NCBI GenBank assembly: GCA_018608565.1 | Contig: JABAZT010000028.1 | Location: 1,014-65,013, forward strand | Length of the DNA stretch: 64,000 bases | Reading direction: 5' to 3' | DNA from: Candidatus Altimarinota bacterium | Lineage (GTDB): Bacteria > Patescibacteriota > Gracilibacteria > UBA4473 | Shown here: positions 1-64,000 of the stretch, piece by piece | Numbering within the stretch: position 1 is the first letter of the stretch | Layout of the letters: every line of letters starts with the position of its first letter | Notes under the pieces: model-generated | Seen by the model: only the letters and a program-made list of their open reading frames with translations | Databases searched by the model: none | What the model was told of the DNA's origin: nothing | Program-made: the position numbers and the translations under genes

Positions 1-1042
1 GCTTTTTGGACTTGGAACTAATCCCAATCCAACAGAAATACAGATACAAACAAAAACTATGTATCAGCAGGCTAAGTACGGAGCTTCTGCTCATTGGGCA
101 TATAAAAAAAATAGATCTTCAAACTTCAGTAAAGATTTTTTGAAAAAAAACCTATGGACTGATCCAACTAATTTTGAGGATGAAAATCAGAGTAAAGAAT
201 CTATTTTTGATGAGCTTACCAGTAAAGTCAAAAATGAACGAATACATGTCTTTACCCCAAAAGGAGATATTATAAATCTTCCACAAAAATCGACCCCTAT
301 TGATTTTGCTTTTGCCATACACTCTGATATAGGATGCTCTGTCACGAATGCAAAAGTTAATGGGGTTATTCGACCACTGCACTATGAACTTCAAGCAGGA
401 GACATTGTGGAAGTTATCACAAAAAAAGGAAGAACCCCAAATCCACTTTGGCTTAATTTTGTAAAATCTCATAGCGCTCGAAGTAAAATTAGAAATTTTA
501 TTAATGCGGAAAGAAAAGAAGATTCAATTGTGGATGAACCTATAAATTCCCCTCTCCCTCAAAAGAATCCGATAAGACCAAAATCAAAATATATAGATCA
601 AACACAAAATACCTCTCGACTTGCAAGTGTTATGATCGGAGGAGAAAGAGATAGTCCCTATAAAATTGCGCAATGTTGCACTCCTAAAAATGGACAAAAA
701 ATTATCGCTTATAATTCGAGAGGACTTGAGTTCATGATTCATAAGCAAGACTGTAAAACTATAGCCAACCTAGAGCCTGAAAGATTTATGGATGCAACAT
801 TTATAAACGTAACCACGATTCACATAACATCCCAAGACCGAATAGGACTTCTCAAAGAAATAATTGAGACTATCAGTAATTCGAACCTCAATATCACTCA
901 AACAAAACTCGCCTATAATGATAATACAACGACTACGAGTATTGAAGTCGAATACATAGATAAAAAACTAGTTATGACGGCCTTAGCCGAATTGATAAAA
1001 ATACCAAATATACTAAGTGCCCAAGAAACTACTTGGAGTTAA
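1..1042 (+). CDS. relA: RelA/SpoT (p)ppGpp synthetase/hydrolase, C-terminal part (5' truncated by window)
   Basis: Frame open from window start: EIQIQTKTMYQQAKYGASAHWAYK (end of synthetase domain), TGS (VFTPKGDIINLP..STPIDFAFAIHSDIG), Zn finger (AQCC..HKQDC), ACT domain (DRIGLLKEI). Confidence 0.93.
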   Translation, partial: LFGLGTNPNPTEIQIQTKTMYQQAKYGASAHWAYKKNRSSNFSKDFLKKNLWTDPTNFEDENQSKESIFDELTSKVKNERIHVFTPKGDIINLPQKSTPIDFAFAIHSDIGCSVTNAKVNGVIRPLHYELQAGDIVEVITKKGRTPNPLWLNFVKSHSARSKIRNFINAERKEDSIVDEPINSPLPQKNPIRPKSKYIDQTQNTSRLASVMIGGERDSPYKIAQCCTPKNGQKIIAYNSRGLEFMIHKQDCKTIANLEPERFMDATFINVTTIHITSQDRIGLLKEIIETISNSNLNITQTKLAYNDNTTTTSIEVEYIDKKLVMTALAELIKIPNILSAQETTWS

Positions 1043-1760
1043 ATTCTTCGATAATATTGAATTCAAAATCTGTAACCCCTATCCATCCTTGATCTAGAAG
1101 CCAAGACTCAAGTTTCTTTTGATGTCCTGTCCACATCAATATTGAAAATAAAATAATCAAAACTCCTATTCCTCTCTTTAACACCCCAGTATCTGAGGCA
1201 ATATTATTGATTATCACAAATATTTTTCTTCCAAGATAGGCAATAGTCAAAAGAACCACCCCAATCCCTAATAGATACAAACTCAAATATCCAATTCCAA
1301 GTAATAAATTTTGAGGAATAATAACTCCCAAAATCAAAAAATAAGTTGGACTACAACTTATGAAAACTGGTCCTAACACAACTCCAAGTATTACAAGCCC
1401 TACAACATTCTTATTGGGAAGATGTTTGTGTAACAAACTTATAGATTGAGATTGAAATACTGTTTTTGATAGTATTTTTCCCCAAAAAGATGGAAATATT
1501 AGCACTAAACCAAAACAAAATAAAATAATGGTTGAAAACAATTGCAGAATATTTTGATCAATTTTTAGGGTATCAATCAAAAACTTGATCCCAACCGTCA
1601 AACATAAAACTGAAACTAAAAACGAACTAATTACTACTAGTGGACTCCACCATTTCCTTCCTACAACTGCTCCTCCCAGTATAGCTGGAAGCAGCGGAAG
1701 TATGCATGGGGCTAATATAGTTAGTATTCCTGCAACAAATGCCAATACCGCTAAACTCAT
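1029..1760 (-). CDS. ccdA: Cytochrome c biogenesis CcdA / DsbD-like transmembrane thiol transporter
   Basis: LAFVAGILTILAPCILPLLP and GPVFISCSPT motifs, about 6 TM helices; start taken at ATG 1760. Confidence 0.85.
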   Translation of the reverse strand: MSLAVLAFVAGILTILAPCILPLLPAILGGAVVGRKWWSPLVVISSFLVSVLCLTVGIKFLIDTLKIDQNILQLFSTIILFCFGLVLIFPSFWGKILSKTVFQSQSISLLHKHLPNKNVVGLVILGVVLGPVFISCSPTYFLILGVIIPQNLLLGIGYLSLYLLGIGVVLLTIAYLGRKIFVIINNIASDTGVLKRGIGVLIILFSILMWTGHQKKLESWLLDQGWIGVTDFEFNIIEEFNSK

Positions 1761-1826
1761 TGCTTGGTAAGGTATACTACGAGTCCGCACTTTGCAAACA
1801 TTGGATGTAGCCTAAGATGAGATGGC

Positions 1827-1853
1827 ATGTGATGTATAAAAAATAAATCACAT
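1827..1853. promoter_or_regulatory. Inverted repeat with CRP-like half-sites between divergent ccdA and crp-family gene
   Basis: ATGTGATGTAT-aaaaa-ATAAATCACAT; TGTGA and TCACA are 15 bp apart rather than the canonical 6. Confidence 0.4.
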
Positions 1854-1894
1854 AAATATGAGTAAAATCTTAAAATTAATTAAAAACATAAAAC

Positions 1895-2551
1895 ATGAGT
1901 AACCTATTTTTTTGTATCCAAGATGTAAGTCTCTATGAAGGAGTAGATGAGAAGAGCCTCGAAGAAGTGGCACGACTCGCGGCTGAATCGGTCTTAGATA
2001 AAGACAAGCTCCTCTACTCTCCTAATGAGCCCGCCGAATATATCTACGTCATCAAAGAAGGGGAAATTGAAATCTACCGAATCGAAGATGGGAAAAAAAT
2101 AGTCCTCGATACCCTCTATCCGGGTGATGTATTTGGAGATTTCGGAACACAACAGACCAAACACTTCGCGGTTACAAAGCGAAAAACCTACGTCTGCAAA
2201 ACCCCAAAAGATAAATTTATAAAAGTATTAGAAAAGAATCCGAGCCTTACACTCAAGCTGATTGAATCTCTGGCTGACAAGAACCTTTACTACGAAGATC
2301 GTCTTGCGCTTCAATCTCGTCCTGCAAAAGAAAGAGTCTATGAGGAACTCAAATTTCTTCGATCTAAGAGTCATAAAAATATTTTTGGAAAGATCTTCAA
2401 AATCCCTCTGAGAATATCTCATCAACGACTCGCTGAAAAAGTCGGGCTCAATCGAGTTACGGTTACAAAATTAATTGGAGAGCTTAAAATAGAAAACAGA
2501 ATCTCTGTTGATCCAAATACAAATGAGATTAAGATTTTGGATGAGTCTTAA
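1895..2551 (+). CDS. Crp/Fnr family transcriptional regulator
   Basis: cNMP-binding domain (YIYVIKEGEIEI..LYPGDVFGD) plus C-terminal HTH (ISHQRLAEKVGLNRVTVTKLI). Confidence 0.92.
   Translation: MSNLFFCIQDVSLYEGVDEKSLEEVARLAAESVLDKDKLLYSPNEPAEYIYVIKEGEIEIYRIEDGKKIVLDTLYPGDVFGDFGTQQTKHFAVTKRKTYVCKTPKDKFIKVLEKNPSLTLKLIESLADKNLYYEDRLALQSRPAKERVYEELKFLRSKSHKNIFGKIFKIPLRISHQRLAEKVGLNRVTVTKLIGELKIENRISVDPNTNEIKILDES
2454..2542 (+). repeat. 89-bp direct repeat, copy 1 (3' end of crp-family gene)
   Basis: Identical to 3004-3092 except 2 mismatches (2463/3013, 2536/3086). Confidence 0.95.
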
Positions 2552-2556
2552 AAGGC

Positions 2557-2937
2557 TCAAACAGAAACCTCAAGAATAATTTCTTTTCCTGCCTGCATAC
2601 GTTGAAATTGAATATCTAAGATCTCCCCCCAAGCAGGAGACGAACGACGAATATTATCAATAAAATATTTAAAATCACTCAAGAGCGAGGTCTCTGGCGC
2701 TTCCACTCTGACTATTGCTTGTAGACAAGATTGTATCCTAGCTCCTATCTCACGAGAAGCCTGTGTAGCATGTAAACAACACATACACGAACCAAGCTCT
2801 CCAATACTTTTATGTTCATTTACAAATTCAGCCACTATCTCTTCAAATTTCGTCTCATATAATTTATTCAACCCCTGAGCACTACCTCTAAAATCCACAC
2901 TTGAATCTACCATAGGAACTGGGGTAATTATTTTCAT
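2557..2937 (-). CDS. Hypothetical protein (orphan, CxCC motif) between the direct repeats
   Basis: 126-aa ORF with ATG start and upstream TTGACT; no recognised family. Confidence 0.6.
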   Translation of the reverse strand: MKIITPVPMVDSSVDFRGSAQGLNKLYETKFEEIVAEFVNEHKSIGELGSCMCCLHATQASREIGARIQSCLQAIVRVEAPETSLLSDFKYFIDNIRRSSPAWGEILDIQFQRMQAGKEIILEVSV

Positions 2938-3003
2938 AAAAAATATTCACAAAATAATAAAAGTCAAATGCCAGGGGCTGATAAAGAGATCTTGGACCTA
3001 TCT

Positions 3004-3092
3004 GAGTTACGGCTACAAAATTAATTGGAGAGCTTAAAATAGAAAACAGAATCTCTGTTGATCCAAATACAAATGAGATTAAGATCTTGGAT
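3004..3092 (+). repeat. 89-bp direct repeat, copy 2 (non-coding duplicate of crp 3' end)
   Basis: See 2454-2542; offset 550 bp. Confidence 0.95.
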
Positions 3093-3094
3093 TT

Positions 3095-3457
3095 TCAAGA
3101 AAGCTTATCTTCAACTCGCTTAACAAACGAATCTGCAAAAAAATTGGCAGGATTCGTTTCAAACCGTATAAAATTTAAAAGAACTGCATACTCACTTTGT
3201 GCTCCGGCAACAGGAAGAGGTTCTGCATTTACGAGTGCATCTCGCGCCTCGACTTCCGTACCAAACTTTCCTACAAAATCTGACATTGCAGCAGCTGTCT
3301 CCCGTAACCGCTGTGCCCCCACAGTTCGCCTCTTATTATTATGATCATTTCCGGCACCAACAGTTTCAGCTAAATCATCAAGCTTTAAGGCTGCCTGTTG
3401 TAATGCCGTATCAAATCCGGTAATATCCTTTGGATGCTGCTCTGAAGAATCTGACAT
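3095..3457 (-). CDS. Hypothetical protein
   Basis: 120-aa helical-looking ORF from ATG 3457 (MSDSSEQH), which avoids overlap with the divergent hydrolase. Confidence 0.6.
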   Translation of the reverse strand: MSDSSEQHPKDITGFDTALQQAALKLDDLAETVGAGNDHNNKRRTVGAQRLRETAAAMSDFVGKFGTEVEARDALVNAEPLPVAGAQSEYAVLLNFIRFETNPANFFADSFVKRVEDKLS

Positions 3458-3514
3458 AGTTTTTTGGAAAGTTATATCAACTACATCATCCCTACTATCC
3501 CAAAAAAGTCCACC

Positions 3515-4279
3515 ATGGAATACTCTCACCAAACTCTCGGCTCAAAAGAAGCAAAAAACATCCTCATCTTCCTCCATGGATGGGGCGGTTCAAAACAAAG
3601 TTTCGAATCATTGTCGAACAAAATAATTGATCAAGGAAAAGACCTACAAATCATCTTGCTGGATCTACCAGGTTTTGGTGATGCAGATATGCCAGCAGAA
3701 GATGGATGGACTACGCATGACTATCAATCTTGGTTTGAAGGATTTCTTAGCAATGAACTTAAACTCTCAAAAAATAAAAATATTCACTTATATGGACACT
3801 CCTTTGGTTGCCGAATTATAATCAGACATCTGCTCAAGAATCCCTCATTTCCTGGGAAAATTTTTCTCACCGGAGCTGCTGGAATCAAATGGCCACCGAG
3901 TTTCAAGACTCGTTGTACAAAATTATTGAACAAAGTATTTACTCCATTCAAATACCTTCTTCCTGAAAAAATTAAAAAGAAGATTCTTCGACGACTTGGG
4001 GCTGGAGATTGGGCAGATATTGATCCTGCGCTCAAGAATACGTTTCAAAAGACCCTGAAAGAGGAAGATCTTCGTATTCACCTCTCTAAGATCTATCAGG
4101 ACTGCTATATCATCTGGGGGAAAAAGGACTCTTATACGCCCTACAAATCAGCTGAAGTTTTTCATCGTGCACTGCATCACTCAAAGCTAAAAATCTTCCC
4201 TCATGGAAAACACGGGATTCACCATACGCATACTGATGAAATAGCTGAAATAGTTGTGGATTTTGTATCAAAAAAATAA
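3515..4279 (+). CDS. Alpha/beta fold hydrolase
   Basis: FLHGWGG, LDLPGFG, GHSFG nucleophile, IWGKKD, HGKHGIH; start at ATG 3515. Confidence 0.92.
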   Translation: MEYSHQTLGSKEAKNILIFLHGWGGSKQSFESLSNKIIDQGKDLQIILLDLPGFGDADMPAEDGWTTHDYQSWFEGFLSNELKLSKNKNIHLYGHSFGCRIIIRHLLKNPSFPGKIFLTGAAGIKWPPSFKTRCTKLLNKVFTPFKYLLPEKIKKKILRRLGAGDWADIDPALKNTFQKTLKEEDLRIHLSKIYQDCYIIWGKKDSYTPYKSAEVFHRALHHSKLKIFPHGKHGIHHTHTDEIAEIVVDFVSKK

Positions 4280-4426
4280 AGAGTTTACATACAACCTCTT
4301 CATCTTTCTATCTCTGCAACTCTCTAACTCCTTATCAAATTTGTAACAAAAACATATTTTTTACGTTTAACAAACTACATCTCAAAACCAACCTGCGACT
4401 CGCTCGCAATTATTACCCCAATTACA

Positions 4427-4477
4427 ATGTTTTATACATTCAATCCTAATCAAGTCTCAGGACTCTCAACCCCGTAA
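4427..4477 (+). CDS. Candidate leader peptide MFYTFNPNQVSGLSTP* upstream of ABC transporter
   Basis: 16-codon uORF directly followed by alternative hairpins and a terminator. Confidence 0.4.
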   Translation: MFYTFNPNQVSGLSTP

Positions 4478-4510
4478 CGCTCGTGGACCAACCTCCGTAG
4501 ATTTTCTGCA

Positions 4511-4540
4511 CGTGGACCACCAGCTGGTCTACGATTTTTT
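4511..4540 (+). terminator. Intrinsic terminator in the 5' region of the ABC transporter gene (possible attenuator)
   Basis: CGTGGACCA-ccagc-TGGTCTACG stem (one G-U pair) followed by A-T6; the 5' arm is duplicated at 4482-4490. Confidence 0.65.
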
Positions 4541-4684
4541 GCGTTTATATAAAAAAACACCAAAGAACTCTTTAATTACTTTTAATCACTTCAACATGAA
4601 TTCTGACTCAAAACCAACTTCTAATCTACAAATAGGAAAAACACTAACAAAACCCCCGCTAATATGCTATAATAACTTAATACA

Positions 4685-6460
4685 ATGAAAAAAATGAACC
4701 CAACAAAACAAACTATTATTTACTTTGCCCAACAAGCAAAAAAATATCCAAAGAGATTAATCGCAATTATACTGTTTTCCCTCATGGCATCTACCATTGG
4801 GCATGCACTATACCCAATTGCGTTTAAAGAAATTATTGATGTCGTCTCTCAATTTACTGGGGCTGACAAGACACTTCTTAATGAAAAATTAATCGAATTA
4901 GTCACAGTCCTTGGAATATTATTCATAGTGGAAATTATCTGCTGGAGATGTGGTGGATATAATAATGATTTCTTCCAAAGTGCTGTAAAAAAGAATATTG
5001 GTGATGATTGCTATTATCGTCTTCACAAGCACTCTATAAGCTTCTTTTCTAATAATTTCATTGGATCGCTTGTCACAAAGACCAAACGACTCATAGGAAG
5101 TTTTGATCGAGTCCTCAATATACTGTTCTGGGATATACTTCCGACTCTTGTTGTATTTGTGGCCTCCACATTCATCCTCTTTAGGATCAACACGCTCTTT
5201 GGAACACTCCTCCTGACCTGGAGTGTTATCTTTATTGCTATCTCTCTCAAACTCTGTCTCTGGAAAATGAAATTTGATCTTGATGCTGCTAACAAAAGCT
5301 CGGTTCTAACCGGAAATTATGCGGACGGACTTTCAAATTTTTTCCCGGTAAAAATATTTGCGCATCAAAAATACGAACAAAAACGGTTTGAAAATTCAAG
5401 TGAGACCCTACGAAAAGCTGATAAAAAAGCTTGGAATTATTCTAATCATATAGAGATATTTAACGCCTTTGCGATGATTATCTTAGAAATTGGATTTCTG
5501 TATCTTTGTATAAAATTTTGGCAAAAAGATCTCTTAACCATTGGTGAAATTGTCTTAATCGAATCCCTTCTTCTTTCTCTAACGAGAAAGCTCTGGAACC
5601 TAGGAAACAATATTAAAGATATTATTACATCGCTTGCCGATGCCAATGAAATGACCCAGCTACTCAATACCCCATTTGAGATTAAAGATTCTCAAAATCC
5701 AGAAACTTCTAGAATCTCTAAAGGACATATTCAAATCGAGGACTTGATCTTCAAATATGAAGACAATGATCCTGTGTTCCAAGACTTCAATCTCGACATA
5801 AAACCAGGCGAAAAAGTCGGACTCGTTGGAGAGTCTGGATCTGGTAAATCGACGCTGACGAAAATCCTCTTCCGGTTTAATGATATCAACCAAGGAAGAG
5901 TCTCCATCGACGGACAAGACATTACTAAACTCAAACAGGAAGATCTAAGAAAAAACCTATCATTCGTTCCTCAGGAACCAATTCTTTTCCACCGAAGCCT
6001 TGAAGAAAATATCCGATATGGAGATCTCGATGCAACTAAAGAAGAAGTTATTGAAGCGGCCAGAAAAGCGCACGCCCATGACTTCATCATCAAAACAAGC
6101 GAAGGTTACGACACACTCGTGGGAGAACGAGGAATCAAACTCTCTGGAGGAGAAAAACAAAGAATCGCAATAGCTAGAGCTATGCTCAAGAAAGCCCCAA
6201 TCTTGATTCTCGATGAAGCGACTTCTGCACTCGACTCGATCGCGGAGACCCATATCCAGGAAGCGCTGGAAACACTGATGAAAGATTGTACAACAATTGT
6301 GATCGCACATCGTCTCTCCACGCTCAGGAAGATGGATCGTATCATTGTTCTTGACCAAGGACAGATCATCGAACAAGGTTCTCACAAAGAACTGGTCAAA
6401 CATGACGGAAAATACAATGAGCTCTGGTCTCACCAAGTAGGTGGATTTATCTCGGAGTAG
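4685..6460 (+). CDS. ABC exporter, fused permease/ATPase (ABCB/MsbA-like)
   Basis: 6-TM domain plus Walker A GESGSGKS, LSGGEKQR signature, ILDEATSALD, IAHRLST. Confidence 0.95.
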   Translation: MKKMNPTKQTIIYFAQQAKKYPKRLIAIILFSLMASTIGHALYPIAFKEIIDVVSQFTGADKTLLNEKLIELVTVLGILFIVEIICWRCGGYNNDFFQSAVKKNIGDDCYYRLHKHSISFFSNNFIGSLVTKTKRLIGSFDRVLNILFWDILPTLVVFVASTFILFRINTLFGTLLLTWSVIFIAISLKLCLWKMKFDLDAANKSSVLTGNYADGLSNFFPVKIFAHQKYEQKRFENSSETLRKADKKAWNYSNHIEIFNAFAMIILEIGFLYLCIKFWQKDLLTIGEIVLIESLLLSLTRKLWNLGNNIKDIITSLADANEMTQLLNTPFEIKDSQNPETSRISKGHIQIEDLIFKYEDNDPVFQDFNLDIKPGEKVGLVGESGSGKSTLTKILFRFNDINQGRVSIDGQDITKLKQEDLRKNLSFVPQEPILFHRSLEENIRYGDLDATKEEVIEAARKAHAHDFIIKTSEGYDTLVGERGIKLSGGEKQRIAIARAMLKKAPILILDEATSALDSIAETHIQEALETLMKDCTTIVIAHRLSTLRKMDRIIVLDQGQIIEQGSHKELVKHDGKYNELWSHQVGGFISE

Positions 6461-6473
6461 AATCCAATCAAAA

Positions 6474-6498
6474 GGCTCCCCTCCGATTAAGGGGAGCT
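6474..6498. repeat. GC-rich REP-like palindrome / possible bidirectional terminator between convergent genes
   Basis: GCTCCCCT-ccgatta-AGGGGAGC. Confidence 0.65.
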
Positions 6499-6524
6499 AC
6501 TTACTAAGAAACTAGAATCCAACA

Positions 6525-7595
6525 TCAAACTAATACTGGAAAAAGCGCAGCTTTAATTTGCTGAGGTGCATTAAGCTCTAATACCCCTCTAATCTGTATA
6601 TCACTCAAACCTCTATCTGAAAGTGAATCCCCGATCTTATAGAAATCCCCTGCACTCTCTACCCCAATCATCTCGAATGACGCCACACCACAATAATCAT
6701 CGCCAATACAAACCTGATCTACTCCTCCATCCTGAATAATTTTATCAATACATTCGGCGATTTCATCTATCTCAGAGAAAAATGGGAACGTTACACACGA
6801 ACCAATAGTCCCTCCTTTTTTTATCAAACGTTTTTTTTCTTTTTCCCCCAGAGCTCGTTCGGATTCACCCCCACGCCAATATTTCTCTGTCGTTCCATGG
6901 CTATAAAACACTAAATGCCCACATCCCAAAACCTCTGCGATATCCATTATATCTCGACGTGTATTTTTTCCAGAATGAGCCAGATCTATAATTAGGTTAT
7001 TCTCAAATAAATATTCGGCCGCATTCCTTCCTAATGAGGTTAATCCACTTGAATTAGCCAATGGGGAATCTGAGTCATACTGAAATCCAAATAACTTCAC
7101 TCCAGCCCTTACTAATCTTATCAAATCAGTCATTGATCCTATAAGATGAGCGCCTCCCTCAAGCCCCATCACAAAACTACCAGTTTCCTCCATATCCGCT
7201 TCACAATTTACGAGTGTTACCCCATCCCTGATCCCCATTTCTCTATAATGATCGATTAACTCAAACATCTTCTCTCTCCGAATTACGTTGGTGTTCGGTT
7301 TTTTCGGTTTTGAAAACGCCTCCTCATCAAAAACAGAAACTACCAGACTCCGGTATCTAATAGCTATTGCCCGTGCCACGATCGTAATATAGTTTTCCCA
7401 AGACAGATTATGTATATCGCCAAACTCTTCAGCAACCTGCTCAATACTAACCCCAAACTGCTCAAGACGATATATTACTGATCGAATACGAGGATCGTAT
7501 CGACTCAGATCTTCTCGTAACTCCCCTATTTTCATTTTTGGTACAAATGGGTCTCCGTGTAGTGATGAATAGAGTGGAGATGGTTTTATAATCAT
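6525..7595 (-). CDS. Membrane dipeptidase (peptidase M19, amidohydrolase fold)
   Basis: LHGD, GLEG, GLTSLGR, IIDLAHSG, YSHG, IGDDYCG; AAGGAG 7 nt before ATG 7595. Confidence 0.75.
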   Translation of the reverse strand: MIIKPSPLYSSLHGDPFVPKMKIGELREDLSRYDPRIRSVIYRLEQFGVSIEQVAEEFGDIHNLSWENYITIVARAIAIRYRSLVVSVFDEEAFSKPKKPNTNVIRREKMFELIDHYREMGIRDGVTLVNCEADMEETGSFVMGLEGGAHLIGSMTDLIRLVRAGVKLFGFQYDSDSPLANSSGLTSLGRNAAEYLFENNLIIDLAHSGKNTRRDIMDIAEVLGCGHLVFYSHGTTEKYWRGGESERALGEKEKKRLIKKGGTIGSCVTFPFFSEIDEIAECIDKIIQDGGVDQVCIGDDYCGVASFEMIGVESAGDFYKIGDSLSDRGLSDIQIRGVLELNAPQQIKAALFPVLV

Positions 7596-7705
7596 AATCA
7601 ATCTCCTTTATTACGATAAAGTAATACAAATCAGATCAAAGTAAATAAATAAGTTTTAATACGAAATCTGAAAAAATAATTATAGATTATTTTTGCCGCT
7701 TCCTC

Positions 7706-8209
7706 TCACTTTTTCTCAAACCGCCAAAACCCTATTACTCCGCTGAGAAAAAAGAACGTATTAGCCAACATTCCTACATACGTCCAAATCATAATATCAT
7801 AGATAAGCCACCCAAGTGTTCCACAGATCACCAATATCCGCATCAATCGATCTGTAGCCACAAAACTAGAAAAAATAATAAAGAGTGAAGAAATAAGTGC
7901 TAACACACTCACATACCAAAGCTCCCACGTATACCAAGCCACGAGGACATTGAGTACTACGAAAAGCCAAAGAATCCATCGTGCCTTAGAAAAAATAGCC
8001 ACCACAAAACGAAGTGATCCGGTCATCGACATCAATGCCGCGACTATCGCTCCCAATAACCAAAAATGTGCAGCCCAGAACAAGTTACACAATGCATACG
8101 CCACAAGCATCTGCCATCGATGCTTAAATTGTGGTCCACATATCGCAATTACGGCGCCTATGGCTCCAAGGATTTGAGACAATAGATATGGATCAATTTC
8201 AAAGTTCAT
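7706..8209 (-). CDS. YgjV-family inner membrane protein
   Basis: SQILGAIG..QFK, HFWLLGA, MRIL..GWLIYD; TATAAT 6 nt upstream of ATG 8209. Confidence 0.85.
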   Translation of the reverse strand: MNFEIDPYLLSQILGAIGAVIAICGPQFKHRWQMLVAYALCNLFWAAHFWLLGAIVAALMSMTGSLRFVVAIFSKARWILWLFVVLNVLVAWYTWELWYVSVLALISSLFIIFSSFVATDRLMRILVICGTLGWLIYDIMIWTYVGMLANTFFFLSGVIGFWRFEKK

Positions 8210-8299
8210 TACTTGATTATACCACAACAATACTTCAGTCAAAACCCCAAGAACAAAACCTATTCTATTTTTATAAAAAACGTATAGTCGATCTCGACT

Positions 8300-9895
8300 A
8301 TGGCACCATTACTTTTCATCGGACTTATTGGACTCTTGCTTGCACTCTCGGTGCGAACCCTTCTCTGGCATCTACAAAACTGGCAGATCCGAGAATATAG
8401 ACTTGATCGGATGTTCTCCTACCTGAGAACCAAACAAGGATTCTGGGGACTTTTTACACTTTGGTTTAAGCCAGGATTTCTTCCTCGACCAAAACGAAGT
8501 GGTAGAATTATACTTATAGTCCTCATCACACTAGGACTTTTTTGTAGCATCACCTTTATTTTTATACACATCATCGAGTTTATACTTACGTTCAATAGCC
8601 ATATTGATAATCCAAAAAACTGCATCCAAGATATTTCACTTCCCGGATGCCAATTACTCACCAACTCAGACCTCTTTAATCTAAAGAATAGTCTCCTAAT
8701 AGCACTCACAATTGCACTACTTATCAACGAACGTCTCATCTGGATCTTTACGACTATTGGAGTTTTTCTTTCTGCTATCCCTGTAAAATTCCAAAGAAAA
8801 AGAATCTTTGCCCATGCGAAACAGATCATCGATAATGCCCCCTCAAATATAACTAAAATTGGAATCTCTGGATCGTATGGAAAGTCCTCTACCAAAGAAA
8901 TACTCTATCACCTACTTACTTCCGAATATGGAAAAGAGGCTGTTCTCTACAATGCTGAAAACAATAATAACGAACTCGCTATTGCTCGACTAATAATAGC
9001 CAATAAGGATTTCTTTAACTCAAAACAATCTAAAGTTTTCCTCTTTGAAACTGGCGCCTACAAACGTGGAGAAATCAAACAAATCACCGACGTTGTACGA
9101 CCTGAGATAGGTATACTAACAGGACTCAACGAACAACACATCGAGCTCTTCGGCTCTATCCGAAATATTCAACTCGCTGAATTTGAGCTTGCCGAAAGCT
9201 GTACAAAAAAAGTGTTCTTTAATGCTGACAGTGATCTTGCAGCTGAAATATTCGCTGATAAAGAAATCGAAGCCGTAAAAATCCCCATCACCAAAACTGC
9301 GGCTCAAAATATAGAATCATCTGATCATGAGACTCTTTTTGATGTCTATGGTGAGCGATTTATGATTCCATGGCCTGGAGAATTTTTTGTCCAAAATGCA
9401 CTCCTGGGGATAGAAACCGCACGAGAACTAGGTATCAGCCCTAAAAAACTGAAAGAATATCTTTCAAATATTGCTCCTCACAAGAGGGCTCTTCACTCAA
9501 AAACACTTACTATCTCAAACAATTCTATAAAAGTTTTATTTGATCTTTATTCTCAAAATCCAGATGGAACGCTTCGAGCGATTGATCATCTCGCCCAATC
9601 TGAAGGACAAAAAATATTCATCGGAATGCCACTCCTAGAGCTTGGCACATATTCAAAACCAATTCATGAACAAATTTTTAGATCACTAAAAGATCTCAAC
9701 GCCACGGTCTACTGGCTTAAAAAAGATCATCACAAGCTTGGGACTAAAATACTGGGAGAAAAATTTCACCTCATTAATCCCCGAAAACCAAAAGACGTAA
9801 CTAAAATTCAAGAACTATTAACTATCAACCATAAACCATCAGCCATCCTCCTCGAAGGTCGAATTCCTCAAAATATTCTAAATCTCTTCAAATAA
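8300..9895 (+). CDS. murF: Mur ligase, MurF-like with N-terminal TM segments
   Basis: LQNWQIREYR N-terminus, IGISGSYGKSSTKE P-loop, FETGAYKRGEI, EQHIELFG, DLYSQNPDG. Confidence 0.8.
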   Translation: MAPLLFIGLIGLLLALSVRTLLWHLQNWQIREYRLDRMFSYLRTKQGFWGLFTLWFKPGFLPRPKRSGRIILIVLITLGLFCSITFIFIHIIEFILTFNSHIDNPKNCIQDISLPGCQLLTNSDLFNLKNSLLIALTIALLINERLIWIFTTIGVFLSAIPVKFQRKRIFAHAKQIIDNAPSNITKIGISGSYGKSSTKEILYHLLTSEYGKEAVLYNAENNNNELAIARLIIANKDFFNSKQSKVFLFETGAYKRGEIKQITDVVRPEIGILTGLNEQHIELFGSIRNIQLAEFELAESCTKKVFFNADSDLAAEIFADKEIEAVKIPITKTAAQNIESSDHETLFDVYGERFMIPWPGEFFVQNALLGIETARELGISPKKLKEYLSNIAPHKRALHSKTLTISNNSIKVLFDLYSQNPDGTLRAIDHLAQSEGQKIFIGMPLLELGTYSKPIHEQIFRSLKDLNATVYWLKKDHHKLGTKILGEKFHLINPRKPKDVTKIQELLTINHKPSAILLEGRIPQNILNLFK

Positions 9896-11082
9896 TGAAG
9901 AAGCTTCTTTCAAACCAAATCTCTCCCAACTTACTTTTATCAGATGCACTCTATCTCTGGGGACGACTTCCATTCATCTGGAGAAAGAAACAATTGGATT
10001 TTTCATCTGAGCTTCAAACCGAAAATTACCTTCTGACAAATTCGGCTAGAACGGCACTAGCGCTTATTATCCAACATATGAAAATTTCTAAGCATAAAAC
10101 GATTGGAATTCCTGCATTTTGTTGCTCGGTTATGGCGACGCCGTTTCTTACGGCTGGATATCAGATCCAATGGCTTGATACAGATAAAAACGGACTGATC
10201 GATCCATCTGAAGTAACGAAATATACTAATACCCTCGGAGCCGTCCTCATTCCTCATATATTTGGACAACTTGCACCCGTCTCTGAAATCGTAGACATCT
10301 GTAAATCTGCTGAAATTATAACGATCGAGGATTGCGCGCATCACATCCCTCCTTGTCAAAGGGTGCCTGGGGGGGATTTACTCACAGACTATCGTATATA
10401 TTCATTTGGACGAGAAAAAGTCCTCTCTTGCGTCTCTGGTGGTGCACTTGTATGGAACAACAAATCAATCTTAATTTCTCCCCTTGTTAAGGGGGAGGCA
10501 GAGGGGGTTTTGTCTAGACCAAAAACAACCTGGACTCTCGCTCATATGCTTCAACCCCTCATCTATTCACTCGCTCTTCCTTGGTGGTATCAAGGTGGGA
10601 AAATTATTCCGAGCGTTGCACAGAAACTCAAACTACTCCCAAAAGCCGTTACTCCATCTGAGAAAAAAGGAGTCGAAGATTTTCCACAATCTACGCTCCC
10701 CTACCCCCTCCAAAAACTCCTCAAACGGCAATGGAGAAAACATACAAAAACTTTTTCTCATAGACAAGAAATAGCAAAATCATGGAACGAAAAATTATCC
10801 AAAATTTATCCACAATCAGAAATAATAATTCCTCCAAATTCTCTGCGAGTAATTTTAAAACTCCCTAACCTCTCAAAGAAAGATGAGTTGATGCAATACT
10901 ACAAACAAAAAGGCCTGCTACTCAATGACTGGGATGGAGTGCCAATTAGTCCTCCTGGATTAAATTTAGAGAAATTTGGATACAGTCTTGGACAGTGCCC
11001 AAACGCAGAACAATACGCCCAATCACAGATTACATTTCCGACGAGTATGAGGGTTAAAGAGAAATATTTGAAGAAACTATAA
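9895..11082 (+). CDS. DegT/DnrJ/EryC1/StrS family PLP aminotransferase
   Basis: NSARTAL, IPAFCC, PHIFG, IEDCAH, YSFGREKVLSCVSGGAL, CPNAE; coupled to murF. Confidence 0.88.
   Translation: MKKLLSNQISPNLLLSDALYLWGRLPFIWRKKQLDFSSELQTENYLLTNSARTALALIIQHMKISKHKTIGIPAFCCSVMATPFLTAGYQIQWLDTDKNGLIDPSEVTKYTNTLGAVLIPHIFGQLAPVSEIVDICKSAEIITIEDCAHHIPPCQRVPGGDLLTDYRIYSFGREKVLSCVSGGALVWNNKSILISPLVKGEAEGVLSRPKTTWTLAHMLQPLIYSLALPWWYQGGKIIPSVAQKLKLLPKAVTPSEKKGVEDFPQSTLPYPLQKLLKRQWRKHTKTFSHRQEIAKSWNEKLSKIYPQSEIIIPPNSLRVILKLPNLSKKDELMQYYKQKGLLLNDWDGVPISPPGLNLEKFGYSLGQCPNAEQYAQSQITFPTSMRVKEKYLKKL
10345..10379 (+). repeat. REP-like palindromic element inserted in-frame in DegT gene (IPPCQRVPGGD)
   Basis: ATCCCTCCTTGTCAAAGGGTGCCTGGGGGGGATTT; resembles 10477 and 39873 copies. 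Confidence 0.55.
10477..10511 (+). repeat. REP-like palindromic element inserted in-frame in DegT gene (SPLVKGEAEGV)
   Basis: TCTCCCCTT-gtt-AAGGGGGAG-GCAGAGGGGGTTTT. Confidence 0.65.
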
Positions 11083-11745
11083 TTCTTTTACCATCAAGAG
11101 ACTTGGTGCTTTGTCTGGTGAGACACCCGTCACTATATCTAAAACTTTATACCCAGCACCTAGAAATAACTCTGCTGAATAAGATCCAGTCCATGCATGA
11201 GTATAAATAGTTGTATGTTTACTTTTTTTTGCTTGAATCTCCCAATGAGACAAAAGATGATTCCCACCCCCCTGAACCGAAGAGAAAACAAGCGGAATAT
11301 ATCCTGAATTATCAAGATCATGAATTTCAACTTCGGGAGAAAAATCCTCAACCTTATCAATAAAGTGTTCCAACATCGAGTAAGCAATAACCCCATTAAC
11401 ATGCCCTTCGGATTCTAGAGTAAGAGCGTTACTTGAACTACAAACTTGGAAAACTACTTCTGAAAAACCTTTCTGCATTGCATAAAGGGCATTTAATCGT
11501 GGCCCCCTTTTTTGAAACAAGTCATCTGACTTAGTAAGTATACTAAACTTATCAGACAACTCAGTAGTCCCTGACTCTCCATTAACTTTAATTTTTCTCA
11601 ATAGATCCTTCAAACGTTGATTTCTATTAAAATAGAGAGGAATTTCCTCCGGATTCCCCTCTCCACCAAAAAATTCTTCTATCTGTCTATTTAAACCATC
11701 TTTATCTCTTTCCTCATATGGTCTAATTTCAAAATTATATCCCAT
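11077..11745 (-). CDS. GNAT-like N-acetyltransferase (divergent)
   Basis: N-terminal FEIRPYEERD, VQGGGNHLL, AELFLGAGYK. Confidence 0.55.
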   Translation of the reverse strand: MGYNFEIRPYEERDKDGLNRQIEEFFGGEGNPEEIPLYFNRNQRLKDLLRKIKVNGESGTTELSDKFSILTKSDDLFQKRGPRLNALYAMQKGFSEVVFQVCSSSNALTLESEGHVNGVIAYSMLEHFIDKVEDFSPEVEIHDLDNSGYIPLVFSSVQGGGNHLLSHWEIQAKKSKHTTIYTHAWTGSYSAELFLGAGYKVLDIVTGVSPDKAPSLLMVKEL

Positions 11746-11791
11746 ACACCACTAATAACTCTCCTGCTCAAAAAGTCAATTAGCATTAGGC

Positions 11792-13129
11792 TTACTTACT
11801 AAACTCCTGATAAAATGCCTTTACGGTCTCAATCCCTTTGAAAAACCCATCCACACTCAAATGCTCATCTGGCGCATGAATTGCATCTGACTCAAGTCCA
11901 AACCCAAGTAATATGACCGGCAAACCTAATTCTTCTTCAAAATACGAAACAATTGGAATACTTCCCCCGGTTCTCACTGGAGAAGGAACTTTCCCATACC
12001 CAGACTCTATGGCTTTAGATGCTGCACGAAATCCAGGACTATCTAGATCTGTAACCCAAGGCTTACTCACACCACAATATCTCAAATTGTATTCCACCGA
12101 CTTTGGCATTTTTTGTTTTACATAATCATTGATCAAATTTTGTGTTCTAAATGGATCTTGTCCCTTTGCCAACCGAAAACTAAATTTAGCCTCTGCACTT
12201 GATGGAATAACGGTTTTCGTCCCCTCCTCCATATATCCCCCGACAATTCCATGCACATCAAATGATGGCCAATAGCCTGTTTTCTCCAAGAAACTGACTC
12301 TTGGATCTCCCAAGAAATCTATCTCCCCTATATCACTCCCAAATGCCTCAATATCAAATGGAATCTGTGATATCTGCACACTTTCCTGAAGACTCACCAT
12401 ATCCAGATCATCATAAAACCCTGGAATCAAAATCCGTCCGTCCTCTCCCTGCATTCCTCCTAAAAATTGATTTAGAATATTGAGTGGGTTTATAACCGCG
12501 CCCCCATAAACCCCTGAATGCATATCTCGCTTGGCCCCCTTTACCAGTAACTGGAAATAGGCGATTCCTCGCATCCCTACATCAATAGTTGGGTCTTCAT
12601 AGCTCAACATACCCGTATCGGATATCAAGCATATATCAGCACTCAGCATGTCCTTGTATTCATCACAGAAAATCTCCAAATTTCCAGCATAGGCTTCTTC
12701 TTCTCCCTCAATAACAAATTTCACATTACAGCACAGCGAGTTTTCCTCTATCATTTCCTCCACCGCCTTCATCTGGATAAAGGCCTGCCCCTTGTCATCA
12801 CTCGCTCCACGCGCATAAACCTTCCCATTTCGAATCTCAGGCTCAAAGGCTGGATTTGTCCATTCGTTTGCTGGATCTGCCGGCTGCACATCATAGTGCC
12901 CGTAGACAAGAATCGTTGGAAGTTTTGGATCAATTATTTTTTCGGCATATACGATAGGATTTCCAGCGGTTTTATAAGCTTTTACTTTATCTAACCCAAT
13001 TGAGTTAAAATATCCTTCCACCCAATCAGCACCAGCCACACAAGCTGAAAAATACTTTGGATCAGTGCTTATTGATGGAATAGCTAAAAATTCAAATAAT
13101 TGTTCGAGTGTTTTTTCTTTATTTTTCAT
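11792..13129 (-). CDS. M20 family dipeptidase
   Basis: FLAIPSISTDP, YGHYDVQP, YARGASDDKGQ, IEGEEE, DMHSG, GGSIP, IHAPDE. Confidence 0.93.
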   Translation of the reverse strand: MKNKEKTLEQLFEFLAIPSISTDPKYFSACVAGADWVEGYFNSIGLDKVKAYKTAGNPIVYAEKIIDPKLPTILVYGHYDVQPADPANEWTNPAFEPEIRNGKVYARGASDDKGQAFIQMKAVEEMIEENSLCCNVKFVIEGEEEAYAGNLEIFCDEYKDMLSADICLISDTGMLSYEDPTIDVGMRGIAYFQLLVKGAKRDMHSGVYGGAVINPLNILNQFLGGMQGEDGRILIPGFYDDLDMVSLQESVQISQIPFDIEAFGSDIGEIDFLGDPRVSFLEKTGYWPSFDVHGIVGGYMEEGTKTVIPSSAEAKFSFRLAKGQDPFRTQNLINDYVKQKMPKSVEYNLRYCGVSKPWVTDLDSPGFRAASKAIESGYGKVPSPVRTGGSIPIVSYFEEELGLPVILLGFGLESDAIHAPDEHLSVDGFFKGIETVKAFYQEFSK

Positions 13130-13166
13130 TGATTTGATTCTCCTCTCAAAATAAAGTTCGTCAATA

Positions 13167-13775
13167 CTAATCCAGAGTCAACTCTAACATCTGAGCTCCT
13201 TCAAATGAAGAAACATCTGAATATCTCCTCAATACAGAATCCCTAGAATCTCTATAGGTAACAGACTTAAATCCAATTTTTTTCATCAAGTCCGACGAAT
13301 AAGATCCCCCCCAGACGACTACGTATATTTTTTTTATTCCTCGATCTTTTGCGATTCCTATTCGCTCCATGGTCAATTTTGTTCCAATCCCACAACGATT
13401 ATACTCCTCTGCTGGATCCCTTATGGCAATTGTAAGAAACATGCTGGGAACTACTAAATCAACTCCATCCGCTCGATACCTTGACACCATTTCATCCTCC
13501 AAATCATCAAGGATATTAAATCCTGATACTCCTAAAAGCTCATCATTGAATGTTAAAACTAATCCTTCATCCGAGAAATTAGGACTTACAATCCTCGTTA
13601 CCTGCTCTACAAATGAAGTTTTTATAAATGCTAAATTTAATTCTGCTTGTTTTCGATCTACTCCATTATATATTGGAAACTTATCTGGATCATCAAATGT
13701 ATTATAAATAATGTCCAACAAGTCATCAAAATCTGTTTCTATTGGCGGTCTAATATCAACACTCATCAACGACAC
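13167..13775 (-). CDS. GNAT family N-acetyltransferase
   Basis: DIRPPIETD, YNRCGIGTKL (motif A), AKDRGIKKI, LMKKIGFK; start uncertain. Confidence 0.7.
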   Translation of the reverse strand: MSLMSVDIRPPIETDFDDLLDIIYNTFDDPDKFPIYNGVDRKQAELNLAFIKTSFVEQVTRIVSPNFSDEGLVLTFNDELLGVSGFNILDDLEDEMVSRYRADGVDLVVPSMFLTIAIRDPAEEYNRCGIGTKLTMERIGIAKDRGIKKIYVVVWGGSYSSDLMKKIGFKSVTYRDSRDSVLRRYSDVSSFEGAQMLELTLD

Positions 13776-13846
13776 AATAAAATATTACAGAATAATTGCA
13801 ATTATTTTGAATTCTGTTTTTGTACCCAATACATAAAGTGGGAACT

Positions 13847-14905
13847 ATGAAAGTAGAAATAAAACAAATCACCGCCTCAGAACTTCAAACTTTTTATAAA
13901 AATTTTGAAAACGAAAAAACTTTTCTTCAATCAGGAACTTATGGTCAGTGGCGAGAATCCATCGGTGAAACTATTTTTTACTATGGGGTTTTTGAGGATC
14001 AGAAACTAATCGGAACGGCGTTGTTTCAGAAAATAAAATCAAGGTTCAAAACCTATCTACATTGTCCTCATGGACCACTGATCGGACTACATAGACATAA
14101 CCCACAAGCCAAAGACACCATCTGGGAAATGTTCCTATCAGCCTATAAGAAACTAGGGAAAACTGAAAAATGTGACCTAATTCGGATATCTCCTATTCAA
14201 AGAGAAATACTGATTCAAAATCAAGATAAACCAATCATAAACCCGCTCAAGAAGACACTTCATAAATGCAGATTTACCCCAGCTGCAACACATCTAATAA
14301 ATCCTGAATTGACTTGGGTATTGGATATTGATCGTCCTCTAGAAGATGTTCTCAAGACGATGAAAAAATCAACAAGATACGAGATCAACCGAATTGAAAA
14401 ATGTGGCATAAAAGTTTCTCATGGAAATGCTGATACTGATCTCGATGTATTTTGGGAACTCCATAGCGAAACGGTAAAACGGCAGGGATTTGTTCCATTC
14501 CCTCGATCACAGACAGAAAAACAACTAAAAGCTTTTGGAGATAACTGTTTTATTTTCAATGCCGAAATTGAACAAAAAAATTACTCAAGCTCGATCATCA
14601 TATTTGACGACAATGCTGGATACTATCATCAAGGTGCTTCCACCTACTGCAAGCTCCCCTGCTCTCATGCAACACTTTGGGAAGCTATTAAATTTGCTCA
14701 GGAACGAGGATGCAAAGAATTTAATTTTTGGGGCGTTTCTCCTGAAGAAAATAAAAAACATCCGTGGCATGGACTCTCTAAGTTCAAACGAGGATTTGGT
14801 GGTGTCGAAAGAGAATATATCCACGTCCATGATTTTGAGATAACACCTAAGGCCAAACTTAATCGACTCATCGAATGGCATCGAAAGCGAAAACGGAAAT
14901 ATTAA
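13847..14905 (+). CDS. FemABX/MurM peptidoglycan bridge peptidyltransferase
   Basis: TFLQSGTYG, CPHGPL, MKKSTRYEI, YYHQGAS, FNFWGV, GLSKFKRGFGG; start at ATG 13847. Confidence 0.92.
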   Translation: MKVEIKQITASELQTFYKNFENEKTFLQSGTYGQWRESIGETIFYYGVFEDQKLIGTALFQKIKSRFKTYLHCPHGPLIGLHRHNPQAKDTIWEMFLSAYKKLGKTEKCDLIRISPIQREILIQNQDKPIINPLKKTLHKCRFTPAATHLINPELTWVLDIDRPLEDVLKTMKKSTRYEINRIEKCGIKVSHGNADTDLDVFWELHSETVKRQGFVPFPRSQTEKQLKAFGDNCFIFNAEIEQKNYSSSIIIFDDNAGYYHQGASTYCKLPCSHATLWEAIKFAQERGCKEFNFWGVSPEENKKHPWHGLSKFKRGFGGVEREYIHVHDFEITPKAKLNRLIEWHRKRKRKY

Positions 14906-15498
14906 AGATCCCTGCCCTCTATCCAGGTAGTTATCAAGTATGCTGCATACTCGGGTAAAAAACTAAGATCAGTTGATCTAGCCCAAACGTGACTTTCTGC
15001 AGGAGATTCATACGGACCAGCTACCCCCAAATCAATAAGTCGATCCCAAACCGCGACTGCATTCATTCTTTCTCCAGCCTCTGAAGGCTCTGTTTTAGTA
15101 ATAAACTTAGATTTTGGAAAACTCAGAAGAGGGTATACATACGTAGCGATCCCAACTCCAACACCACGAATTGCAGAATCTAATCCCACAGCTGAATCAA
15201 TCTCCAAATACCCAGACCTAAGTGGAAAAATATCCCATATCTTTCGTCTTCCATCACCGTCCTCCGAATCTAAAGGTCGAATAAATACAGAACCTTCATT
15301 ATCACTATTCGGCTCAATTTTTACCTGAGCCAGGCGCTCCACTCCAATAACCCGTTCTAAAAAAAATCCAATTGCTGCCACAAGTTCTTCATGTAGTTCC
15401 TCTTTTAACTCAAACTGTTCATTGGCTTTTACTCGAAATCCAGGATGATTATCCCAAAATACTTCAGCCAACTGTCTTCTTCCAAGTCTATCGCACAT
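14902..15498 (-). CDS. Hypothetical protein, possible GNAT-fold remnant
   Basis: AIRGVGVGIATYVY resembles acetyl-CoA binding motif A; AVAVWDRL. Confidence 0.5.
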   Translation of the reverse strand: MCDRLGRRQLAEVFWDNHPGFRVKANEQFELKEELHEELVAAIGFFLERVIGVERLAQVKIEPNSDNEGSVFIRPLDSEDGDGRRKIWDIFPLRSGYLEIDSAVGLDSAIRGVGVGIATYVYPLLSFPKSKFITKTEPSEAGERMNAVAVWDRLIDLGVAGPYESPAESHVWARSTDLSFLPEYAAYLITTWIEGRDL

Positions 15499-15599
15499 AA
15501 GTATAAAATAGCCACTAATTATGAATTGTAAAGTTTCATAAAAAACAAAAAAGACTAGGTTCTTAAATGCGTAACTGCTTAGATTCTAAATTATCCCCT

Positions 15600-15902
15600 A
15601 TGCCAAAAGTAACTATCAAAAACTCCCAAGGAGACGACCAAGGAACATTTACGGCTGATCCGACCCAATCGGTTGGAACTCACGCTCAAGAAGAAGGAAT
15701 CGCTATCCCCTTCTCTTGTGGTGTTGGAGCTTGTCGAACGTGTGTCGCTACGGTTAATACCGGAATGGAACATCTCGACCAAGAAGCCGTAGGCCCAAAA
15801 CATATCGAAACCGAAGACAATGAAATCCTCACTTGTATCTGTGGAGTCAAACCAGACGCCCCAAAAGGTTGTTGTATCGAAATACAAGCCGAGAATTTAT
15901 AG
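15600..15902 (+). CDS. 2Fe-2S ferredoxin
   Basis: GIAIPFSCGVGACRTC...LTC; start at ATG 15600. Confidence 0.92.
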   Translation: MPKVTIKNSQGDDQGTFTADPTQSVGTHAQEEGIAIPFSCGVGACRTCVATVNTGMEHLDQEAVGPKHIETEDNEILTCICGVKPDAPKGCCIEIQAENL

Positions 15903-15910
15903 TAATATTC

Positions 15911-17806
15911 TTAGGTCACAGTCCCTTCTGAATCCTTTTTGACCCAATGGGATTTTCCTTTTTTTGCTAAGGCTAATTCTGCAAGCTTCAACTGTCCAGG
16001 ACTAAAGTTTTCCTGGGCTTTTGATTGTGTAATCTTAATAGCTGCCGTAGTTCCCTTGTCTTTAAGCATATCCATACCACTCTCAAATACTTGTGAAGCG
16101 GCTGCCCATTTGAGTGCGCCTTCCCCTGCGGCTCGGACTATGCTTTTTTGGACATAGGTTTCCCCTATATCGGTGGCTCCTTTCTTGGCTTTTTTCTGAC
16201 TAAATCCAACTAACATTTGAGCTGCCTCTTTTTCTGTTAATTCCACCACCTCCGTCTTCGCTCCCTGTTTTATAGTGAGCTGCACGGTTCCGTCTTCTAG
16301 TGCTTTTTTGACGATAGTGGTTCCCTGAGTGGCGGCTTTTCCTGCTGATTTTGCAGCGGTACTGATTGCTTTTAGACTTGCTTGCTTTGCCACTCGTCTC
16401 ATGAGAAAGGCTGCCGCCATCTTCCACCCCCATCTTCCAGCAATTTTGATCGCCGTTGCAACCGCGACGGATAGCCCTCCAGTGATAAATCCTCCTGCAA
16501 TCCCTATAACCATAGGAATGTCTAGTGCGAGACTCACTCCTAGATCTGAGGCCTTAATCCAAAGAGGATCTCCGTTATTTTTTTTGAGCCGACGGAGAGC
16601 TCCGGGTGTCCCAAGAACAAAATCCTCTACTCCTGAATTGGCGATATTATCTTTGAGTCCGTCAAAATTTTTCTCTTCAATAAGTCCCCAAACGGCTTTT
16701 CGTCCAAGCTCCACAAAAGCAAACCTACCAGTTCTCCGAAGCTCCAACCCCTTGGCATGACCTGAACGCACTTGCTCACGAAATTGTGCCTGATATTTTG
16801 GACCTAATTCTTTAATCTCTTTTAAATGTTTTTGTACTTCTTGATTGAGATTTGCTATTTGTTTGGTCCCATCGCCTCCATTTGCAAATGCAGCAGCTAC
16901 ATTAGTCAGTTTTTTCCCCTCCATGGCCGTGTTTATACCTCTGACGGCGGATTGTAGTTTGGCTGCGTGTGCAGGATTATCTCGTATGAGATCTTCATAG
17001 GCTTGCTTACTTCGCTCTGCAGTTTGCTCTGCCTTATCTACATTTTCTCTGACAAATTCCTCTGTGTTTTCATAATGTTCGTGCACTTCCTCCGAAATCT
17101 CTGCCGTCTCTATGTATATCGCCACAGAGTTATGAAGATTTGGGTACTCAGCTAATAGATACGATCTAATCGCCCAAGCTTTTCCATATTCAAATAATCC
17201 TTCTTCCCCCTCTAGTATCTCCTCAACGGTATTAATTCGATAGTTTCCACTATCTGTTGGCTCTTCTTGGTAGTATTTGAGCGCTATTTCCTCAATACGA
17301 CCATGTATCGCTGATAATTCTACCTCTGCTCCTGCACCTTCATATTTTGATCCAATAAATGGGATCTTACTCATGTTTTTCCCTAGATTCATAATCTCGC
17401 TATAGGCCCGATATGCCTCATCTTCCATCGCCAGAATTTCATCGACTCGTTCGACTGCTTTTGGATTCTTTCGTAGGATACGCTTCATCTCACGAGCGGC
17501 ACGAGTGATACTATATTTTGGATTTTCCTTGATATGAAGGATTTGTTGATTTAGCTGAGCCACTGTTTTATTTCGTTCGCTCGCTGTTTCAATATGTTTG
17601 TTGGATCTTGTGGTTTGATGTGCCAGCATGTCCCCCACTCTCACATCGTTGGCAAGTGCCTCAAATGCTTCAATAATCTCAGCCCGTACTTCTTCTTTTT
17701 CTTCTGGAGTTTCTGCTGTCAATGCCGCAAGCTCCCCCTGAGCATCACCCAGAACATCTGTTCCATGAGTCAGTAGATTTTCGGCGGACTGAGTATTGAG
17801 TACCAT
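15911..17806 (-). CDS. Coiled-coil protein with hydrophobic hairpin; translocator/alpha-pore-former-like
   Basis: 631 aa, helical N-terminal region, then LALDIPMVIGIAGGFITGGLSVAVATAI and a basic amphipathic segment; function is inference. Confidence 0.6.
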   Translation of the reverse strand: MVLNTQSAENLLTHGTDVLGDAQGELAALTAETPEEKEEVRAEIIEAFEALANDVRVGDMLAHQTTRSNKHIETASERNKTVAQLNQQILHIKENPKYSITRAAREMKRILRKNPKAVERVDEILAMEDEAYRAYSEIMNLGKNMSKIPFIGSKYEGAGAEVELSAIHGRIEEIALKYYQEEPTDSGNYRINTVEEILEGEEGLFEYGKAWAIRSYLLAEYPNLHNSVAIYIETAEISEEVHEHYENTEEFVRENVDKAEQTAERSKQAYEDLIRDNPAHAAKLQSAVRGINTAMEGKKLTNVAAAFANGGDGTKQIANLNQEVQKHLKEIKELGPKYQAQFREQVRSGHAKGLELRRTGRFAFVELGRKAVWGLIEEKNFDGLKDNIANSGVEDFVLGTPGALRRLKKNNGDPLWIKASDLGVSLALDIPMVIGIAGGFITGGLSVAVATAIKIAGRWGWKMAAAFLMRRVAKQASLKAISTAAKSAGKAATQGTTIVKKALEDGTVQLTIKQGAKTEVVELTEKEAAQMLVGFSQKKAKKGATDIGETYVQKSIVRAAGEGALKWAAASQVFESGMDMLKDKGTTAAIKITQSKAQENFSPGQLKLAELALAKKGKSHWVKKDSEGTVT

Positions 17807-17816
17807 TTTGTTTTAT

Positions 17817-18014
17817 TTATTCAATATTGTTTAACTCTTCATCAAATTGCTTTTCGAAGACTTCGAATTCTCGTCTTTCGTGATGAGTAATTTTTTTGTT
17901 CAATCTTTTTACTTCTTCTTCCGTCTTAATTCGACCACCAAACATACCCCGCCTTCCGCTCCCTCGACGAGAGCTGGACCAAAATCCCGAACGGCGATTT
18001 CTTGATCGTGGCAT
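17817..18014 (-). CDS. Small protein, Arg/Gly/Ser-rich N-terminus and acidic helical C-terminus
   Basis: 65 aa; packed between the 1174-aa and 631-aa genes (2-nt and 10-nt gaps). Confidence 0.7.
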   Translation of the reverse strand: MPRSRNRRSGFWSSSRRGSGRRGMFGGRIKTEEEVKRLNKKITHHERREFEVFEKQFDEELNNIE

Positions 18015-18016
18015 AA

Positions 18017-21000
18017 CTAGGTGTTTATGTTTTTCATAAAGTCTTCTGGAGTAAGGCTCTGTTGTTCTGTTTTACCTTTTATCGTAGCTACGATTTTCTT
18101 ATCTTCCCACCGAACAATCGTAAACTTCTCTGCTATTATGGCTTCCCCGAGCTTATTTAGACTCGGTTGATTAAATACAAAACTGGACTTATTAGACACA
18201 GAGGTTAAGTCCTTAAATCCTTTTACCAGATCTCCTTCCGCCGTTAATAATTTGGCATCCTTCAATGTATCTACCCCTATCTCATCTTTTCTAATCCAGC
18301 CATCTGTATCTAGTTTTGTAATTGATGCTTCAACTTTGTTGTTAAATTTCAGTTCTTCTTCTGCTAAAAATCTCGATACATTGCTCATCTTTGTTTTTAA
18401 AGCTTCGAGTGTTGTAACTGGATTGGATATTGCGCCCTTCATCAGGTTAACTCCAACAAATTCTTTCGTGTCATCTGTTTTCTCTACTACTACATCTGTT
18501 ATTTTTTTTGTGCTAATCATATGTCCTAACCCTTTTATGTCAGGCTCTGACAATCCCCCGCCCTTCCAAAAAGAATCTTCAATTTTCAGTAATTTTTCAA
18601 ATACAGGATTTAAAGTCCCATCATCATTAGAAAGACCGTTTTCTTTAATTACTTTTGAATTAAGATCCCCTTCGAATTTATCACTAAATTCACTCAAATT
18701 CCCAGAAATTTCTAGAAGTAAGGCTTCCTCTACTTCTCTCTTTTGTGCCTCAACATCTAACTTCATTTCGTCCTTGAGCGCTTCTACTGTCTGATCCGTG
18801 ATCTTTCCTTCTATTTCATAGGACTTAGCAGTGGCACCTTCTCCTACCGTAAAGATCATAACCGTTTTTCCATCTTTTTCCTGTGAACTGATCTTATTGG
18901 TTTCCTTTAATAGCGTTGTAATTGTCTCAAGTGAGGTGGTTGGATCAATATTCGTCCGAACTTTTTCTTGTCCCAGAATCTGAGATTGAAATTCATTCAT
19001 CGCCTCTATTGTTCCAAAATTACTCGTTAAAAATGTTTGTCTTTTGGTCTGTAGTGCTTTTTGAGCGGTTTCAGCTGCCTCTGGTGAAACTGGAGCAGGC
19101 TCCGTGAATGCTGGTGGGGGCGTTACTCCTGGCGTCGTACCAGGAACTGGTGTGGGAGCCTGTACTGGACCTGTGCCTGGAACAGGAACCACTGTCTTTT
19201 CATAGTCTACCTCATTAAGAACAAACCCCGCCCAATCCCCTTTTTCCGCAATTTCTTTCGCCCTCACTATTCTATCATTCTTTTCCTTTTTCTCTGCTGC
19301 GCTGTCTTCCCTTACTTTTTTCTGTTCTTCACTTTCAGAAAGTCCATTTCCTTCTAAAAATAAATCTTTGGCTGACTTATCAGTTCCTGCCTCATCCCCA
19401 AGACTTATCCCCAATCCTTCTAGAAACTCAAGCAATGCATGAATCGCTCGTTCAAATTCAGCTCCATCGCCTTTTTGTAATTCTTCTTTTCGCTTTACTC
19501 CATCAAACCAATCATCCCATATCTCCGTTACATCAACTCTATTTGGATCAAATCCTGGACTTGCCGGATCTAAGGCTGGATCATCTGAATAGGTAGGAAC
19601 TGCCGCCTTTGTATCGATTAGATACTGAGAAAAGTCTTCCGCATACTCTCCTCCACGGAACGAGTATGCCCATTTTGGAATTCCATCCTCCATAGCCCTT
19701 CGATAGAGTAGTGCTTGTTTTAGTGCTGCAACTTCAGAACTTGGACTATCCATTCCTCCATGGCTTTCAATCTCATCATTGAGCTGTTTTTTTGTATATG
19801 ACTTATATTCATCCTTCACTTCGAGACGAGTATTCCCCATCATCTGAGTTTCTAGATTTTCTGAGTTTTTATCGAAATACTCAAGTGCCGCATTCTCGAT
19901 CATATCGCTGGCTTTTGTTTTAAGATCTGAGGTATCAAGATTTTGTAATACTTTTACCTGACTTGCATTCAACAGGGCACTCAACTGTGGTGGAAATGGC
20001 AGCGCTGCCTCTCCGCCCATTATTCCTCCTAAAAAATCATCTAGTACTATTACATTAGGACCTGTTTTGGTCTTGTTTTGCTTCGCCTCATTTTTGGTTT
20101 TTTGATCTTTGGCTCTATTTTCATCGAGCCAGGCTTCGTATTCTGTTACCAAAGCTGTACCCAACCTTCCCGCTGCTAATTCTATTAAATCTGTTGATTC
20201 ATAAATCTCTGATCGAGTAAAACTAAACCCTGAAACTTGACCTAGATCAATAGATCCGCCTGATTCTTGTTCTTTTGACTCTGGTACTTGAGGGGCTGGC
20301 ATATGGCCACCCAAAATATCTGCTTGTGTATTTACTGGAATATCCGCAATATTGAAGATTCGTACTACATCCTCTGGGTCTAATAATCCAGATTCTATAT
20401 TTCCCTGCACGGTTTCCTTGATGGCACCAATATTTTCTGTTGTTGGCGTGGCTTTATACATAGTTAATAATCGCCCCAACTCTCTCTTCATGTCTGCTAT
20501 ATCTCTATCTACGGCTGTATTCAATCTCTCTGTAAAAGCCCTTCGCTCTGGCTCTTGTGCTCCTGGTGCAGGAATTACCTCTCCATATTCCCTTGCGACT
20601 ACGGCCAATTTCTGATTAAAAACTTCACTTAGTTTTGATATAACCTGTTCTCCATTTGTAATTGTCGAATCCACTTTAAGTGCTTCAACCCAGTCTTTTA
20701 TTATATCTTTTCCTCCAATCTTACTATAGAGAGCCTCACTTGGACCTAGTAGATTCCCTTTGTATTTAATCCCTCCCAAACTGTCTACTATATCTGTAGT
20801 AGGAATATCCGAATCATCTTGTGCGATAAGACGAATCCAGTCCATTTTTTTAATCTCATCTGATTCATTTTTATAGCTTTCTTCAAACTGACTCAGTCTC
20901 TCTGATTGTTTTTGATTGAGACCGTAGGATTCCTCACCTTCATTCTCTACCACAGCAGGATCTCCATCCACTGTAGTCGTATCTAGACCTAACTCTGAGG

Positions 21001-21541
21001 CAATTGTATTATAAATTTTTTCTGTGGTTTTCCCACTTTTGAGTTGCGCCATAAGATAATCATCTATTTTCCCAAATTTTGGATGTTTTTCACTAATCCA
21101 TTTTGTATAATCATCCCCAAAATCAGCCTTAAGCTTATCAGCTAGTGTGAGTAACTCTGTTTTTTGCCTCTCTGAAAGTTCTGGAGCTTCTGGTGCTATT
21201 GTTTCTGCTGGCATGAGCTTATCAGCCCAATATTCTGCTTCTTCTCTGGTAAATTGGGCGGAAAGCATATATTTTTTGAGTAATTTCTTGTCTACATCCC
21301 CTTCAGCTACTAGTGACTGAATACTTTTTTCTATGGAATCCGTCATTCCTCGAACTGCATCTGGACTTGAATATATTTGAAGCTCATCAACACTTAACCT
21401 ATTTGTTTCGCCTGCCAACACTTCGTCAGAAAGAGAATCCAAATATTTTGATATTTCACCTCCAACTTCACGATCAAGAGTCTCTCGGTCGGAAATCAAA
21501 GCTGTTACTTCATCCTGATGATTTTCTGGAATTTCACTCAT
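18017..21541 (-). CDS. Large acidic hypothetical protein with Pro/Thr linker and C-terminal tandem domain duplication
   Basis: 1174-aa ORF, no signal peptide, no recognised family. Confidence 0.85.
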   Translation of the reverse strand: MSEIPENHQDEVTALISDRETLDREVGGEISKYLDSLSDEVLAGETNRLSVDELQIYSSPDAVRGMTDSIEKSIQSLVAEGDVDKKLLKKYMLSAQFTREEAEYWADKLMPAETIAPEAPELSERQKTELLTLADKLKADFGDDYTKWISEKHPKFGKIDDYLMAQLKSGKTTEKIYNTIASELGLDTTTVDGDPAVVENEGEESYGLNQKQSERLSQFEESYKNESDEIKKMDWIRLIAQDDSDIPTTDIVDSLGGIKYKGNLLGPSEALYSKIGGKDIIKDWVEALKVDSTITNGEQVISKLSEVFNQKLAVVAREYGEVIPAPGAQEPERRAFTERLNTAVDRDIADMKRELGRLLTMYKATPTTENIGAIKETVQGNIESGLLDPEDVVRIFNIADIPVNTQADILGGHMPAPQVPESKEQESGGSIDLGQVSGFSFTRSEIYESTDLIELAAGRLGTALVTEYEAWLDENRAKDQKTKNEAKQNKTKTGPNVIVLDDFLGGIMGGEAALPFPPQLSALLNASQVKVLQNLDTSDLKTKASDMIENAALEYFDKNSENLETQMMGNTRLEVKDEYKSYTKKQLNDEIESHGGMDSPSSEVAALKQALLYRRAMEDGIPKWAYSFRGGEYAEDFSQYLIDTKAAVPTYSDDPALDPASPGFDPNRVDVTEIWDDWFDGVKRKEELQKGDGAEFERAIHALLEFLEGLGISLGDEAGTDKSAKDLFLEGNGLSESEEQKKVREDSAAEKKEKNDRIVRAKEIAEKGDWAGFVLNEVDYEKTVVPVPGTGPVQAPTPVPGTTPGVTPPPAFTEPAPVSPEAAETAQKALQTKRQTFLTSNFGTIEAMNEFQSQILGQEKVRTNIDPTTSLETITTLLKETNKISSQEKDGKTVMIFTVGEGATAKSYEIEGKITDQTVEALKDEMKLDVEAQKREVEEALLLEISGNLSEFSDKFEGDLNSKVIKENGLSNDDGTLNPVFEKLLKIEDSFWKGGGLSEPDIKGLGHMISTKKITDVVVEKTDDTKEFVGVNLMKGAISNPVTTLEALKTKMSNVSRFLAEEELKFNNKVEASITKLDTDGWIRKDEIGVDTLKDAKLLTAEGDLVKGFKDLTSVSNKSSFVFNQPSLNKLGEAIIAEKFTIVRWEDKKIVATIKGKTEQQSLTPEDFMKNINT

Positions 21542-21705
21542 GATATTTTTTTATGCTTACTAAGTAAGGTTTGTAGTCGTGCAAACTTCATCAATAAAGA
21601 TTTTTGTGAATCTCTTTTTTGTTTTTGAGCTTCTTTGAGACGAACCTGCAAACGTGCAAATTTCATCAAATCGTCTTTTTGTTTTTGAATTTTAGCTTCA
21701 GACAT
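21538..21705 (-). CDS. 55-aa basic protein with duplicated QKQK...LMKFARLQ motif (below ORF-track cutoff)
   Basis: MSEAKIQKQKDDLMKFARLQVRLKEAQKQKRDSQKSLLMKFARLQTLLSKHKKIS*; ATGA overlap with the 1174-aa gene; consensus-like promoter 6 nt upstream. Confidence 0.75.
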   Translation of the reverse strand: MSEAKIQKQKDDLMKFARLQVRLKEAQKQKRDSQKSLLMKFARLQTLLSKHKKIS

Positions 21706-21711
21706 CACGTG

Positions 21712-23875
<2,164 letters not shown>

Positions 23876-23937
23876 AAAAATTTCTTGCCCTCTACGTCCC
23901 TTTTACTACCATCTGTTGGCTATAATATTTACAGTTT

Positions 23938-26070
23938 ATGAAAAATAGTGTTTTACGATCGTTTGCATTCGTAGTGCTTATCGCACTTATCGCAGGTCTC
24001 TATAGTCTCCCGAGCGGAACGCTTGGAGATAATTGGCTTGGAAATAAATTGGATGAAGCCAAGGTTTCTCTTGGACTTGATCTCGTAGGAGGAACAGAGT
24101 TGGACTACAAGGTCGACCTCACGGAAGCAAGAGCTCTCAACAGTGATGATGATCCACAAAATGATGTAAGTCTTGACTGGATTGCTGAATCAGTACGAGA
24201 TAGCTTGGAAGAACGAGTTAATCCGGCTGGAGTTGGTGAAATTGTCGTAAAGCGATCAAGAGTCGATAGCGAAGAGCATATTCTTATACAGATGCCCCCT
24301 TCTTCTAATGTTGCTGCTGCAAAAAGAGACGCTGAACGAGATAATCGGCTTGAGTTCTTCGAACAAGATCCATCTAAAGAGGTTGAGGCACGAAATATGA
24401 TCGCGAGTTATCTTGATACTATAGATAGTAACAACTTTGAATCTGAAGGAGCTCGTCTTGCTGATGAAGATGATCTGGTAAGCTATGAAAAGGTATCTGC
24501 AAAATTTAGAGATGAATACACTGATGGACCACTCGCAGAAAAACTTTTTGTGGCAAACCAAGGAGATGTACTGCCTGAAGTAGTAGAAACGACAATCGTT
24601 CCATCAATTTCTTTTGATGACGATGGAAACCAAACTATTGAGGGAAGATTTGCTCAAGTACTCGCGCTCGTAAAAATAACGGAGAAATCTGCACAAACAC
24701 GAGATAAAACAACACAAGCTGAAGCTCAAGCACGACACATACTTCTTGCATATCAAGGAGCTACTCGGGCAGGAGAAGATGTTCCATATGTTGATGCTGC
24801 AGCTGCAAAAACAAAAGCAGAAGAACTACTACAACAACTTAAAGATGGTGGTGACTTCGCGGCTCTCGCTACAGAATTTTCAACCGGTCCAAGCGCTACA
24901 TCTGGTGGCGATCTAGGAACCTTCAATCCAGGAAGTATGATTGGCGCCTTTAATGATGAAGTATTTGGAACTGACACTGAAGATTACACGACACTAGAGC
25001 CTATAACCGAAAACTATCTAGTACCAAGTGTTGTTGAAACAGACTTCGGATTTCACATCATTGAAATTCTTGGACGAACGCCAGAAAAAACTGAATCAAT
25101 TGAAGAACCACTTGTTGGTTACGAAATGATTACTTGGGATCGAGATGAATTTGGATGGATAGAAACAGAGCTTAATGGTTCACATCTTGAAGCCGCAGCT
25201 CCAAGCTATGATCAACAGGTCGGAACTCCAGTTGTTGCATTGCGATTTACGGCCGAAGGAGGAGATCTTTTTGCTGAAATGACAGAACGAATTGCCGCTC
25301 GAAGATGTGATGGTGGGCCTTGTTCTCTTGGAGCCAAAGTAGGAGGAGAGTGGGTTTCTAGAGCAACTGTTCGACAAAAAATTGTAGGACGAGATTCAAT
25401 TATTTCTGGAAGCTTTACCTTTGAACAAGTAAAAGAACTCGCTAGTGGTCTTAATCTAGGAGCTATTGCCGCACCAGTTCAACTGAGCGGACAAACGACC
25501 ATCCAAGCACAACTAGGAGAGACTCAGCTCAAACAAAGTCTTCGAGCTGCTGGATTTGGTCTTGGAGCTACAATACTCTTCATGCTATTCATGTACCGAT
25601 TAGCGGGAGTTGTTGCTGGAGTTGCACTACTGATCTATGCAGGAATTTTCTTTATGATTCTCAAAACGTGGCCTACTAGTTTTGGTGGTCCAATTGTTCT
25701 TTCTCTCTCAGGAGTTGCAGGAATGGCACTTTCTATCGGTCTAGCGGTTGATGGAAACATCCTTATCTTCGAACGAATGAAGGAAGAAGTAAAACGTGGA
25801 CAACCACTCACAAAAGCAATTGAACTCGGATTTAGCCGAGCATGGAATGCGATCCGTGACTCAAACATTACGACGCTTATTACTTGTATGATTCTCTTTG
25901 TTATGGGAAGCTCTGTTATTCAGGGATTCGCTATCATGCTTATTGTTGGAACACTCCTCTCTATGTTAAGTGCTATTTTCATCTCTCGTGCATTACTACG
26001 ATTCCTTGTAAGTTTTCCATCACTACAAAAACCAAGTCTCTTTGCTTGTTCTAAATCTAAGAAGAAATAA
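23938..26070 (+). CDS. secD: Protein translocase subunit SecD with inserted parvulin-type PPIase domain
   Basis: LGLDLVGG, LNLGAIAAP, IGLAVDGNILIFERMKEE, AIRDSNITT; insert ARHILL..GGDFAALA..S..PSATSGGDLG..VETDFGFHII. Confidence 0.95.
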   Translation: MKNSVLRSFAFVVLIALIAGLYSLPSGTLGDNWLGNKLDEAKVSLGLDLVGGTELDYKVDLTEARALNSDDDPQNDVSLDWIAESVRDSLEERVNPAGVGEIVVKRSRVDSEEHILIQMPPSSNVAAAKRDAERDNRLEFFEQDPSKEVEARNMIASYLDTIDSNNFESEGARLADEDDLVSYEKVSAKFRDEYTDGPLAEKLFVANQGDVLPEVVETTIVPSISFDDDGNQTIEGRFAQVLALVKITEKSAQTRDKTTQAEAQARHILLAYQGATRAGEDVPYVDAAAAKTKAEELLQQLKDGGDFAALATEFSTGPSATSGGDLGTFNPGSMIGAFNDEVFGTDTEDYTTLEPITENYLVPSVVETDFGFHIIEILGRTPEKTESIEEPLVGYEMITWDRDEFGWIETELNGSHLEAAAPSYDQQVGTPVVALRFTAEGGDLFAEMTERIAARRCDGGPCSLGAKVGGEWVSRATVRQKIVGRDSIISGSFTFEQVKELASGLNLGAIAAPVQLSGQTTIQAQLGETQLKQSLRAAGFGLGATILFMLFMYRLAGVVAGVALLIYAGIFFMILKTWPTSFGGPIVLSLSGVAGMALSIGLAVDGNILIFERMKEEVKRGQPLTKAIELGFSRAWNAIRDSNITTLITCMILFVMGSSVIQGFAIMLIVGTLLSMLSAIFISRALLRFLVSFPSLQKPSLFACSKSKKK

Positions 26071-26102
26071 TTAGTCATCTATAACTACAAAACTTATCAA
26101 TC

Positions 26103-27029
26103 ATGAATATCACAAAATCTCGACGAATCTGGTTTGGTCTCTCAGGAGGACTTGTAATCCTAAGTCTTGCACTTGTCTTTATCTTCAACCTAAATCTTGG
26201 GCTTGATTTTACAGGAGGGGCTCGATGGGATATTCAATTTACTCAGACAGCTGAAGAAAATGAATCTGTAACTGTGAGTAATCAAGAATTAAAATCATTT
26301 TTTGACTCAAGAGCTGAACTTGATCAAGGAGTTCAAATCCAACAATCGGATGATGGGACGTACCTTGTTACGATTCAAGATCTAGAGGACAAACAAATAC
26401 AAGCTATTTCTGAAGCTCTTACTGAAGAAGTTGGTTCTTTTGAACAAACTTCCTACCGAAAAGTTGATGCTACGATTGGAGCTAGCTTTAAACGGAAAGC
26501 CTTTCAGGCCATTATTTTTGCACTGGTTGGAATCATTCTCTTTGTTGCTTATGCCTTTAGAAAAATTCCTGCAGCAATCAACCCTTGGCGATTTGGGGCG
26601 GTAGCTATTATTGCGCTCTTTCATGATATTATCATCGTACTGGGAATCTTTGTTGTACTTGGAGCTCTAACTGGGGCTGAGCTTGATCTTCCATTTGTAA
26701 CCGCACTACTAGCGACGTTAGGGTTCTCGGTAAATGATACCATTGTTATCCTTGATAGAGTGCGAGAGAACATTCGAGCGCAAAAAGCACACGAAACATT
26801 TGAAGACACTATTGAGAAATCCGTTCAACAAACACTTCACCGATCTATCAATACTTCTATATCTACGCTACTTCCACTTCTTGGACTGCTGTTCTTTGGA
26901 GCTAACTCTGTATTTTACTTTGTATTAGCACTTACCATCGGAATTGTTATTGGAACGTATAGTTCTATCTTCCTTGCCGCTCCATTATTGGCTGAATGGA
27001 AAAATATTGCCGATAAACGAGAAGCATAA
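26103..27029 (+). CDS. secF: Protein translocase subunit SecF
   Basis: LGLDFTGG, ALFHD, GFSVNDTIVILDRVREN, RSINTS, GTYSSIFLA. Confidence 0.97.
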   Translation: MNITKSRRIWFGLSGGLVILSLALVFIFNLNLGLDFTGGARWDIQFTQTAEENESVTVSNQELKSFFDSRAELDQGVQIQQSDDGTYLVTIQDLEDKQIQAISEALTEEVGSFEQTSYRKVDATIGASFKRKAFQAIIFALVGIILFVAYAFRKIPAAINPWRFGAVAIIALFHDIIIVLGIFVVLGALTGAELDLPFVTALLATLGFSVNDTIVILDRVRENIRAQKAHETFEDTIEKSVQQTLHRSINTSISTLLPLLGLLFFGANSVFYFVLALTIGIVIGTYSSIFLAAPLLAEWKNIADKREA

Positions 27030-27055
27030 ATCTAAGCTCTTAACGCTCCCCTCCT

Positions 27056-27763
27056 ATGAAATGGATCCTCACGTACTGGAAAAATCCTCGAGAGACTATG
27101 CGTAGTTTTTCTGAAAAATATGCGAATAAAAAACGAGCTATTCTTACGATCTATAGTATTGCCCTGGGAATTAGTTCTATTTCAAGCGTTGTAGATGCCT
27201 ACACTAACCCAGATCTTTATCTTGGGTCTCTAGGACTTCCAGTTCCCCTTCTCTTGCTTGGACTTTTCGTAGTTATTTTTGGACTAGGATTATTGGCTTG
27301 GTGGATTTGGAGTTATATTGTTACGTTTATAGCCAACAAGATCTTCAAACTTTCGACTACTTCATACGCGGTAAGACAATCTGAAACCCTTAGTGTTGCA
27401 GCTCCACTTCCTTTGTTTATTGGACTAGGACTTATTATGATGGGCTTCTTGTTTTTTGTCCCTTTGGTTGGAATGCTTATGATTCCAGTCTTTATTGTGA
27501 TTGGTATATGGAGTACTATTTGTAAATATAAATGTCTTGGAGAAATGATGGGCTGTGGCGCGTGGAAAGCTTTTTTTGTTAGTGCATTACCAATCATACT
27601 CATTATGATCCTTACAACGGTTGCGCTGGCTTTTTTCAATATGGGTACTTATAGTAACTATCTAGATAAAGCTTATGAAGCAGAACAAGCCGCTCTCTCA
27701 AATAATATAGAAATAGATACTTCCAATCTCAATATTGATACGGATGTCAAAATCGTTGAATAA
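27056..27763 (+). CDS. Yip1-family membrane protein
   Basis: WKNPRETM N-terminus and 5 TM helices. Confidence 0.7.
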   Translation: MKWILTYWKNPRETMRSFSEKYANKKRAILTIYSIALGISSISSVVDAYTNPDLYLGSLGLPVPLLLLGLFVVIFGLGLLAWWIWSYIVTFIANKIFKLSTTSYAVRQSETLSVAAPLPLFIGLGLIMMGFLFFVPLVGMLMIPVFIVIGIWSTICKYKCLGEMMGCGAWKAFFVSALPIILIMILTTVALAFFNMGTYSNYLDKAYEAEQAALSNNIEIDTSNLNIDTDVKIVE

Positions 27764-27977
27764 GCTCTCTTCCCCCTTGTTAGTATTGACCGCATGCGCA
27801 ACACTGAATAGCTGTTCGTCTTTACGCGAATTAGCCCCAAAACCCACACAGAAAATACCTGATCCTATCTTACCATCAAGTCATATGGAAGTTTTACATC
27901 CAAAAGAGGGTGATCTTTTATCTATAACTGTTGTTAAATTTACTGATTCGATCAAACCTCTTATTTCTTCTGATTAA
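27744..27977 (+). CDS. Small putative lipoprotein
   Basis: Hydrophobic signal ending in LNSC lipobox; fills gap in a same-strand run. Confidence 0.45.
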   Translation: MSKSLNKLSSPLLVLTACATLNSCSSLRELAPKPTQKIPDPILPSSHMEVLHPKEGDLLSITVVKFTDSIKPLISSD

Positions 27978-27979
27978 AT

Positions 27980-28651
27980 ATGAAACGATTATCGACGCTT
28001 ATACTGCTTTATGCGTTAATAAGCTTTCTAGTACTTTATTTCCTACAAAATGATCCTGATATTTTTATTCTTTGGGTTATCGGAGCAAAATGGCTTCTTT
28101 TTGTTATTATTCCGGCCCTCTACCTCTCAAGACAAAAAAAACTTTCTTTTTTAGATAGAAAAAAACTAGACAAGACCTCACTCAAACGAGCTTTATCAAT
28201 CTGTGTGATATTATTTGCAGTTGTTTGGGGTGGATATCTTATACTACAGCAGTTTATCGACCTACAGTCTATTGCGGATGATCTACAAAAAGATATCGGA
28301 ATGACCCCGGAACGATTTGTCCCTATGAGTTTTTATATCACCTTTGGTAATTCTTTTGTGGAAGAGTTTTTCTTTAGAGGTGTTTTGTATCTATTCCTTG
28401 GATCTTTGATAGCGCCTCGAATTGCATTTTGGATCTCGGCGTTATTCTTCGCAGGATATCATGTCGTAATTTTTGATGGATGGTTTACTCCCCTCGTTCT
28501 CACTGTTTCACTTGTAGGGCTCACACTTGGCGGAGTCTTCTTCAATCTTCTTAACCGAAAATCACAGACTATTTACCCTGGATGGATTGCTCATGCTGGA
28601 GCGGATATAGCCATAATGATCGTGGGATATAAGATGTTTGGATTTTTCTAG
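27980..28651 (+). CDS. CPBP/CAAX intramembrane metalloprotease (Abi family)
   Basis: EEFFFRG, FAGYH, WIAHAGAD. Confidence 0.9.
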   Translation: MKRLSTLILLYALISFLVLYFLQNDPDIFILWVIGAKWLLFVIIPALYLSRQKKLSFLDRKKLDKTSLKRALSICVILFAVVWGGYLILQQFIDLQSIADDLQKDIGMTPERFVPMSFYITFGNSFVEEFFFRGVLYLFLGSLIAPRIAFWISALFFAGYHVVIFDGWFTPLVLTVSLVGLTLGGVFFNLLNRKSQTIYPGWIAHAGADIAIMIVGYKMFGFF

Positions 28652-28689
28652 TAATTTTTCATAGAATATTAAAAATATAAATACTCAAT

Positions 28690-29334
28690 ATGAAAAACAA
28701 GCTATTGCTCCTCTTCGGTCTATGGACAAACCCCAAAAGCACTACTAAAAAAATTATCCGAAAAAAAGTGTCTGAATGGAAACTCATTTTGGTGATTTTT
28801 TTATTCTTCATATTGATGATGCTTCCTCAAGTACTCCTAAACACTAAATCTAATACACTTAATGATCCAATACTCTGGATTTCAATCCTCGTCTCGTTCT
28901 TGCTCTCTATTGGGATGTTTTACCTTGAAATATGGATCATTGACCTACTAAGTCACTATCTATGTAAGGCTAAGCCAAATTATAAAAAAGCTCGTATCGC
29001 CGCAACACTTACTCTCTTCCCAATTACAATTGCCATGGCTTTAGGGCTTGTGTTGTTATTTATTCCATTCTTTTGGGGAATATTTCTATTTTTGATTTTA
29101 ATGATATTGAGCTCTGTGGTAGTTTTTGGAATCTTATCGATTGGATTTGGCTTAAAATCTAGCTGGCAGGCTTTTGGAATGGTAATGATAGTAAAGATTA
29201 TTTTTGCTCTTATGACTCTAACGGTGATCTATTTTATCTATCAAGATGATATCAACTACTATCTTGATCAGATCAATTTCTACAATCCCTATAACACCGA
29301 AGATGCACACTTTGTTCCAGATGAGTTGAAGTAG
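28690..29334 (+). CDS. Yip1-family membrane protein
   Basis: LWTNPKSTTKKI N-terminus and 5 TM helices; probable paralog of 27056 gene. Confidence 0.65.
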   Translation: MKNKLLLLFGLWTNPKSTTKKIIRKKVSEWKLILVIFLFFILMMLPQVLLNTKSNTLNDPILWISILVSFLLSIGMFYLEIWIIDLLSHYLCKAKPNYKKARIAATLTLFPITIAMALGLVLLFIPFFWGIFLFLILMILSSVVVFGILSIGFGLKSSWQAFGMVMIVKIIFALMTLTVIYFIYQDDINYYLDQINFYNPYNTEDAHFVPDELK

Positions 29335-29402
29335 TATTTAAAGATTTTATTTTCTCGATAATCTTCTTACAATCGACTCACCTATAAACGATTGACTCTT
29401 TC

Positions 29403-32354
29403 ATGATAGACTCCTTTCGAATCACCCTCCGAGATACTGTAAAAGATGCAAGAGGTAATACTTTTGGAGCTAAGGCTCAAAAAAAAGGATACAAGGTCAC
29501 AGAAATACGCACTGCAGAGTGTTATCTTGTGAATAAAAATATTGATCAAGAAGTGCAAAATTCTGTTTCTAAAATGCTGGAAAACCCAGTATTTGAATCT
29601 TCTGTATTAGATAGCTCAAATGCACCAGCAGACTTTGACTACGCCGTAGAAATTGGATTTTTGCCTGGAGTGACTGATAATCTCGGGGCAACGGTTCGGG
29701 AAGCTATCGAAGATCTGACGAAACAAGATTTTGACTATCCAAGTGAAAATGTGTTTTCTTCTACACTTCTTTATATTTCTGGAGATATTAGTGAGGAGGA
29801 AGCCAAAGAGGTTGGATTGCTGTTTGCTAATGACTTGATCCAACGAATTTCAGTCAAAACCAAGGATCAATTTATCGCTGATGAAGGCATGGATATTATT
29901 ATCCCTGAAGTAAAACTCGATCAGGCTCCGAGTGTTGATCAAGTGGATCTGGAGGTATCATATGATGAACTTAAAGTTCTCGGAAAGAAAGGAATCAAAA
30001 ATACAAATGGAACATACAGAGGACCACTTGCATTGAGCGTTATACAACTGCATGAAATACGAGAACATTTTAGAAATCTTGGAAGAAATCCTTTTGATAT
30101 CGAGCTTGAGTCTATTGCTCAGACTTGGTCAGAACATTGTAAACATACGATATTTGCAAATGCTATAGATGAAATTAGTGACGGTCTCTATAAGGGATTG
30201 ATCAAGAAAGCGACGAATGATATTCGAGCGAATAAAGGTGATGATGATTTTTGTGTTTCTGTGTTCAAGGACAACAGTGGAGGAATTATTTTTGATGAAA
30301 ATTATGTGGTGACGGATAAAGCTGAAACGCATAATAGTCCTTCGGCATTGGATCCTTTTGGTGGAGCGATTACCGGAATCGTTGGGGTAAATCGAGATTG
30401 TCTCGGATATGGTCTAGGAGCAAAACCAAGCCTCAATCGATATGGTTTCTGTTGTGGTGATCCAAGAGAAGAACTAGACCTCTATCGTCAAAAAAATAAA
30501 GAAAATCCAATTATCCAACCTCGAGGAATTCTCGACGGCGTCGTAGGTGGTATAAATAGTGGAGGAAACGAATCTGGAATCCCCTGCCCTCAGGGGTTTG
30601 TATATTTTGATAAAAGATTTAGTGGGAAACCACTTGTTTTCGCAGGAACGGTTGGAATTATCCCTAAAGAAATTCAAGGACACGATAGCTCTGAGAAAAA
30701 AGCTAATCCTGGAGATCTTGCGATTGTCGCAGGAGGACGTGTTGGTTTGGACGGAGTGCATGGGGCGACTTTTAGTAGTGAAGCCCTCGACAGTGGGAGT
30801 CCTGCTACGGCAGTACAAATCGGAGACCCAATCACACAGAAAAAAATGTCGGATGCCATAATCAGAGAAGCACGAGAACTCTATAGCGCGGTAACGGATA
30901 ATGGAGCAGGGGGAATTTCTTGTTCTATTCCTGAGATGGCAGAGAGCTCAGGATGTGGGTGTAGAGTTGATCTAGAAAAAGTCCCTCTCAAATATCCAAA
31001 CCTTTCTCCTTGGGAAATCTGGATCAGTGAATCTCAGGAACGGATGACGTTTTCAGTTCCACCAGAAAACGTAGACACTATGATCAAATTATTTGAACAA
31101 CGAGGTGTGGAAGCTGTTGTCGTTGGAGAGTTTACTGATGATGGCCAATGTCGAGTCGATTTCAATGGTGAGACAATCATGGATATTGATATTGAGTTTA
31201 TGCAGGATGGATGGCCACGACAACATCTGAAAACGGCTGAAGTCGAAGCTAAAGAATTAGATGTTGGAAGTGAAAAAGAATTGTTCTCTGAACCGAAAAA
31301 TTATACCGCGACGCTAAATGAATTGCTCTCTCGACCGAATATCTGTTCGTATGAATTCATCTCAAAACAGTATGATCACAATGTGCAGTCTAACTCTGTC
31401 ACCAAGCCCCTCCAAGGACCTGGTCGAGTTAATACCTCTGCGGTGGTGAGTAAGCCAGTACTCGAATCAAATAAAGGAGTTGTGACCTCTCAAGGAATCA
31501 ATCCACGATATAGTGATATTGATTGTTATCATATGGCCGCCGCTAGTATCGATGATGCCGTTGCGGCCGCGGTAGCAACAGGAGCCAATGTCGATTATCT
31601 AGCGATCATGGATAACTTTTGCTGGTGTTCATCTGATGATCCCGCACGACTGGGGCAACTCAAGAAAGCCGTACAGGCCTGTTATGATGTCGCGGTAAAA
31701 TACGGAACGCCGTATATCTCTGGGAAGGATTCGATGTATAATGACTTCAAGGGATTTGATAGTAAAAATAACCCAGTCCATGTAGCTATTCCGCCAACAC
31801 TTCTCGTTTCTGGACTTGGAGTTATTCCTGATGTGAGTAAAGCCGTTACTCTGGATTTTAAAATCCCTGGAGATCTGATCTATATCATAGGAGAAACAAA
31901 AGAAGAACTGGGAGGATCTGAATATTTTGATCATCAAGGACATATTGGGATTTCGGTTCCACAGGTTGATACTGATATCGCGCTTGATCGATATAGAAAG
32001 ATGTATCAGGCTAACCAAGATCGACTCCTGGCTTCCAGTATACATGTAGATCGTGGAGGAATTGCTGTCTCTCTTGCGAAAGCTGCGATTGCTGGTCAGG
32101 CTGGTATAGATGTAAATATTGAAGCAGACGACAGAACTGATTTTCATCTTTTCTCGGAATCAAAGTCTCGATTTATTGTTTCGATCAATCCTGATAATAA
32201 AGAGAAATTTGAAGCCCTTTTTCCTGAATCTATCAATATTGGATCAGTCTCAGACTCAGACAACCTAAGTATTCAATCGAACAATGAACAAATAATTAGT
32301 TCACAAATAAAAGATCTCACAGATAGCTATAAAGTAACGTTTAAAGATTATTAA
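29403..32354 (+). CDS. purL: Phosphoribosylformylglycinamidine synthase PurL with PurS-like N-terminal extension
   Basis: FLPGVTDNLG, QTWSEHCKH, KAETHNSPSALDPFGGAITG, VQIGDP, DNGAGG, SESQERM, ISGKDS. Confidence 0.96.
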   Translation: MIDSFRITLRDTVKDARGNTFGAKAQKKGYKVTEIRTAECYLVNKNIDQEVQNSVSKMLENPVFESSVLDSSNAPADFDYAVEIGFLPGVTDNLGATVREAIEDLTKQDFDYPSENVFSSTLLYISGDISEEEAKEVGLLFANDLIQRISVKTKDQFIADEGMDIIIPEVKLDQAPSVDQVDLEVSYDELKVLGKKGIKNTNGTYRGPLALSVIQLHEIREHFRNLGRNPFDIELESIAQTWSEHCKHTIFANAIDEISDGLYKGLIKKATNDIRANKGDDDFCVSVFKDNSGGIIFDENYVVTDKAETHNSPSALDPFGGAITGIVGVNRDCLGYGLGAKPSLNRYGFCCGDPREELDLYRQKNKENPIIQPRGILDGVVGGINSGGNESGIPCPQGFVYFDKRFSGKPLVFAGTVGIIPKEIQGHDSSEKKANPGDLAIVAGGRVGLDGVHGATFSSEALDSGSPATAVQIGDPITQKKMSDAIIREARELYSAVTDNGAGGISCSIPEMAESSGCGCRVDLEKVPLKYPNLSPWEIWISESQERMTFSVPPENVDTMIKLFEQRGVEAVVVGEFTDDGQCRVDFNGETIMDIDIEFMQDGWPRQHLKTAEVEAKELDVGSEKELFSEPKNYTATLNELLSRPNICSYEFISKQYDHNVQSNSVTKPLQGPGRVNTSAVVSKPVLESNKGVVTSQGINPRYSDIDCYHMAAASIDDAVAAAVATGANVDYLAIMDNFCWCSSDDPARLGQLKKAVQACYDVAVKYGTPYISGKDSMYNDFKGFDSKNNPVHVAIPPTLLVSGLGVIPDVSKAVTLDFKIPGDLIYIIGETKEELGGSEYFDHQGHIGISVPQVDTDIALDRYRKMYQANQDRLLASSIHVDRGGIAVSLAKAAIAGQAGIDVNIEADDRTDFHLFSESKSRFIVSINPDNKEKFEALFPESINIGSVSDSDNLSIQSNNEQIISSQIKDLTDSYKVTFKDY

Positions 32355-32355
32355 T

Positions 32356-33150
32356 ATGACGCCCAAAACCCTCATCCTCTCCGGTTACGGATTCAACACC
32401 GAAAATGAAACTAAGTTTTGTTTCGATCATGTAGGTGTTGACTCTGATATTGTTCATATCAATGATCTCATCTCTGGAGAAAAGAAACTTGATGACTATC
32501 AGATGCTCTTTATCTCTGGAGGATTTAGCTATGGAGATCATACCGGAGCCGGAAAAGGAATGGCCAATAAAGTCCTCAATAATTTGAGAGATGACGTTAT
32601 GAGCTTTGTATCACGAGATACTCTCACCCTCGGTGTTTGTAATGGATTTCAGGTTCTTACCGCCCTCGGACTCGCGCCGGCCCTAGGAGAAGCCTATGGA
32701 GAACGACAATGCGCATTACTCAAGAATGATTCAAACCGATACCAATGTCACTGGACAAACCTCAAGATACAATCTGAAAAATGTGTTTTCACTAAAGGAA
32801 TGGACACCCTCTATTGTCCTATTGCTCATGGAGAAGGAAATTTTTATGCAGAGGATGATATTCTGGATCAGATTGAAGCGAATGACCAAGTGGCGTTTAG
32901 CTATACAGAAAATCTAAATGATCCCCTCCTCCCAACAAACCCAAATGGAGCCTCACGTGATATCGCAGGTATTTGTGATGGATCTGGTCGTGTTATGGGA
33001 ATGATGCCTCATCCTGAACGAGCCATCTGGTTTCATCAGCGGCCTGATTTTGGGAAACTGAAAGAAGAATACCTCCGAGCTGGCAAAGAACTCCCTGAAT
33101 TTGGAGATGGAATTAAATTATTTGAGAATATGGCAAGGTATTTTAACTAA
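32356..33150 (+). CDS. purQ: FGAM synthase glutaminase subunit PurQ
   Basis: GGFSYGD, LGVCNGFQ, IAHGEG, NPNGA, GMMPHPER. Confidence 0.96.
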   Translation: MTPKTLILSGYGFNTENETKFCFDHVGVDSDIVHINDLISGEKKLDDYQMLFISGGFSYGDHTGAGKGMANKVLNNLRDDVMSFVSRDTLTLGVCNGFQVLTALGLAPALGEAYGERQCALLKNDSNRYQCHWTNLKIQSEKCVFTKGMDTLYCPIAHGEGNFYAEDDILDQIEANDQVAFSYTENLNDPLLPTNPNGASRDIAGICDGSGRVMGMMPHPERAIWFHQRPDFGKLKEEYLRAGKELPEFGDGIKLFENMARYFN

Positions 33151-33151
33151 A

Positions 33152-33385
33152 TCACTCTAACTCTAAATCTTCAACACTGTTAGGATCTTGATTTAATATC
33201 TTGTTTTTCTTGTGCGCTAATACTACAAATTCAGCTGCATCTCTCACTACTTTTGACCAATCAGCCCTTTCTTCACCAATAACACTCGACGTAGCCAATA
33301 TCCCTCCAACGGCAATCCACAATAAATTTCCTTTTCGATTTTCTATGTCAGGAAAATAGTCTTTTTTTTCTTCTACTTCTTTCAT
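33152..33385 (-). CDS. Hypothetical small protein
   Basis: 77-aa ORF convergent on purQ stop. Confidence 0.45.
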   Translation of the reverse strand: MKEVEEKKDYFPDIENRKGNLLWIAVGGILATSSVIGEERADWSKVVRDAAEFVVLAHKKNKILNQDPNSVEDLELE

Positions 33386-33723
33386 TTAAATATCTATATA
33401 ACTTCTTAATTAATTTTATCAATGATACTACATTCAGGTCTATTAATACGAATATTCAGTATTAAATTTTATAGATGAATCGATCTAAGCTCATTAAAAA
33501 GAGATAATTCGACACTACTAAAGTGCCAATAATGGATTGTCAGTTTTTTATTTTTGAGAAATAGTACTTAGTTAAGAATATTTTTAACCTATAAGAGATT
33601 AAATTTATACATTTTACTGTTTATTTGACTGGAGAATCAAATTTATAGACAATGGATCTATAGTTTATTTCTCTCTTGGCTGAAGAGTAGTGTTGGTTTT
33701 AATTTTTATCCTAAAAAGTTTTT

Positions 33724-34677
33724 ATGGGACTTACTATCGAAGAACAGAAATACAAACCTCAAGTACAGGATCGTTTTAATGAACTTATTTCCTTGTCCCC
33801 AGAAATAAGAGGTCGATACTTAGCTATTGGAGGAATCTACTGTGACATGACAACATTAGATATCCCACTGCCTATTATAACCGGAAGCATTGCTGCCTTT
33901 ACTCATGGAGTAAAATGTATTCCTGATGATATTGATCTTAAATTTAAGGAACTAACCCAGGATTCTTGGGAAATTCTTAGAAATTTATTTTTAGACTGGT
34001 ATTCTCTTGGTCTTATTAATCTCCCAGCAGGAGCTAGTGCCGAACACTTTTTTCCATTACATCCTGACTGGCTTGATACTTCTAATTTTGCTGATACTGC
34101 ATTTGAGCTAAATTTTACTTGGAACCAGAGTCTCAATGGGGAAAATATAGAAATCCCCATAGACATACATATTCGTAACCCCAATGACTCAACTGGACTT
34201 ATTCAGGATGGAGAAAAACGAGACAAATATCATGTTATTTGGAGTGATGGAGCGAAGTCTGCATTTGTACCTATCGATGACAAAGAATCACTTGAAATCA
34301 TCTACCTTGGACAAGCGAGCCTTGCTCATAACAAATTACTCAAAACACCAAATATAAAATATAGTAATGACCTGTACTGCAAAAGAGTTGAAAAGCTCAG
34401 AAGTCGTTGGAACAAGCTTTTTCAACTTATTGAAATTGATTGTAATAAAACAGGAGAATTATTTTCTGACAGAATAGAATCGGTACTAGAAGGACTTTGG
34501 TCTTCTATCAGTAATCCTGCCATCATAGAAAATGAGATACGTGAAATCTTATTTAATGTTATCGAACCAGAATACCTAGATTCTGGCTTCACGACCCCTC
34601 TCAGTGACCTCAAAAACTGGTCCAAGAACCCTCACCATGGCCTTCCTCCTGAGTTTCTTCTCAACAAATCACAGTAA
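33724..34677 (+). CDS. Pol-beta-superfamily nucleotidyltransferase-like protein (paralog A)
   Basis: ITGSIAAFTHG..PDDIDL and PIDIHI motifs. Confidence 0.6.
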   Translation: MGLTIEEQKYKPQVQDRFNELISLSPEIRGRYLAIGGIYCDMTTLDIPLPIITGSIAAFTHGVKCIPDDIDLKFKELTQDSWEILRNLFLDWYSLGLINLPAGASAEHFFPLHPDWLDTSNFADTAFELNFTWNQSLNGENIEIPIDIHIRNPNDSTGLIQDGEKRDKYHVIWSDGAKSAFVPIDDKESLEIIYLGQASLAHNKLLKTPNIKYSNDLYCKRVEKLRSRWNKLFQLIEIDCNKTGELFSDRIESVLEGLWSSISNPAIIENEIREILFNVIEPEYLDSGFTTPLSDLKNWSKNPHHGLPPEFLLNKSQ

Positions 34678-34755
34678 TATCATACCCCGACTAACAACTC
34701 ATGCACTTAAAAAACTAAAACTAGTAAAAGTCTACTAAGTGTGCTATAATAGTCT

Positions 34756-35685
34756 ATGGTTTTAGATTATGACACCGTCATTAATACCCTGCGAAGCCCT
34801 GAACAACTGCGCTTAGACTTGTTAAAGAAAGAAAATCCAGCACTTTGTGATTCCCTCAAGGGAATTTTTAGTATTCTTCCTAAAGGAAAAGGACTTGTTA
34901 CCGCTGGTGTTGCCGCCTATACCCAAGATGTTGATTCGAAACCTGATGACATAGATATACAGCTTACTACACTTTCCCAAGAAGAATGGGAATCTTTTAG
35001 AAGTGAACTGATTAATCTTGTACAAAATGGAACCATTCCGCTCTTTGTTGATGAAAAAAATAGATCTACTATTTCAGCCGAAGAATTATTTCCACTTAGT
35101 ATGGATATACTTCCTCAATCACTTAGAGGTGATTCTTCCTTTGAATTATCATTTCTGTGGGGTGAAACTCCGATAGATATTCATATTCAGAATCCACGTG
35201 ATCCTACGACGATGATTGAAGAATCTTTTAAAAAAGAAATTCATCATGTATCTATAGATGAAATAGATATCCCAATCGCTGACAAAAAAGCCATAGGAGG
35301 AGTATATACTTTTATGATGATGATGGTTACCTCTGATGAAATTCCTCTAGATATTCAAGAAAAATCACTAAAAAAGAGACTCTACTCAATATCACAGATG
35401 GCTCCGAATAATAAAGCTGGGTTTATAAAATTTCTCAAACAAGGACAAATATTTGCCATTACTTCACTGACAGAACTCAATAAAACTGAAGCAAATGGAG
35501 CTCAAATGATTAATCAGATGATTACAGAACTACAAAGTCTTTCTAACGAGAGATTTATTGAATTTCGAAACAAAGTAGAAAGAGGCACTATCAGTCGTAC
35601 GGAAATTATGAACCCAGCACAAACTGAAACAGATGATACGATTATTGATGTGAGCTTTTCTGTGAGCCAAGAAATTGCTGCCTAG
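34756..35685 (+). CDS. Pol-beta-superfamily nucleotidyltransferase-like protein (paralog B)
   Basis: VTAGVAAYTQD..PDDIDI, FELSFLW, PIDIHIQNP shared with paralog A; TGCTATAAT-5-ATG. Confidence 0.6.
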   Translation: MVLDYDTVINTLRSPEQLRLDLLKKENPALCDSLKGIFSILPKGKGLVTAGVAAYTQDVDSKPDDIDIQLTTLSQEEWESFRSELINLVQNGTIPLFVDEKNRSTISAEELFPLSMDILPQSLRGDSSFELSFLWGETPIDIHIQNPRDPTTMIEESFKKEIHHVSIDEIDIPIADKKAIGGVYTFMMMMVTSDEIPLDIQEKSLKKRLYSISQMAPNNKAGFIKFLKQGQIFAITSLTELNKTEANGAQMINQMITELQSLSNERFIEFRNKVERGTISRTEIMNPAQTETDDTIIDVSFSVSQEIAA

Positions 35686-35798
35686 ATATAATAACTTTCA
35701 AAAGAGTATTGATAAATTCAAACTATCTCCCTTAAATTCTTAGCACAACCATACTAAGAATTAATTTTACTTTCATGATAGAAACTTATAATCGGGTC

Positions 35799-36863
35799 AT
35801 GAATACTACTTATGCAGATTCTGGAGTTGATATTGAAAAAGGCGATGAAGCTTCTTCTACCGCTTATAGTCATGCACTCAATACCTTCAGCAGTCGAAGT
35901 GGAATGATCGGAGAACCGGTCAAACTCGAAGGTGGATACTCTGGATTGATGGATTTTGGAGATTTTTATCTTGTACAAAATGATGATGGAGTTGGCTCAA
36001 AATCAGAAGTAGCCATAAGAGTTGGCAAATATGACACCCTCGGATATGACCTCCTGGCTATGGTCTCTGATGATGCTGTCTGTGTAGGAGCCGAAACAGT
36101 CTCGATCAATAACACTATAGATACTGAAAAGGTAGATAATGATATAACTGACAAACTCCTAGGGGGACTTTCCAATGCTTGCTCAGAACAAAAAATAATT
36201 ATCTCTGGAGGAGAAATTGCCGAACTCCCAGGATTAGTCAATGGATTTACCTGGAATAGCTCTGCGGTAGGAATAGTGGCTAAAGACAAAGTCCTGACCA
36301 ATGAAAAGATAGCGGTCGGAGATAGTGTCGTCACGCTGAAAAGTGGAGTCGTCAGATCTAATGGACTTAGCCTCGTTCGAAAAATTCTCAAGGATCAGTT
36401 TGGTGAAAACTGGCACACAGCCGAATGGAAAGATGGAACTACCTGGGGAGAGACCATCCTCACTCCGTCTGTGATCTATGCTAACGCCGTCCTAGATATG
36501 ATCGGACGATATGGACAAGAATCGAAAGCTCAGGTTCATGGAGTTTCTCACATTACTGGAGGAGGAATGCACAACCCACGAAGAATACTCAAACGAAATA
36601 ACCTAGGAGTTAACCTAGACAATCTCTGGGCTCCACACGAAGCCGTTCTAGATCTAATGAAGTTGGGGAATGTCTCTGACGAAGAAGCCTACAAGGTCTG
36701 GAATATGGGAAATGGAATGATGGTGATCACTCCAGAACCAGATAAAGTTATAGAAATCGCGAAGGCAAATGGAATCGAAGCACAAATTGCTGGATCTGTT
36801 ATCAAAGAGCCTGAAATACGGTTTGTAAGTCAGGCTCTAGGAAATGATGTGATTGTGTTTTAA
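35799..36863 (+). CDS. purM: Phosphoribosylformylglycinamidine cyclo-ligase
   Basis: TYADSGVDI, DGVGSK, GGEIAELPG, RSNGLSLVR, HITGGG, WNMGNGM; TATAAT-6-ATG at 35799. Confidence 0.96.
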   Translation: MNTTYADSGVDIEKGDEASSTAYSHALNTFSSRSGMIGEPVKLEGGYSGLMDFGDFYLVQNDDGVGSKSEVAIRVGKYDTLGYDLLAMVSDDAVCVGAETVSINNTIDTEKVDNDITDKLLGGLSNACSEQKIIISGGEIAELPGLVNGFTWNSSAVGIVAKDKVLTNEKIAVGDSVVTLKSGVVRSNGLSLVRKILKDQFGENWHTAEWKDGTTWGETILTPSVIYANAVLDMIGRYGQESKAQVHGVSHITGGGMHNPRRILKRNNLGVNLDNLWAPHEAVLDLMKLGNVSDEEAYKVWNMGNGMMVITPEPDKVIEIAKANGIEAQIAGSVIKEPEIRFVSQALGNDVIVF

Positions 36864-36920
36864 AGACAGTAATCCTTTTAAACCTCTACACTTTATTGAA
36901 TTCTCCCGGTCATTGTTTGG

Positions 36921-37532
36921 TTACCTGATATACAGCTCATCTTCCTTTTTCAGCCCCTCGTATACGACCCTCAAAGACTCCTTCCCATTTCTGATTCGAG
37001 TTTTTACTGTTCCCAATGGCACCCCTAACACCTCCGCTATTTGCTTATTTGTCTTACCTCTTAAAAAGCTAAGTCTCAAGGGCTCTGCTTGTAAGGGATC
37101 TATAAGCTCCAAGGCTCTTTGCACAAGAACCGTATTATCATTCGCTTCTAATTCAACTCCTGGCCTTGGTATATCCAGAGGACGTACCCCTTCGGTATGT
37201 AATCTATCAAGTCCCTTAACCTGACGCCCCCTTTCCCGAAAGACATCAATAGTCCGTTTCTGAAGACTTCCAAACATCCAAGACCTTGCAATTCCTTTTT
37301 CTGGATCAAATTGTACAGCTCCCAATCGTAGCCAATAATCCCAAGTTTTGATTATTAGATCATGTGCATCATCTCTATCCTTCAAAATCACAGTTGCATA
37401 TTTTAACAACTCCGGATAATACTTATTCCACAGTTCTGCCTGTGCCTCCAAATCACCTTCCCCCATTTTCACCAATAATACTCCATCCTCATCTGGAAGC
37501 TCTTTTCCTGAATTCTCTGAATCAACTGTCAT
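36921..37532 (-). CDS. ECF RNA polymerase sigma factor (RpoE/SigK-like)
   Basis: DRDDAHDL, FDPEKG..RSW, region 4 TNKQIAEVLGVPLGTVKTRIRNG; no adjacent anti-sigma. Confidence 0.92.
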   Translation of the reverse strand: MTVDSENSGKELPDEDGVLLVKMGEGDLEAQAELWNKYYPELLKYATVILKDRDDAHDLIIKTWDYWLRLGAVQFDPEKGIARSWMFGSLQKRTIDVFRERGRQVKGLDRLHTEGVRPLDIPRPGVELEANDNTVLVQRALELIDPLQAEPLRLSFLRGKTNKQIAEVLGVPLGTVKTRIRNGKESLRVVYEGLKKEDELYIR

Positions 37533-37630
37533 AATAATATTTGGATTGAAAAATATCTACCAGCTCCTTTTTTAATACTATTATTTCTTTTGTCAACCAC
37601 CTCTAAATACACATAAAAATTTAATTTTTG

Positions 37631-37702
37631 CTGCAGATACAAAATTGGCCTGCCGTGGCTTCGAATATATTTCGAGAGCACAAATCGGTCAGGCCAGCTG
37701 GA
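37631..37702. ncRNA. Candidate structured RNA / long GC-rich hairpin
   Basis: TGGCCTG/CAGGCCA, CCG/CGG, GCT/AGC and TCGAA/TTCGA nested stems in an AT-rich spacer. Confidence 0.35.
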
Positions 37703-37879
37703 ACTTTTTATTTATCTGGAAACTTTCGTCAAATTTTTTTTGAAATAAAATTATAGAGCCCTCTCCCATCGATACTTCCTCTCGATACAAACACTAGTTA
37801 AATACCTATCTAGATGAGATATTTGATTTTTTTGTATTAATATTGATTTTTATCAATAAATAAAATAAATTCCTGTCAC

Positions 37880-38935
37880 ATGCAAATCCCAAAAGAAACT
37901 ATAATTCTACTTGAAAACGATAGTGTTTGCACTAAACCAAGATCAATCCGGACCAATAATCAATCATCAGATATTCTAGGGAAAGCTCTACTCGCTATTT
38001 CGAGTGAAGTACTACCGATCCCTAGTCACTCAAAACTAGAACCAGGTTCACGATATAAGAGCCTAAAACAGCCTGAGATAAAACTTTCAGATATCTCTTT
38101 TGAAGTTATGCGACGACTTCTCACAGGAGATGCTCCTGTCAAAATTCTAAAGACAGAAATTACCACAAGAATACGAATTTTTACCTATTCAGGACAAGAA
38201 CTTGATAGAGATCTTTTACTAAAAAGTATTGAAGAACAATGCATGTCTAGTCAGTCTTCCTCTTTAGATGTAAATCAATGGATCCTAGAAACGCCGACTG
38301 AAGACCTAAAGGGCAGCGGATTCTCCGACTGGAAAAAAGAATTATCGTTTTCGTTTGATGGAATTGATACCGCTCTCCTCGAAGGAGTAACTAATTATAA
38401 AGAAATTTATACGTATTTTGAAATGCATGTTGAAGAGAATGGTGTAGATCCAGAAATCATAAATCAAGAATTTGCTGTGATGACACTCGCCAAACGATGG
38501 TGGATCGAATTATATGAATCTGAAAAAATAGATTTTAAAACTATGATCAGCGTCCCCGGACTTCCCCTCCACAACCGTGGAAAGGAGTCTCTTATGAACT
38601 CATCTCCAAATCTATCTTCGGCTCAAAAAGTAGATTTATTAGCAAATTCTGTCGGACAGAGAGCGGGTATGCTCGTCAAAGAATATGGCTGTAAAATGGG
38701 CTCCTATAACTTTCTCAAAAAAATAGCACTTATTCCCGGACAATTTCCTGCCTTTTACCTCAGCTACGCAATAGAAGCCGACCATATAACGGAAAGACAA
38801 TTTCGAGACATTTTTAATCAAACAAGATCTCAATTTAGTGACTTTGAACTTGATATGGTTCTCCGTTACGCGGAAAACAAGAATTGGATAAATTCTGTGA
38901 TAGGCAAGAAATTGAGAGAGGAAAGAAATCTTTAA
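37880..38935 (+). CDS. Hypothetical protein
   Basis: 351-aa ORF; TTGATT-17-TAAATT-8-ATG. Confidence 0.75.
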   Translation: MQIPKETIILLENDSVCTKPRSIRTNNQSSDILGKALLAISSEVLPIPSHSKLEPGSRYKSLKQPEIKLSDISFEVMRRLLTGDAPVKILKTEITTRIRIFTYSGQELDRDLLLKSIEEQCMSSQSSSLDVNQWILETPTEDLKGSGFSDWKKELSFSFDGIDTALLEGVTNYKEIYTYFEMHVEENGVDPEIINQEFAVMTLAKRWWIELYESEKIDFKTMISVPGLPLHNRGKESLMNSSPNLSSAQKVDLLANSVGQRAGMLVKEYGCKMGSYNFLKKIALIPGQFPAFYLSYAIEADHITERQFRDIFNQTRSQFSDFELDMVLRYAENKNWINSVIGKKLREERNL

Positions 38936-38968
38936 TTTTTCTTACTAAGACTATAAGATTCTTATGCA

Positions 38969-39700
38969 ATGAAAATTCAACTCACCAACGACTGGAAAGA
39001 GCTACTTCGAGATGAATTGGAACAGCCTTATTTCCTAGAACTCAGAGAAAAACTTACCAGAGAAATAGAATCAGGAATACAGATTTTTCCTTATCCCCAA
39101 TATATTTTTGAGGCTTTCAACCAATGTTCTCTCTCAAATACCAAAGTCGTCATACTGGGACAAGATCCCTATCACTCCCTCAGTCCGATTCAAGAGCCCC
39201 TTCCCTCTCCCAAAGGGCGAGGGACTTCAATGATTCCTCATGCGCATGGCATGAGCTTTAGTATTCCAAGAGAGTCAACCAAGATCCCTCCAAGTCTGAA
39301 GAATATCTACAAAGAACTTGCTGCTGATCTCGGCCATACAATCCCCTCTCATGGGAATCTTCAGTCCTGGGCCGAACAAGGCGTTTTGTTGCTCAACGCT
39401 TCACTCACCGTCCAAGCCCATCAAGCTAATAGTCATAAAAACTATGGATGGCATACCTTCACTGATCACGTGATAGAAAAAATTTCAAATCACAAAGAAC
39501 ATGTGGTTTTTATTTGCTGGGGTGCTTTTGCACAGGGAAAGATCCCGCTCATCGATGAGACGAAACATTTGATTATAAAATCTCCTCACCCATCCCCATT
39601 TTCAGCTCACAACGGATTTTTTGGCTCTAAACCTTTTAGCAAAACCAACTCATGGCTAAAGAAACAAGAACTACCAGAAATTGCCTGGGAGGTAAAGTAG
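38969..39700 (+). CDS. ung: Uracil-DNA glycosylase (family 1)
   Basis: VVILGQDPYH, AHGMSFS, IPPSLKNIYKEL, WAEQGVLLLN, HPSPFSA. Confidence 0.97.
   Translation: MKIQLTNDWKELLRDELEQPYFLELREKLTREIESGIQIFPYPQYIFEAFNQCSLSNTKVVILGQDPYHSLSPIQEPLPSPKGRGTSMIPHAHGMSFSIPRESTKIPPSLKNIYKELAADLGHTIPSHGNLQSWAEQGVLLLNASLTVQAHQANSHKNYGWHTFTDHVIEKISNHKEHVVFICWGAFAQGKIPLIDETKHLIIKSPHPSPFSAHNGFFGSKPFSKTNSWLKKQELPEIAWEVK
39195..39226 (+). repeat. REP-like palindrome inserted in-frame in ung (EPLPSPKGRGT)
   Basis: TCCCTC-T-CCC-aaa-GGG-C-GAGGGA within an extra segment right after GQDPYH. Confidence 0.7.
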
Positions 39701-39716
39701 CTGATGAGAATGGTTG

Positions 39717-39744
39717 ATAGTTAATAGTTAATAGTTAATAGTTA
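39717..39744 (+). repeat. Heptamer tandem repeat (ATAGTTA)x4
   Basis: Directly visible between ung and murL. Confidence 0.9.
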
Positions 39745-39750
39745 GGATGA

Positions 39751-41115
39751 ATGAAAACCTACGAAACTTTTATTTTTGAAGACTTTCGTTTTGATCCCGA
39801 TACAGGAGCTCTTTCTTTGAGATATTCTTTGGATGAAGAATTATATTTTGAGGAACAATGGAATTTCCCAATATCACCCCCTAGCCCCCTCTTAAATCAA
39901 GAGGAAGAATCTCTCGCTGCTTTTAAAAATCAACTACAATCCGCAATCCAAGGACTCTGGATCATGTGTGGAATCTCCTATTACAAGGCACATCTTCCCA
40001 AAAACATATTGATCAAAAATATTGTTCTATCAAAATCTCAGGCTGTGTTTTTTGATAAAATATATTTACACGGATTGGGAGAGTTTTTTTATGAAAATAA
40101 AATTGATCCGAGGGGGCTTATTAACTTTCCGTATGAAAAGAAAGAGAGAAATGTGGAAGATAATTCTTTCAGCCCCTCAGTCTCTCAATCTCTCAATCTC
40201 TCTGGAACTCTTATTCCCGTTGGTGGAGGAAAAGATTCATTAACGACGATTGAACTCATAAAAAAATCTGAAAATCTTGAAATTTTACCGCTTAGCACTT
40301 GGGCTGTTGGGCATGGTGATATGTTTGGGCCGATGCTCGAGAAGATTGACCTCCCTCATCTTCAAGTAACCCGAAAAATCTGTCCAAACCTGATAACTGA
40401 GAATAAAAAAGGGGGCCTAAATGGTCATATACCTATTTCGTCTATCTTGGCTTTTTCTAGTGTTGTGACGGCGCTCCTCAACGGAAAGAAATATATCCCT
40501 CTCTCCAATGAATCCTCTGCCAATGAAGCGAATGTTGAAATGTATGGCATGGAGATAAATCATCAATACAGCAAGACTCTTGAATTTGAGCAAAATTTCC
40601 AAGGATATGTAAAAGAAAATATTTCAGAAGAAGTCGAATACTTCTCTTTCTTACGGCCTTTGAAAGAAATCCATATTGCACAAATTTTTTGTTCAATATG
40701 CTTTGATACATACAGGGACTGCTTTTCTTCGTGTAATAGAAATTTCAAGATAGAATCTTCTACGACTGATCGTAATATGAGATGGTGTGGTCAGTGCTCT
40801 AAGTGTGCTTTTGTGGCGTGTATCTTTGCTCCGTTTCTTGATCGAAAGCAGATGCATAATCTATTTGGATGTGAAATTTTTAAACAAAAGGAGATTTTGA
40901 AATTTGTCCCTGAACTTCTTGGACAGACGGAACACAAGCCTTTTGAATGTGTCGGAGAGTATGATGAAGTCCAGTATGGGATCAATGCGGCGGTTGATTC
41001 TGAAAATTGGCCCGAACTAGAATGTTTTAAAAACACTATCAATCTTGATCTCGCCCTCAACAACCATTCTATGCCTGAACTCTTTTATACAATTCTAAAC
41101 AATAGCATGGACTGA
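39751..41115 (+). CDS. murL: UDP-MurNAc-L-Ala-L-Glu epimerase MurL
   Basis: GISYYKA, GGGKDS, LNGHIPIS, SNESSANE, INHQYSK, FSSCNRNF, WCGQCSKC, HKPFECVGE; adjacent to murD. Confidence 0.88.
   Translation: MKTYETFIFEDFRFDPDTGALSLRYSLDEELYFEEQWNFPISPPSPLLNQEEESLAAFKNQLQSAIQGLWIMCGISYYKAHLPKNILIKNIVLSKSQAVFFDKIYLHGLGEFFYENKIDPRGLINFPYEKKERNVEDNSFSPSVSQSLNLSGTLIPVGGGKDSLTTIELIKKSENLEILPLSTWAVGHGDMFGPMLEKIDLPHLQVTRKICPNLITENKKGGLNGHIPISSILAFSSVVTALLNGKKYIPLSNESSANEANVEMYGMEINHQYSKTLEFEQNFQGYVKENISEEVEYFSFLRPLKEIHIAQIFCSICFDTYRDCFSSCNRNFKIESSTTDRNMRWCGQCSKCAFVACIFAPFLDRKQMHNLFGCEIFKQKEILKFVPELLGQTEHKPFECVGEYDEVQYGINAAVDSENWPELECFKNTINLDLALNNHSMPELFYTILNNSMD
39873..39908 (-). repeat. REP-like palindrome inserted in-frame in murL (SPPSPLLNQEE), reverse orientation relative to DegT copies
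   Basis: Reverse complement TCTTCCTCTT-gattt-AAGAGGGGGCTAGGGGGTGAT. Confidence 0.6.
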
Positions 41116-41142
41116 TATGAAAATTTCATTATAATAAACACA

Positions 41143-42405
41143 ATGAGATTATCCCAACTGCAATCAGCTTCCAGAGTATTAATCTATGGATATGGGGTTG
41201 AGGGACAGTCTACCGAGAAATTTTTGAAAGCGCATCAACTCAAAAATTTTGAAATACATGATGATAAAAATGAAGCGTATAACTCTAAGAAAGATTTGGC
41301 TGACTATGACATAATTATAATCTCTGCTGGAATTAACCGACTTACGGTTATTCCGGAAGCCTTGTTAGATCGATGCACCTCCAATACTGAGATGTTTTTT
41401 CATAATCTATCTCCTGCTAATCGTCGTAAAACAATTGGAATAACGGGAACTAAGGGTAAATCCATGACGGCAAAGTTTGCCTATGAACTCTTACAAAATA
41501 ATGATAAAAAGGTGGCTATTGCTGGAAATTATGGAAATGGATTGTTAGATTTTCTAGATCAAATGGATGATCTAGAGTTTATCGTGATGGAATTATCAAG
41601 TTTTCAACTGGCCTACCTCAATCGTTCTGTCCATATTGCGATGTGTACCAATTTATTTGAAGATCATCTCGACTGGCACGGAAACAAAGCCAACTACCAT
41701 GCTCACAAAGCAAATCTCTGGAAATATCAGACCGAGGCCGATTTTCTCTATATTCCGTATCGGTACTGCAAAGATCCTTCGTTTGAAACTGATGGAGAAA
41801 AAGTTGTTTGTGGATCACTCTATCACCAGTTTTTTGAAGATGAAGAGAGTATCTGGCATGCCCAACACTATCTACAAAATTTTGGCCTTGTGCACGAATT
41901 ACATAAACGAATGGATTTGGGTGAACATGCATTTAAACAAACAGCAAAAGAACTCAAACCACTTCCTCATAGAATGTCTTTCTCTGGAGAAATTAATGGC
42001 GTAAAGTTTTATGACAATGCCATTGCAACTAATCCACATGCGACCACGGCTGATATTGCCTTTCTCCAATCTCGACTTGGATCTATTATTATGGGGGGAT
42101 CTGATAGAGGGATTGACTTGAAACCAGTCTTTGATGCGATGGTCAAAAATCATGTCCGATGCCATGTTATCGTTCAGGAATCAGACTCAAGTGATAAGAT
42201 CATTAAAACACTCGAAGCATTTCCTCATCTCCCCTACTCTAAAGCGAAAGATATGAAAGAGGCGATCAAAATTGCTATAAAAGAAACCCCTCCAAATAAA
42301 GTTTGTGTTCTTTCTCCTGCCTGTGCTAGCTGGGATCGATATAGTGGCTATGGAGAAAAAGGAGACGAATTTACAACTATTGTACAAGCAAATATAAAAC
42401 CTTGA
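41143..42405 (+). CDS. murD: UDP-MurNAc-L-Ala--glutamate ligase (MurD, probably L-Glu-specific MurD2)
   Basis: IYGYGVEG, GITGTKGKS, MELSSFQL, DHLDWHG, LPHRM, LSPACASWD; TATAAT-7-ATG. Confidence 0.9.
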   Translation: MRLSQLQSASRVLIYGYGVEGQSTEKFLKAHQLKNFEIHDDKNEAYNSKKDLADYDIIIISAGINRLTVIPEALLDRCTSNTEMFFHNLSPANRRKTIGITGTKGKSMTAKFAYELLQNNDKKVAIAGNYGNGLLDFLDQMDDLEFIVMELSSFQLAYLNRSVHIAMCTNLFEDHLDWHGNKANYHAHKANLWKYQTEADFLYIPYRYCKDPSFETDGEKVVCGSLYHQFFEDEESIWHAQHYLQNFGLVHELHKRMDLGEHAFKQTAKELKPLPHRMSFSGEINGVKFYDNAIATNPHATTADIAFLQSRLGSIIMGGSDRGIDLKPVFDAMVKNHVRCHVIVQESDSSDKIIKTLEAFPHLPYSKAKDMKEAIKIAIKETPPNKVCVLSPACASWDRYSGYGEKGDEFTTIVQANIKP

Positions 42406-42461
42406 TCTTTTGCATCTCCCAAAAAATCTCTACACTCTGTAAGCTACATAAAAATAAACAT

Positions 42462-44771
42462 ATGTCAGAAACGCTTCAAGAGTTTTACGAACGTCACAAA
42501 GACTTTGCCTTCTCTTATATTTTATATGTCTTTGGTGGAAACCAAAGGGAGGCCTGCCGTGTCTTAAAACAAGTATTTATTGAGTTTTTTGAAGAAGCTG
42601 AATCAAACTCAAAAAACATGACGGATGACTATCTCAAGTCACTTCTACGAAGGAGAACTCGTACCTATGAAAAAAAATATCGAAAAGAAATTCAAGCCAA
42701 GCCACCAGCTGCCACCTACAACACACGACTACTAGAAACCGTCGGAGGTCTTCCTCAGCTACAACAAGACTGTATTATTTTTAAATACCTCTATCGACTT
42801 ACCCCAAAACAAATTTCCAAAATATTGGATAAAACAGAGATGAGTATTCGACAGAACATTAGTAGAGGAACCAAGAAAATTCTCACTGAAATGGAGGATA
42901 ACACACACACAAGTAGAACATTTCAGCTCCCGCTGGCTCAAGTTCCAGCTAGAATAGATCAAATTATAAAGCTTAAATTTCGACAGCCCCAATTCTCTTT
43001 TGGTGACTGGGGGATGTTTTATAAAAAATTGAAAGACCCTTGGACTACTTTTTGCCATCAGATTGCTCGAATGACACACTCTAAATGGGTTATTTTAGGA
43101 ATTCTTATATTAGGAGTTACCAGTGTTCTAAAAGTTCCAGATATTGTCTACTCCAGTGATCTTGTAGGACCAAAAAACCCACTCTACACCTGGAAACGAA
43201 GTATGGAGAATACACGTCTTGCGTCATTTCAAAATCCTGCAAATCGTTCTCGATACTATCTAGTCCTATCAAACAGAAGGATCAAGGAAGCCTATGGACT
43301 TAGTCGTACTCCTTCTCTTATTAGTTTGGTTTGGCAGGAGTCTTTTGCTAATACAGATTTCGTACTCCAAAACTCTACTACTTTGACACCAAAGAATAAT
43401 CTTGTGGCAGGACTTTTGGCTGAAGGTTCGTATTATCTAGGGCAATCAATACTAGAGGTAAATCTTATTGAAAGTCCTCATACAAGCTTTTCAATCTTAA
43501 AAGAAATTGACTCCAATCTAAAACAACACCAAATCTTGGTTCGGCATATCAAGAATATTAGTAGTGCCCCTGAATTGGTTGAAACCAGTACCAATATTCA
43601 AACAATACAGACACAACAACTCTCTACGATATCGACAAACCAGGCACTTATAACTGATTCGATTGCTACCGGAAAAACACCTCAACTTGTGGCAGCTCAA
43701 ACAATGAAAGTTGTTTTCAGTGGAAATCCAGGAAAAAACAAGATTATAAAAGAAACCCTAGAGAAACATAATAAAATGAGAGCTGATGCTCCACCATACA
43801 CAGAGACAGGAAACTACGAAGCTATTGAGTCATTTAAAGAAATTGTTTTGGATGTTCGAATTCCAATCTCTGAAGTTGAACTCACTCCACTCCCAATAGC
43901 CCCTTCTAGTGGTACATCTGTGTTAATGGAATCAAAACCACCAGTCCCGAATGTGCCAACTGAAACAAATGAAAAAACTACAACAGAAGAAGCTCGATCA
44001 AAACTAAATGATCAATTCACCGATCCATTAGAAGAAGTCATATCAGATCCATCAGAACCTATAGAAGAAGCTTCCCCTCTTGTTCCCGAAACCGAGAATA
44101 TCATCCCTGTAATTGATATTCCTAAATCAGAGAACCCTTCTGCCATTGATGCAGAAGTTGAAAATCTTGAAAATACATTTGAAGCGCTTCAAGATGCCAA
44201 ACAAGATATTCCCCCAATCATAACTGACTCTCCTGAAACAGATTCTCAAATAATTGAAGAGCCTATTGCTCCCGAAACAATTGCCGAAGAAATATCACCT
44301 CCTGCGGTAGAAGAAACGGCCAACACAGAATTGATCGAATCTACTGAACCTGAAACGGTTATCCCGGCTGAAACAATAGCACCGCTATCTACTCAGGAAG
44401 AAACAGCACCGCCTGCTACTCCAGATACTACTGAGGAGTTGATTGAATCTACTGAACCCGTCGCACCTCCGACAACTACAACCCCACCCCCGACGCCCGT
44501 AGTTGAAATACCTAAGCCTGAAACAGAGACCGAAATAAAAACAGAAAATAACACAGAGCCAAATGTCCTAGAAGAAACACCTCCTAGCGAAATAACGCCG
44601 GACACTGAAAATGAAATTCCTTCAGAAGAAGCCGCTACTCCAAAACCGACATCACTACAACCAGAAAAGGTAAAAGCGATGGAACAACTTTTTGGAAGTA
44701 AGGCGGAAAAAAAACCAGACCCAACGGGAATCCCAATCGAAACAACTATCACCGAAAAAGAAATTCAATAA
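42462..44771 (+). CDS. ECF-like sigma factor fused to TM helix, DUF5667-like domain and Pro/Glu/Thr-rich tail
   Basis: Region 2-like N-terminus, region 4 (LPQLQQDCIIFKYLYRLTPKQISKILDKTEMSIRQNISRG), TM WVILGILILGV, PKNPLYTWKRSMEN..LSNRRIKEA. Confidence 0.75.
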   Translation: MSETLQEFYERHKDFAFSYILYVFGGNQREACRVLKQVFIEFFEEAESNSKNMTDDYLKSLLRRRTRTYEKKYRKEIQAKPPAATYNTRLLETVGGLPQLQQDCIIFKYLYRLTPKQISKILDKTEMSIRQNISRGTKKILTEMEDNTHTSRTFQLPLAQVPARIDQIIKLKFRQPQFSFGDWGMFYKKLKDPWTTFCHQIARMTHSKWVILGILILGVTSVLKVPDIVYSSDLVGPKNPLYTWKRSMENTRLASFQNPANRSRYYLVLSNRRIKEAYGLSRTPSLISLVWQESFANTDFVLQNSTTLTPKNNLVAGLLAEGSYYLGQSILEVNLIESPHTSFSILKEIDSNLKQHQILVRHIKNISSAPELVETSTNIQTIQTQQLSTISTNQALITDSIATGKTPQLVAAQTMKVVFSGNPGKNKIIKETLEKHNKMRADAPPYTETGNYEAIESFKEIVLDVRIPISEVELTPLPIAPSSGTSVLMESKPPVPNVPTETNEKTTTEEARSKLNDQFTDPLEEVISDPSEPIEEASPLVPETENIIPVIDIPKSENPSAIDAEVENLENTFEALQDAKQDIPPIITDSPETDSQIIEEPIAPETIAEEISPPAVEETANTELIESTEPETVIPAETIAPLSTQEETAPPATPDTTEELIESTEPVAPPTTTTPPPTPVVEIPKPETETEIKTENNTEPNVLEETPPSEITPDTENEIPSEEAATPKPTSLQPEKVKAMEQLFGSKAEKKPDPTGIPIETTITEKEIQ

Positions 44772-44786
44772 TTTTATAGAAAACGA

Positions 44787-46268
44787 ATGAGCCTTCAGAA
44801 GATTCAACTCCATAACTCACTCACCAATAAAAAAGAAGTATTTAGTCCTCTCATCCCAGAAAAAGTTTCACTTTATTCTTGTGGACCTACGGTCTATGAC
44901 TATGCCCATATTGGGAATTTTCGTTCATTCCTGATGAGTGATCTGCTTACTCGTGTGCTTACTATGGCTGGATATGAGGTTACGAAAGTCATGAATATAA
45001 CTGATGTAGGACATCTGACTGGTGATGATATGGCGGATGCTGATGGCGAAGACAAAATCGCTAAAAAAGCACTCAAAGAGAAGAAAGATGCGTTTGCGGT
45101 CGCAAAAATGTTTGAGGACGCTTTTGTCGAAGATGAGGCTAAACTCAAAATACAAGCTCCAGACCATCGTCCACGAGCCACCGACTACATCCCGGAACAG
45201 ATTGAGCTCTGCAATATATTGATCGACAAAGGTCATGCCTATATGATCAACGGATCGGTTTATTTTCGAACTAAGTCTTTTCCTACCTATGGAAAACTCT
45301 CCAACAATAAGCTAGAAGATCTCGATGCTGGAAATCGAGTAGAGATTAATACCGAAAAAGAAGATCCACTTGATTTTGCTCTCTGGAAAGCCGCTGATGC
45401 AAAACATCTCATGCAATGGGACTATCACACCGCCGAGAAGCTCACCCCCGACACAGATCAACCAGATACGGTTAGCCCTGGTTTTCCAGGATGGCATATC
45501 GAATGTTCTGCTATGAGCCAAAAACTTCTTGGTGATCGATTTGATATTCATACTGGAGGTGAAGACAATGTTTTTCCGCATCATGAGTGTGAAATTGCTC
45601 AAAATGAATGCTCTTGTGGTCATCAATCGGTGAACTATTGGCTCCATGCCAAACACCTTCTGGTAGAAGGAGAAAAAATGTCTAAATCGAAAGGAAATTT
45701 TTATACGGTTCGAGACTTGTTTGACAAAGGATGGAATGGAAACGAGATCCGTTATCTTTTGATTTCGGCACACTATAGAACGGCTCTTAATTTTAGCTTA
45801 CAGGGTCTTGAAATGGCTCGTAACTCTATCGCACGAATCACAGAAGCTCGACGAATTTTTAATCAAATAAACGAGGACAAAGAAGAAAACTCTAATGATG
45901 ACTGGATACAGACTCATCGTAATAAATATCAATCAGCACTCTGTGACGATCTAAATACTGCCGATGCTCTTGGAGCTGTATTTGAGCTTATCAATGAAGG
46001 TCTCAAACGAAGAGAAACTAATACGCTTAGTAGTTCTGAGGCTTTAGAATTGATCACTTTTTTGGATACAAAGTTCAATGCTATTTTTGAAGTTCTCGAA
46101 ACAGAGGAAACCGTAATCCCTGAGGAAGTTATCAATCTCATGGATCAACGAGCACAAGCACGAATAGACAAAGATTATGCTGCCTCAGATAGCATACGAG
46201 ATCAAATCAAAGATCTAGGGTATGAAGTTCTAGATGAATCTGGCGGGCAGAGCGTCCGAAAGATATAA
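44787..46268 (+). CDS. cysS: Cysteine--tRNA ligase
   Basis: CGPTVYDYAHIGN, NITDVGH, DFALWK, PGWHIECSAM, FPHHECE, KMSKSKGN. Confidence 0.98.
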   Translation: MSLQKIQLHNSLTNKKEVFSPLIPEKVSLYSCGPTVYDYAHIGNFRSFLMSDLLTRVLTMAGYEVTKVMNITDVGHLTGDDMADADGEDKIAKKALKEKKDAFAVAKMFEDAFVEDEAKLKIQAPDHRPRATDYIPEQIELCNILIDKGHAYMINGSVYFRTKSFPTYGKLSNNKLEDLDAGNRVEINTEKEDPLDFALWKAADAKHLMQWDYHTAEKLTPDTDQPDTVSPGFPGWHIECSAMSQKLLGDRFDIHTGGEDNVFPHHECEIAQNECSCGHQSVNYWLHAKHLLVEGEKMSKSKGNFYTVRDLFDKGWNGNEIRYLLISAHYRTALNFSLQGLEMARNSIARITEARRIFNQINEDKEENSNDDWIQTHRNKYQSALCDDLNTADALGAVFELINEGLKRRETNTLSSSEALELITFLDTKFNAIFEVLETEETVIPEEVINLMDQRAQARIDKDYAASDSIRDQIKDLGYEVLDESGGQSVRKI

Positions 46269-46287
46269 TATATTTCCTTCAAATAAT

Positions 46288-46515
46288 ATGGCTGAAACAC
46301 TAGGATCGACACTCGAAAGTAGTACCGGAACTGAATTACTCAAGAAAACAGTTCACCTTACTGCACTTGCTGCAGGACTTGCTCTTGGGCTTGATTATGG
46401 TCTTGATGTTGCTGCTGGTATGGAAGGCGTGTTGGGCAAAATAGGCGCTACACTTGGCTGGACTGCGGCAGGAGGAATTATTGGTAATGCTATTGGTAAA
46501 ACTGCAACAAAATAA
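46288..46515 (+). CDS. Small Gly/Ala-rich membrane-type protein (glycine-zipper-like)
   Basis: 75 aa from ATG 46288; ALAAGLALG, GKIGATLG, AAGGIIGNAIG. Confidence 0.65.
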   Translation: MAETLGSTLESSTGTELLKKTVHLTALAAGLALGLDYGLDVAAGMEGVLGKIGATLGWTAAGGIIGNAIGKTATK

Positions 46516-46571
46516 ATCTTAGACTTGATTTAATTTTGATGGTGATTAGGATCTGTCAGCTCTTTTGTGTC

Positions 46572-46648
46572 GCAGGTGTAGCTCAGCTGGATAGAGCATC
46601 GGTCTTCGGAACCGAGGGCCATAGGTTCGAATCCTATCACCTGTACCA
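46572..46648 (+). tRNA. tRNA-Arg (anticodon UCG)
   Basis: Cloverleaf: acceptor GCAGGTG/CACCTGT, D stem GCTC/GAGC, anticodon stem TCGGT/ACCGA with loop CT-TCG-GA, T arm ATAGG-TTCGAAT-CCTAT, encoded CCA. Confidence 0.96.
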
Positions 46649-46667
46649 TTCAGAACATTATAAAATG

Positions 46668-46689
46668 CCTCCCTTGTGGAGGTTTTTTT
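46668..46689 (+). terminator. Intrinsic terminator after tRNA-Arg
   Basis: CCTCC-cttgt-GGAGG-T7. Confidence 0.8.
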
Positions 46690-46711
46690 AGATACCTATA
46701 AAAAAGGCTGA

Positions 46712-47632
46712 TCAAACAGATTTAAGTGGACAAGAACCGTATAGCTCTGATAATTTTTTGGCCGAAAGTTCTAATTTATTCATTTCTTCTTCCGAAAGAT
46801 CAAGTTTGGGAACTTGTATAATCCCATCTTTCCCAATGACGGCAGGAACCCCTATTGGAGTATGCCGAAGTTCTTTGTGATCGGTATGAGGATACACCGT
46901 TGAAACTGGTAATATTTCATGCGTATTATGGATAATCGCATTCAAAATTTTGGTGGTAGCCCCACTAATTCCAAAATAAGTAGCCCCTTTCCCTGCAATT
47001 ATTTCATACGCTGCTGTTTTAACAGATTCTTCAATTTCTTCTTTTTTATCCGATCCTAGCTCTTCACATGGCTTAACCGTTGACCAAGCCACAAATTCAC
47101 TATCTCCATGCTCCCCTAGCACATATCCATGCACATTCTTTATATTTACGTCAAAATGTTCGGCAATCCGCCAACGAAGCCGAGCTGAGTCAAGTAGTGT
47201 CCCGGTTCCAATAATTCTTTCCTGAGGGATGTTGAAAATCTGGTAGGCTAGGTGGGTCAAAATATCTACAGGATTGGTTACCAATAGTATAATAGCCGAA
47301 GATTTAATTGGGTTTAGCTTGTCGGCAATACTTTTTAGGATCTTAGAGTTTTTATTGAGCAGATCACATCGAGTTTCCCCCGGAGCTTGATTGGCTCCCG
47401 CAGTAATGACTACAATATCCATTTCTACAATTCTTGGATCATTGAAATCAATTCCTTGTATTTGCGTATGCTGAGAAAACAACAACGTGTCCTTAAGATC
47501 TAAAACCTGAGCCTTCTCCAATTCCTGATTGATATCAAGAAGAAAAAATTCAGCTCCCACCTCTTTGGTAATCCCATGATGAATAATATGAGCTCCAACA
47601 TTCCCAGCGCCAATAACAAGAACTTTTTTCAT
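46712..47632 (-). CDS. ldh: L-lactate dehydrogenase
   Basis: IGAGNVG, ITAGANQAPGETR (Gln specificity residue), VTNPVD, GTLLDSAR, GEHGDSE, KGATYFG. Confidence 0.93.
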   Translation of the reverse strand: MKKVLVIGAGNVGAHIIHHGITKEVGAEFFLLDINQELEKAQVLDLKDTLLFSQHTQIQGIDFNDPRIVEMDIVVITAGANQAPGETRCDLLNKNSKILKSIADKLNPIKSSAIILLVTNPVDILTHLAYQIFNIPQERIIGTGTLLDSARLRWRIAEHFDVNIKNVHGYVLGEHGDSEFVAWSTVKPCEELGSDKKEEIEESVKTAAYEIIAGKGATYFGISGATTKILNAIIHNTHEILPVSTVYPHTDHKELRHTPIGVPAVIGKDGIIQVPKLDLSEEEMNKLELSAKKLSELYGSCPLKSV

Positions 47633-47675
47633 AAGAAACGGAAAATAAATTAGAAAGAGAAACTATCAAAAAAAC

Positions 47676-48926
47676 TTATCCAAACATCAACAATTCAGGC
47701 TTGAAGATAAGTAATCCTCCAAGAATAAGCATTAATATTCCACCAATTATATGAGAATATCGTGCATACTTTGTATCAATATTTGCATAGCGCAGTGTCG
47801 TCATAGCGATCCCAAACACTACCAAATCGTCCAACATAAAGATCAAAATATAAAATGCTAAGTAGGCATAATATTGCCACGTTTCCAAATTACTCAAAAT
47901 CATAATTTCATTAAACACGACCGGCAATCCAGCACTACAAACTGCTTCTACTACATTAACAGCAAAGGCTAAAAGGATTATTCCCCCAAGTGCAATCCAA
48001 AGGTTCGGGTGCTGAGCAAATTGTTTGAGTCGAGCAAATACTTTTTGTTTATTTCCTCCATGAGACACCTTGCACTGCCCTGTTGGATTTGTTGCTGCAT
48101 CGTAGAGATACCATCCCCCAGCTCCGAGTGCTAGGAGTCCTATTGCGAGCCGAATCCAAAACACAAACCCAAGCAGCAATAGTACATTGAGCCAGGCGGT
48201 CATAATCAAAAAATAGACGAATCCAGAGGCTAGAATAAACGTGGAACCGAGAATCCACATACGCTTTCGGTCTTTCATTCCGAGTAACAAACTAATCAAA
48301 AATACCAACACCCACATCGCACAAGGATTAAATCCATCTAACAACGCAATAACAAATGTCAAAACTGGTAGTGACACATACTTTGTCTGAATTGTTCCAA
48401 AGAGTGGTAAATCAATCGTTTCTGGTATTTTTTTAGTATCTTCATTGGTACTACTGCGTTCCTTCCCCTTTTCTACCATTTTTACTTCGACTTCTTCCTT
48501 TTTAAACATTCCATCTCCTTCCTTCGTCACGCTACTTTTGAGCACTTCAATCTCTTCTCCTGCCAAAACTCGCCCTACTGCCTCTCTCACTTTTTTCCCC
48601 GTAGTTTCTCCACTCAAAAATCCTGAAATTGTTGTTTCTCCAACAATGGTAAATGGAGTCCCTGGAATTTTTTGGTCTAATATTTTTTCAAGTGAATGAA
48701 GTAATTTTAAATTTTCACGATTTTTTGTTAGTTCATAATCATAAATTTTTATTAGAACTTCTTTTGCTAACTCCCCTAAGAACTCTATCTCTGCAGCACA
48801 GTGTGGACATCCATGTGCATGAAAAAAATATACATGAGCCGCATTTTCAACCTCTTGTGCCTGAAGGGTGGAGGAAGGCACTAATATTGCCAAGAGTAAC
48901 ACGAAATGTAAGAATATCTTTTTCAT
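47676..48926 (-). CDS. Glutaredoxin/thioredoxin domain (CPHC) fused to CcdA-like TM domain
   Basis: Signal peptide, FHAHGCPHC, LLDGFNPCAMWVL, VEAVCSAGLP; start at ATG 48926. Confidence 0.85.
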   Translation of the reverse strand: MKKIFLHFVLLLAILVPSSTLQAQEVENAAHVYFFHAHGCPHCAAEIEFLGELAKEVLIKIYDYELTKNRENLKLLHSLEKILDQKIPGTPFTIVGETTISGFLSGETTGKKVREAVGRVLAGEEIEVLKSSVTKEGDGMFKKEEVEVKMVEKGKERSSTNEDTKKIPETIDLPLFGTIQTKYVSLPVLTFVIALLDGFNPCAMWVLVFLISLLLGMKDRKRMWILGSTFILASGFVYFLIMTAWLNVLLLLGFVFWIRLAIGLLALGAGGWYLYDAATNPTGQCKVSHGGNKQKVFARLKQFAQHPNLWIALGGIILLAFAVNVVEAVCSAGLPVVFNEIMILSNLETWQYYAYLAFYILIFMLDDLVVFGIAMTTLRYANIDTKYARYSHIIGGILMLILGGLLIFKPELLMFG

Positions 48927-48976
48927 TACCCGAATTATGTCATAAATATGACTCACTGGAAAATGAACTACTAGTC

Positions 48977-48992
48977 ATTCGGCATACCGAAT
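48977..48992. promoter_or_regulatory. Palindromic operator candidate upstream of pflB
   Basis: ATTCGG-CATA-CCGAAT; second palindrome GTCATA-AA-TATGAC at 48939-48952. Confidence 0.5.
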
Positions 48993-49037
48993 TAATAAGA
49001 CATGTTTTGCTAGATTAGATATTTTTTATTAACTTAA

Positions 49038-51302
49038 ATGGACATTATAAATAAAACTATGAAAGATATTTTTTCGGGAACAACATGGAAACAAGAAATT
49101 AATGTATCTGATTTCATCCAAGCAAACTATTCACCCTATCTAGGGAATAGTAGCTTCTTGGTAGATCCAACACCTAGAACCATAGATCTAAGAGGCAAAC
49201 TAGAAACACTCCAAAAACAAGAACGAGAAAATGGTGGTGTACTGGAGGTAGATGTACATATTCCGTCAACTATCACGAGTCATGCACCTGGATATATTGA
49301 TCAAGAGCAAGAACTTATTGTTGGACTGCAGACAGACAAACCCCTCAAACGAGCGATCAAACCACGAGGAGGTGTCCGAGTTGTAGAAAAAGCTTGTGAA
49401 TCCTATGGTGTCGAACTTGATCCGGCTGTCCAAGAATCTTTTTCAAAACATGTTACAACTCATAATGATGCGGTATTTGGTCTTTATGATACTTGGTCTG
49501 ATTTTGAAACCCCAGATGGCAAAAAACTTCGATCTAAAGGGGTTATCACCGGACTTCCAGATAATTATGCTCGGGGACGAATTATCGGAGACTATAGACG
49601 AGTCGTCCTCTATGGAGTTGATATATTGATCAAGGACAAACATGAATATCTAGATATACACTGTAAATTTCCACTGACTGAGACTATGCAACTGAGAGAA
49701 GAAATCAGCTGGCAAATCAAAGCTCTTAACGATATGAAAACCATGGCTCAAAGTTATGGATTTGATATTAGTCGTCCAGCAGAGAATTTTCGAGAAGCGG
49801 TACAGTGGTTGTATTTTGCCTATCTTGCTGCCGTCAAAGAACAGGATGGAGCCGCCATGAGTATGGGAAGAATTGATGCATTTCTTGATGTCTATGCAGA
49901 ACAAGATATAGAGAATGATATGTTGAATGAATCTGGAGTACAAGAGATTCTAGATGATTTTGTCATTAAGTTACGACTGATGAAGCATCTTCGTATGCCT
50001 GCCTACAATGATATATTTGCAGGAGATCCTACATGGGTGACGCTCGCACTGGGAGGAATGGGAAATGACAAACGAACTCTCGTAACTAAAACTACTTTTA
50101 GACTCCTCCATAGCCTCTACAACCTCGGTCCATCACCAGAACCCAATCTCACGATCCTCTGGTCTATCAATCTTCCTCAAGGATTTAAGGACTACGTGAG
50201 TAAAGTCGCGATAGATACTTCCGCCTTGCAATTTGAAAATGATGACTTGATGCAAGATCAAGGATTTGGATATGATTATGGTATTGCCTGTTGTGTCTCT
50301 GCGATGCAAATCGGGAAGCAGATGCAATATTTTGGGGCTCGATGTAATTTGGCGAAATTACTACTCTTAGCTCTCAACGAAGGACGTGATGAACTTGATG
50401 GATCTCCTGTAATAGAAGGAATTAAACCACTCAAAAATAAAGAATTTCTAAATTATGAAGAAGTAGAAACACAGTTTGAAATCTTGATGAATTGGATCTG
50501 TGAAAAATATGTCGGAACGATGAATCTAATCCACTACAGTCATGATCGACACTATTATGAAGGAGCTCAAATGGCATTGCATGACTGTAACGTAGAACGA
50601 CTCATGGCCTTTGGGATCGCAGGATTCTCGGTATTGGTTGATAGCCTCTCAGCTATTAAATATGCAAATGTAAAAGCGATAAGAAATAAGGAAGGTCTCA
50701 CTGAAAATTTTGAAATAACAGGAGACTATCCAACCTATGGATCAGATGATGATACAGTTGATGATATCGCTATTGAGGTACTTCAGTTATTTTACAAAAA
50801 ACTCAAACAAGTTCCAACGTATAGAAACGCAAAGCACACACTGTCGGTTCTAACGATAACTTCCAATGTTATGTATGGAAATAAAACCGGTGCTACCCCA
50901 GATGGAAGAAATTCTGGAGGTGCATTTGCTCCAGGGGCGAACCCTATGCATCATCGAGATAAATTGGGGGCGATTGCCTCTCTCAACTCCGTCTCAAAAC
51001 TTCCGTATGAGTGTTGTACTGATGGAATTTCAAATACATTTTCAATAACCCCTCAAGGACTTGGGAAAAATAATCTATCTCGAATACAAAACTTGAGTGC
51101 GCTGATGGATGGATACTTCGACAAAGACGCTCATCACCTAAATGTAAATGTCCTCAATGAAGAGACTCTGCGTGAGGCCATGCTCAAACCCGAAGAATAC
51201 TCAAACCTGACGATTCGAGTTTCTGGGTACGCAGTACGGTTTGTCAGCCTCAGTCCAAAACAACAAGAAGAAGTCCTTTCGAGAACGTTTCATAAGAGTT
51301 AG
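49038..51302 (+). CDS. pflB: Pyruvate formate-lyase
   Basis: [24 protein letters not shown] catalytic Cys pair, [17 protein letters not shown] glycyl radical site. Confidence 0.97.
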
Positions 51303-51335
51303 ACCCACTCACTATAAATTGTAGAACCGCCCCCC

Positions 51336-52136
51336 ATGTCACTCCCAATAATTCAGCCAACAACATCAAAACCACAAAAGAACTGTTGTGGCTGCGGAGG
51401 CTGTGAGTCTGGATACGTACATTCAATTGAGTCTATGGGAATGGTTGATGGACCTGGTATCCGAACTGTTGTATTTCTTTCTGGATGTCCTCTGAGATGT
51501 AAATACTGCCATAATATAGATGTGACGGTTCCCAAGTCTGGACAGTCATTTACTCCTGAGGAACTCGTCGACAAAGTAAAAAGTAATAAAACCTATTTTA
51601 AGTCTTCTGGAGGAGGGGTGACTTTTAGCGGAGGAGAACCCCTCTACCAAGCCTGTTTTCTCAAAAAATGCCTCCAACGCTGCCAAAAAGAAAATATTCA
51701 TACAGCGGTAGACACCTCACTCTTTACTGCGCCCAAAAATCTAAAAAAAATCATTCCCTATACTGATTTATTCATGGTCAGCATAAAGCAGATTGACGTC
51801 GAAGCACACCAAAAACTGACCGGAGTTTCAAATGAAGTTATCCTAAAGAATCTAAAAACACTCGCACAAGAAAAACAAAAAATTTGGATTCGGTATGTAT
51901 TGATCCCCGAAATGACTAATACCCCAGAATATCTAAAAAAACTTGTAAATATCCTAAAACCAATCAGTCCAGAAAAAATTGAACTGCTTCCCTATCATCA
52001 AGCCGGAGCAAATAAATGGAAACAAATTGGTCTAAAAAATGAATTTGAAGAAATACGAGTTCCAACAAAGACAGAAATAAAAACAGTAGTAGAATTTTTT
52101 GAGGCAGAGAAATTTAAAGTTTTGTACAACTCTTAG
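51336..52136 (+). CDS. pflA: Pyruvate formate-lyase activating enzyme (radical SAM)
   Basis: VDGPGIR, GCPLRCKYCHN, GGVTFSGGEP, IELLPYH. Confidence 0.96.
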   Translation: MSLPIIQPTTSKPQKNCCGCGGCESGYVHSIESMGMVDGPGIRTVVFLSGCPLRCKYCHNIDVTVPKSGQSFTPEELVDKVKSNKTYFKSSGGGVTFSGGEPLYQACFLKKCLQRCQKENIHTAVDTSLFTAPKNLKKIIPYTDLFMVSIKQIDVEAHQKLTGVSNEVILKNLKTLAQEKQKIWIRYVLIPEMTNTPEYLKKLVNILKPISPEKIELLPYHQAGANKWKQIGLKNEFEEIRVPTKTEIKTVVEFFEAEKFKVLYNS

Positions 52137-52639
52137 ATTGGTTTCTGTTTTTTCAAACAATGTTCTCGATGAGCACAATTAAGACAGGGCTGATCCTTAT
52201 TTGGATCAAGTCGGTATTTCCCCCACTCTTCCCAAAAATCTACTTTTTTCCCCCTAATTTCTTCTAAAAAATTATTGAATCGACACATTTCTAACGCGGT
52301 ATCTAGATCTAATACAGGCTCAATCTGTGCTGCTATATTTTTTGCATCCTGACAACAACGTCCCAAAACTTCTCGAAATAAAGTCGCAAAAATATACTGA
52401 TTTTGCTCAATAGACTTAAGAATTTTTTCCCCCTCGGAGGTTAATAATAAAAACTTATGATCATCTTCTCTAATTAGTTCTTTTTTTATTAAACGAAGAA
52501 TACTCTCAAAACAAGTTGAAGGACTCACTTTTAGATATTTAGCCACATCTATTTGCCGCACATCTCCTTGTATCGTCAGAGTATTGATTGCCTTCAAATA
52601 TTTTGTAGCCGTATGTGTCAGTGCTTTTTGTGATTCCAT
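52133..52639 (-). CDS. DtxR/MntR-like metal-dependent regulator with Cys-rich C-terminus
   Basis: KYLKAI..VRQIDVAKYLKVSPST..LLTSEG, AAQIEP; GRCC and CLNCAHREHC. Confidence 0.8.
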   Translation of the reverse strand: MESQKALTHTATKYLKAINTLTIQGDVRQIDVAKYLKVSPSTCFESILRLIKKELIREDDHKFLLLTSEGEKILKSIEQNQYIFATLFREVLGRCCQDAKNIAAQIEPVLDLDTALEMCRFNNFLEEIRGKKVDFWEEWGKYRLDPNKDQPCLNCAHREHCLKKQKPI

Positions 52640-52742
52640 GTATTCGCATTCTCTTATTTTGTGTTAGCTCAGTCAAAAACAAATGCTATGGCTTTTGAAA
52701 AAGATTAGTTATGAAAATCTAAAAGCCTAGAAAAGCTCCTTC

Positions 52743-53123
52743 CTAAATATCTTCTGAATCCTCAAGCGTCAATACTCGCCCGTCTGGCATTATACAAACT
52801 GGATTCTCTGGATCAGTCCTATCTACTGGTAGCCCTCCCATCACACAAGCCATAAACTTTGTTTCTTTTGTTATATCCATCTTTTTCCAAATCTTCGGGA
52901 TGGTAATACTAAACGTTCTTCCATCAGTACTCGTACATTTTGAAACCTCATTTTCTCCAATGATGATCGTCTTCATCCCTGCAAAGACACAACTTTTGTA
53001 ATCGGCGATTCCCTCTTCTACATGACTCAGTTGTTTGGGAGCGACTGTTTCTGCTGATTCCTGGACCACGTCCCCACAACCAATCATCAAGATACTGAAA
53101 GCCAAAGTGAATAATATTTTCAT
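52743..53123 (-). CDS. Putative lipoprotein with two Cys-containing repeats
   Basis: LMIGC lipobox; repeats C..AG..C.STDGRTF and C..GG..C.MPDGRVL. Confidence 0.7.
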   Translation of the reverse strand: MKILFTLAFSILMIGCGDVVQESAETVAPKQLSHVEEGIADYKSCVFAGMKTIIIGENEVSKCTSTDGRTFSITIPKIWKKMDITKETKFMACVMGGLPVDRTDPENPVCIMPDGRVLTLEDSEDI

Positions 53124-53184
53124 CGTCTAAAAGTTTACCGTAGGAAATTATATTTTCATAAAAAATAATGTACTATCAACTCCG

Positions 53185-53703
53185 ATGCTCCCCTATCGAT
53201 ATATTAAAAATAATCGTGCTAAACATTATAGAATCACTTTAAAGGCTGATCATATCCGTGTTACTATTCCTCGATATGGATCAAAACGACGAGCTGAAGT
53301 TTTTACTGAAAGTAAAAAAGAATGGATAGAAAGTGTGATCAAAAAAAGTGTTCAAAGAAAGATTTACTCTACAGAAGAAATTGAAACTCTGCGAGCTCAA
53401 GCTAAAAACTATATTCCTGAACGAGTTACGAAACTAGCCGAAACCCATGGATTTGTATTCAATGATATCAGAATCAAAAAAATACGAACTCGCTGGGGAA
53501 GTTGTTCGAGGAGAAAGAATCTTAATTTTTCGCTCTATCTAATGCTGGTTGATCATACCTACATCGACTATGTGATTCTTCATGAACTTTCTCACACTGT
53601 GGAGATGAATCATGGACCAAAATTTTGGGCTTTATTAGAGTCTGTTTGCCCAGGTTCAAAAAAACTAGATAGAGAGATGAGAGACTTTTCTAATATGTTT
53701 TAA
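53185..53703 (+). CDS. YgjP/DUF45 (M48-like) metallopeptidase family protein
   Basis: TRWGSCS, IDYVILHELSH..MNHGPKFW. Confidence 0.92.
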   Translation: MLPYRYIKNNRAKHYRITLKADHIRVTIPRYGSKRRAEVFTESKKEWIESVIKKSVQRKIYSTEEIETLRAQAKNYIPERVTKLAETHGFVFNDIRIKKIRTRWGSCSRRKNLNFSLYLMLVDHTYIDYVILHELSHTVEMNHGPKFWALLESVCPGSKKLDREMRDFSNMF

Positions 53704-53732
53704 CAAGCCTTGGAGCAAGTATTTTCTCTCTC

Positions 53733-55403
53733 CTAAAATTCATTAGGAAGGAGCTGCGGAAATAGAAAATCAATAAATTCATCGACCACTTCCGAGGCAT
53801 GCGGGGGAGCAAGTGATGGACGTTCGTTACAGTCTGTAATGGTATAATTTTCAGGCTTTGTAATATCAGGCAATATCAAATCCACCCCCAATACCGCCAT
53901 CCCTAAAGTTCTAGATATATTCTCTGTCACGAGTAGGAGCTCATTAGGAATCGTATCTGTTACGTTCTCTAGGAACTCTCCTGTTTTTAAATTTGGGCTT
54001 TCTCTCAAAAATATTTTTGTGTTTTCCGACGGAATGTCCTCTGGTTTATAGTTTTGAGATTCAATACATCCATAGGTTTCCTTATCTAATGGAATATGCA
54101 TTCCTTCATACATTCCTCCAATTCTACGATTTAGCTTTTCTATCAGTTTTACTACGGTATGACTTCCTGTTCCCAATATATAAGGAACTTCTACCTTCAA
54201 TACAGAGCAAACCTTATAATTTATTACCAAAAACCGATATCGACTTCCCTCCGTAGTTTTCTCAATTAATACCCTGTGACCGTATTTCTGAGCTTTTCTT
54301 AATCCATACTTTAGCTTTGAATTTTCAGATATATTATTGGTGATACCGTAGACTTTTGTCCCCTTCAGCGGTTTTATAACGACATTGGTATGTGCTGCCA
54401 TAAAATTTTTAGCTTCCTGTAGTGTGGAAATTTCTGCTTGAATTGGAACCTTTAAATCCGCGGCGGCTAATACTTTTCGATTTAATTTTCGGTTATCACA
54501 ATACTTGAGCGCAATTGAATTTGTAAACTCTGTCAATGATTCGTAACAAGACAAAGTTCTTCCTCCAAAACCAAGCTCATAAAACCCCGTCTCATCCAAA
54601 ACATTGATAGAGATGCCCCTCTTTCGAGCTGCATCTATTATGACTCGAGAATGAATATTTAATTTTTTTTCTGGTGGAGGTCCAATAAAATAGGGTTCAT
54701 TCAACTCATTTTTGTGTTCTATCACAAAGGTTGGAAGTCGTTTGAATCCTAGTTTTTCATAGAGACTTATGGCCGCTTTATTTTTGGTGGTTACAAGTAA
54801 ATCAAGATATGATTTCTGGTTTTTTCTGGCGGCATGGATCACATACTCAACCAACATTTTTCCGATTCCAGGAATATTGGCACTTGGATTTACCACTACG
54901 CCCCACAGACTGGCTCCATCATCTATGCCTTCATGATTTACTAACGCAGCACAAGCCACGACTCTCCCTGTTTTCTGCTTCTCTACTACGATCCACTCTA
55001 CCGCCTTTTCAAGTAATCCTTCTGCGAGTGCTTCTCCATAAGGATTCATTTGTCGTGCTTCGTATATTCGCTGAACAGTTTCTAGATCCGTCTTAGGATT
55101 ATAGGCTCTAATATTTAGATTTTCACTCTGTGGTGCTGTTGAGATCGCTGAGTTAAGTTCGAGTCGATAGGTATGATAGGGTCCTAAAAAAATCTTGTGA
55201 GGAGATACTGGTAAAACCATATGCGGATCATCTACCAGTACCGCACTATTAACTCGACCAAGAGGTTCTTCGCATACCTCTCTGATCAATAATTCTGGTG
55301 TTTCGTAGTTTTGTGCAAAAATTACTTTCCCCCACCCACAGTCTATATATTTTTTCTCGGGCAAAGGATCAGGCTCGTCATCAGTGGTAGAAATTTGTCT
55401 CAT
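53733..55403 (-). CDS. GNAT + ATP-grasp fusion, N-acetylglutaminylglutamine synthetase (Ngg)-like, divergent
   Basis: IDCGWG, PGIGKML, AISLYEKLGF, KNELNE, ARKRGI, VIKP, GVDL, NERPSL, FIDFLFP. Confidence 0.8.
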   Translation of the reverse strand: MRQISTTDDEPDPLPEKKYIDCGWGKVIFAQNYETPELLIREVCEEPLGRVNSAVLVDDPHMVLPVSPHKIFLGPYHTYRLELNSAISTAPQSENLNIRAYNPKTDLETVQRIYEARQMNPYGEALAEGLLEKAVEWIVVEKQKTGRVVACAALVNHEGIDDGASLWGVVVNPSANIPGIGKMLVEYVIHAARKNQKSYLDLLVTTKNKAAISLYEKLGFKRLPTFVIEHKNELNEPYFIGPPPEKKLNIHSRVIIDAARKRGISINVLDETGFYELGFGGRTLSCYESLTEFTNSIALKYCDNRKLNRKVLAAADLKVPIQAEISTLQEAKNFMAAHTNVVIKPLKGTKVYGITNNISENSKLKYGLRKAQKYGHRVLIEKTTEGSRYRFLVINYKVCSVLKVEVPYILGTGSHTVVKLIEKLNRRIGGMYEGMHIPLDKETYGCIESQNYKPEDIPSENTKIFLRESPNLKTGEFLENVTDTIPNELLLVTENISRTLGMAVLGVDLILPDITKPENYTITDCNERPSLAPPHASEVVDEFIDFLFPQLLPNEF

Positions 55404-55514
55404 TAGACGAACTATAAAGATATGAGTCTATTTTTCAAAACATTGTATTTTTTAACCTAGAAATTTAGTGAAATACGTTGACACTTTGTTCCTTGTAGCT
55501 TAGAAAAAGAAGTA

Positions 55515-56816
55515 ATGAAACAATTCCCTGAAGTTATCGATAAAACTGGAATATTAATTTCAAATAGTTCTTCCCATTTTTTTGATCACTGTAAAAAAAT
55601 AGCCGAAGAGAAGTATTTTCAATTTAATCCTAAGATACTAGCAAGCGCGTCAAAACACCTTCAAGATTTAGTACGAATCCGTAGTGTCACTGGATTTGAA
55701 GGAAAAATATTGCATCATATAACTCAAACTCTTGAGAACTATGATTTGCCACCAGTATTTGATGTAAACGTATATGAACCCAATATTGTAGTTGAATATC
55801 GAGGCGACCCGAAAAATAAAAAATTCACAAGCTTTGTTAGTCATGTAGACACGGTAGATTTTGATGCCAATGAATGGTCTCATGCCCCTGATAGTGGAGA
55901 TCTGATAGAAATAGACGGCGAGTGGAAACTCTATGGTCGGGGATCACTTGATGTAAAACAAGGTTCCGCCGCCTCACTCGCTCTTATCGAAGCTCTTATC
56001 GAACAGCCTGTAGATAAAAATTTTCGATTTGTCTTCTATGAAGGGGAAGAAACGGGAGATCCTACCGGCGCCAGTGCGTTAATACAACAAGGTATTATCA
56101 CTCCAGAAAATACAGATGTAGCGTTTGTTATTGAACCTTCTAAAAAAAATATAATTCATGGTGCTTTTTGTAATATTACGATAGAAGTTCGAGTTGATGG
56201 TATCTCTGGGCACTCTTCTGAACCAGATCATGCGATCAATGCGATTCGAGTTCTTGCTGAAGCCATTGTTGAGATTGATGAGAAATTTGAACGTCCCTCC
56301 ATCCGCCTTGGAGATGAATTATTTGTGAGCACTCTTGCCCCGACCGTTTTTGATACTCCCGATAAATCTACAAATGTGATCAAAGGAACGGCTTCTGCAT
56401 TATTTGATCTTCGACTGGTGCCAAACACCGATCCAGAAGTAGTCCGAAAATCTATTGAGACATTACTTAATTGCGTATGTGCAAGACATGAAGCCGAGTC
56501 TAAATGCACACTCATAAAAACAGAACAAGGAGGCGTCGCCCTCTGGAATGATTCTACCGATTTTGATTCTGATATTATGGCTCCCTGCCAACTACCACGA
56601 AAAGTCTATACACTTGCGAGAGCGTTTAATCTCAAGCCTCTTATTGGTAAGTTTTGGTCAGATCTTGCCACTATGCTCTCTGCGGGAATCCCTGCTGTTA
56701 ATATTGGTGGTGGTCCTATTGAAAGAGCTCATAAAAAAGATGAATATCTTACCATCGAAGAACTAGGAGACCTTATGTCTCAGATGTGTTTCCTGGCTTT
56801 TGACGGATTGGAATAA
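55515..56816 (+). CDS. M20 ArgE/DapE-family deacylase
   Basis: SHVDTV, LYGRGSLDVK, EGEETG, IEPS, GHSSEP..INAI, AHKKDE; TTGACA-17-TAGAAA-8-ATG. Confidence 0.88.
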   Translation: MKQFPEVIDKTGILISNSSSHFFDHCKKIAEEKYFQFNPKILASASKHLQDLVRIRSVTGFEGKILHHITQTLENYDLPPVFDVNVYEPNIVVEYRGDPKNKKFTSFVSHVDTVDFDANEWSHAPDSGDLIEIDGEWKLYGRGSLDVKQGSAASLALIEALIEQPVDKNFRFVFYEGEETGDPTGASALIQQGIITPENTDVAFVIEPSKKNIIHGAFCNITIEVRVDGISGHSSEPDHAINAIRVLAEAIVEIDEKFERPSIRLGDELFVSTLAPTVFDTPDKSTNVIKGTASALFDLRLVPNTDPEVVRKSIETLLNCVCARHEAESKCTLIKTEQGGVALWNDSTDFDSDIMAPCQLPRKVYTLARAFNLKPLIGKFWSDLATMLSAGIPAVNIGGGPIERAHKKDEYLTIEELGDLMSQMCFLAFDGLE

Positions 56817-56923
56817 AAGATTTCAACACCCCCTTTATAGAAGTTTTAATTTTAAATAAAAACCTCTCAGAGCCAGAAGAAGACTGACTACTAAGAGGAG
56901 ATGATTTAAAAAGATGATGTGAT

Positions 56924-57874
56924 CTATTTCCCTATATTTATCAAAGGAATTGGACTCCCCTCTCCTCCTGATCCAAAATAAGTAGCTGGATAGGCTCCGT
57001 CCCATTTTTCAATGGCAGACTTGGCATTTTCGAGTTTTTTAAACTCTAGAATATCTGGAGTAATATCTGTTTGCAGGAGTCTATTAAATTCTCCAATCCC
57101 TTCCCCTTCTAGTATTTTTGCCTGTTTTTCTGCTTCGGCCTTTTTTACTTTTTGCTGCGAACTGATTTCAATTTGTCGGAGTATATATTCTTCTTTTTGA
57201 GCTTTTTGTTCTTCTATTTGTTTTTGTTCAATAGCAGCTTTGAACTGTGCATTGAAGTCAAAGTTTGTAAGATTTATGTCCTCCAGCACTATAAAGTCTT
57301 CTGCAAGTTCAATCGTTAGATATTCTTGAACAAGATTTTTGATCTCTTCTCGTTTTGTTAGTATGTCAGACACCTTATATTTAGCGGTAAAAGTCTTTAC
57401 TGCATCGATCGTTTTTGGAATTACTTTTTTGGATTCATAGTCGAGCCCAATGTCCTGATAAATACTGGCAACTTTTGCTTTGTCGAGATGATAAGTTACT
57501 ACTGCATCTACATATACATCCTGAAGATCAGAACTTGCGGCAAACATAGATCCGTACTCAGTTGCTTTTGCACTCGTAAAAGAGGTTTGTTTATTATAGG
57601 CGAGCTGATTGTTTGATTTATTTACAAATACAATCTTCTGACTTCGTACCGGTATCTGAACTACGTCTTGAAAAATTGGGAGTCTAAAGTGGAGACCCTC
57701 TCCATGGGTACTTGACTGAATCCCTCCACGTAATTTATCAAACACCACCCCAGTATGTCCTGGATCTATAGTTACAAATGGATTGAGTGCGGTAACGACA
57801 AGAATAAGGAGCACTCCTATGGCGATCCACTTAGCGGTACCGAAAAATTGTTGTATGTCTTTCACGAGTGTCAT
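56924..57874 (-). CDS. Prohibitin/SPFH (band 7) family protein
   Basis: N-terminal TM, IDPGHTGVV, GEGLHF, SSDLQ, AAIEQKQI, IEKWDG. Confidence 0.92.
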   Translation of the reverse strand: MTLVKDIQQFFGTAKWIAIGVLLILVVTALNPFVTIDPGHTGVVFDKLRGGIQSSTHGEGLHFRLPIFQDVVQIPVRSQKIVFVNKSNNQLAYNKQTSFTSAKATEYGSMFAASSDLQDVYVDAVVTYHLDKAKVASIYQDIGLDYESKKVIPKTIDAVKTFTAKYKVSDILTKREEIKNLVQEYLTIELAEDFIVLEDINLTNFDFNAQFKAAIEQKQIEEQKAQKEEYILRQIEISSQQKVKKAEAEKQAKILEGEGIGEFNRLLQTDITPDILEFKKLENAKSAIEKWDGAYPATYFGSGGEGSPIPLINIGK

Positions 57875-57938
57875 TTTATTTTGGTGTTTAGAATCTACTT
57901 CTTCTTTATAGAGGTAGTTTTGTGTTTATTCAATTTTT

Positions 57939-57967
57939 TTGACAGAAACTATACGAGGCTCTATAAA
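57939..57967 (+). promoter_or_regulatory. Sigma70-type promoter for the met leader and metA
   Basis: TTGACA(57939)-17-TATAAA(57962); leader ATG 9 nt downstream. Confidence 0.8.
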
Positions 57968-57976
57968 TGACTGTAG

Positions 57977-58036
57977 ATGAAAAACATAAAAGTAATGATG
58001 CCAATGATGATAAACCTTCTACCGAAGGCGAGTTAA
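57977..58036 (+). CDS. Met-rich leader peptide MKNIKVMMPMMINLLPKAS*
   Basis: 19 codons with ATG ATG CCA ATG ATG at codons 7-11, between promoter and terminator, upstream of metA. Confidence 0.85.
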   Translation: MKNIKVMMPMMINLLPKAS

Positions 58037-58064
58037 TTGTTTGTATCTACTACGAATTCTTACT

Positions 58065-58086
58065 CCGCCTTTCTGGCGGTTTTTTT
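58065..58086 (+). terminator. Attenuator terminator upstream of metA
   Basis: CCGCC-tttct-GGCGG-T7; its 5' arm is complementary to AAGGCGAGT (58025-58033) in the leader. Confidence 0.85.
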
Positions 58087-58113
58087 ATTTCTAAATTTAT
58101 TATCTCTCTCCCT

Positions 58114-59058
58114 ATGCCACTGATTATCCCCTCCTCAAACAAACTCCCTATCTATAACTCGCTTGTCTCTGAACGAGTCCATGTAATAGACAAATCTCGA
58201 GCCGAACATCAGGATATCCGTCCACTGAGGATTGGACTCCTCAATCTCATGCCGGCTGCCGTGAGAGAAAAAACTGAGATTCAATTCTTTCGACTCCTCG
58301 GGAACACCCCACTACAGATTGAACCAGTATTGATACGATTTGATGATTTTATTCCGAATACGGGTAAGGAGCGTATGGAAGTTTTTTATGAAAAATTTGT
58401 AGAAGTGAAATCAAAAGGACTTGATGGGCTGATTGTGACAGGTGCAAATCTAGAGACACAAGAAAATGGATTGCTTTTAGATTTTGATCAAATTCATTTT
58501 GTAGATGAATGGAAAAAGATTCTCGACTGGGCGAAAGAATATGTCACTTCCACTATCTATTCGTGTCTTGGTTCTCATTTTGCGTTAGAGCATTTTTATA
58601 AGATTGAACGAGAACATTCTGAACAAAAAATATTTGGAGTTTTCACTCATACGCTCGATCACTCCAATCATCCAGAAATTCTTCGTGGGATGAATGACCA
58701 AGTCCCTGTTCCACACTCTCGATGGGGAAATATACCAATAAAATCTATCAACCATCCTGAGTTACAAATTGTTGCCCAAAATCCTGACTGCGGTTGGCAT
58801 ATGATCCTCGGTCGAAATGGTCGCGAAATCTATCTCCAAGGTCATCCTGAATATGATAGAGAGGATCTAGTCGGAGAATATCTCCGAGACAAAGAAAATG
58901 GTCAGGAAATGCCGCATAATTATTTTCCAAATAATGATGAAACTCAGACTCCCATCTGCAACTGGAAGGCTGATAGCTCCGTTTTCTATCGAAATTGGGT
59001 CAATCATGTCTATCAGACAACCGGATACGATACGACAAAGCCGTTTATGGAGTCGTAG
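58114..59058 (+). CDS. metA: Homoserine O-acyltransferase MetA family (likely acetyl-specific)
   Basis: QDIRPLRIGLLNLMP, TEIQFFRLLGNTPLQ, DGLIVTGANLE (Glu suggests acetyl), catalytic Cys in YSCLG, PHSR, GHPEYD; true start ATG 58114 (MPLIIP). Confidence 0.95.
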   Translation: MPLIIPSSNKLPIYNSLVSERVHVIDKSRAEHQDIRPLRIGLLNLMPAAVREKTEIQFFRLLGNTPLQIEPVLIRFDDFIPNTGKERMEVFYEKFVEVKSKGLDGLIVTGANLETQENGLLLDFDQIHFVDEWKKILDWAKEYVTSTIYSCLGSHFALEHFYKIEREHSEQKIFGVFTHTLDHSNHPEILRGMNDQVPVPHSRWGNIPIKSINHPELQIVAQNPDCGWHMILGRNGREIYLQGHPEYDREDLVGEYLRDKENGQEMPHNYFPNNDETQTPICNWKADSSVFYRNWVNHVYQTTGYDTTKPFMES

Positions 59059-59105
59059 GAAAGATTGAAAAATGAAGGGAAATACAAACTCTTACTTTCT
59101 ACCTC

Positions 59106-60665
59106 TTAATCACTCAATCGATCCCTCCTCCCTTTCTTCAAAAATAACCAAATCCCTAGTAATGGAAGGATCAAGCTCACCCCAATAACGGTAATCATAA
59201 GAAGCCCTAGCTCCGAATAATCCATTGGTGTTATGACTGCTCCAGATGCATCTTTTACTTCTCGAGAGATGATAAAAATCTTGTTCAAATATTTTGTTCC
59301 TAAACTCCCTGCTGTCGTTGCTAGATTCATAAAACTTGCTGCTACTGCAAACCATGTCGCTCTCGAATGTGATGGTGCATAGTAGGCAATAATTGCCAAC
59401 ATGGGGATCATCGAAATATGTAAGATCGGACTATCCCAGGCTTGATCTACAATTGCAACTAGTCGAGGACTAAGCCCTAGCATCTCATGAAACCCATAAA
59501 ATAATCCAAGCTCTGGAAGGCTTAGTATTGCAGTGATAATAGTCAGAAATATAAGTACAGACCGAACTGGTTTAGAGGCAATGAAATTTGCAAAAACCCA
59601 TAAAATAACCAAAGGAACTATAGCACTAATTATCTGAAGCATTCCTATAAACTCTCGATCAAAATTGAATGTATCAATCAACCACCAGGTAGTTCCTGGG
59701 CCAACCGATGGAGTGGCTCTAAATATAAATATAGCCAAAAGTACTAAGAAAATAGTCTTCTTTCGTTGCTTCGTTTCATCCTTGAGAATCCAGAATAAGA
59801 GGTAGACCAATAGTATCGCCGAAACAATAAATGTAAGTTCCTGTGTATAGGGACTGAGTGATTGTAAGATAGTTCCTATAACTCCAGAAGCACTTCCTAC
59901 CATCTTAGACCAAAAAGCCATTAGGAGCATAAAGGCCGCGTAGAGAAGCCCCCCTGTCATGACGGTCTTATTAAATTTCCCATGTTCAGGATGATCTGTT
60001 ATTTCCAGCCTTACAAATAAAGCCCCAAGAATAGAAATCAATGGAATCAATAATGCAATCCATATAATGTTTTGAGGATTTGACTCAAATATAGTGGCTA
60101 ACCATCCAGTCATAAACGCCGCCACTACCCCCGAGATCATAAGACTCAGTCGTCCCAAAATCTGAACCATAGTTAGCTCAGCTCGTATCTGGTCATCAGA
60201 CTTTCCTTCTCGCTCTACTACCTCAGTCGTCATAGTATCAGCTGTCACATCCTGTACTACGAACCCAAACATGAGTAATAAATTGGCGGCAAGATACATC
60301 GTAAACTGATTTCCCATCCAAGTTACCGCTGGATGCTGTACCATCATCCCCATGAGCATCAAATACCCCAAAGAAAGTAATATAGATCCGATGACGATAT
60401 AGGCTTTTCGCTTTGATCCGAAGATCTTGAAATTATCAACTAACTGCCCAAAAATCATCTTGAGCGTCCAAGGCATCGTCACCCAGGCTGATATCATGAT
60501 AAATTCTTCAGTAGAGAGACTTAGATTTTCTTTTTCCCAAAATGTTAGAGTTACACTCGTCACTGTCTGAAATCCATATGCAAAATAGATGAGTAACAAC
60601 GGTATGTATCGAGCTTTCAAGGCACGAATAGGTGTAAGAATTGCAGACGAGATAGTTTGAATCAT
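59106..60665 (-). CDS. Folate/biopterin transporter (BT1) family MFS protein
   Basis: MPWTLKMIFGQLVD..FGSKRKAY, QDVTAD, FRATPSVG, ATWFAVAASFMN; about 12 TM. Confidence 0.82.
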   Translation of the reverse strand: MIQTISSAILTPIRALKARYIPLLLIYFAYGFQTVTSVTLTFWEKENLSLSTEEFIMISAWVTMPWTLKMIFGQLVDNFKIFGSKRKAYIVIGSILLSLGYLMLMGMMVQHPAVTWMGNQFTMYLAANLLLMFGFVVQDVTADTMTTEVVEREGKSDDQIRAELTMVQILGRLSLMISGVVAAFMTGWLATIFESNPQNIIWIALLIPLISILGALFVRLEITDHPEHGKFNKTVMTGGLLYAAFMLLMAFWSKMVGSASGVIGTILQSLSPYTQELTFIVSAILLVYLLFWILKDETKQRKKTIFLVLLAIFIFRATPSVGPGTTWWLIDTFNFDREFIGMLQIISAIVPLVILWVFANFIASKPVRSVLIFLTIITAILSLPELGLFYGFHEMLGLSPRLVAIVDQAWDSPILHISMIPMLAIIAYYAPSHSRATWFAVAASFMNLATTAGSLGTKYLNKIFIISREVKDASGAVITPMDYSELGLLMITVIGVSLILPLLGIWLFLKKGRRDRLSD

Positions 60666-60706
60666 TGATTTTATTCTATCTTTTTTTTTAGTACTGTCAT
60701 GCTTAC

Positions 60707-61270
60707 ATGAAATATATCACCTTATTTTTGACTCTAGTATTTTTATCTGGATGTTCGGGCATGACCGAATTATCACTTGACGACTTTCTTCCGGCTATTG
60801 AAGAATTCATAATTGAACAAAATAGTAGTTCAATAGATGAAGAGTTTTCATATATTTCCATAAATTTTCCACAAAACTGTGATTGGAAACCACTTAAGCG
60901 AGTGGTGGATGGTGATACTATCATTGTAGATCGAGACTTACGAGTTCGTTTTATCGGTATTGATACTCCTGAAACCAAACGAGAAGGCTATCCTGTCCAG
61001 CCCTATGGACTCGAAGCGAGTGCCAAAATGAAAGAACTTCTTAAAGATACCAAAAGAGTCTGCCTTATTGAAGATAGTATCGGGGATAAATATGATCAAT
61101 ATAGTCGTAAACTTGCCTATGTCTTCACTGAAGACGGAGTAGATACCAATGGAGCAATGCTCAAATCAGGACTGGCGCGAGGCTACTTTCGATTTCCGTT
61201 TGATCGGAAGGCGGAATTTCGGTCTTATGAGCGAGAAGCCAAAGATCTGAAGGTTGGGATTTGGGAGTAG
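60707..61270 (+). CDS. Thermonuclease (SNase) family lipoprotein
   Basis: LSGC lipobox, VVDGDTI, VRFIGIDTPE, DQYSRKLAYV, GIW. Confidence 0.92.
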   Translation: MKYITLFLTLVFLSGCSGMTELSLDDFLPAIEEFIIEQNSSSIDEEFSYISINFPQNCDWKPLKRVVDGDTIIVDRDLRVRFIGIDTPETKREGYPVQPYGLEASAKMKELLKDTKRVCLIEDSIGDKYDQYSRKLAYVFTEDGVDTNGAMLKSGLARGYFRFPFDRKAEFRSYEREAKDLKVGIWE

Positions 61271-61273
61271 TAA

Positions 61274-63031
61274 TTACTTCAACATCATCACCCCCGATGC
61301 ATTCTCGACTTCTACTTTTCCTTTTTTGGTTTTGAAGCTGAGATTGGTGAAGACAATTTCTATCTGGTCTGACTTAAAAGTCACTTCTTCTTTTGATCGC
61401 TCTCCTCGATCTTCTTCAATTGCGTTAAGCCAGTCAACAAGTGAAATGATTTTATCGCCTTCAAGCTCAGAACTAATTTCAATAATCCCTTCATTTTTGA
61501 ACAATATTTTTGTTCCATTTATTTCTCCGAGTGCTTCTTCTTGATACCGTTTTTGGAATAAAAATATTTTTTCACTGATAGTTTCCACCTCCTCTAGCTG
61601 ACTCTCTAAGTTTAAATACCGAAACTGCCAATGATCTTCATCTTCTCCTCGATCAATAGACTCCCATCGACCGACATAGTCAACCTCCAATGATTTGAGT
61701 GTATCTTGAACGACACTATATCTGTTTTCGTTTGTTTCTATTTCGATATTCCAAGTCTCTAAAATCTCAACGCCGAATGTATTTACTAGAAAATCTAAGG
61801 ATGAACTGAGTGTTTTCCGTTCTTCTTTCGGAATTTCCGTATTTGGCTTCTGAAGGTTTCCACCTTCATCCACCATCTCATATTGTTCAAAAATATTGTT
61901 CACAATACTTTTCTGGCTCATCTTCGAAACCCCAAACACTCCCCATGGCCCTACTGAAGTAATCAGAATAAGACCGCTAAAAAGAACCGGAATAATCCGC
62001 CGATCCCGAATCCGACTGAAGATAAAGTAACCACATAGCACGAATAAGTAGATCCCAAAGAGAACGACGAGATATCGTTTTGGCGTGATTCCATATTGAT
62101 TGATTCTCAATCCTACAGCGATGGCTAAAACTACCACCTGAATACTGAGTAGGCCCCAAAAAATTGGCGTATATTTTTTCCAAGCCTTTTCGGTTCCTTC
62201 TATTTGGGGTGTCAGGATCCAGTAGGTCAACGTCCCTACCAGTGAAAAAGCAGCAATCATATAAGAGATTTGCCCACTCGGCCACTCCCAGGTTAATAAT
62301 ACCTTTCCTGTGTAGGCATAAAGCACGAGGAAATAGAGAGCCAGTAACGGAAAGAGAATGTATACTCCGAAAAATTTCCAGAGTTTGTTTTCATTAAATT
62401 TAGTATCAGGTTCTGCATTGAGGAGCGGGAGCTTGGAAAGGAAATAAAATGTCGCAAATCCTCCAACAACCGCAAACCAAAGGCTCGGATAAATCTCCTC
62501 TGGAATATCAACGCCAAACAGAAAGTCGATAGAAGCAAATGTTGCGGCTAATCCTAAGAATAAAACAATTGAGAATGCGATCGCCTGACCAATAGCTTCC
62601 GCTGTGGCTCGGGAAAAATTCCAAAATTTCTCCGTATTAGATTTCCACTGGTAATGTGAAATAAAGACGAGTCCAACACTCGCTATTGTGATCAGTATAT
62701 GTCGAATAATAAATATAGATTCAAATTCATCTAAATCCGCCGGCAAATGAAGATAATAGGCTATTAATGCTGCGAGCAATACTATTGCCCCAATTACATC
62801 TATTGAGAACCTTCGTTTATTACTCTGTACCCAACTGCTCCAAGCCAAGAAAAGAAAAAAGCTTATAACAAGAACGAGCATAATTTTGATGATCCAAGAT
62901 TCGTTATAAGTATCAGTCCAGACCATCATGATACCAAATACGGCAAAAAGTATTGATATCACTGAAGAAGGAAGAAACTGACTCCAAACTTTTTTATAAT
63001 TTTCGAAGAAGGTGGAAAAGAAGGTTTTCAT
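61274..63031 (-). CDS. DUF4153 family membrane protein
   Basis: PLLALYFLVLYAY..WEWPSGQIS, RINQYGITPKRY, GPWG..SKMSQ. Confidence 0.85.
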   Translation of the reverse strand: MKTFFSTFFENYKKVWSQFLPSSVISILFAVFGIMMVWTDTYNESWIIKIMLVLVISFFLFLAWSSWVQSNKRRFSIDVIGAIVLLAALIAYYLHLPADLDEFESIFIIRHILITIASVGLVFISHYQWKSNTEKFWNFSRATAEAIGQAIAFSIVLFLGLAATFASIDFLFGVDIPEEIYPSLWFAVVGGFATFYFLSKLPLLNAEPDTKFNENKLWKFFGVYILFPLLALYFLVLYAYTGKVLLTWEWPSGQISYMIAAFSLVGTLTYWILTPQIEGTEKAWKKYTPIFWGLLSIQVVVLAIAVGLRINQYGITPKRYLVVLFGIYLFVLCGYFIFSRIRDRRIIPVLFSGLILITSVGPWGVFGVSKMSQKSIVNNIFEQYEMVDEGGNLQKPNTEIPKEERKTLSSSLDFLVNTFGVEILETWNIEIETNENRYSVVQDTLKSLEVDYVGRWESIDRGEDEDHWQFRYLNLESQLEEVETISEKIFLFQKRYQEEALGEINGTKILFKNEGIIEISSELEGDKIISLVDWLNAIEEDRGERSKEEVTFKSDQIEIVFTNLSFKTKKGKVEVENASGVMMLK

Positions 63032-63154
63032 GTGCGGTTACATTTAAGTGTTTGGACGCCTAAGAATGTAGATAATTAAGCTCAAATAAGCAAATAAGAA
63101 GGACTTCCTTCAATACCTCTAAATACAAGTTAAATTAATATTTTTTAGGTAATA

Positions 63155-64000
63155 CTATCGCTCAAAAGGCAAACTATCTTCTTCTGTTCTTTTTTCCATA
63201 TCTTTAAGATATAGCCCAAGTTTTTCTTTCTCTTCAACTTGAGGTTCTTTCCTCGTAAAAATCCAAGCAATAATAATACATCCTATTCCTGCAATTACCC
63301 ATGGAAATAATTCTAACCATACCAAAGAAAACTCCTTACTCTCGGGAACAAATATTTCATTATTGGCAAAAGCTTCCCACTCCTCTGGAAGCTGATGTAT
63401 GTGATTTATATTTTCCGAGGTATTGAGATCCAATGGAATAGTTGCCACCATCTCTCCTGCATCATTGGTTCCCACGATTTCTACTCGAGTTTTGATAGCT
63501 TCCTTGTACCTTCCGACAAATCGTATTGGACTATCGGTTATAAACTCTATTTTTTCTGGATACACCTCCTCAATATTACCTCCGTACTGCAAGGATATAT
63601 TTTGGAGATAAACTGGACGAAGCGCTGAAGCCGTAAAATGATCAAAATCCTCCAACATTGTATCTGCACCCCTTGGGACAAATATGAGTGATGCTTGCGT
63701 CTCATAATTTTCTCCTAAGGCTATAAGTCTTACGTACGCTTTTGATATATATTCAGGTTCTTCTTCTTTTTCTATCAACGTACCTCCAAACTCAGTAATA
63801 AGTGGCAATAACGTTCTAAACCTTTCTGCATCACTTTCATCAAAATTTTTCACATATACATTTTGAATATCCATCTCAGGTTCTCCCAATGGAGGCTGTA
63901 TCGTAAGAGAAAAATATCCTGGTGCTTCGGGGGTTCTTTCTGTATAAATTTCTACCTGAAAAGCAGAAACAACGCTCACACTCATAGCGAGTACGAAATA
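63155..64000 (-). CDS. Exported, C-terminally membrane-anchored hypothetical protein (5' truncated)
   Basis: Frame open to window end (YFVLAMSVSVVSA signal-like); GYFSLTIQPP; TM near C-terminus. Confidence 0.7.
   Translation of the reverse strand, partial: YFVLAMSVSVVSAFQVEIYTERTPEAPGYFSLTIQPPLGEPEMDIQNVYVKNFDESDAERFRTLLPLITEFGGTLIEKEEEPEYISKAYVRLIALGENYETQASLIFVPRGADTMLEDFDHFTASALRPVYLQNISLQYGGNIEEVYPEKIEFITDSPIRFVGRYKEAIKTRVEIVGTNDAGEMVATIPLDLNTSENINHIHQLPEEWEAFANNEIFVPESKEFSLVWLELFPWVIAGIGCIIIAWIFTRKEPQVEEKEKLGLYLKDMEKRTEEDSLPFER

Follow-up and report, generated by a model that had tools for sequence, protein, structure and literature searches.

A predicted leader-peptide attenuator with methionine regulatory codons upstream of metA in a Patescibacteria genome

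Can the supply of methionine be sensed by a ribosome translating a leader peptide, when the same amino acid serves both initiation and elongation? The question is raised by the region preceding metA in a stretch of 64,000 nucleotides from Candidatus Altimarinota bacterium, an ultrasmall member of the Patescibacteria (hereafter the window; coordinates refer to it and all features described lie on the + strand). Leader-peptide attenuators are established for trp, his, leu, thr, ilv and pheA in Proteobacteria and for trp, leu and ilv in Actinobacteria, and in Bacillota metA is usually regulated at the RNA level by SAM-I (S-box) riboswitches and Met T-boxes. Most Patescibacteria are uncultivated and, to our knowledge, next to nothing is known of how they regulate their genes. 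An initial reading of the window (the original prediction) had proposed that metA is preceded by an attenuator of the trp/his type with Met as regulatory codon. From sequence comparison and modelled RNA folding, we consider it likely that the metA leader is a ribosome-mediated (leader-peptide) transcription attenuator set by the supply of charged elongator Met-tRNA. This provides a concrete and testable cis-regulatory mechanism for Patescibacteria, which recurs across several families.

The elements of the putative attenuator are closely packed. A hexamer with a 6/6 match to the -35 consensus (57939-57944) is separated by a spacer of 17 nt from a -10 hexamer with a 5/6 match (57962-57967); judged from the consensus alone, the two would constitute a promoter. 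The -10 box ends 9 nt before the ATG of an upstream ORF (uORF, 57977-58036) of 19 sense codons whose stop is at 58034-58036. An in-frame stop (57974-57976) lies directly 5' of this ATG, and the uORF is without a Shine-Dalgarno sequence. If transcription starts where the consensus promoter would place it, the uORF is probably leaderless or has a 5' UTR of 0-3 nt. Met accounts for 4 of the 18 internal codons; these putative regulatory codons (7, 8, 10 and 11; 57995-58000 and 58004-58009) form two pairs separated by a single Pro codon. An intrinsic terminator (58065-58086; -8.8 kcal/mol) follows at a distance of 28 nt from the uORF stop and is composed of an all-G/C stem of 5 bp with a 5-nt loop (58065-58079) followed by seven T residues (58080-58086); it was also picked up by a terminator scan. 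The promoter, uORF, Met codons, terminator and metA coordinates of the original prediction were all confirmed on reading the window sequence.

Within the 1.66-Mb genome, the window uORF is the only one among intergenic or 5'-proximal small ORFs that combines at least four Met codons within seven with a downstream T-run, and a genome-wide search for at least four Met codons within seven revealed no second intergenic small ORF. Small ORFs with at least three Met codons within seven amount to 166 of 17,202 genome-wide and are mostly off-frame within genes.

The gene that follows, metA (58114-59058), codes for a homoserine O-acyltransferase of 314 aa (PF04204, 310 bits). It scores 312 bits with the acetyl and 303 bits with the succinyl MetA model of NCBIfam, both below the equivalog cut-offs. 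In the window it is monocistronic, the downstream neighbour being on the opposite strand. The metA frame is open upstream as far as an ATG at 57967, giving an ORF of 363 aa. Such an N-terminal extension was rejected, as the A of its ATG is also the last base of the -10 hexamer, the extension would include the terminator and homologues start later: in 7/7 aligned proteins the start is the Met equivalent to 58114. Since the frame is open through the leader, gene callers may absorb uORF and terminator as a false N-terminal extension of metA. The genome also has homoserine dehydrogenase, metK and a divergent Cys/Met PLP enzyme, and the methionine pathway looks incomplete. Neither methionine synthase family (PF01717, PF02574) was found in the genome, so that the downstream use of metA is uncertain in this organism. 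In relatives, the gene after leader and metA codes for a Cys/Met PLP enzyme at 5 loci and for a PALP enzyme at 1 locus, and these leader-bearing loci form a coherent methionine-pathway operon.

The structures available to the window leader were computed for the free RNA and for RNA carrying a ribosome footprint at defined positions. Unconstrained, the minimum-energy structure (-23.6 kcal/mol) is a long imperfect hairpin (57991-58051) between the Met-codon region and the sequence surrounding and following the stop; it encloses a small hairpin of 5 bp (58015-58019/58024-58028) and is the candidate anti-antiterminator, or '1:2' structure, of the free RNA. With the footprint on Met codon 10 or 11, the computed minimum-energy structure is instead an antiterminator of 12 pairs, formed between a 5' arm (segment 2; 58025-58041) and a 3' arm (segment 3; 58055-58071) that occupies four of the five bases in the terminator 5' arm. 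The original prediction had put forward this pairing, from 58025 onward. Segment 2 spans the uORF stop and, in the model, a terminating ribosome would cover it. With codon 10 or 11 in the A site the terminator had a probability of 0.00, compared with 0.99 for a ribosome at the stop and 0.98 for the free RNA, in a model that is thermodynamic and leaves out polymerase pausing and folding kinetics. The predicted opening of the antiterminator by a stall on the Met codons thus held fully for codons 10 and 11 but not for codons 7 and 8, where the modelled terminator probability stayed at 0.72-0.73 and relief was partial. The codon-position result was stable for 3' footprint edges from +9 to +17.

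Based on the promoter consensus and these structures we infer a transcription start, uORF translation, stalling and a methionine response as follows. Transcription would begin a few bases 5' of the uORF ATG, giving a leaderless or near-leaderless uORF, and a ribosome would read its 19 codons as RNA polymerase transcribes the leader. When Met-tRNA is plentiful, the ribosome would reach the stop at 58034 and cover 58025-58041; the terminator would form and transcription would end before metA. When Met-tRNA is scarce, the ribosome would stall with its A site at Met codon 10 or 11, which would free the RNA from 58025 onward and would also keep the Met-codon region from its pairing partner. Segment 2 could then pair with segment 3 and take the terminator 5' arm, and the polymerase would enter metA. 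Untranslated RNA would adopt the protector hairpin together with the terminator, that is, a default-off state.

We then asked how general the arrangement is. The class sample consisted of 401 genomes, with metA in 24. A clustered in-frame Met uORF precedes metA in 14 of these 24 loci, and the 14 are distributed over 4 of 8 families (5/6, 1/1, 5/5 and 3/3 loci per family versus 0/4, 0/3, 0/1 and 0/1). At least three Met codons within seven are present in 11/24 loci; the remaining 3 of the 14 leaders were counted on the basis of two adjacent Met codons and alignment with Met-rich leaders. Among metA loci from other groups, the same criterion identified 1 of 80. One Lachnospiraceae locus carries a separate version that includes a Shine-Dalgarno sequence. 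An intrinsic terminator is found in 14/14 leaders and begins 23-32 nt past the uORF stop, so that the examination of relatives' upstream regions suggested with the original prediction turned up a Met-rich uORF plus terminator at 14 of the 24 metA loci. The distance from terminator to metA start ranges from 24 to 185 nt, and none of the 14 loci has a Shine-Dalgarno sequence before metA. The near-leaderless start that had been predicted would be recurrent as well: the spacing from -10 box to uORF ATG is 7-11 nt in 11/14 leaders (the script demanded a T at the final -10 position, and the window was added by eye).

The leader sequences themselves are dissimilar and the layout is common to all. The uORFs code for 14-29 residues and their sequence varies freely outside the Met cluster. 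Close relatives differ freely in the leader peptide but agree in its Met codons and stop, which suggests a sensing role rather than a functional peptide. The leader is dispensable, being absent from 10/24 metA loci of the class. A single-protein scan of genome contigs returned no close relative of the window MetA; the closest one found, in a metagenome scan, shows 68% identity (locus L117) and is without leader, the stop of the upstream gene lying 1 nt before metA. In the MetA tree, the leader-bearing proteins occupy at least five separate places, and the clades concerned are not mutual closest relatives.

Footprint-constrained folding was extended to the 14 natural leaders and to shuffled spacers. 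A leader was considered to switch if the terminator probability did not exceed 0.05 with the A site in the Met cluster and reached 0.9 or more with the ribosome at the stop. A switch was observed in 12/14 natural leaders versus 2/700 spacer shuffles; the two leaders for which the folding model gave no switch are L093 and L112. For shuffles of the window spacer the count was 2/200, or 1/200 when a default-off state was also demanded. Moving the 3' footprint edge from +9 to +17 left the switch in 12, 12, 12, 11, 11 and 9 of the 14 leaders. In 14/14 leaders the first base of the antiterminator 5' arm lies in the interval from -24 to +2 nt relative to the stop and 16-29 nt past a Met A-site codon. 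Arm sequences differ among families and complementarity is kept. A MAFFT alignment of five leaders from one family did not bring the terminator arms into register, and the arm comparison used each sequence's own constrained fold. In the free RNA, 11/14 leaders are default-off (terminator probability of at least 0.6) and 3/14 are default-on.

The uORF could sense methionine supply and act on another output, namely metA translation or mRNA stability, or its nascent peptide could arrest the ribosome in response to free methionine or SAM. For the first of these there is a validated precedent, in which leaderless short ORFs rich in one amino acid unmask a ribosome-binding site (according to the portion of bioRxiv 10.1101/834739 available to us). 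The metA leaders are built differently: in all 14, a canonical G/C hairpin with its T-run keeps a fixed distance to the uORF stop, and it is this hairpin, not the metA start, that the alternative helix competes with; the start lies further downstream, without a Shine-Dalgarno sequence to mask. Peptide arrest is difficult to reconcile with a peptide that is not conserved apart from its Met codons. We regard this whole group of explanations as unlikely.

The match of codon and gene was also examined, with thrS loci for comparison. Among thrS loci of the same family, 14/30 are preceded by Thr-rich uORFs and 0/30 by Met-rich ones; at the metA loci of the class the corresponding numbers are 0/24 Thr-rich and 11/24 Met-rich. 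This is a double dissociation, with the codon matched to the gene. The thrS leader of the genome analysed here contains 9 Thr codons in the same layout as at metA, and folding gives a terminator probability of 0.00-0.07 with the ribosome on Thr codons and 0.99 at the stop. Together with the conserved layout at 14/24 loci and the constrained folding, this dissociation supports the trp/his-type attenuator with Met codons that had originally been proposed.

The same results bear on the idea of an RNA element independent of translation (such as a new riboswitch, or a leader that binds a protein or a tRNA), in which the AUG clusters would be an RNA motif rather than codons. In other phyla, control of metA by SAM riboswitches or T-boxes is common; these resemble the metA leader in lying between promoter and metA and in having an intrinsic terminator as output, and the genome does have a SAM-I riboswitch match, its only one, before metK. 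However, a search of region 57500-58500 against Rfam with E-values up to 10 gave chance-level matches only (the best, to the L10 leader, scored 17 bits versus a gathering score of 44), with no match to SAM-I (RF00162) at the metA leader. No T-box (RF00230) was detected in the region or in the whole genome, and at the gathering threshold the 14 other leader loci returned rRNA only. The sensor at metA would thus differ from both of these regulators. Moreover, the AUG triplets are the only shared feature of primary sequence, they are always in one mutual frame, and that frame is also the frame of a promoter-adjacent start and of a stop located where the antiterminator arm lies; thrS has the same layout with Thr codons. 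An RNA motif of this kind is therefore very improbable in our estimation. With SAM-I before metK and none before metA, SAM and Met-tRNA seem to be sensed separately.

The uORF might alternatively encode a Met-rich peptide with a function of its own, such as one that binds metal or resides in the membrane, with the terminator ending its transcript and metA being expressed from its own promoter. Met-rich small ORFs are indeed not rare genome-wide (the 166/17,202 mentioned above). We nevertheless hold a functional peptide to be highly unlikely, since length and sequence vary freely beyond the Met cluster, the association with metA spans MetA clades that are not closest relatives, and such a peptide gives no role to the alternative pairing that distinguishes 12/14 leaders from the shuffles. 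Finally, a short ORF, a hairpin and a T-run might lie together by chance and have no regulatory role. Each element is indeed short and the genome A+T-rich, but this reading is hardly credible given the rarity of the switch among shuffled spacers (2/700 over the leaders, and 2/200 for the spacer of the window), the recurrence of the layout in four families compared with 1/80 metA loci of other groups, and the Met density of the uORF, which is unique in the genome.

Attenuation thus remains the preferred reading, and it can be set against known systems. The classical attenuators (see also PMC1262725) share with the metA leader pathway-cognate uORF codons, a terminator, a competing antiterminator and a protector hairpin, and in both the position of the ribosome selects the structure; for the metA leader these properties are predicted in silico. 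The metA leader differs in its regulatory codon, Met not being among the textbook cases, in its apparently leaderless uORF without Shine-Dalgarno sequence and in its host, a member of the Patescibacteria with a 1.66-Mb genome.

The original prediction was unaware of any described Met attenuator, and on this point it has to be corrected, as two had been proposed earlier. In Campylobacter jejuni, Porcelli et al. 2013 (PMC3847290) proposed that 'MetL' before metBA is an attenuation leader; start-site profiling later confirmed that MetL is translated (bioRxiv 10.1101/2022.11.09.515450). Like the metA leader, MetL is a uORF (20 aa, with 3 Met codons) ahead of a metA-containing operon; it is carried by a short RNA ending just past the uORF stop. 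The comparison was made from the text description, and the accessible part of the article (PMC3847290) describes neither an analysis of alternative structures nor a test of the methionine response. In Streptomyces lividans, 'metL' was proposed before metNIQ by Droste et al. 2021 (PMC8079986). From the available portion of that article, it resembles the window uORF in being leaderless, as is predicted for the latter, in containing Met codons and in preceding a methionine-related operon. It differs in having only two internal Met codons, interspersed with Cys, in lacking a Rho-independent terminator according to its authors and in controlling a transporter, not metA. In the open literature that was searched, a Met leader peptide appears as these two proposals and no functional test of a Met attenuator was found. 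The idea of Met attenuation is not unprecedented; it is the phylum that is new for the mechanism. Met-specific attenuation, so far a matter of proposals in Campylobacter and Streptomyces, gains comparative and structural support in several families within one class.

The mycobacterial poly-Cys short ORFs (Canestrari et al., bioRxiv 10.1101/834739, in the part accessible to us) are also similar: they are leaderless, as the window uORF would be, and sensory, and have clustered pathway-cognate codons. Their loci form a ribosome-directed regulon, and a comparable set here would consist of Met-metA, Thr-thrS and a Cys-codon uORF. The metA leader is unlike the mycobacterial type in that the competing structure is an intrinsic terminator and that none of the 14 loci has a Shine-Dalgarno sequence before metA.

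A leaderless Met attenuator allows one to ask how a cell separates the demands of initiation and elongation for methionine. Methionine shortage should reduce the charging of initiator tRNA too, and with a default-off leader poor initiation could lead to termination just when metA is needed. Since leaderless initiation requires charged initiator tRNA on the 70S ribosome, the device might read initiator Met-tRNA as well. Taking this further, we put forward as a speculation, and one that we consider more doubtful than not, that members of the class sense amino acids mainly through a small 'ribulon', a set of leader-peptide terminator switches with leaderless uORFs (Met-metA, Thr-thrS and Cys before a gene of 316 aa). 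The Met switch would have been built repeatedly on metA of different origin and would read both initiator and elongator Met-tRNA, default-off and default-on being two settings of a two-input logic.

The Thr leader before thrS and the Cys-codon leader came from the same search logic as the Met leader. The Cys-codon uORF precedes, in the same genome, the gene of 316 aa, for which no Pfam or NCBIfam family was found and an Atlas search gave an uninformative score of 0.75; the leader provides a hint at the function of the gene behind it. Among the sequencing runs listed as containing the sequence there was no RNA run; three marine-metagenome DNA runs contain small identical fragments of it.

The metA gene of the window starts at 58114 on the plus strand (PF04204, 310 bits; 303–312 bits against NCBIfam MetA, below the equivalog cut-offs), stands alone without an operon partner and is preceded on the same strand by a compact leader. 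A consensus-like promoter consists of a -35 box (57939–57944) and, after a 17-nt spacer, a consensus-like -10 box (57962–57967); it was read by eye, since our promoter script demanded a T at the last -10 position. The uORF (57977–58036; 19 sense codons, stop at 58034–58036) begins with an ATG at 57977, nine bases past the -10 box, with an in-frame stop directly 5' of it. Its codons 7, 8, 10 and 11 (57995–58000 and 58004–58009) specify Met. A hairpin of five G/C pairs (58065–58079) followed by seven T comes next and was also detected by a terminator scan. The positions of all these elements in the original prediction, which took them for a Met-sensing ribosome-mediated attenuator (57939–58113), were found to be correct on reading the window. 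Ahead of the true start, the metA frame lacks a stop for 49 codons, through terminator and uORF, back to an ATG at 57967 (57967–58113), yielding a 363-aa ORF. This extension was rejected as an artefact because its ATG overlaps the -10 box and the aligned MetA proteins, seven of seven, start at the downstream Met, the equivalent of 58114; a 363-aa MetA call by automatic annotation may conceal the leader. Just 5' of the promoter lies another terminator-like hairpin (57895–57917, plus strand; 8 pairs and a T-rich tail), within the 239-nt gap that separates metA from a divergent SPFH/Band-7 gene (56924–57874, minus strand).

Each leader was folded over the stretch bounded by the uORF start and the last base of the terminator stem, both free and with a ribosome footprint (-15 to +12 nt around the first base of the A-site codon) held unpaired. 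For the window leader, the free RNA gave a terminator probability of 0.98. Placing Met codon 7 or 8 in the A site lowered it to 0.72–0.73, and Met codon 10 or 11 to 0.00; one codon further it was 0.03, and for A-site positions between codon 14 and the stop it was 0.99. The minimum-energy structure of the free RNA contains a protector hairpin (57991–58051), formed by the Met-codon region and the stretch around the stop, with the terminator alongside. With a ribosome on the Met codons it is an antiterminator in which 58025–58041 pairs with 58055–58071 and engages four of the five bases in the terminator's 5' arm, the very pairing drawn in the original prediction; with a ribosome at the uORF stop, it is the terminator alone. 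As modelled, these three structures are the classical attenuator set. Folding with and without a footprint, a check proposed at the outset, accordingly returned the antiterminator on the Met codons and the terminator at the stop and in free RNA; in the model, the claim that stalling on the Met codons antiterminates holds for codons 10 and 11 but only in part for codons 7 and 8.

The comparative set comprised all 24 metA loci found in the class. A uORF whose in-frame Met codons are clustered, sought upstream of related metA genes as had been suggested, is present at 14 of these loci, distributed over four families (5/6, 1/1, 5/5 and 3/3 loci; 0/4, 0/3, 0/1 and 0/1 in the other four). Eleven of the 24 loci satisfy a strict criterion (at least 3 Met in 7 codons), and in the three further leaders two Met codons stand side by side; these three align with two leaders from their own family that satisfy it. 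All 14 leaders possess an intrinsic terminator, which begins 23–32 nt past the uORF stop.

A switch was defined as a terminator probability of at most 0.05 in the Met cluster and of at least 0.9 at the stop. It was observed in 12 of the 14 leaders (the exceptions being L093 and L112) versus 2 of 700 versions with shuffled spacers. Among shuffles of the window leader, 2/200 switched, and 1/200 when default-off was also required. Moving the 3' edge of the footprint from +9 to +17 left the switch in 12, 12, 12, 11, 11 and 9 of the 14 leaders. In every leader, the start of the antiterminator 5' arm falls within -24 to +2 nt relative to the stop codon and also 16–29 nt past a Met A-site codon; this modelled placement is the geometry that attenuation requires. 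The arms differ in sequence between families and their complementarity is kept. As free RNA, three leaders (L096, L105 and L110) are default-on; the other eleven have terminator probabilities of 0.64–1.00.

To examine codon specificity, the whole genome was scanned for small intergenic ORFs that contain amino-acid runs and have a T-run downstream. At least 4 Met in 7 codons occur in the metA leader and in no other match. The scan also found a Thr uORF of 13 codons, nine of them consecutive Thr (plus strand, contig C19 about 21087–21128, i.e. 238–279 of the fetched locus L119), upstream of thrS (L119 385–2142; TIGR00418, 657 bits). This putative leader-peptide attenuator of thrS has its uORF start about 10 nt past a consensus -10 box, and a terminator follows 31 nt after the uORF stop; with the A site on Thr codons the modelled terminator probability is 0.00–0.07, against 0.99 at the stop. 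Among thrS loci from 30 of the 43 genomes of the family, 14 show a uORF in which 4 or more Thr fall within 7 codons, and none shows a Met-rich one; of the 24 class metA loci, 11 are Met-rich and none is Thr-rich. This double dissociation (Met/metA versus Thr/thrS) provides the strongest argument that the codons, and therefore translation, would matter. A third uORF, with three consecutive Cys codons (plus strand, contig C30 49873–49929 = L120 174–230), starts 9 nt past a -10-like box; its stop is followed 26 nt later by the start of a strong terminator. In the model, this leader switches at its Cys codons, like the Thr and Met leaders, which hints that the gene behind it (L120 306–1256; 316 aa, no family in Pfam or NCBIfam searches) may be tied to cysteine supply.

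A -35/-10 pair matching the consensus at 8 or more of 12 positions lies upstream of the uORF in 11 of the 14 metA leaders, its end being 7–11 nt from the ATG. A Shine-Dalgarno sequence was looked for before the uORFs and metA genes of the 14 leaders and found before none. From the consensus promoters, we infer that the uORF start is probably leaderless.

The window's genome (1.66 Mb, 43 contigs, estimated 98.85% complete) falls within the 0.7–2 Mb range of its class and phylum, and we infer that it belongs to Patescibacteria, to the class of the Gracilibacteria, and to a lineage using the standard code. Few genomes of the group carry metA: 2/401 of those sampled from the phylum and 24/401 from the class have it, and it is full-length in 6 of the 43 genomes of the family. 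On a MetA tree of 35 rows, including 13 hand-chosen loci of the outside set described below and leaving out L111 (in-frame TGA) and L112 (cut by a contig end), the leader label has to change 6 times, and well-supported branches force at least 5 of these changes; therefore, the leader is not simply inherited along a single metA lineage. The closest MetA relative found, on a metagenome contig (L117, 68% identity), has no leader, its metA beginning 1 nt past the stop of the preceding gene. The outside set contained the 80 best metA loci of species-representative genomes (3 with candidate-phylum titles, 77 from other phyla, mostly Bacillota), of which one satisfied the Met-uORF criterion: L040, from a Lachnospiraceae MAG. 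There, a uORF of 36 codons with 12 internal Met codons (about 983–1093) comes with a consensus promoter, a 5' UTR and a Shine-Dalgarno sequence; a strong terminator separates it from metA (1201), an arrangement suggestive of an independent-looking Met leader in Bacillota.

Besides metA, the genome encodes homoserine dehydrogenase, metK and a divergent 498-aa Cys/Met PLP enzyme (contig C34); neither of the methionine-synthase families PF01717 and PF02574 was found in it. At 5 loci of relatives, the leader and metA are followed by a gene for a full-length Cys/Met PLP enzyme, and at 1 locus by one for a PALP enzyme. The single SAM-I riboswitch of the genome (RF00162; minus strand, contig C17 28983–29072 = L118 1501–1590; 47.9 bits versus a gathering threshold of 44.4) lies 46 nt upstream of metK (L118 294–1454, minus strand), and no T-box was found in the genome. 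With a lone SAM-I element before metK, no T-box and a probable leader-peptide switch at metA, the organism thus seems to sense SAM and Met-tRNA separately.

Leader-peptide attenuation is a textbook mechanism, and methionine is not among the textbook cases. The leader feature is real, and it is likely that it acts as a Met-tRNA-sensing, ribosome-mediated transcription attenuator, a reading backed by recurrence across four families and by the matched Thr/thrS control. It would work like the trp/his class and shows every defining feature of that class that is checkable by computation. The original belief that no Met attenuator had been described does not hold, since Met leaders have been proposed in C. 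jejuni and S. lividans. The former is a 20-aa MetL that contains 3 Met codons and lies on a short RNA upstream of metBA (Porcelli et al., PMC3847290); its translation was confirmed by start-site profiling, in a study that also noted a second Met-enriched uORF, before a methionine transporter (bioRxiv 10.1101/2022.11.09.515450). The latter is a leaderless metL before metNIQ, without a recognisable terminator (Droste et al., PMC8079986). Mycobacterial leaderless poly-Cys short ORFs are validated sensors that act on translation (bioRxiv 10.1101/834739). An actinobacterial survey states explicitly that it detected no RNA element for methionine genes (PMC1262725), and the covered part of a 2010 survey of premature terminators does not mention a Met leader (PMC2965389). 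Full-text searches, subscription journals and supplements aside, turned up neither functional tests of a Met attenuator nor any account of attenuation in Patescibacteria. The mechanism is classical and Met leaders were previously proposed; this variant combines a rarely proposed amino-acid specificity with a probably leaderless start and occurs in a phylum without reports of such regulation in the searchable literature.

Individual leaders display further peculiarities. L093 (minus strand) carries two Met-cluster uORFs in tandem, one from about -294 to -225 and the other from about -159 to -75 (counted from metA), each with its own terminator downstream; the pair may form a tandem attenuator, the second uORF switching weakly in the folding model (0.30). 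In L105 (2611–2726 and 2426–2598, minus strand), the metA leader directly follows a 5S rRNA gene closing an rRNA operon, and a search for a separate consensus promoter found none. In L006 (about 1425–1497), the 5' UTR between the terminator and a metA start without Shine-Dalgarno sequence is filled by a 7-nt C/A-rich unit repeated about ten times head to tail; similar motifs are present in L097, L099 and L100, and such repeats may act as a translation enhancer.
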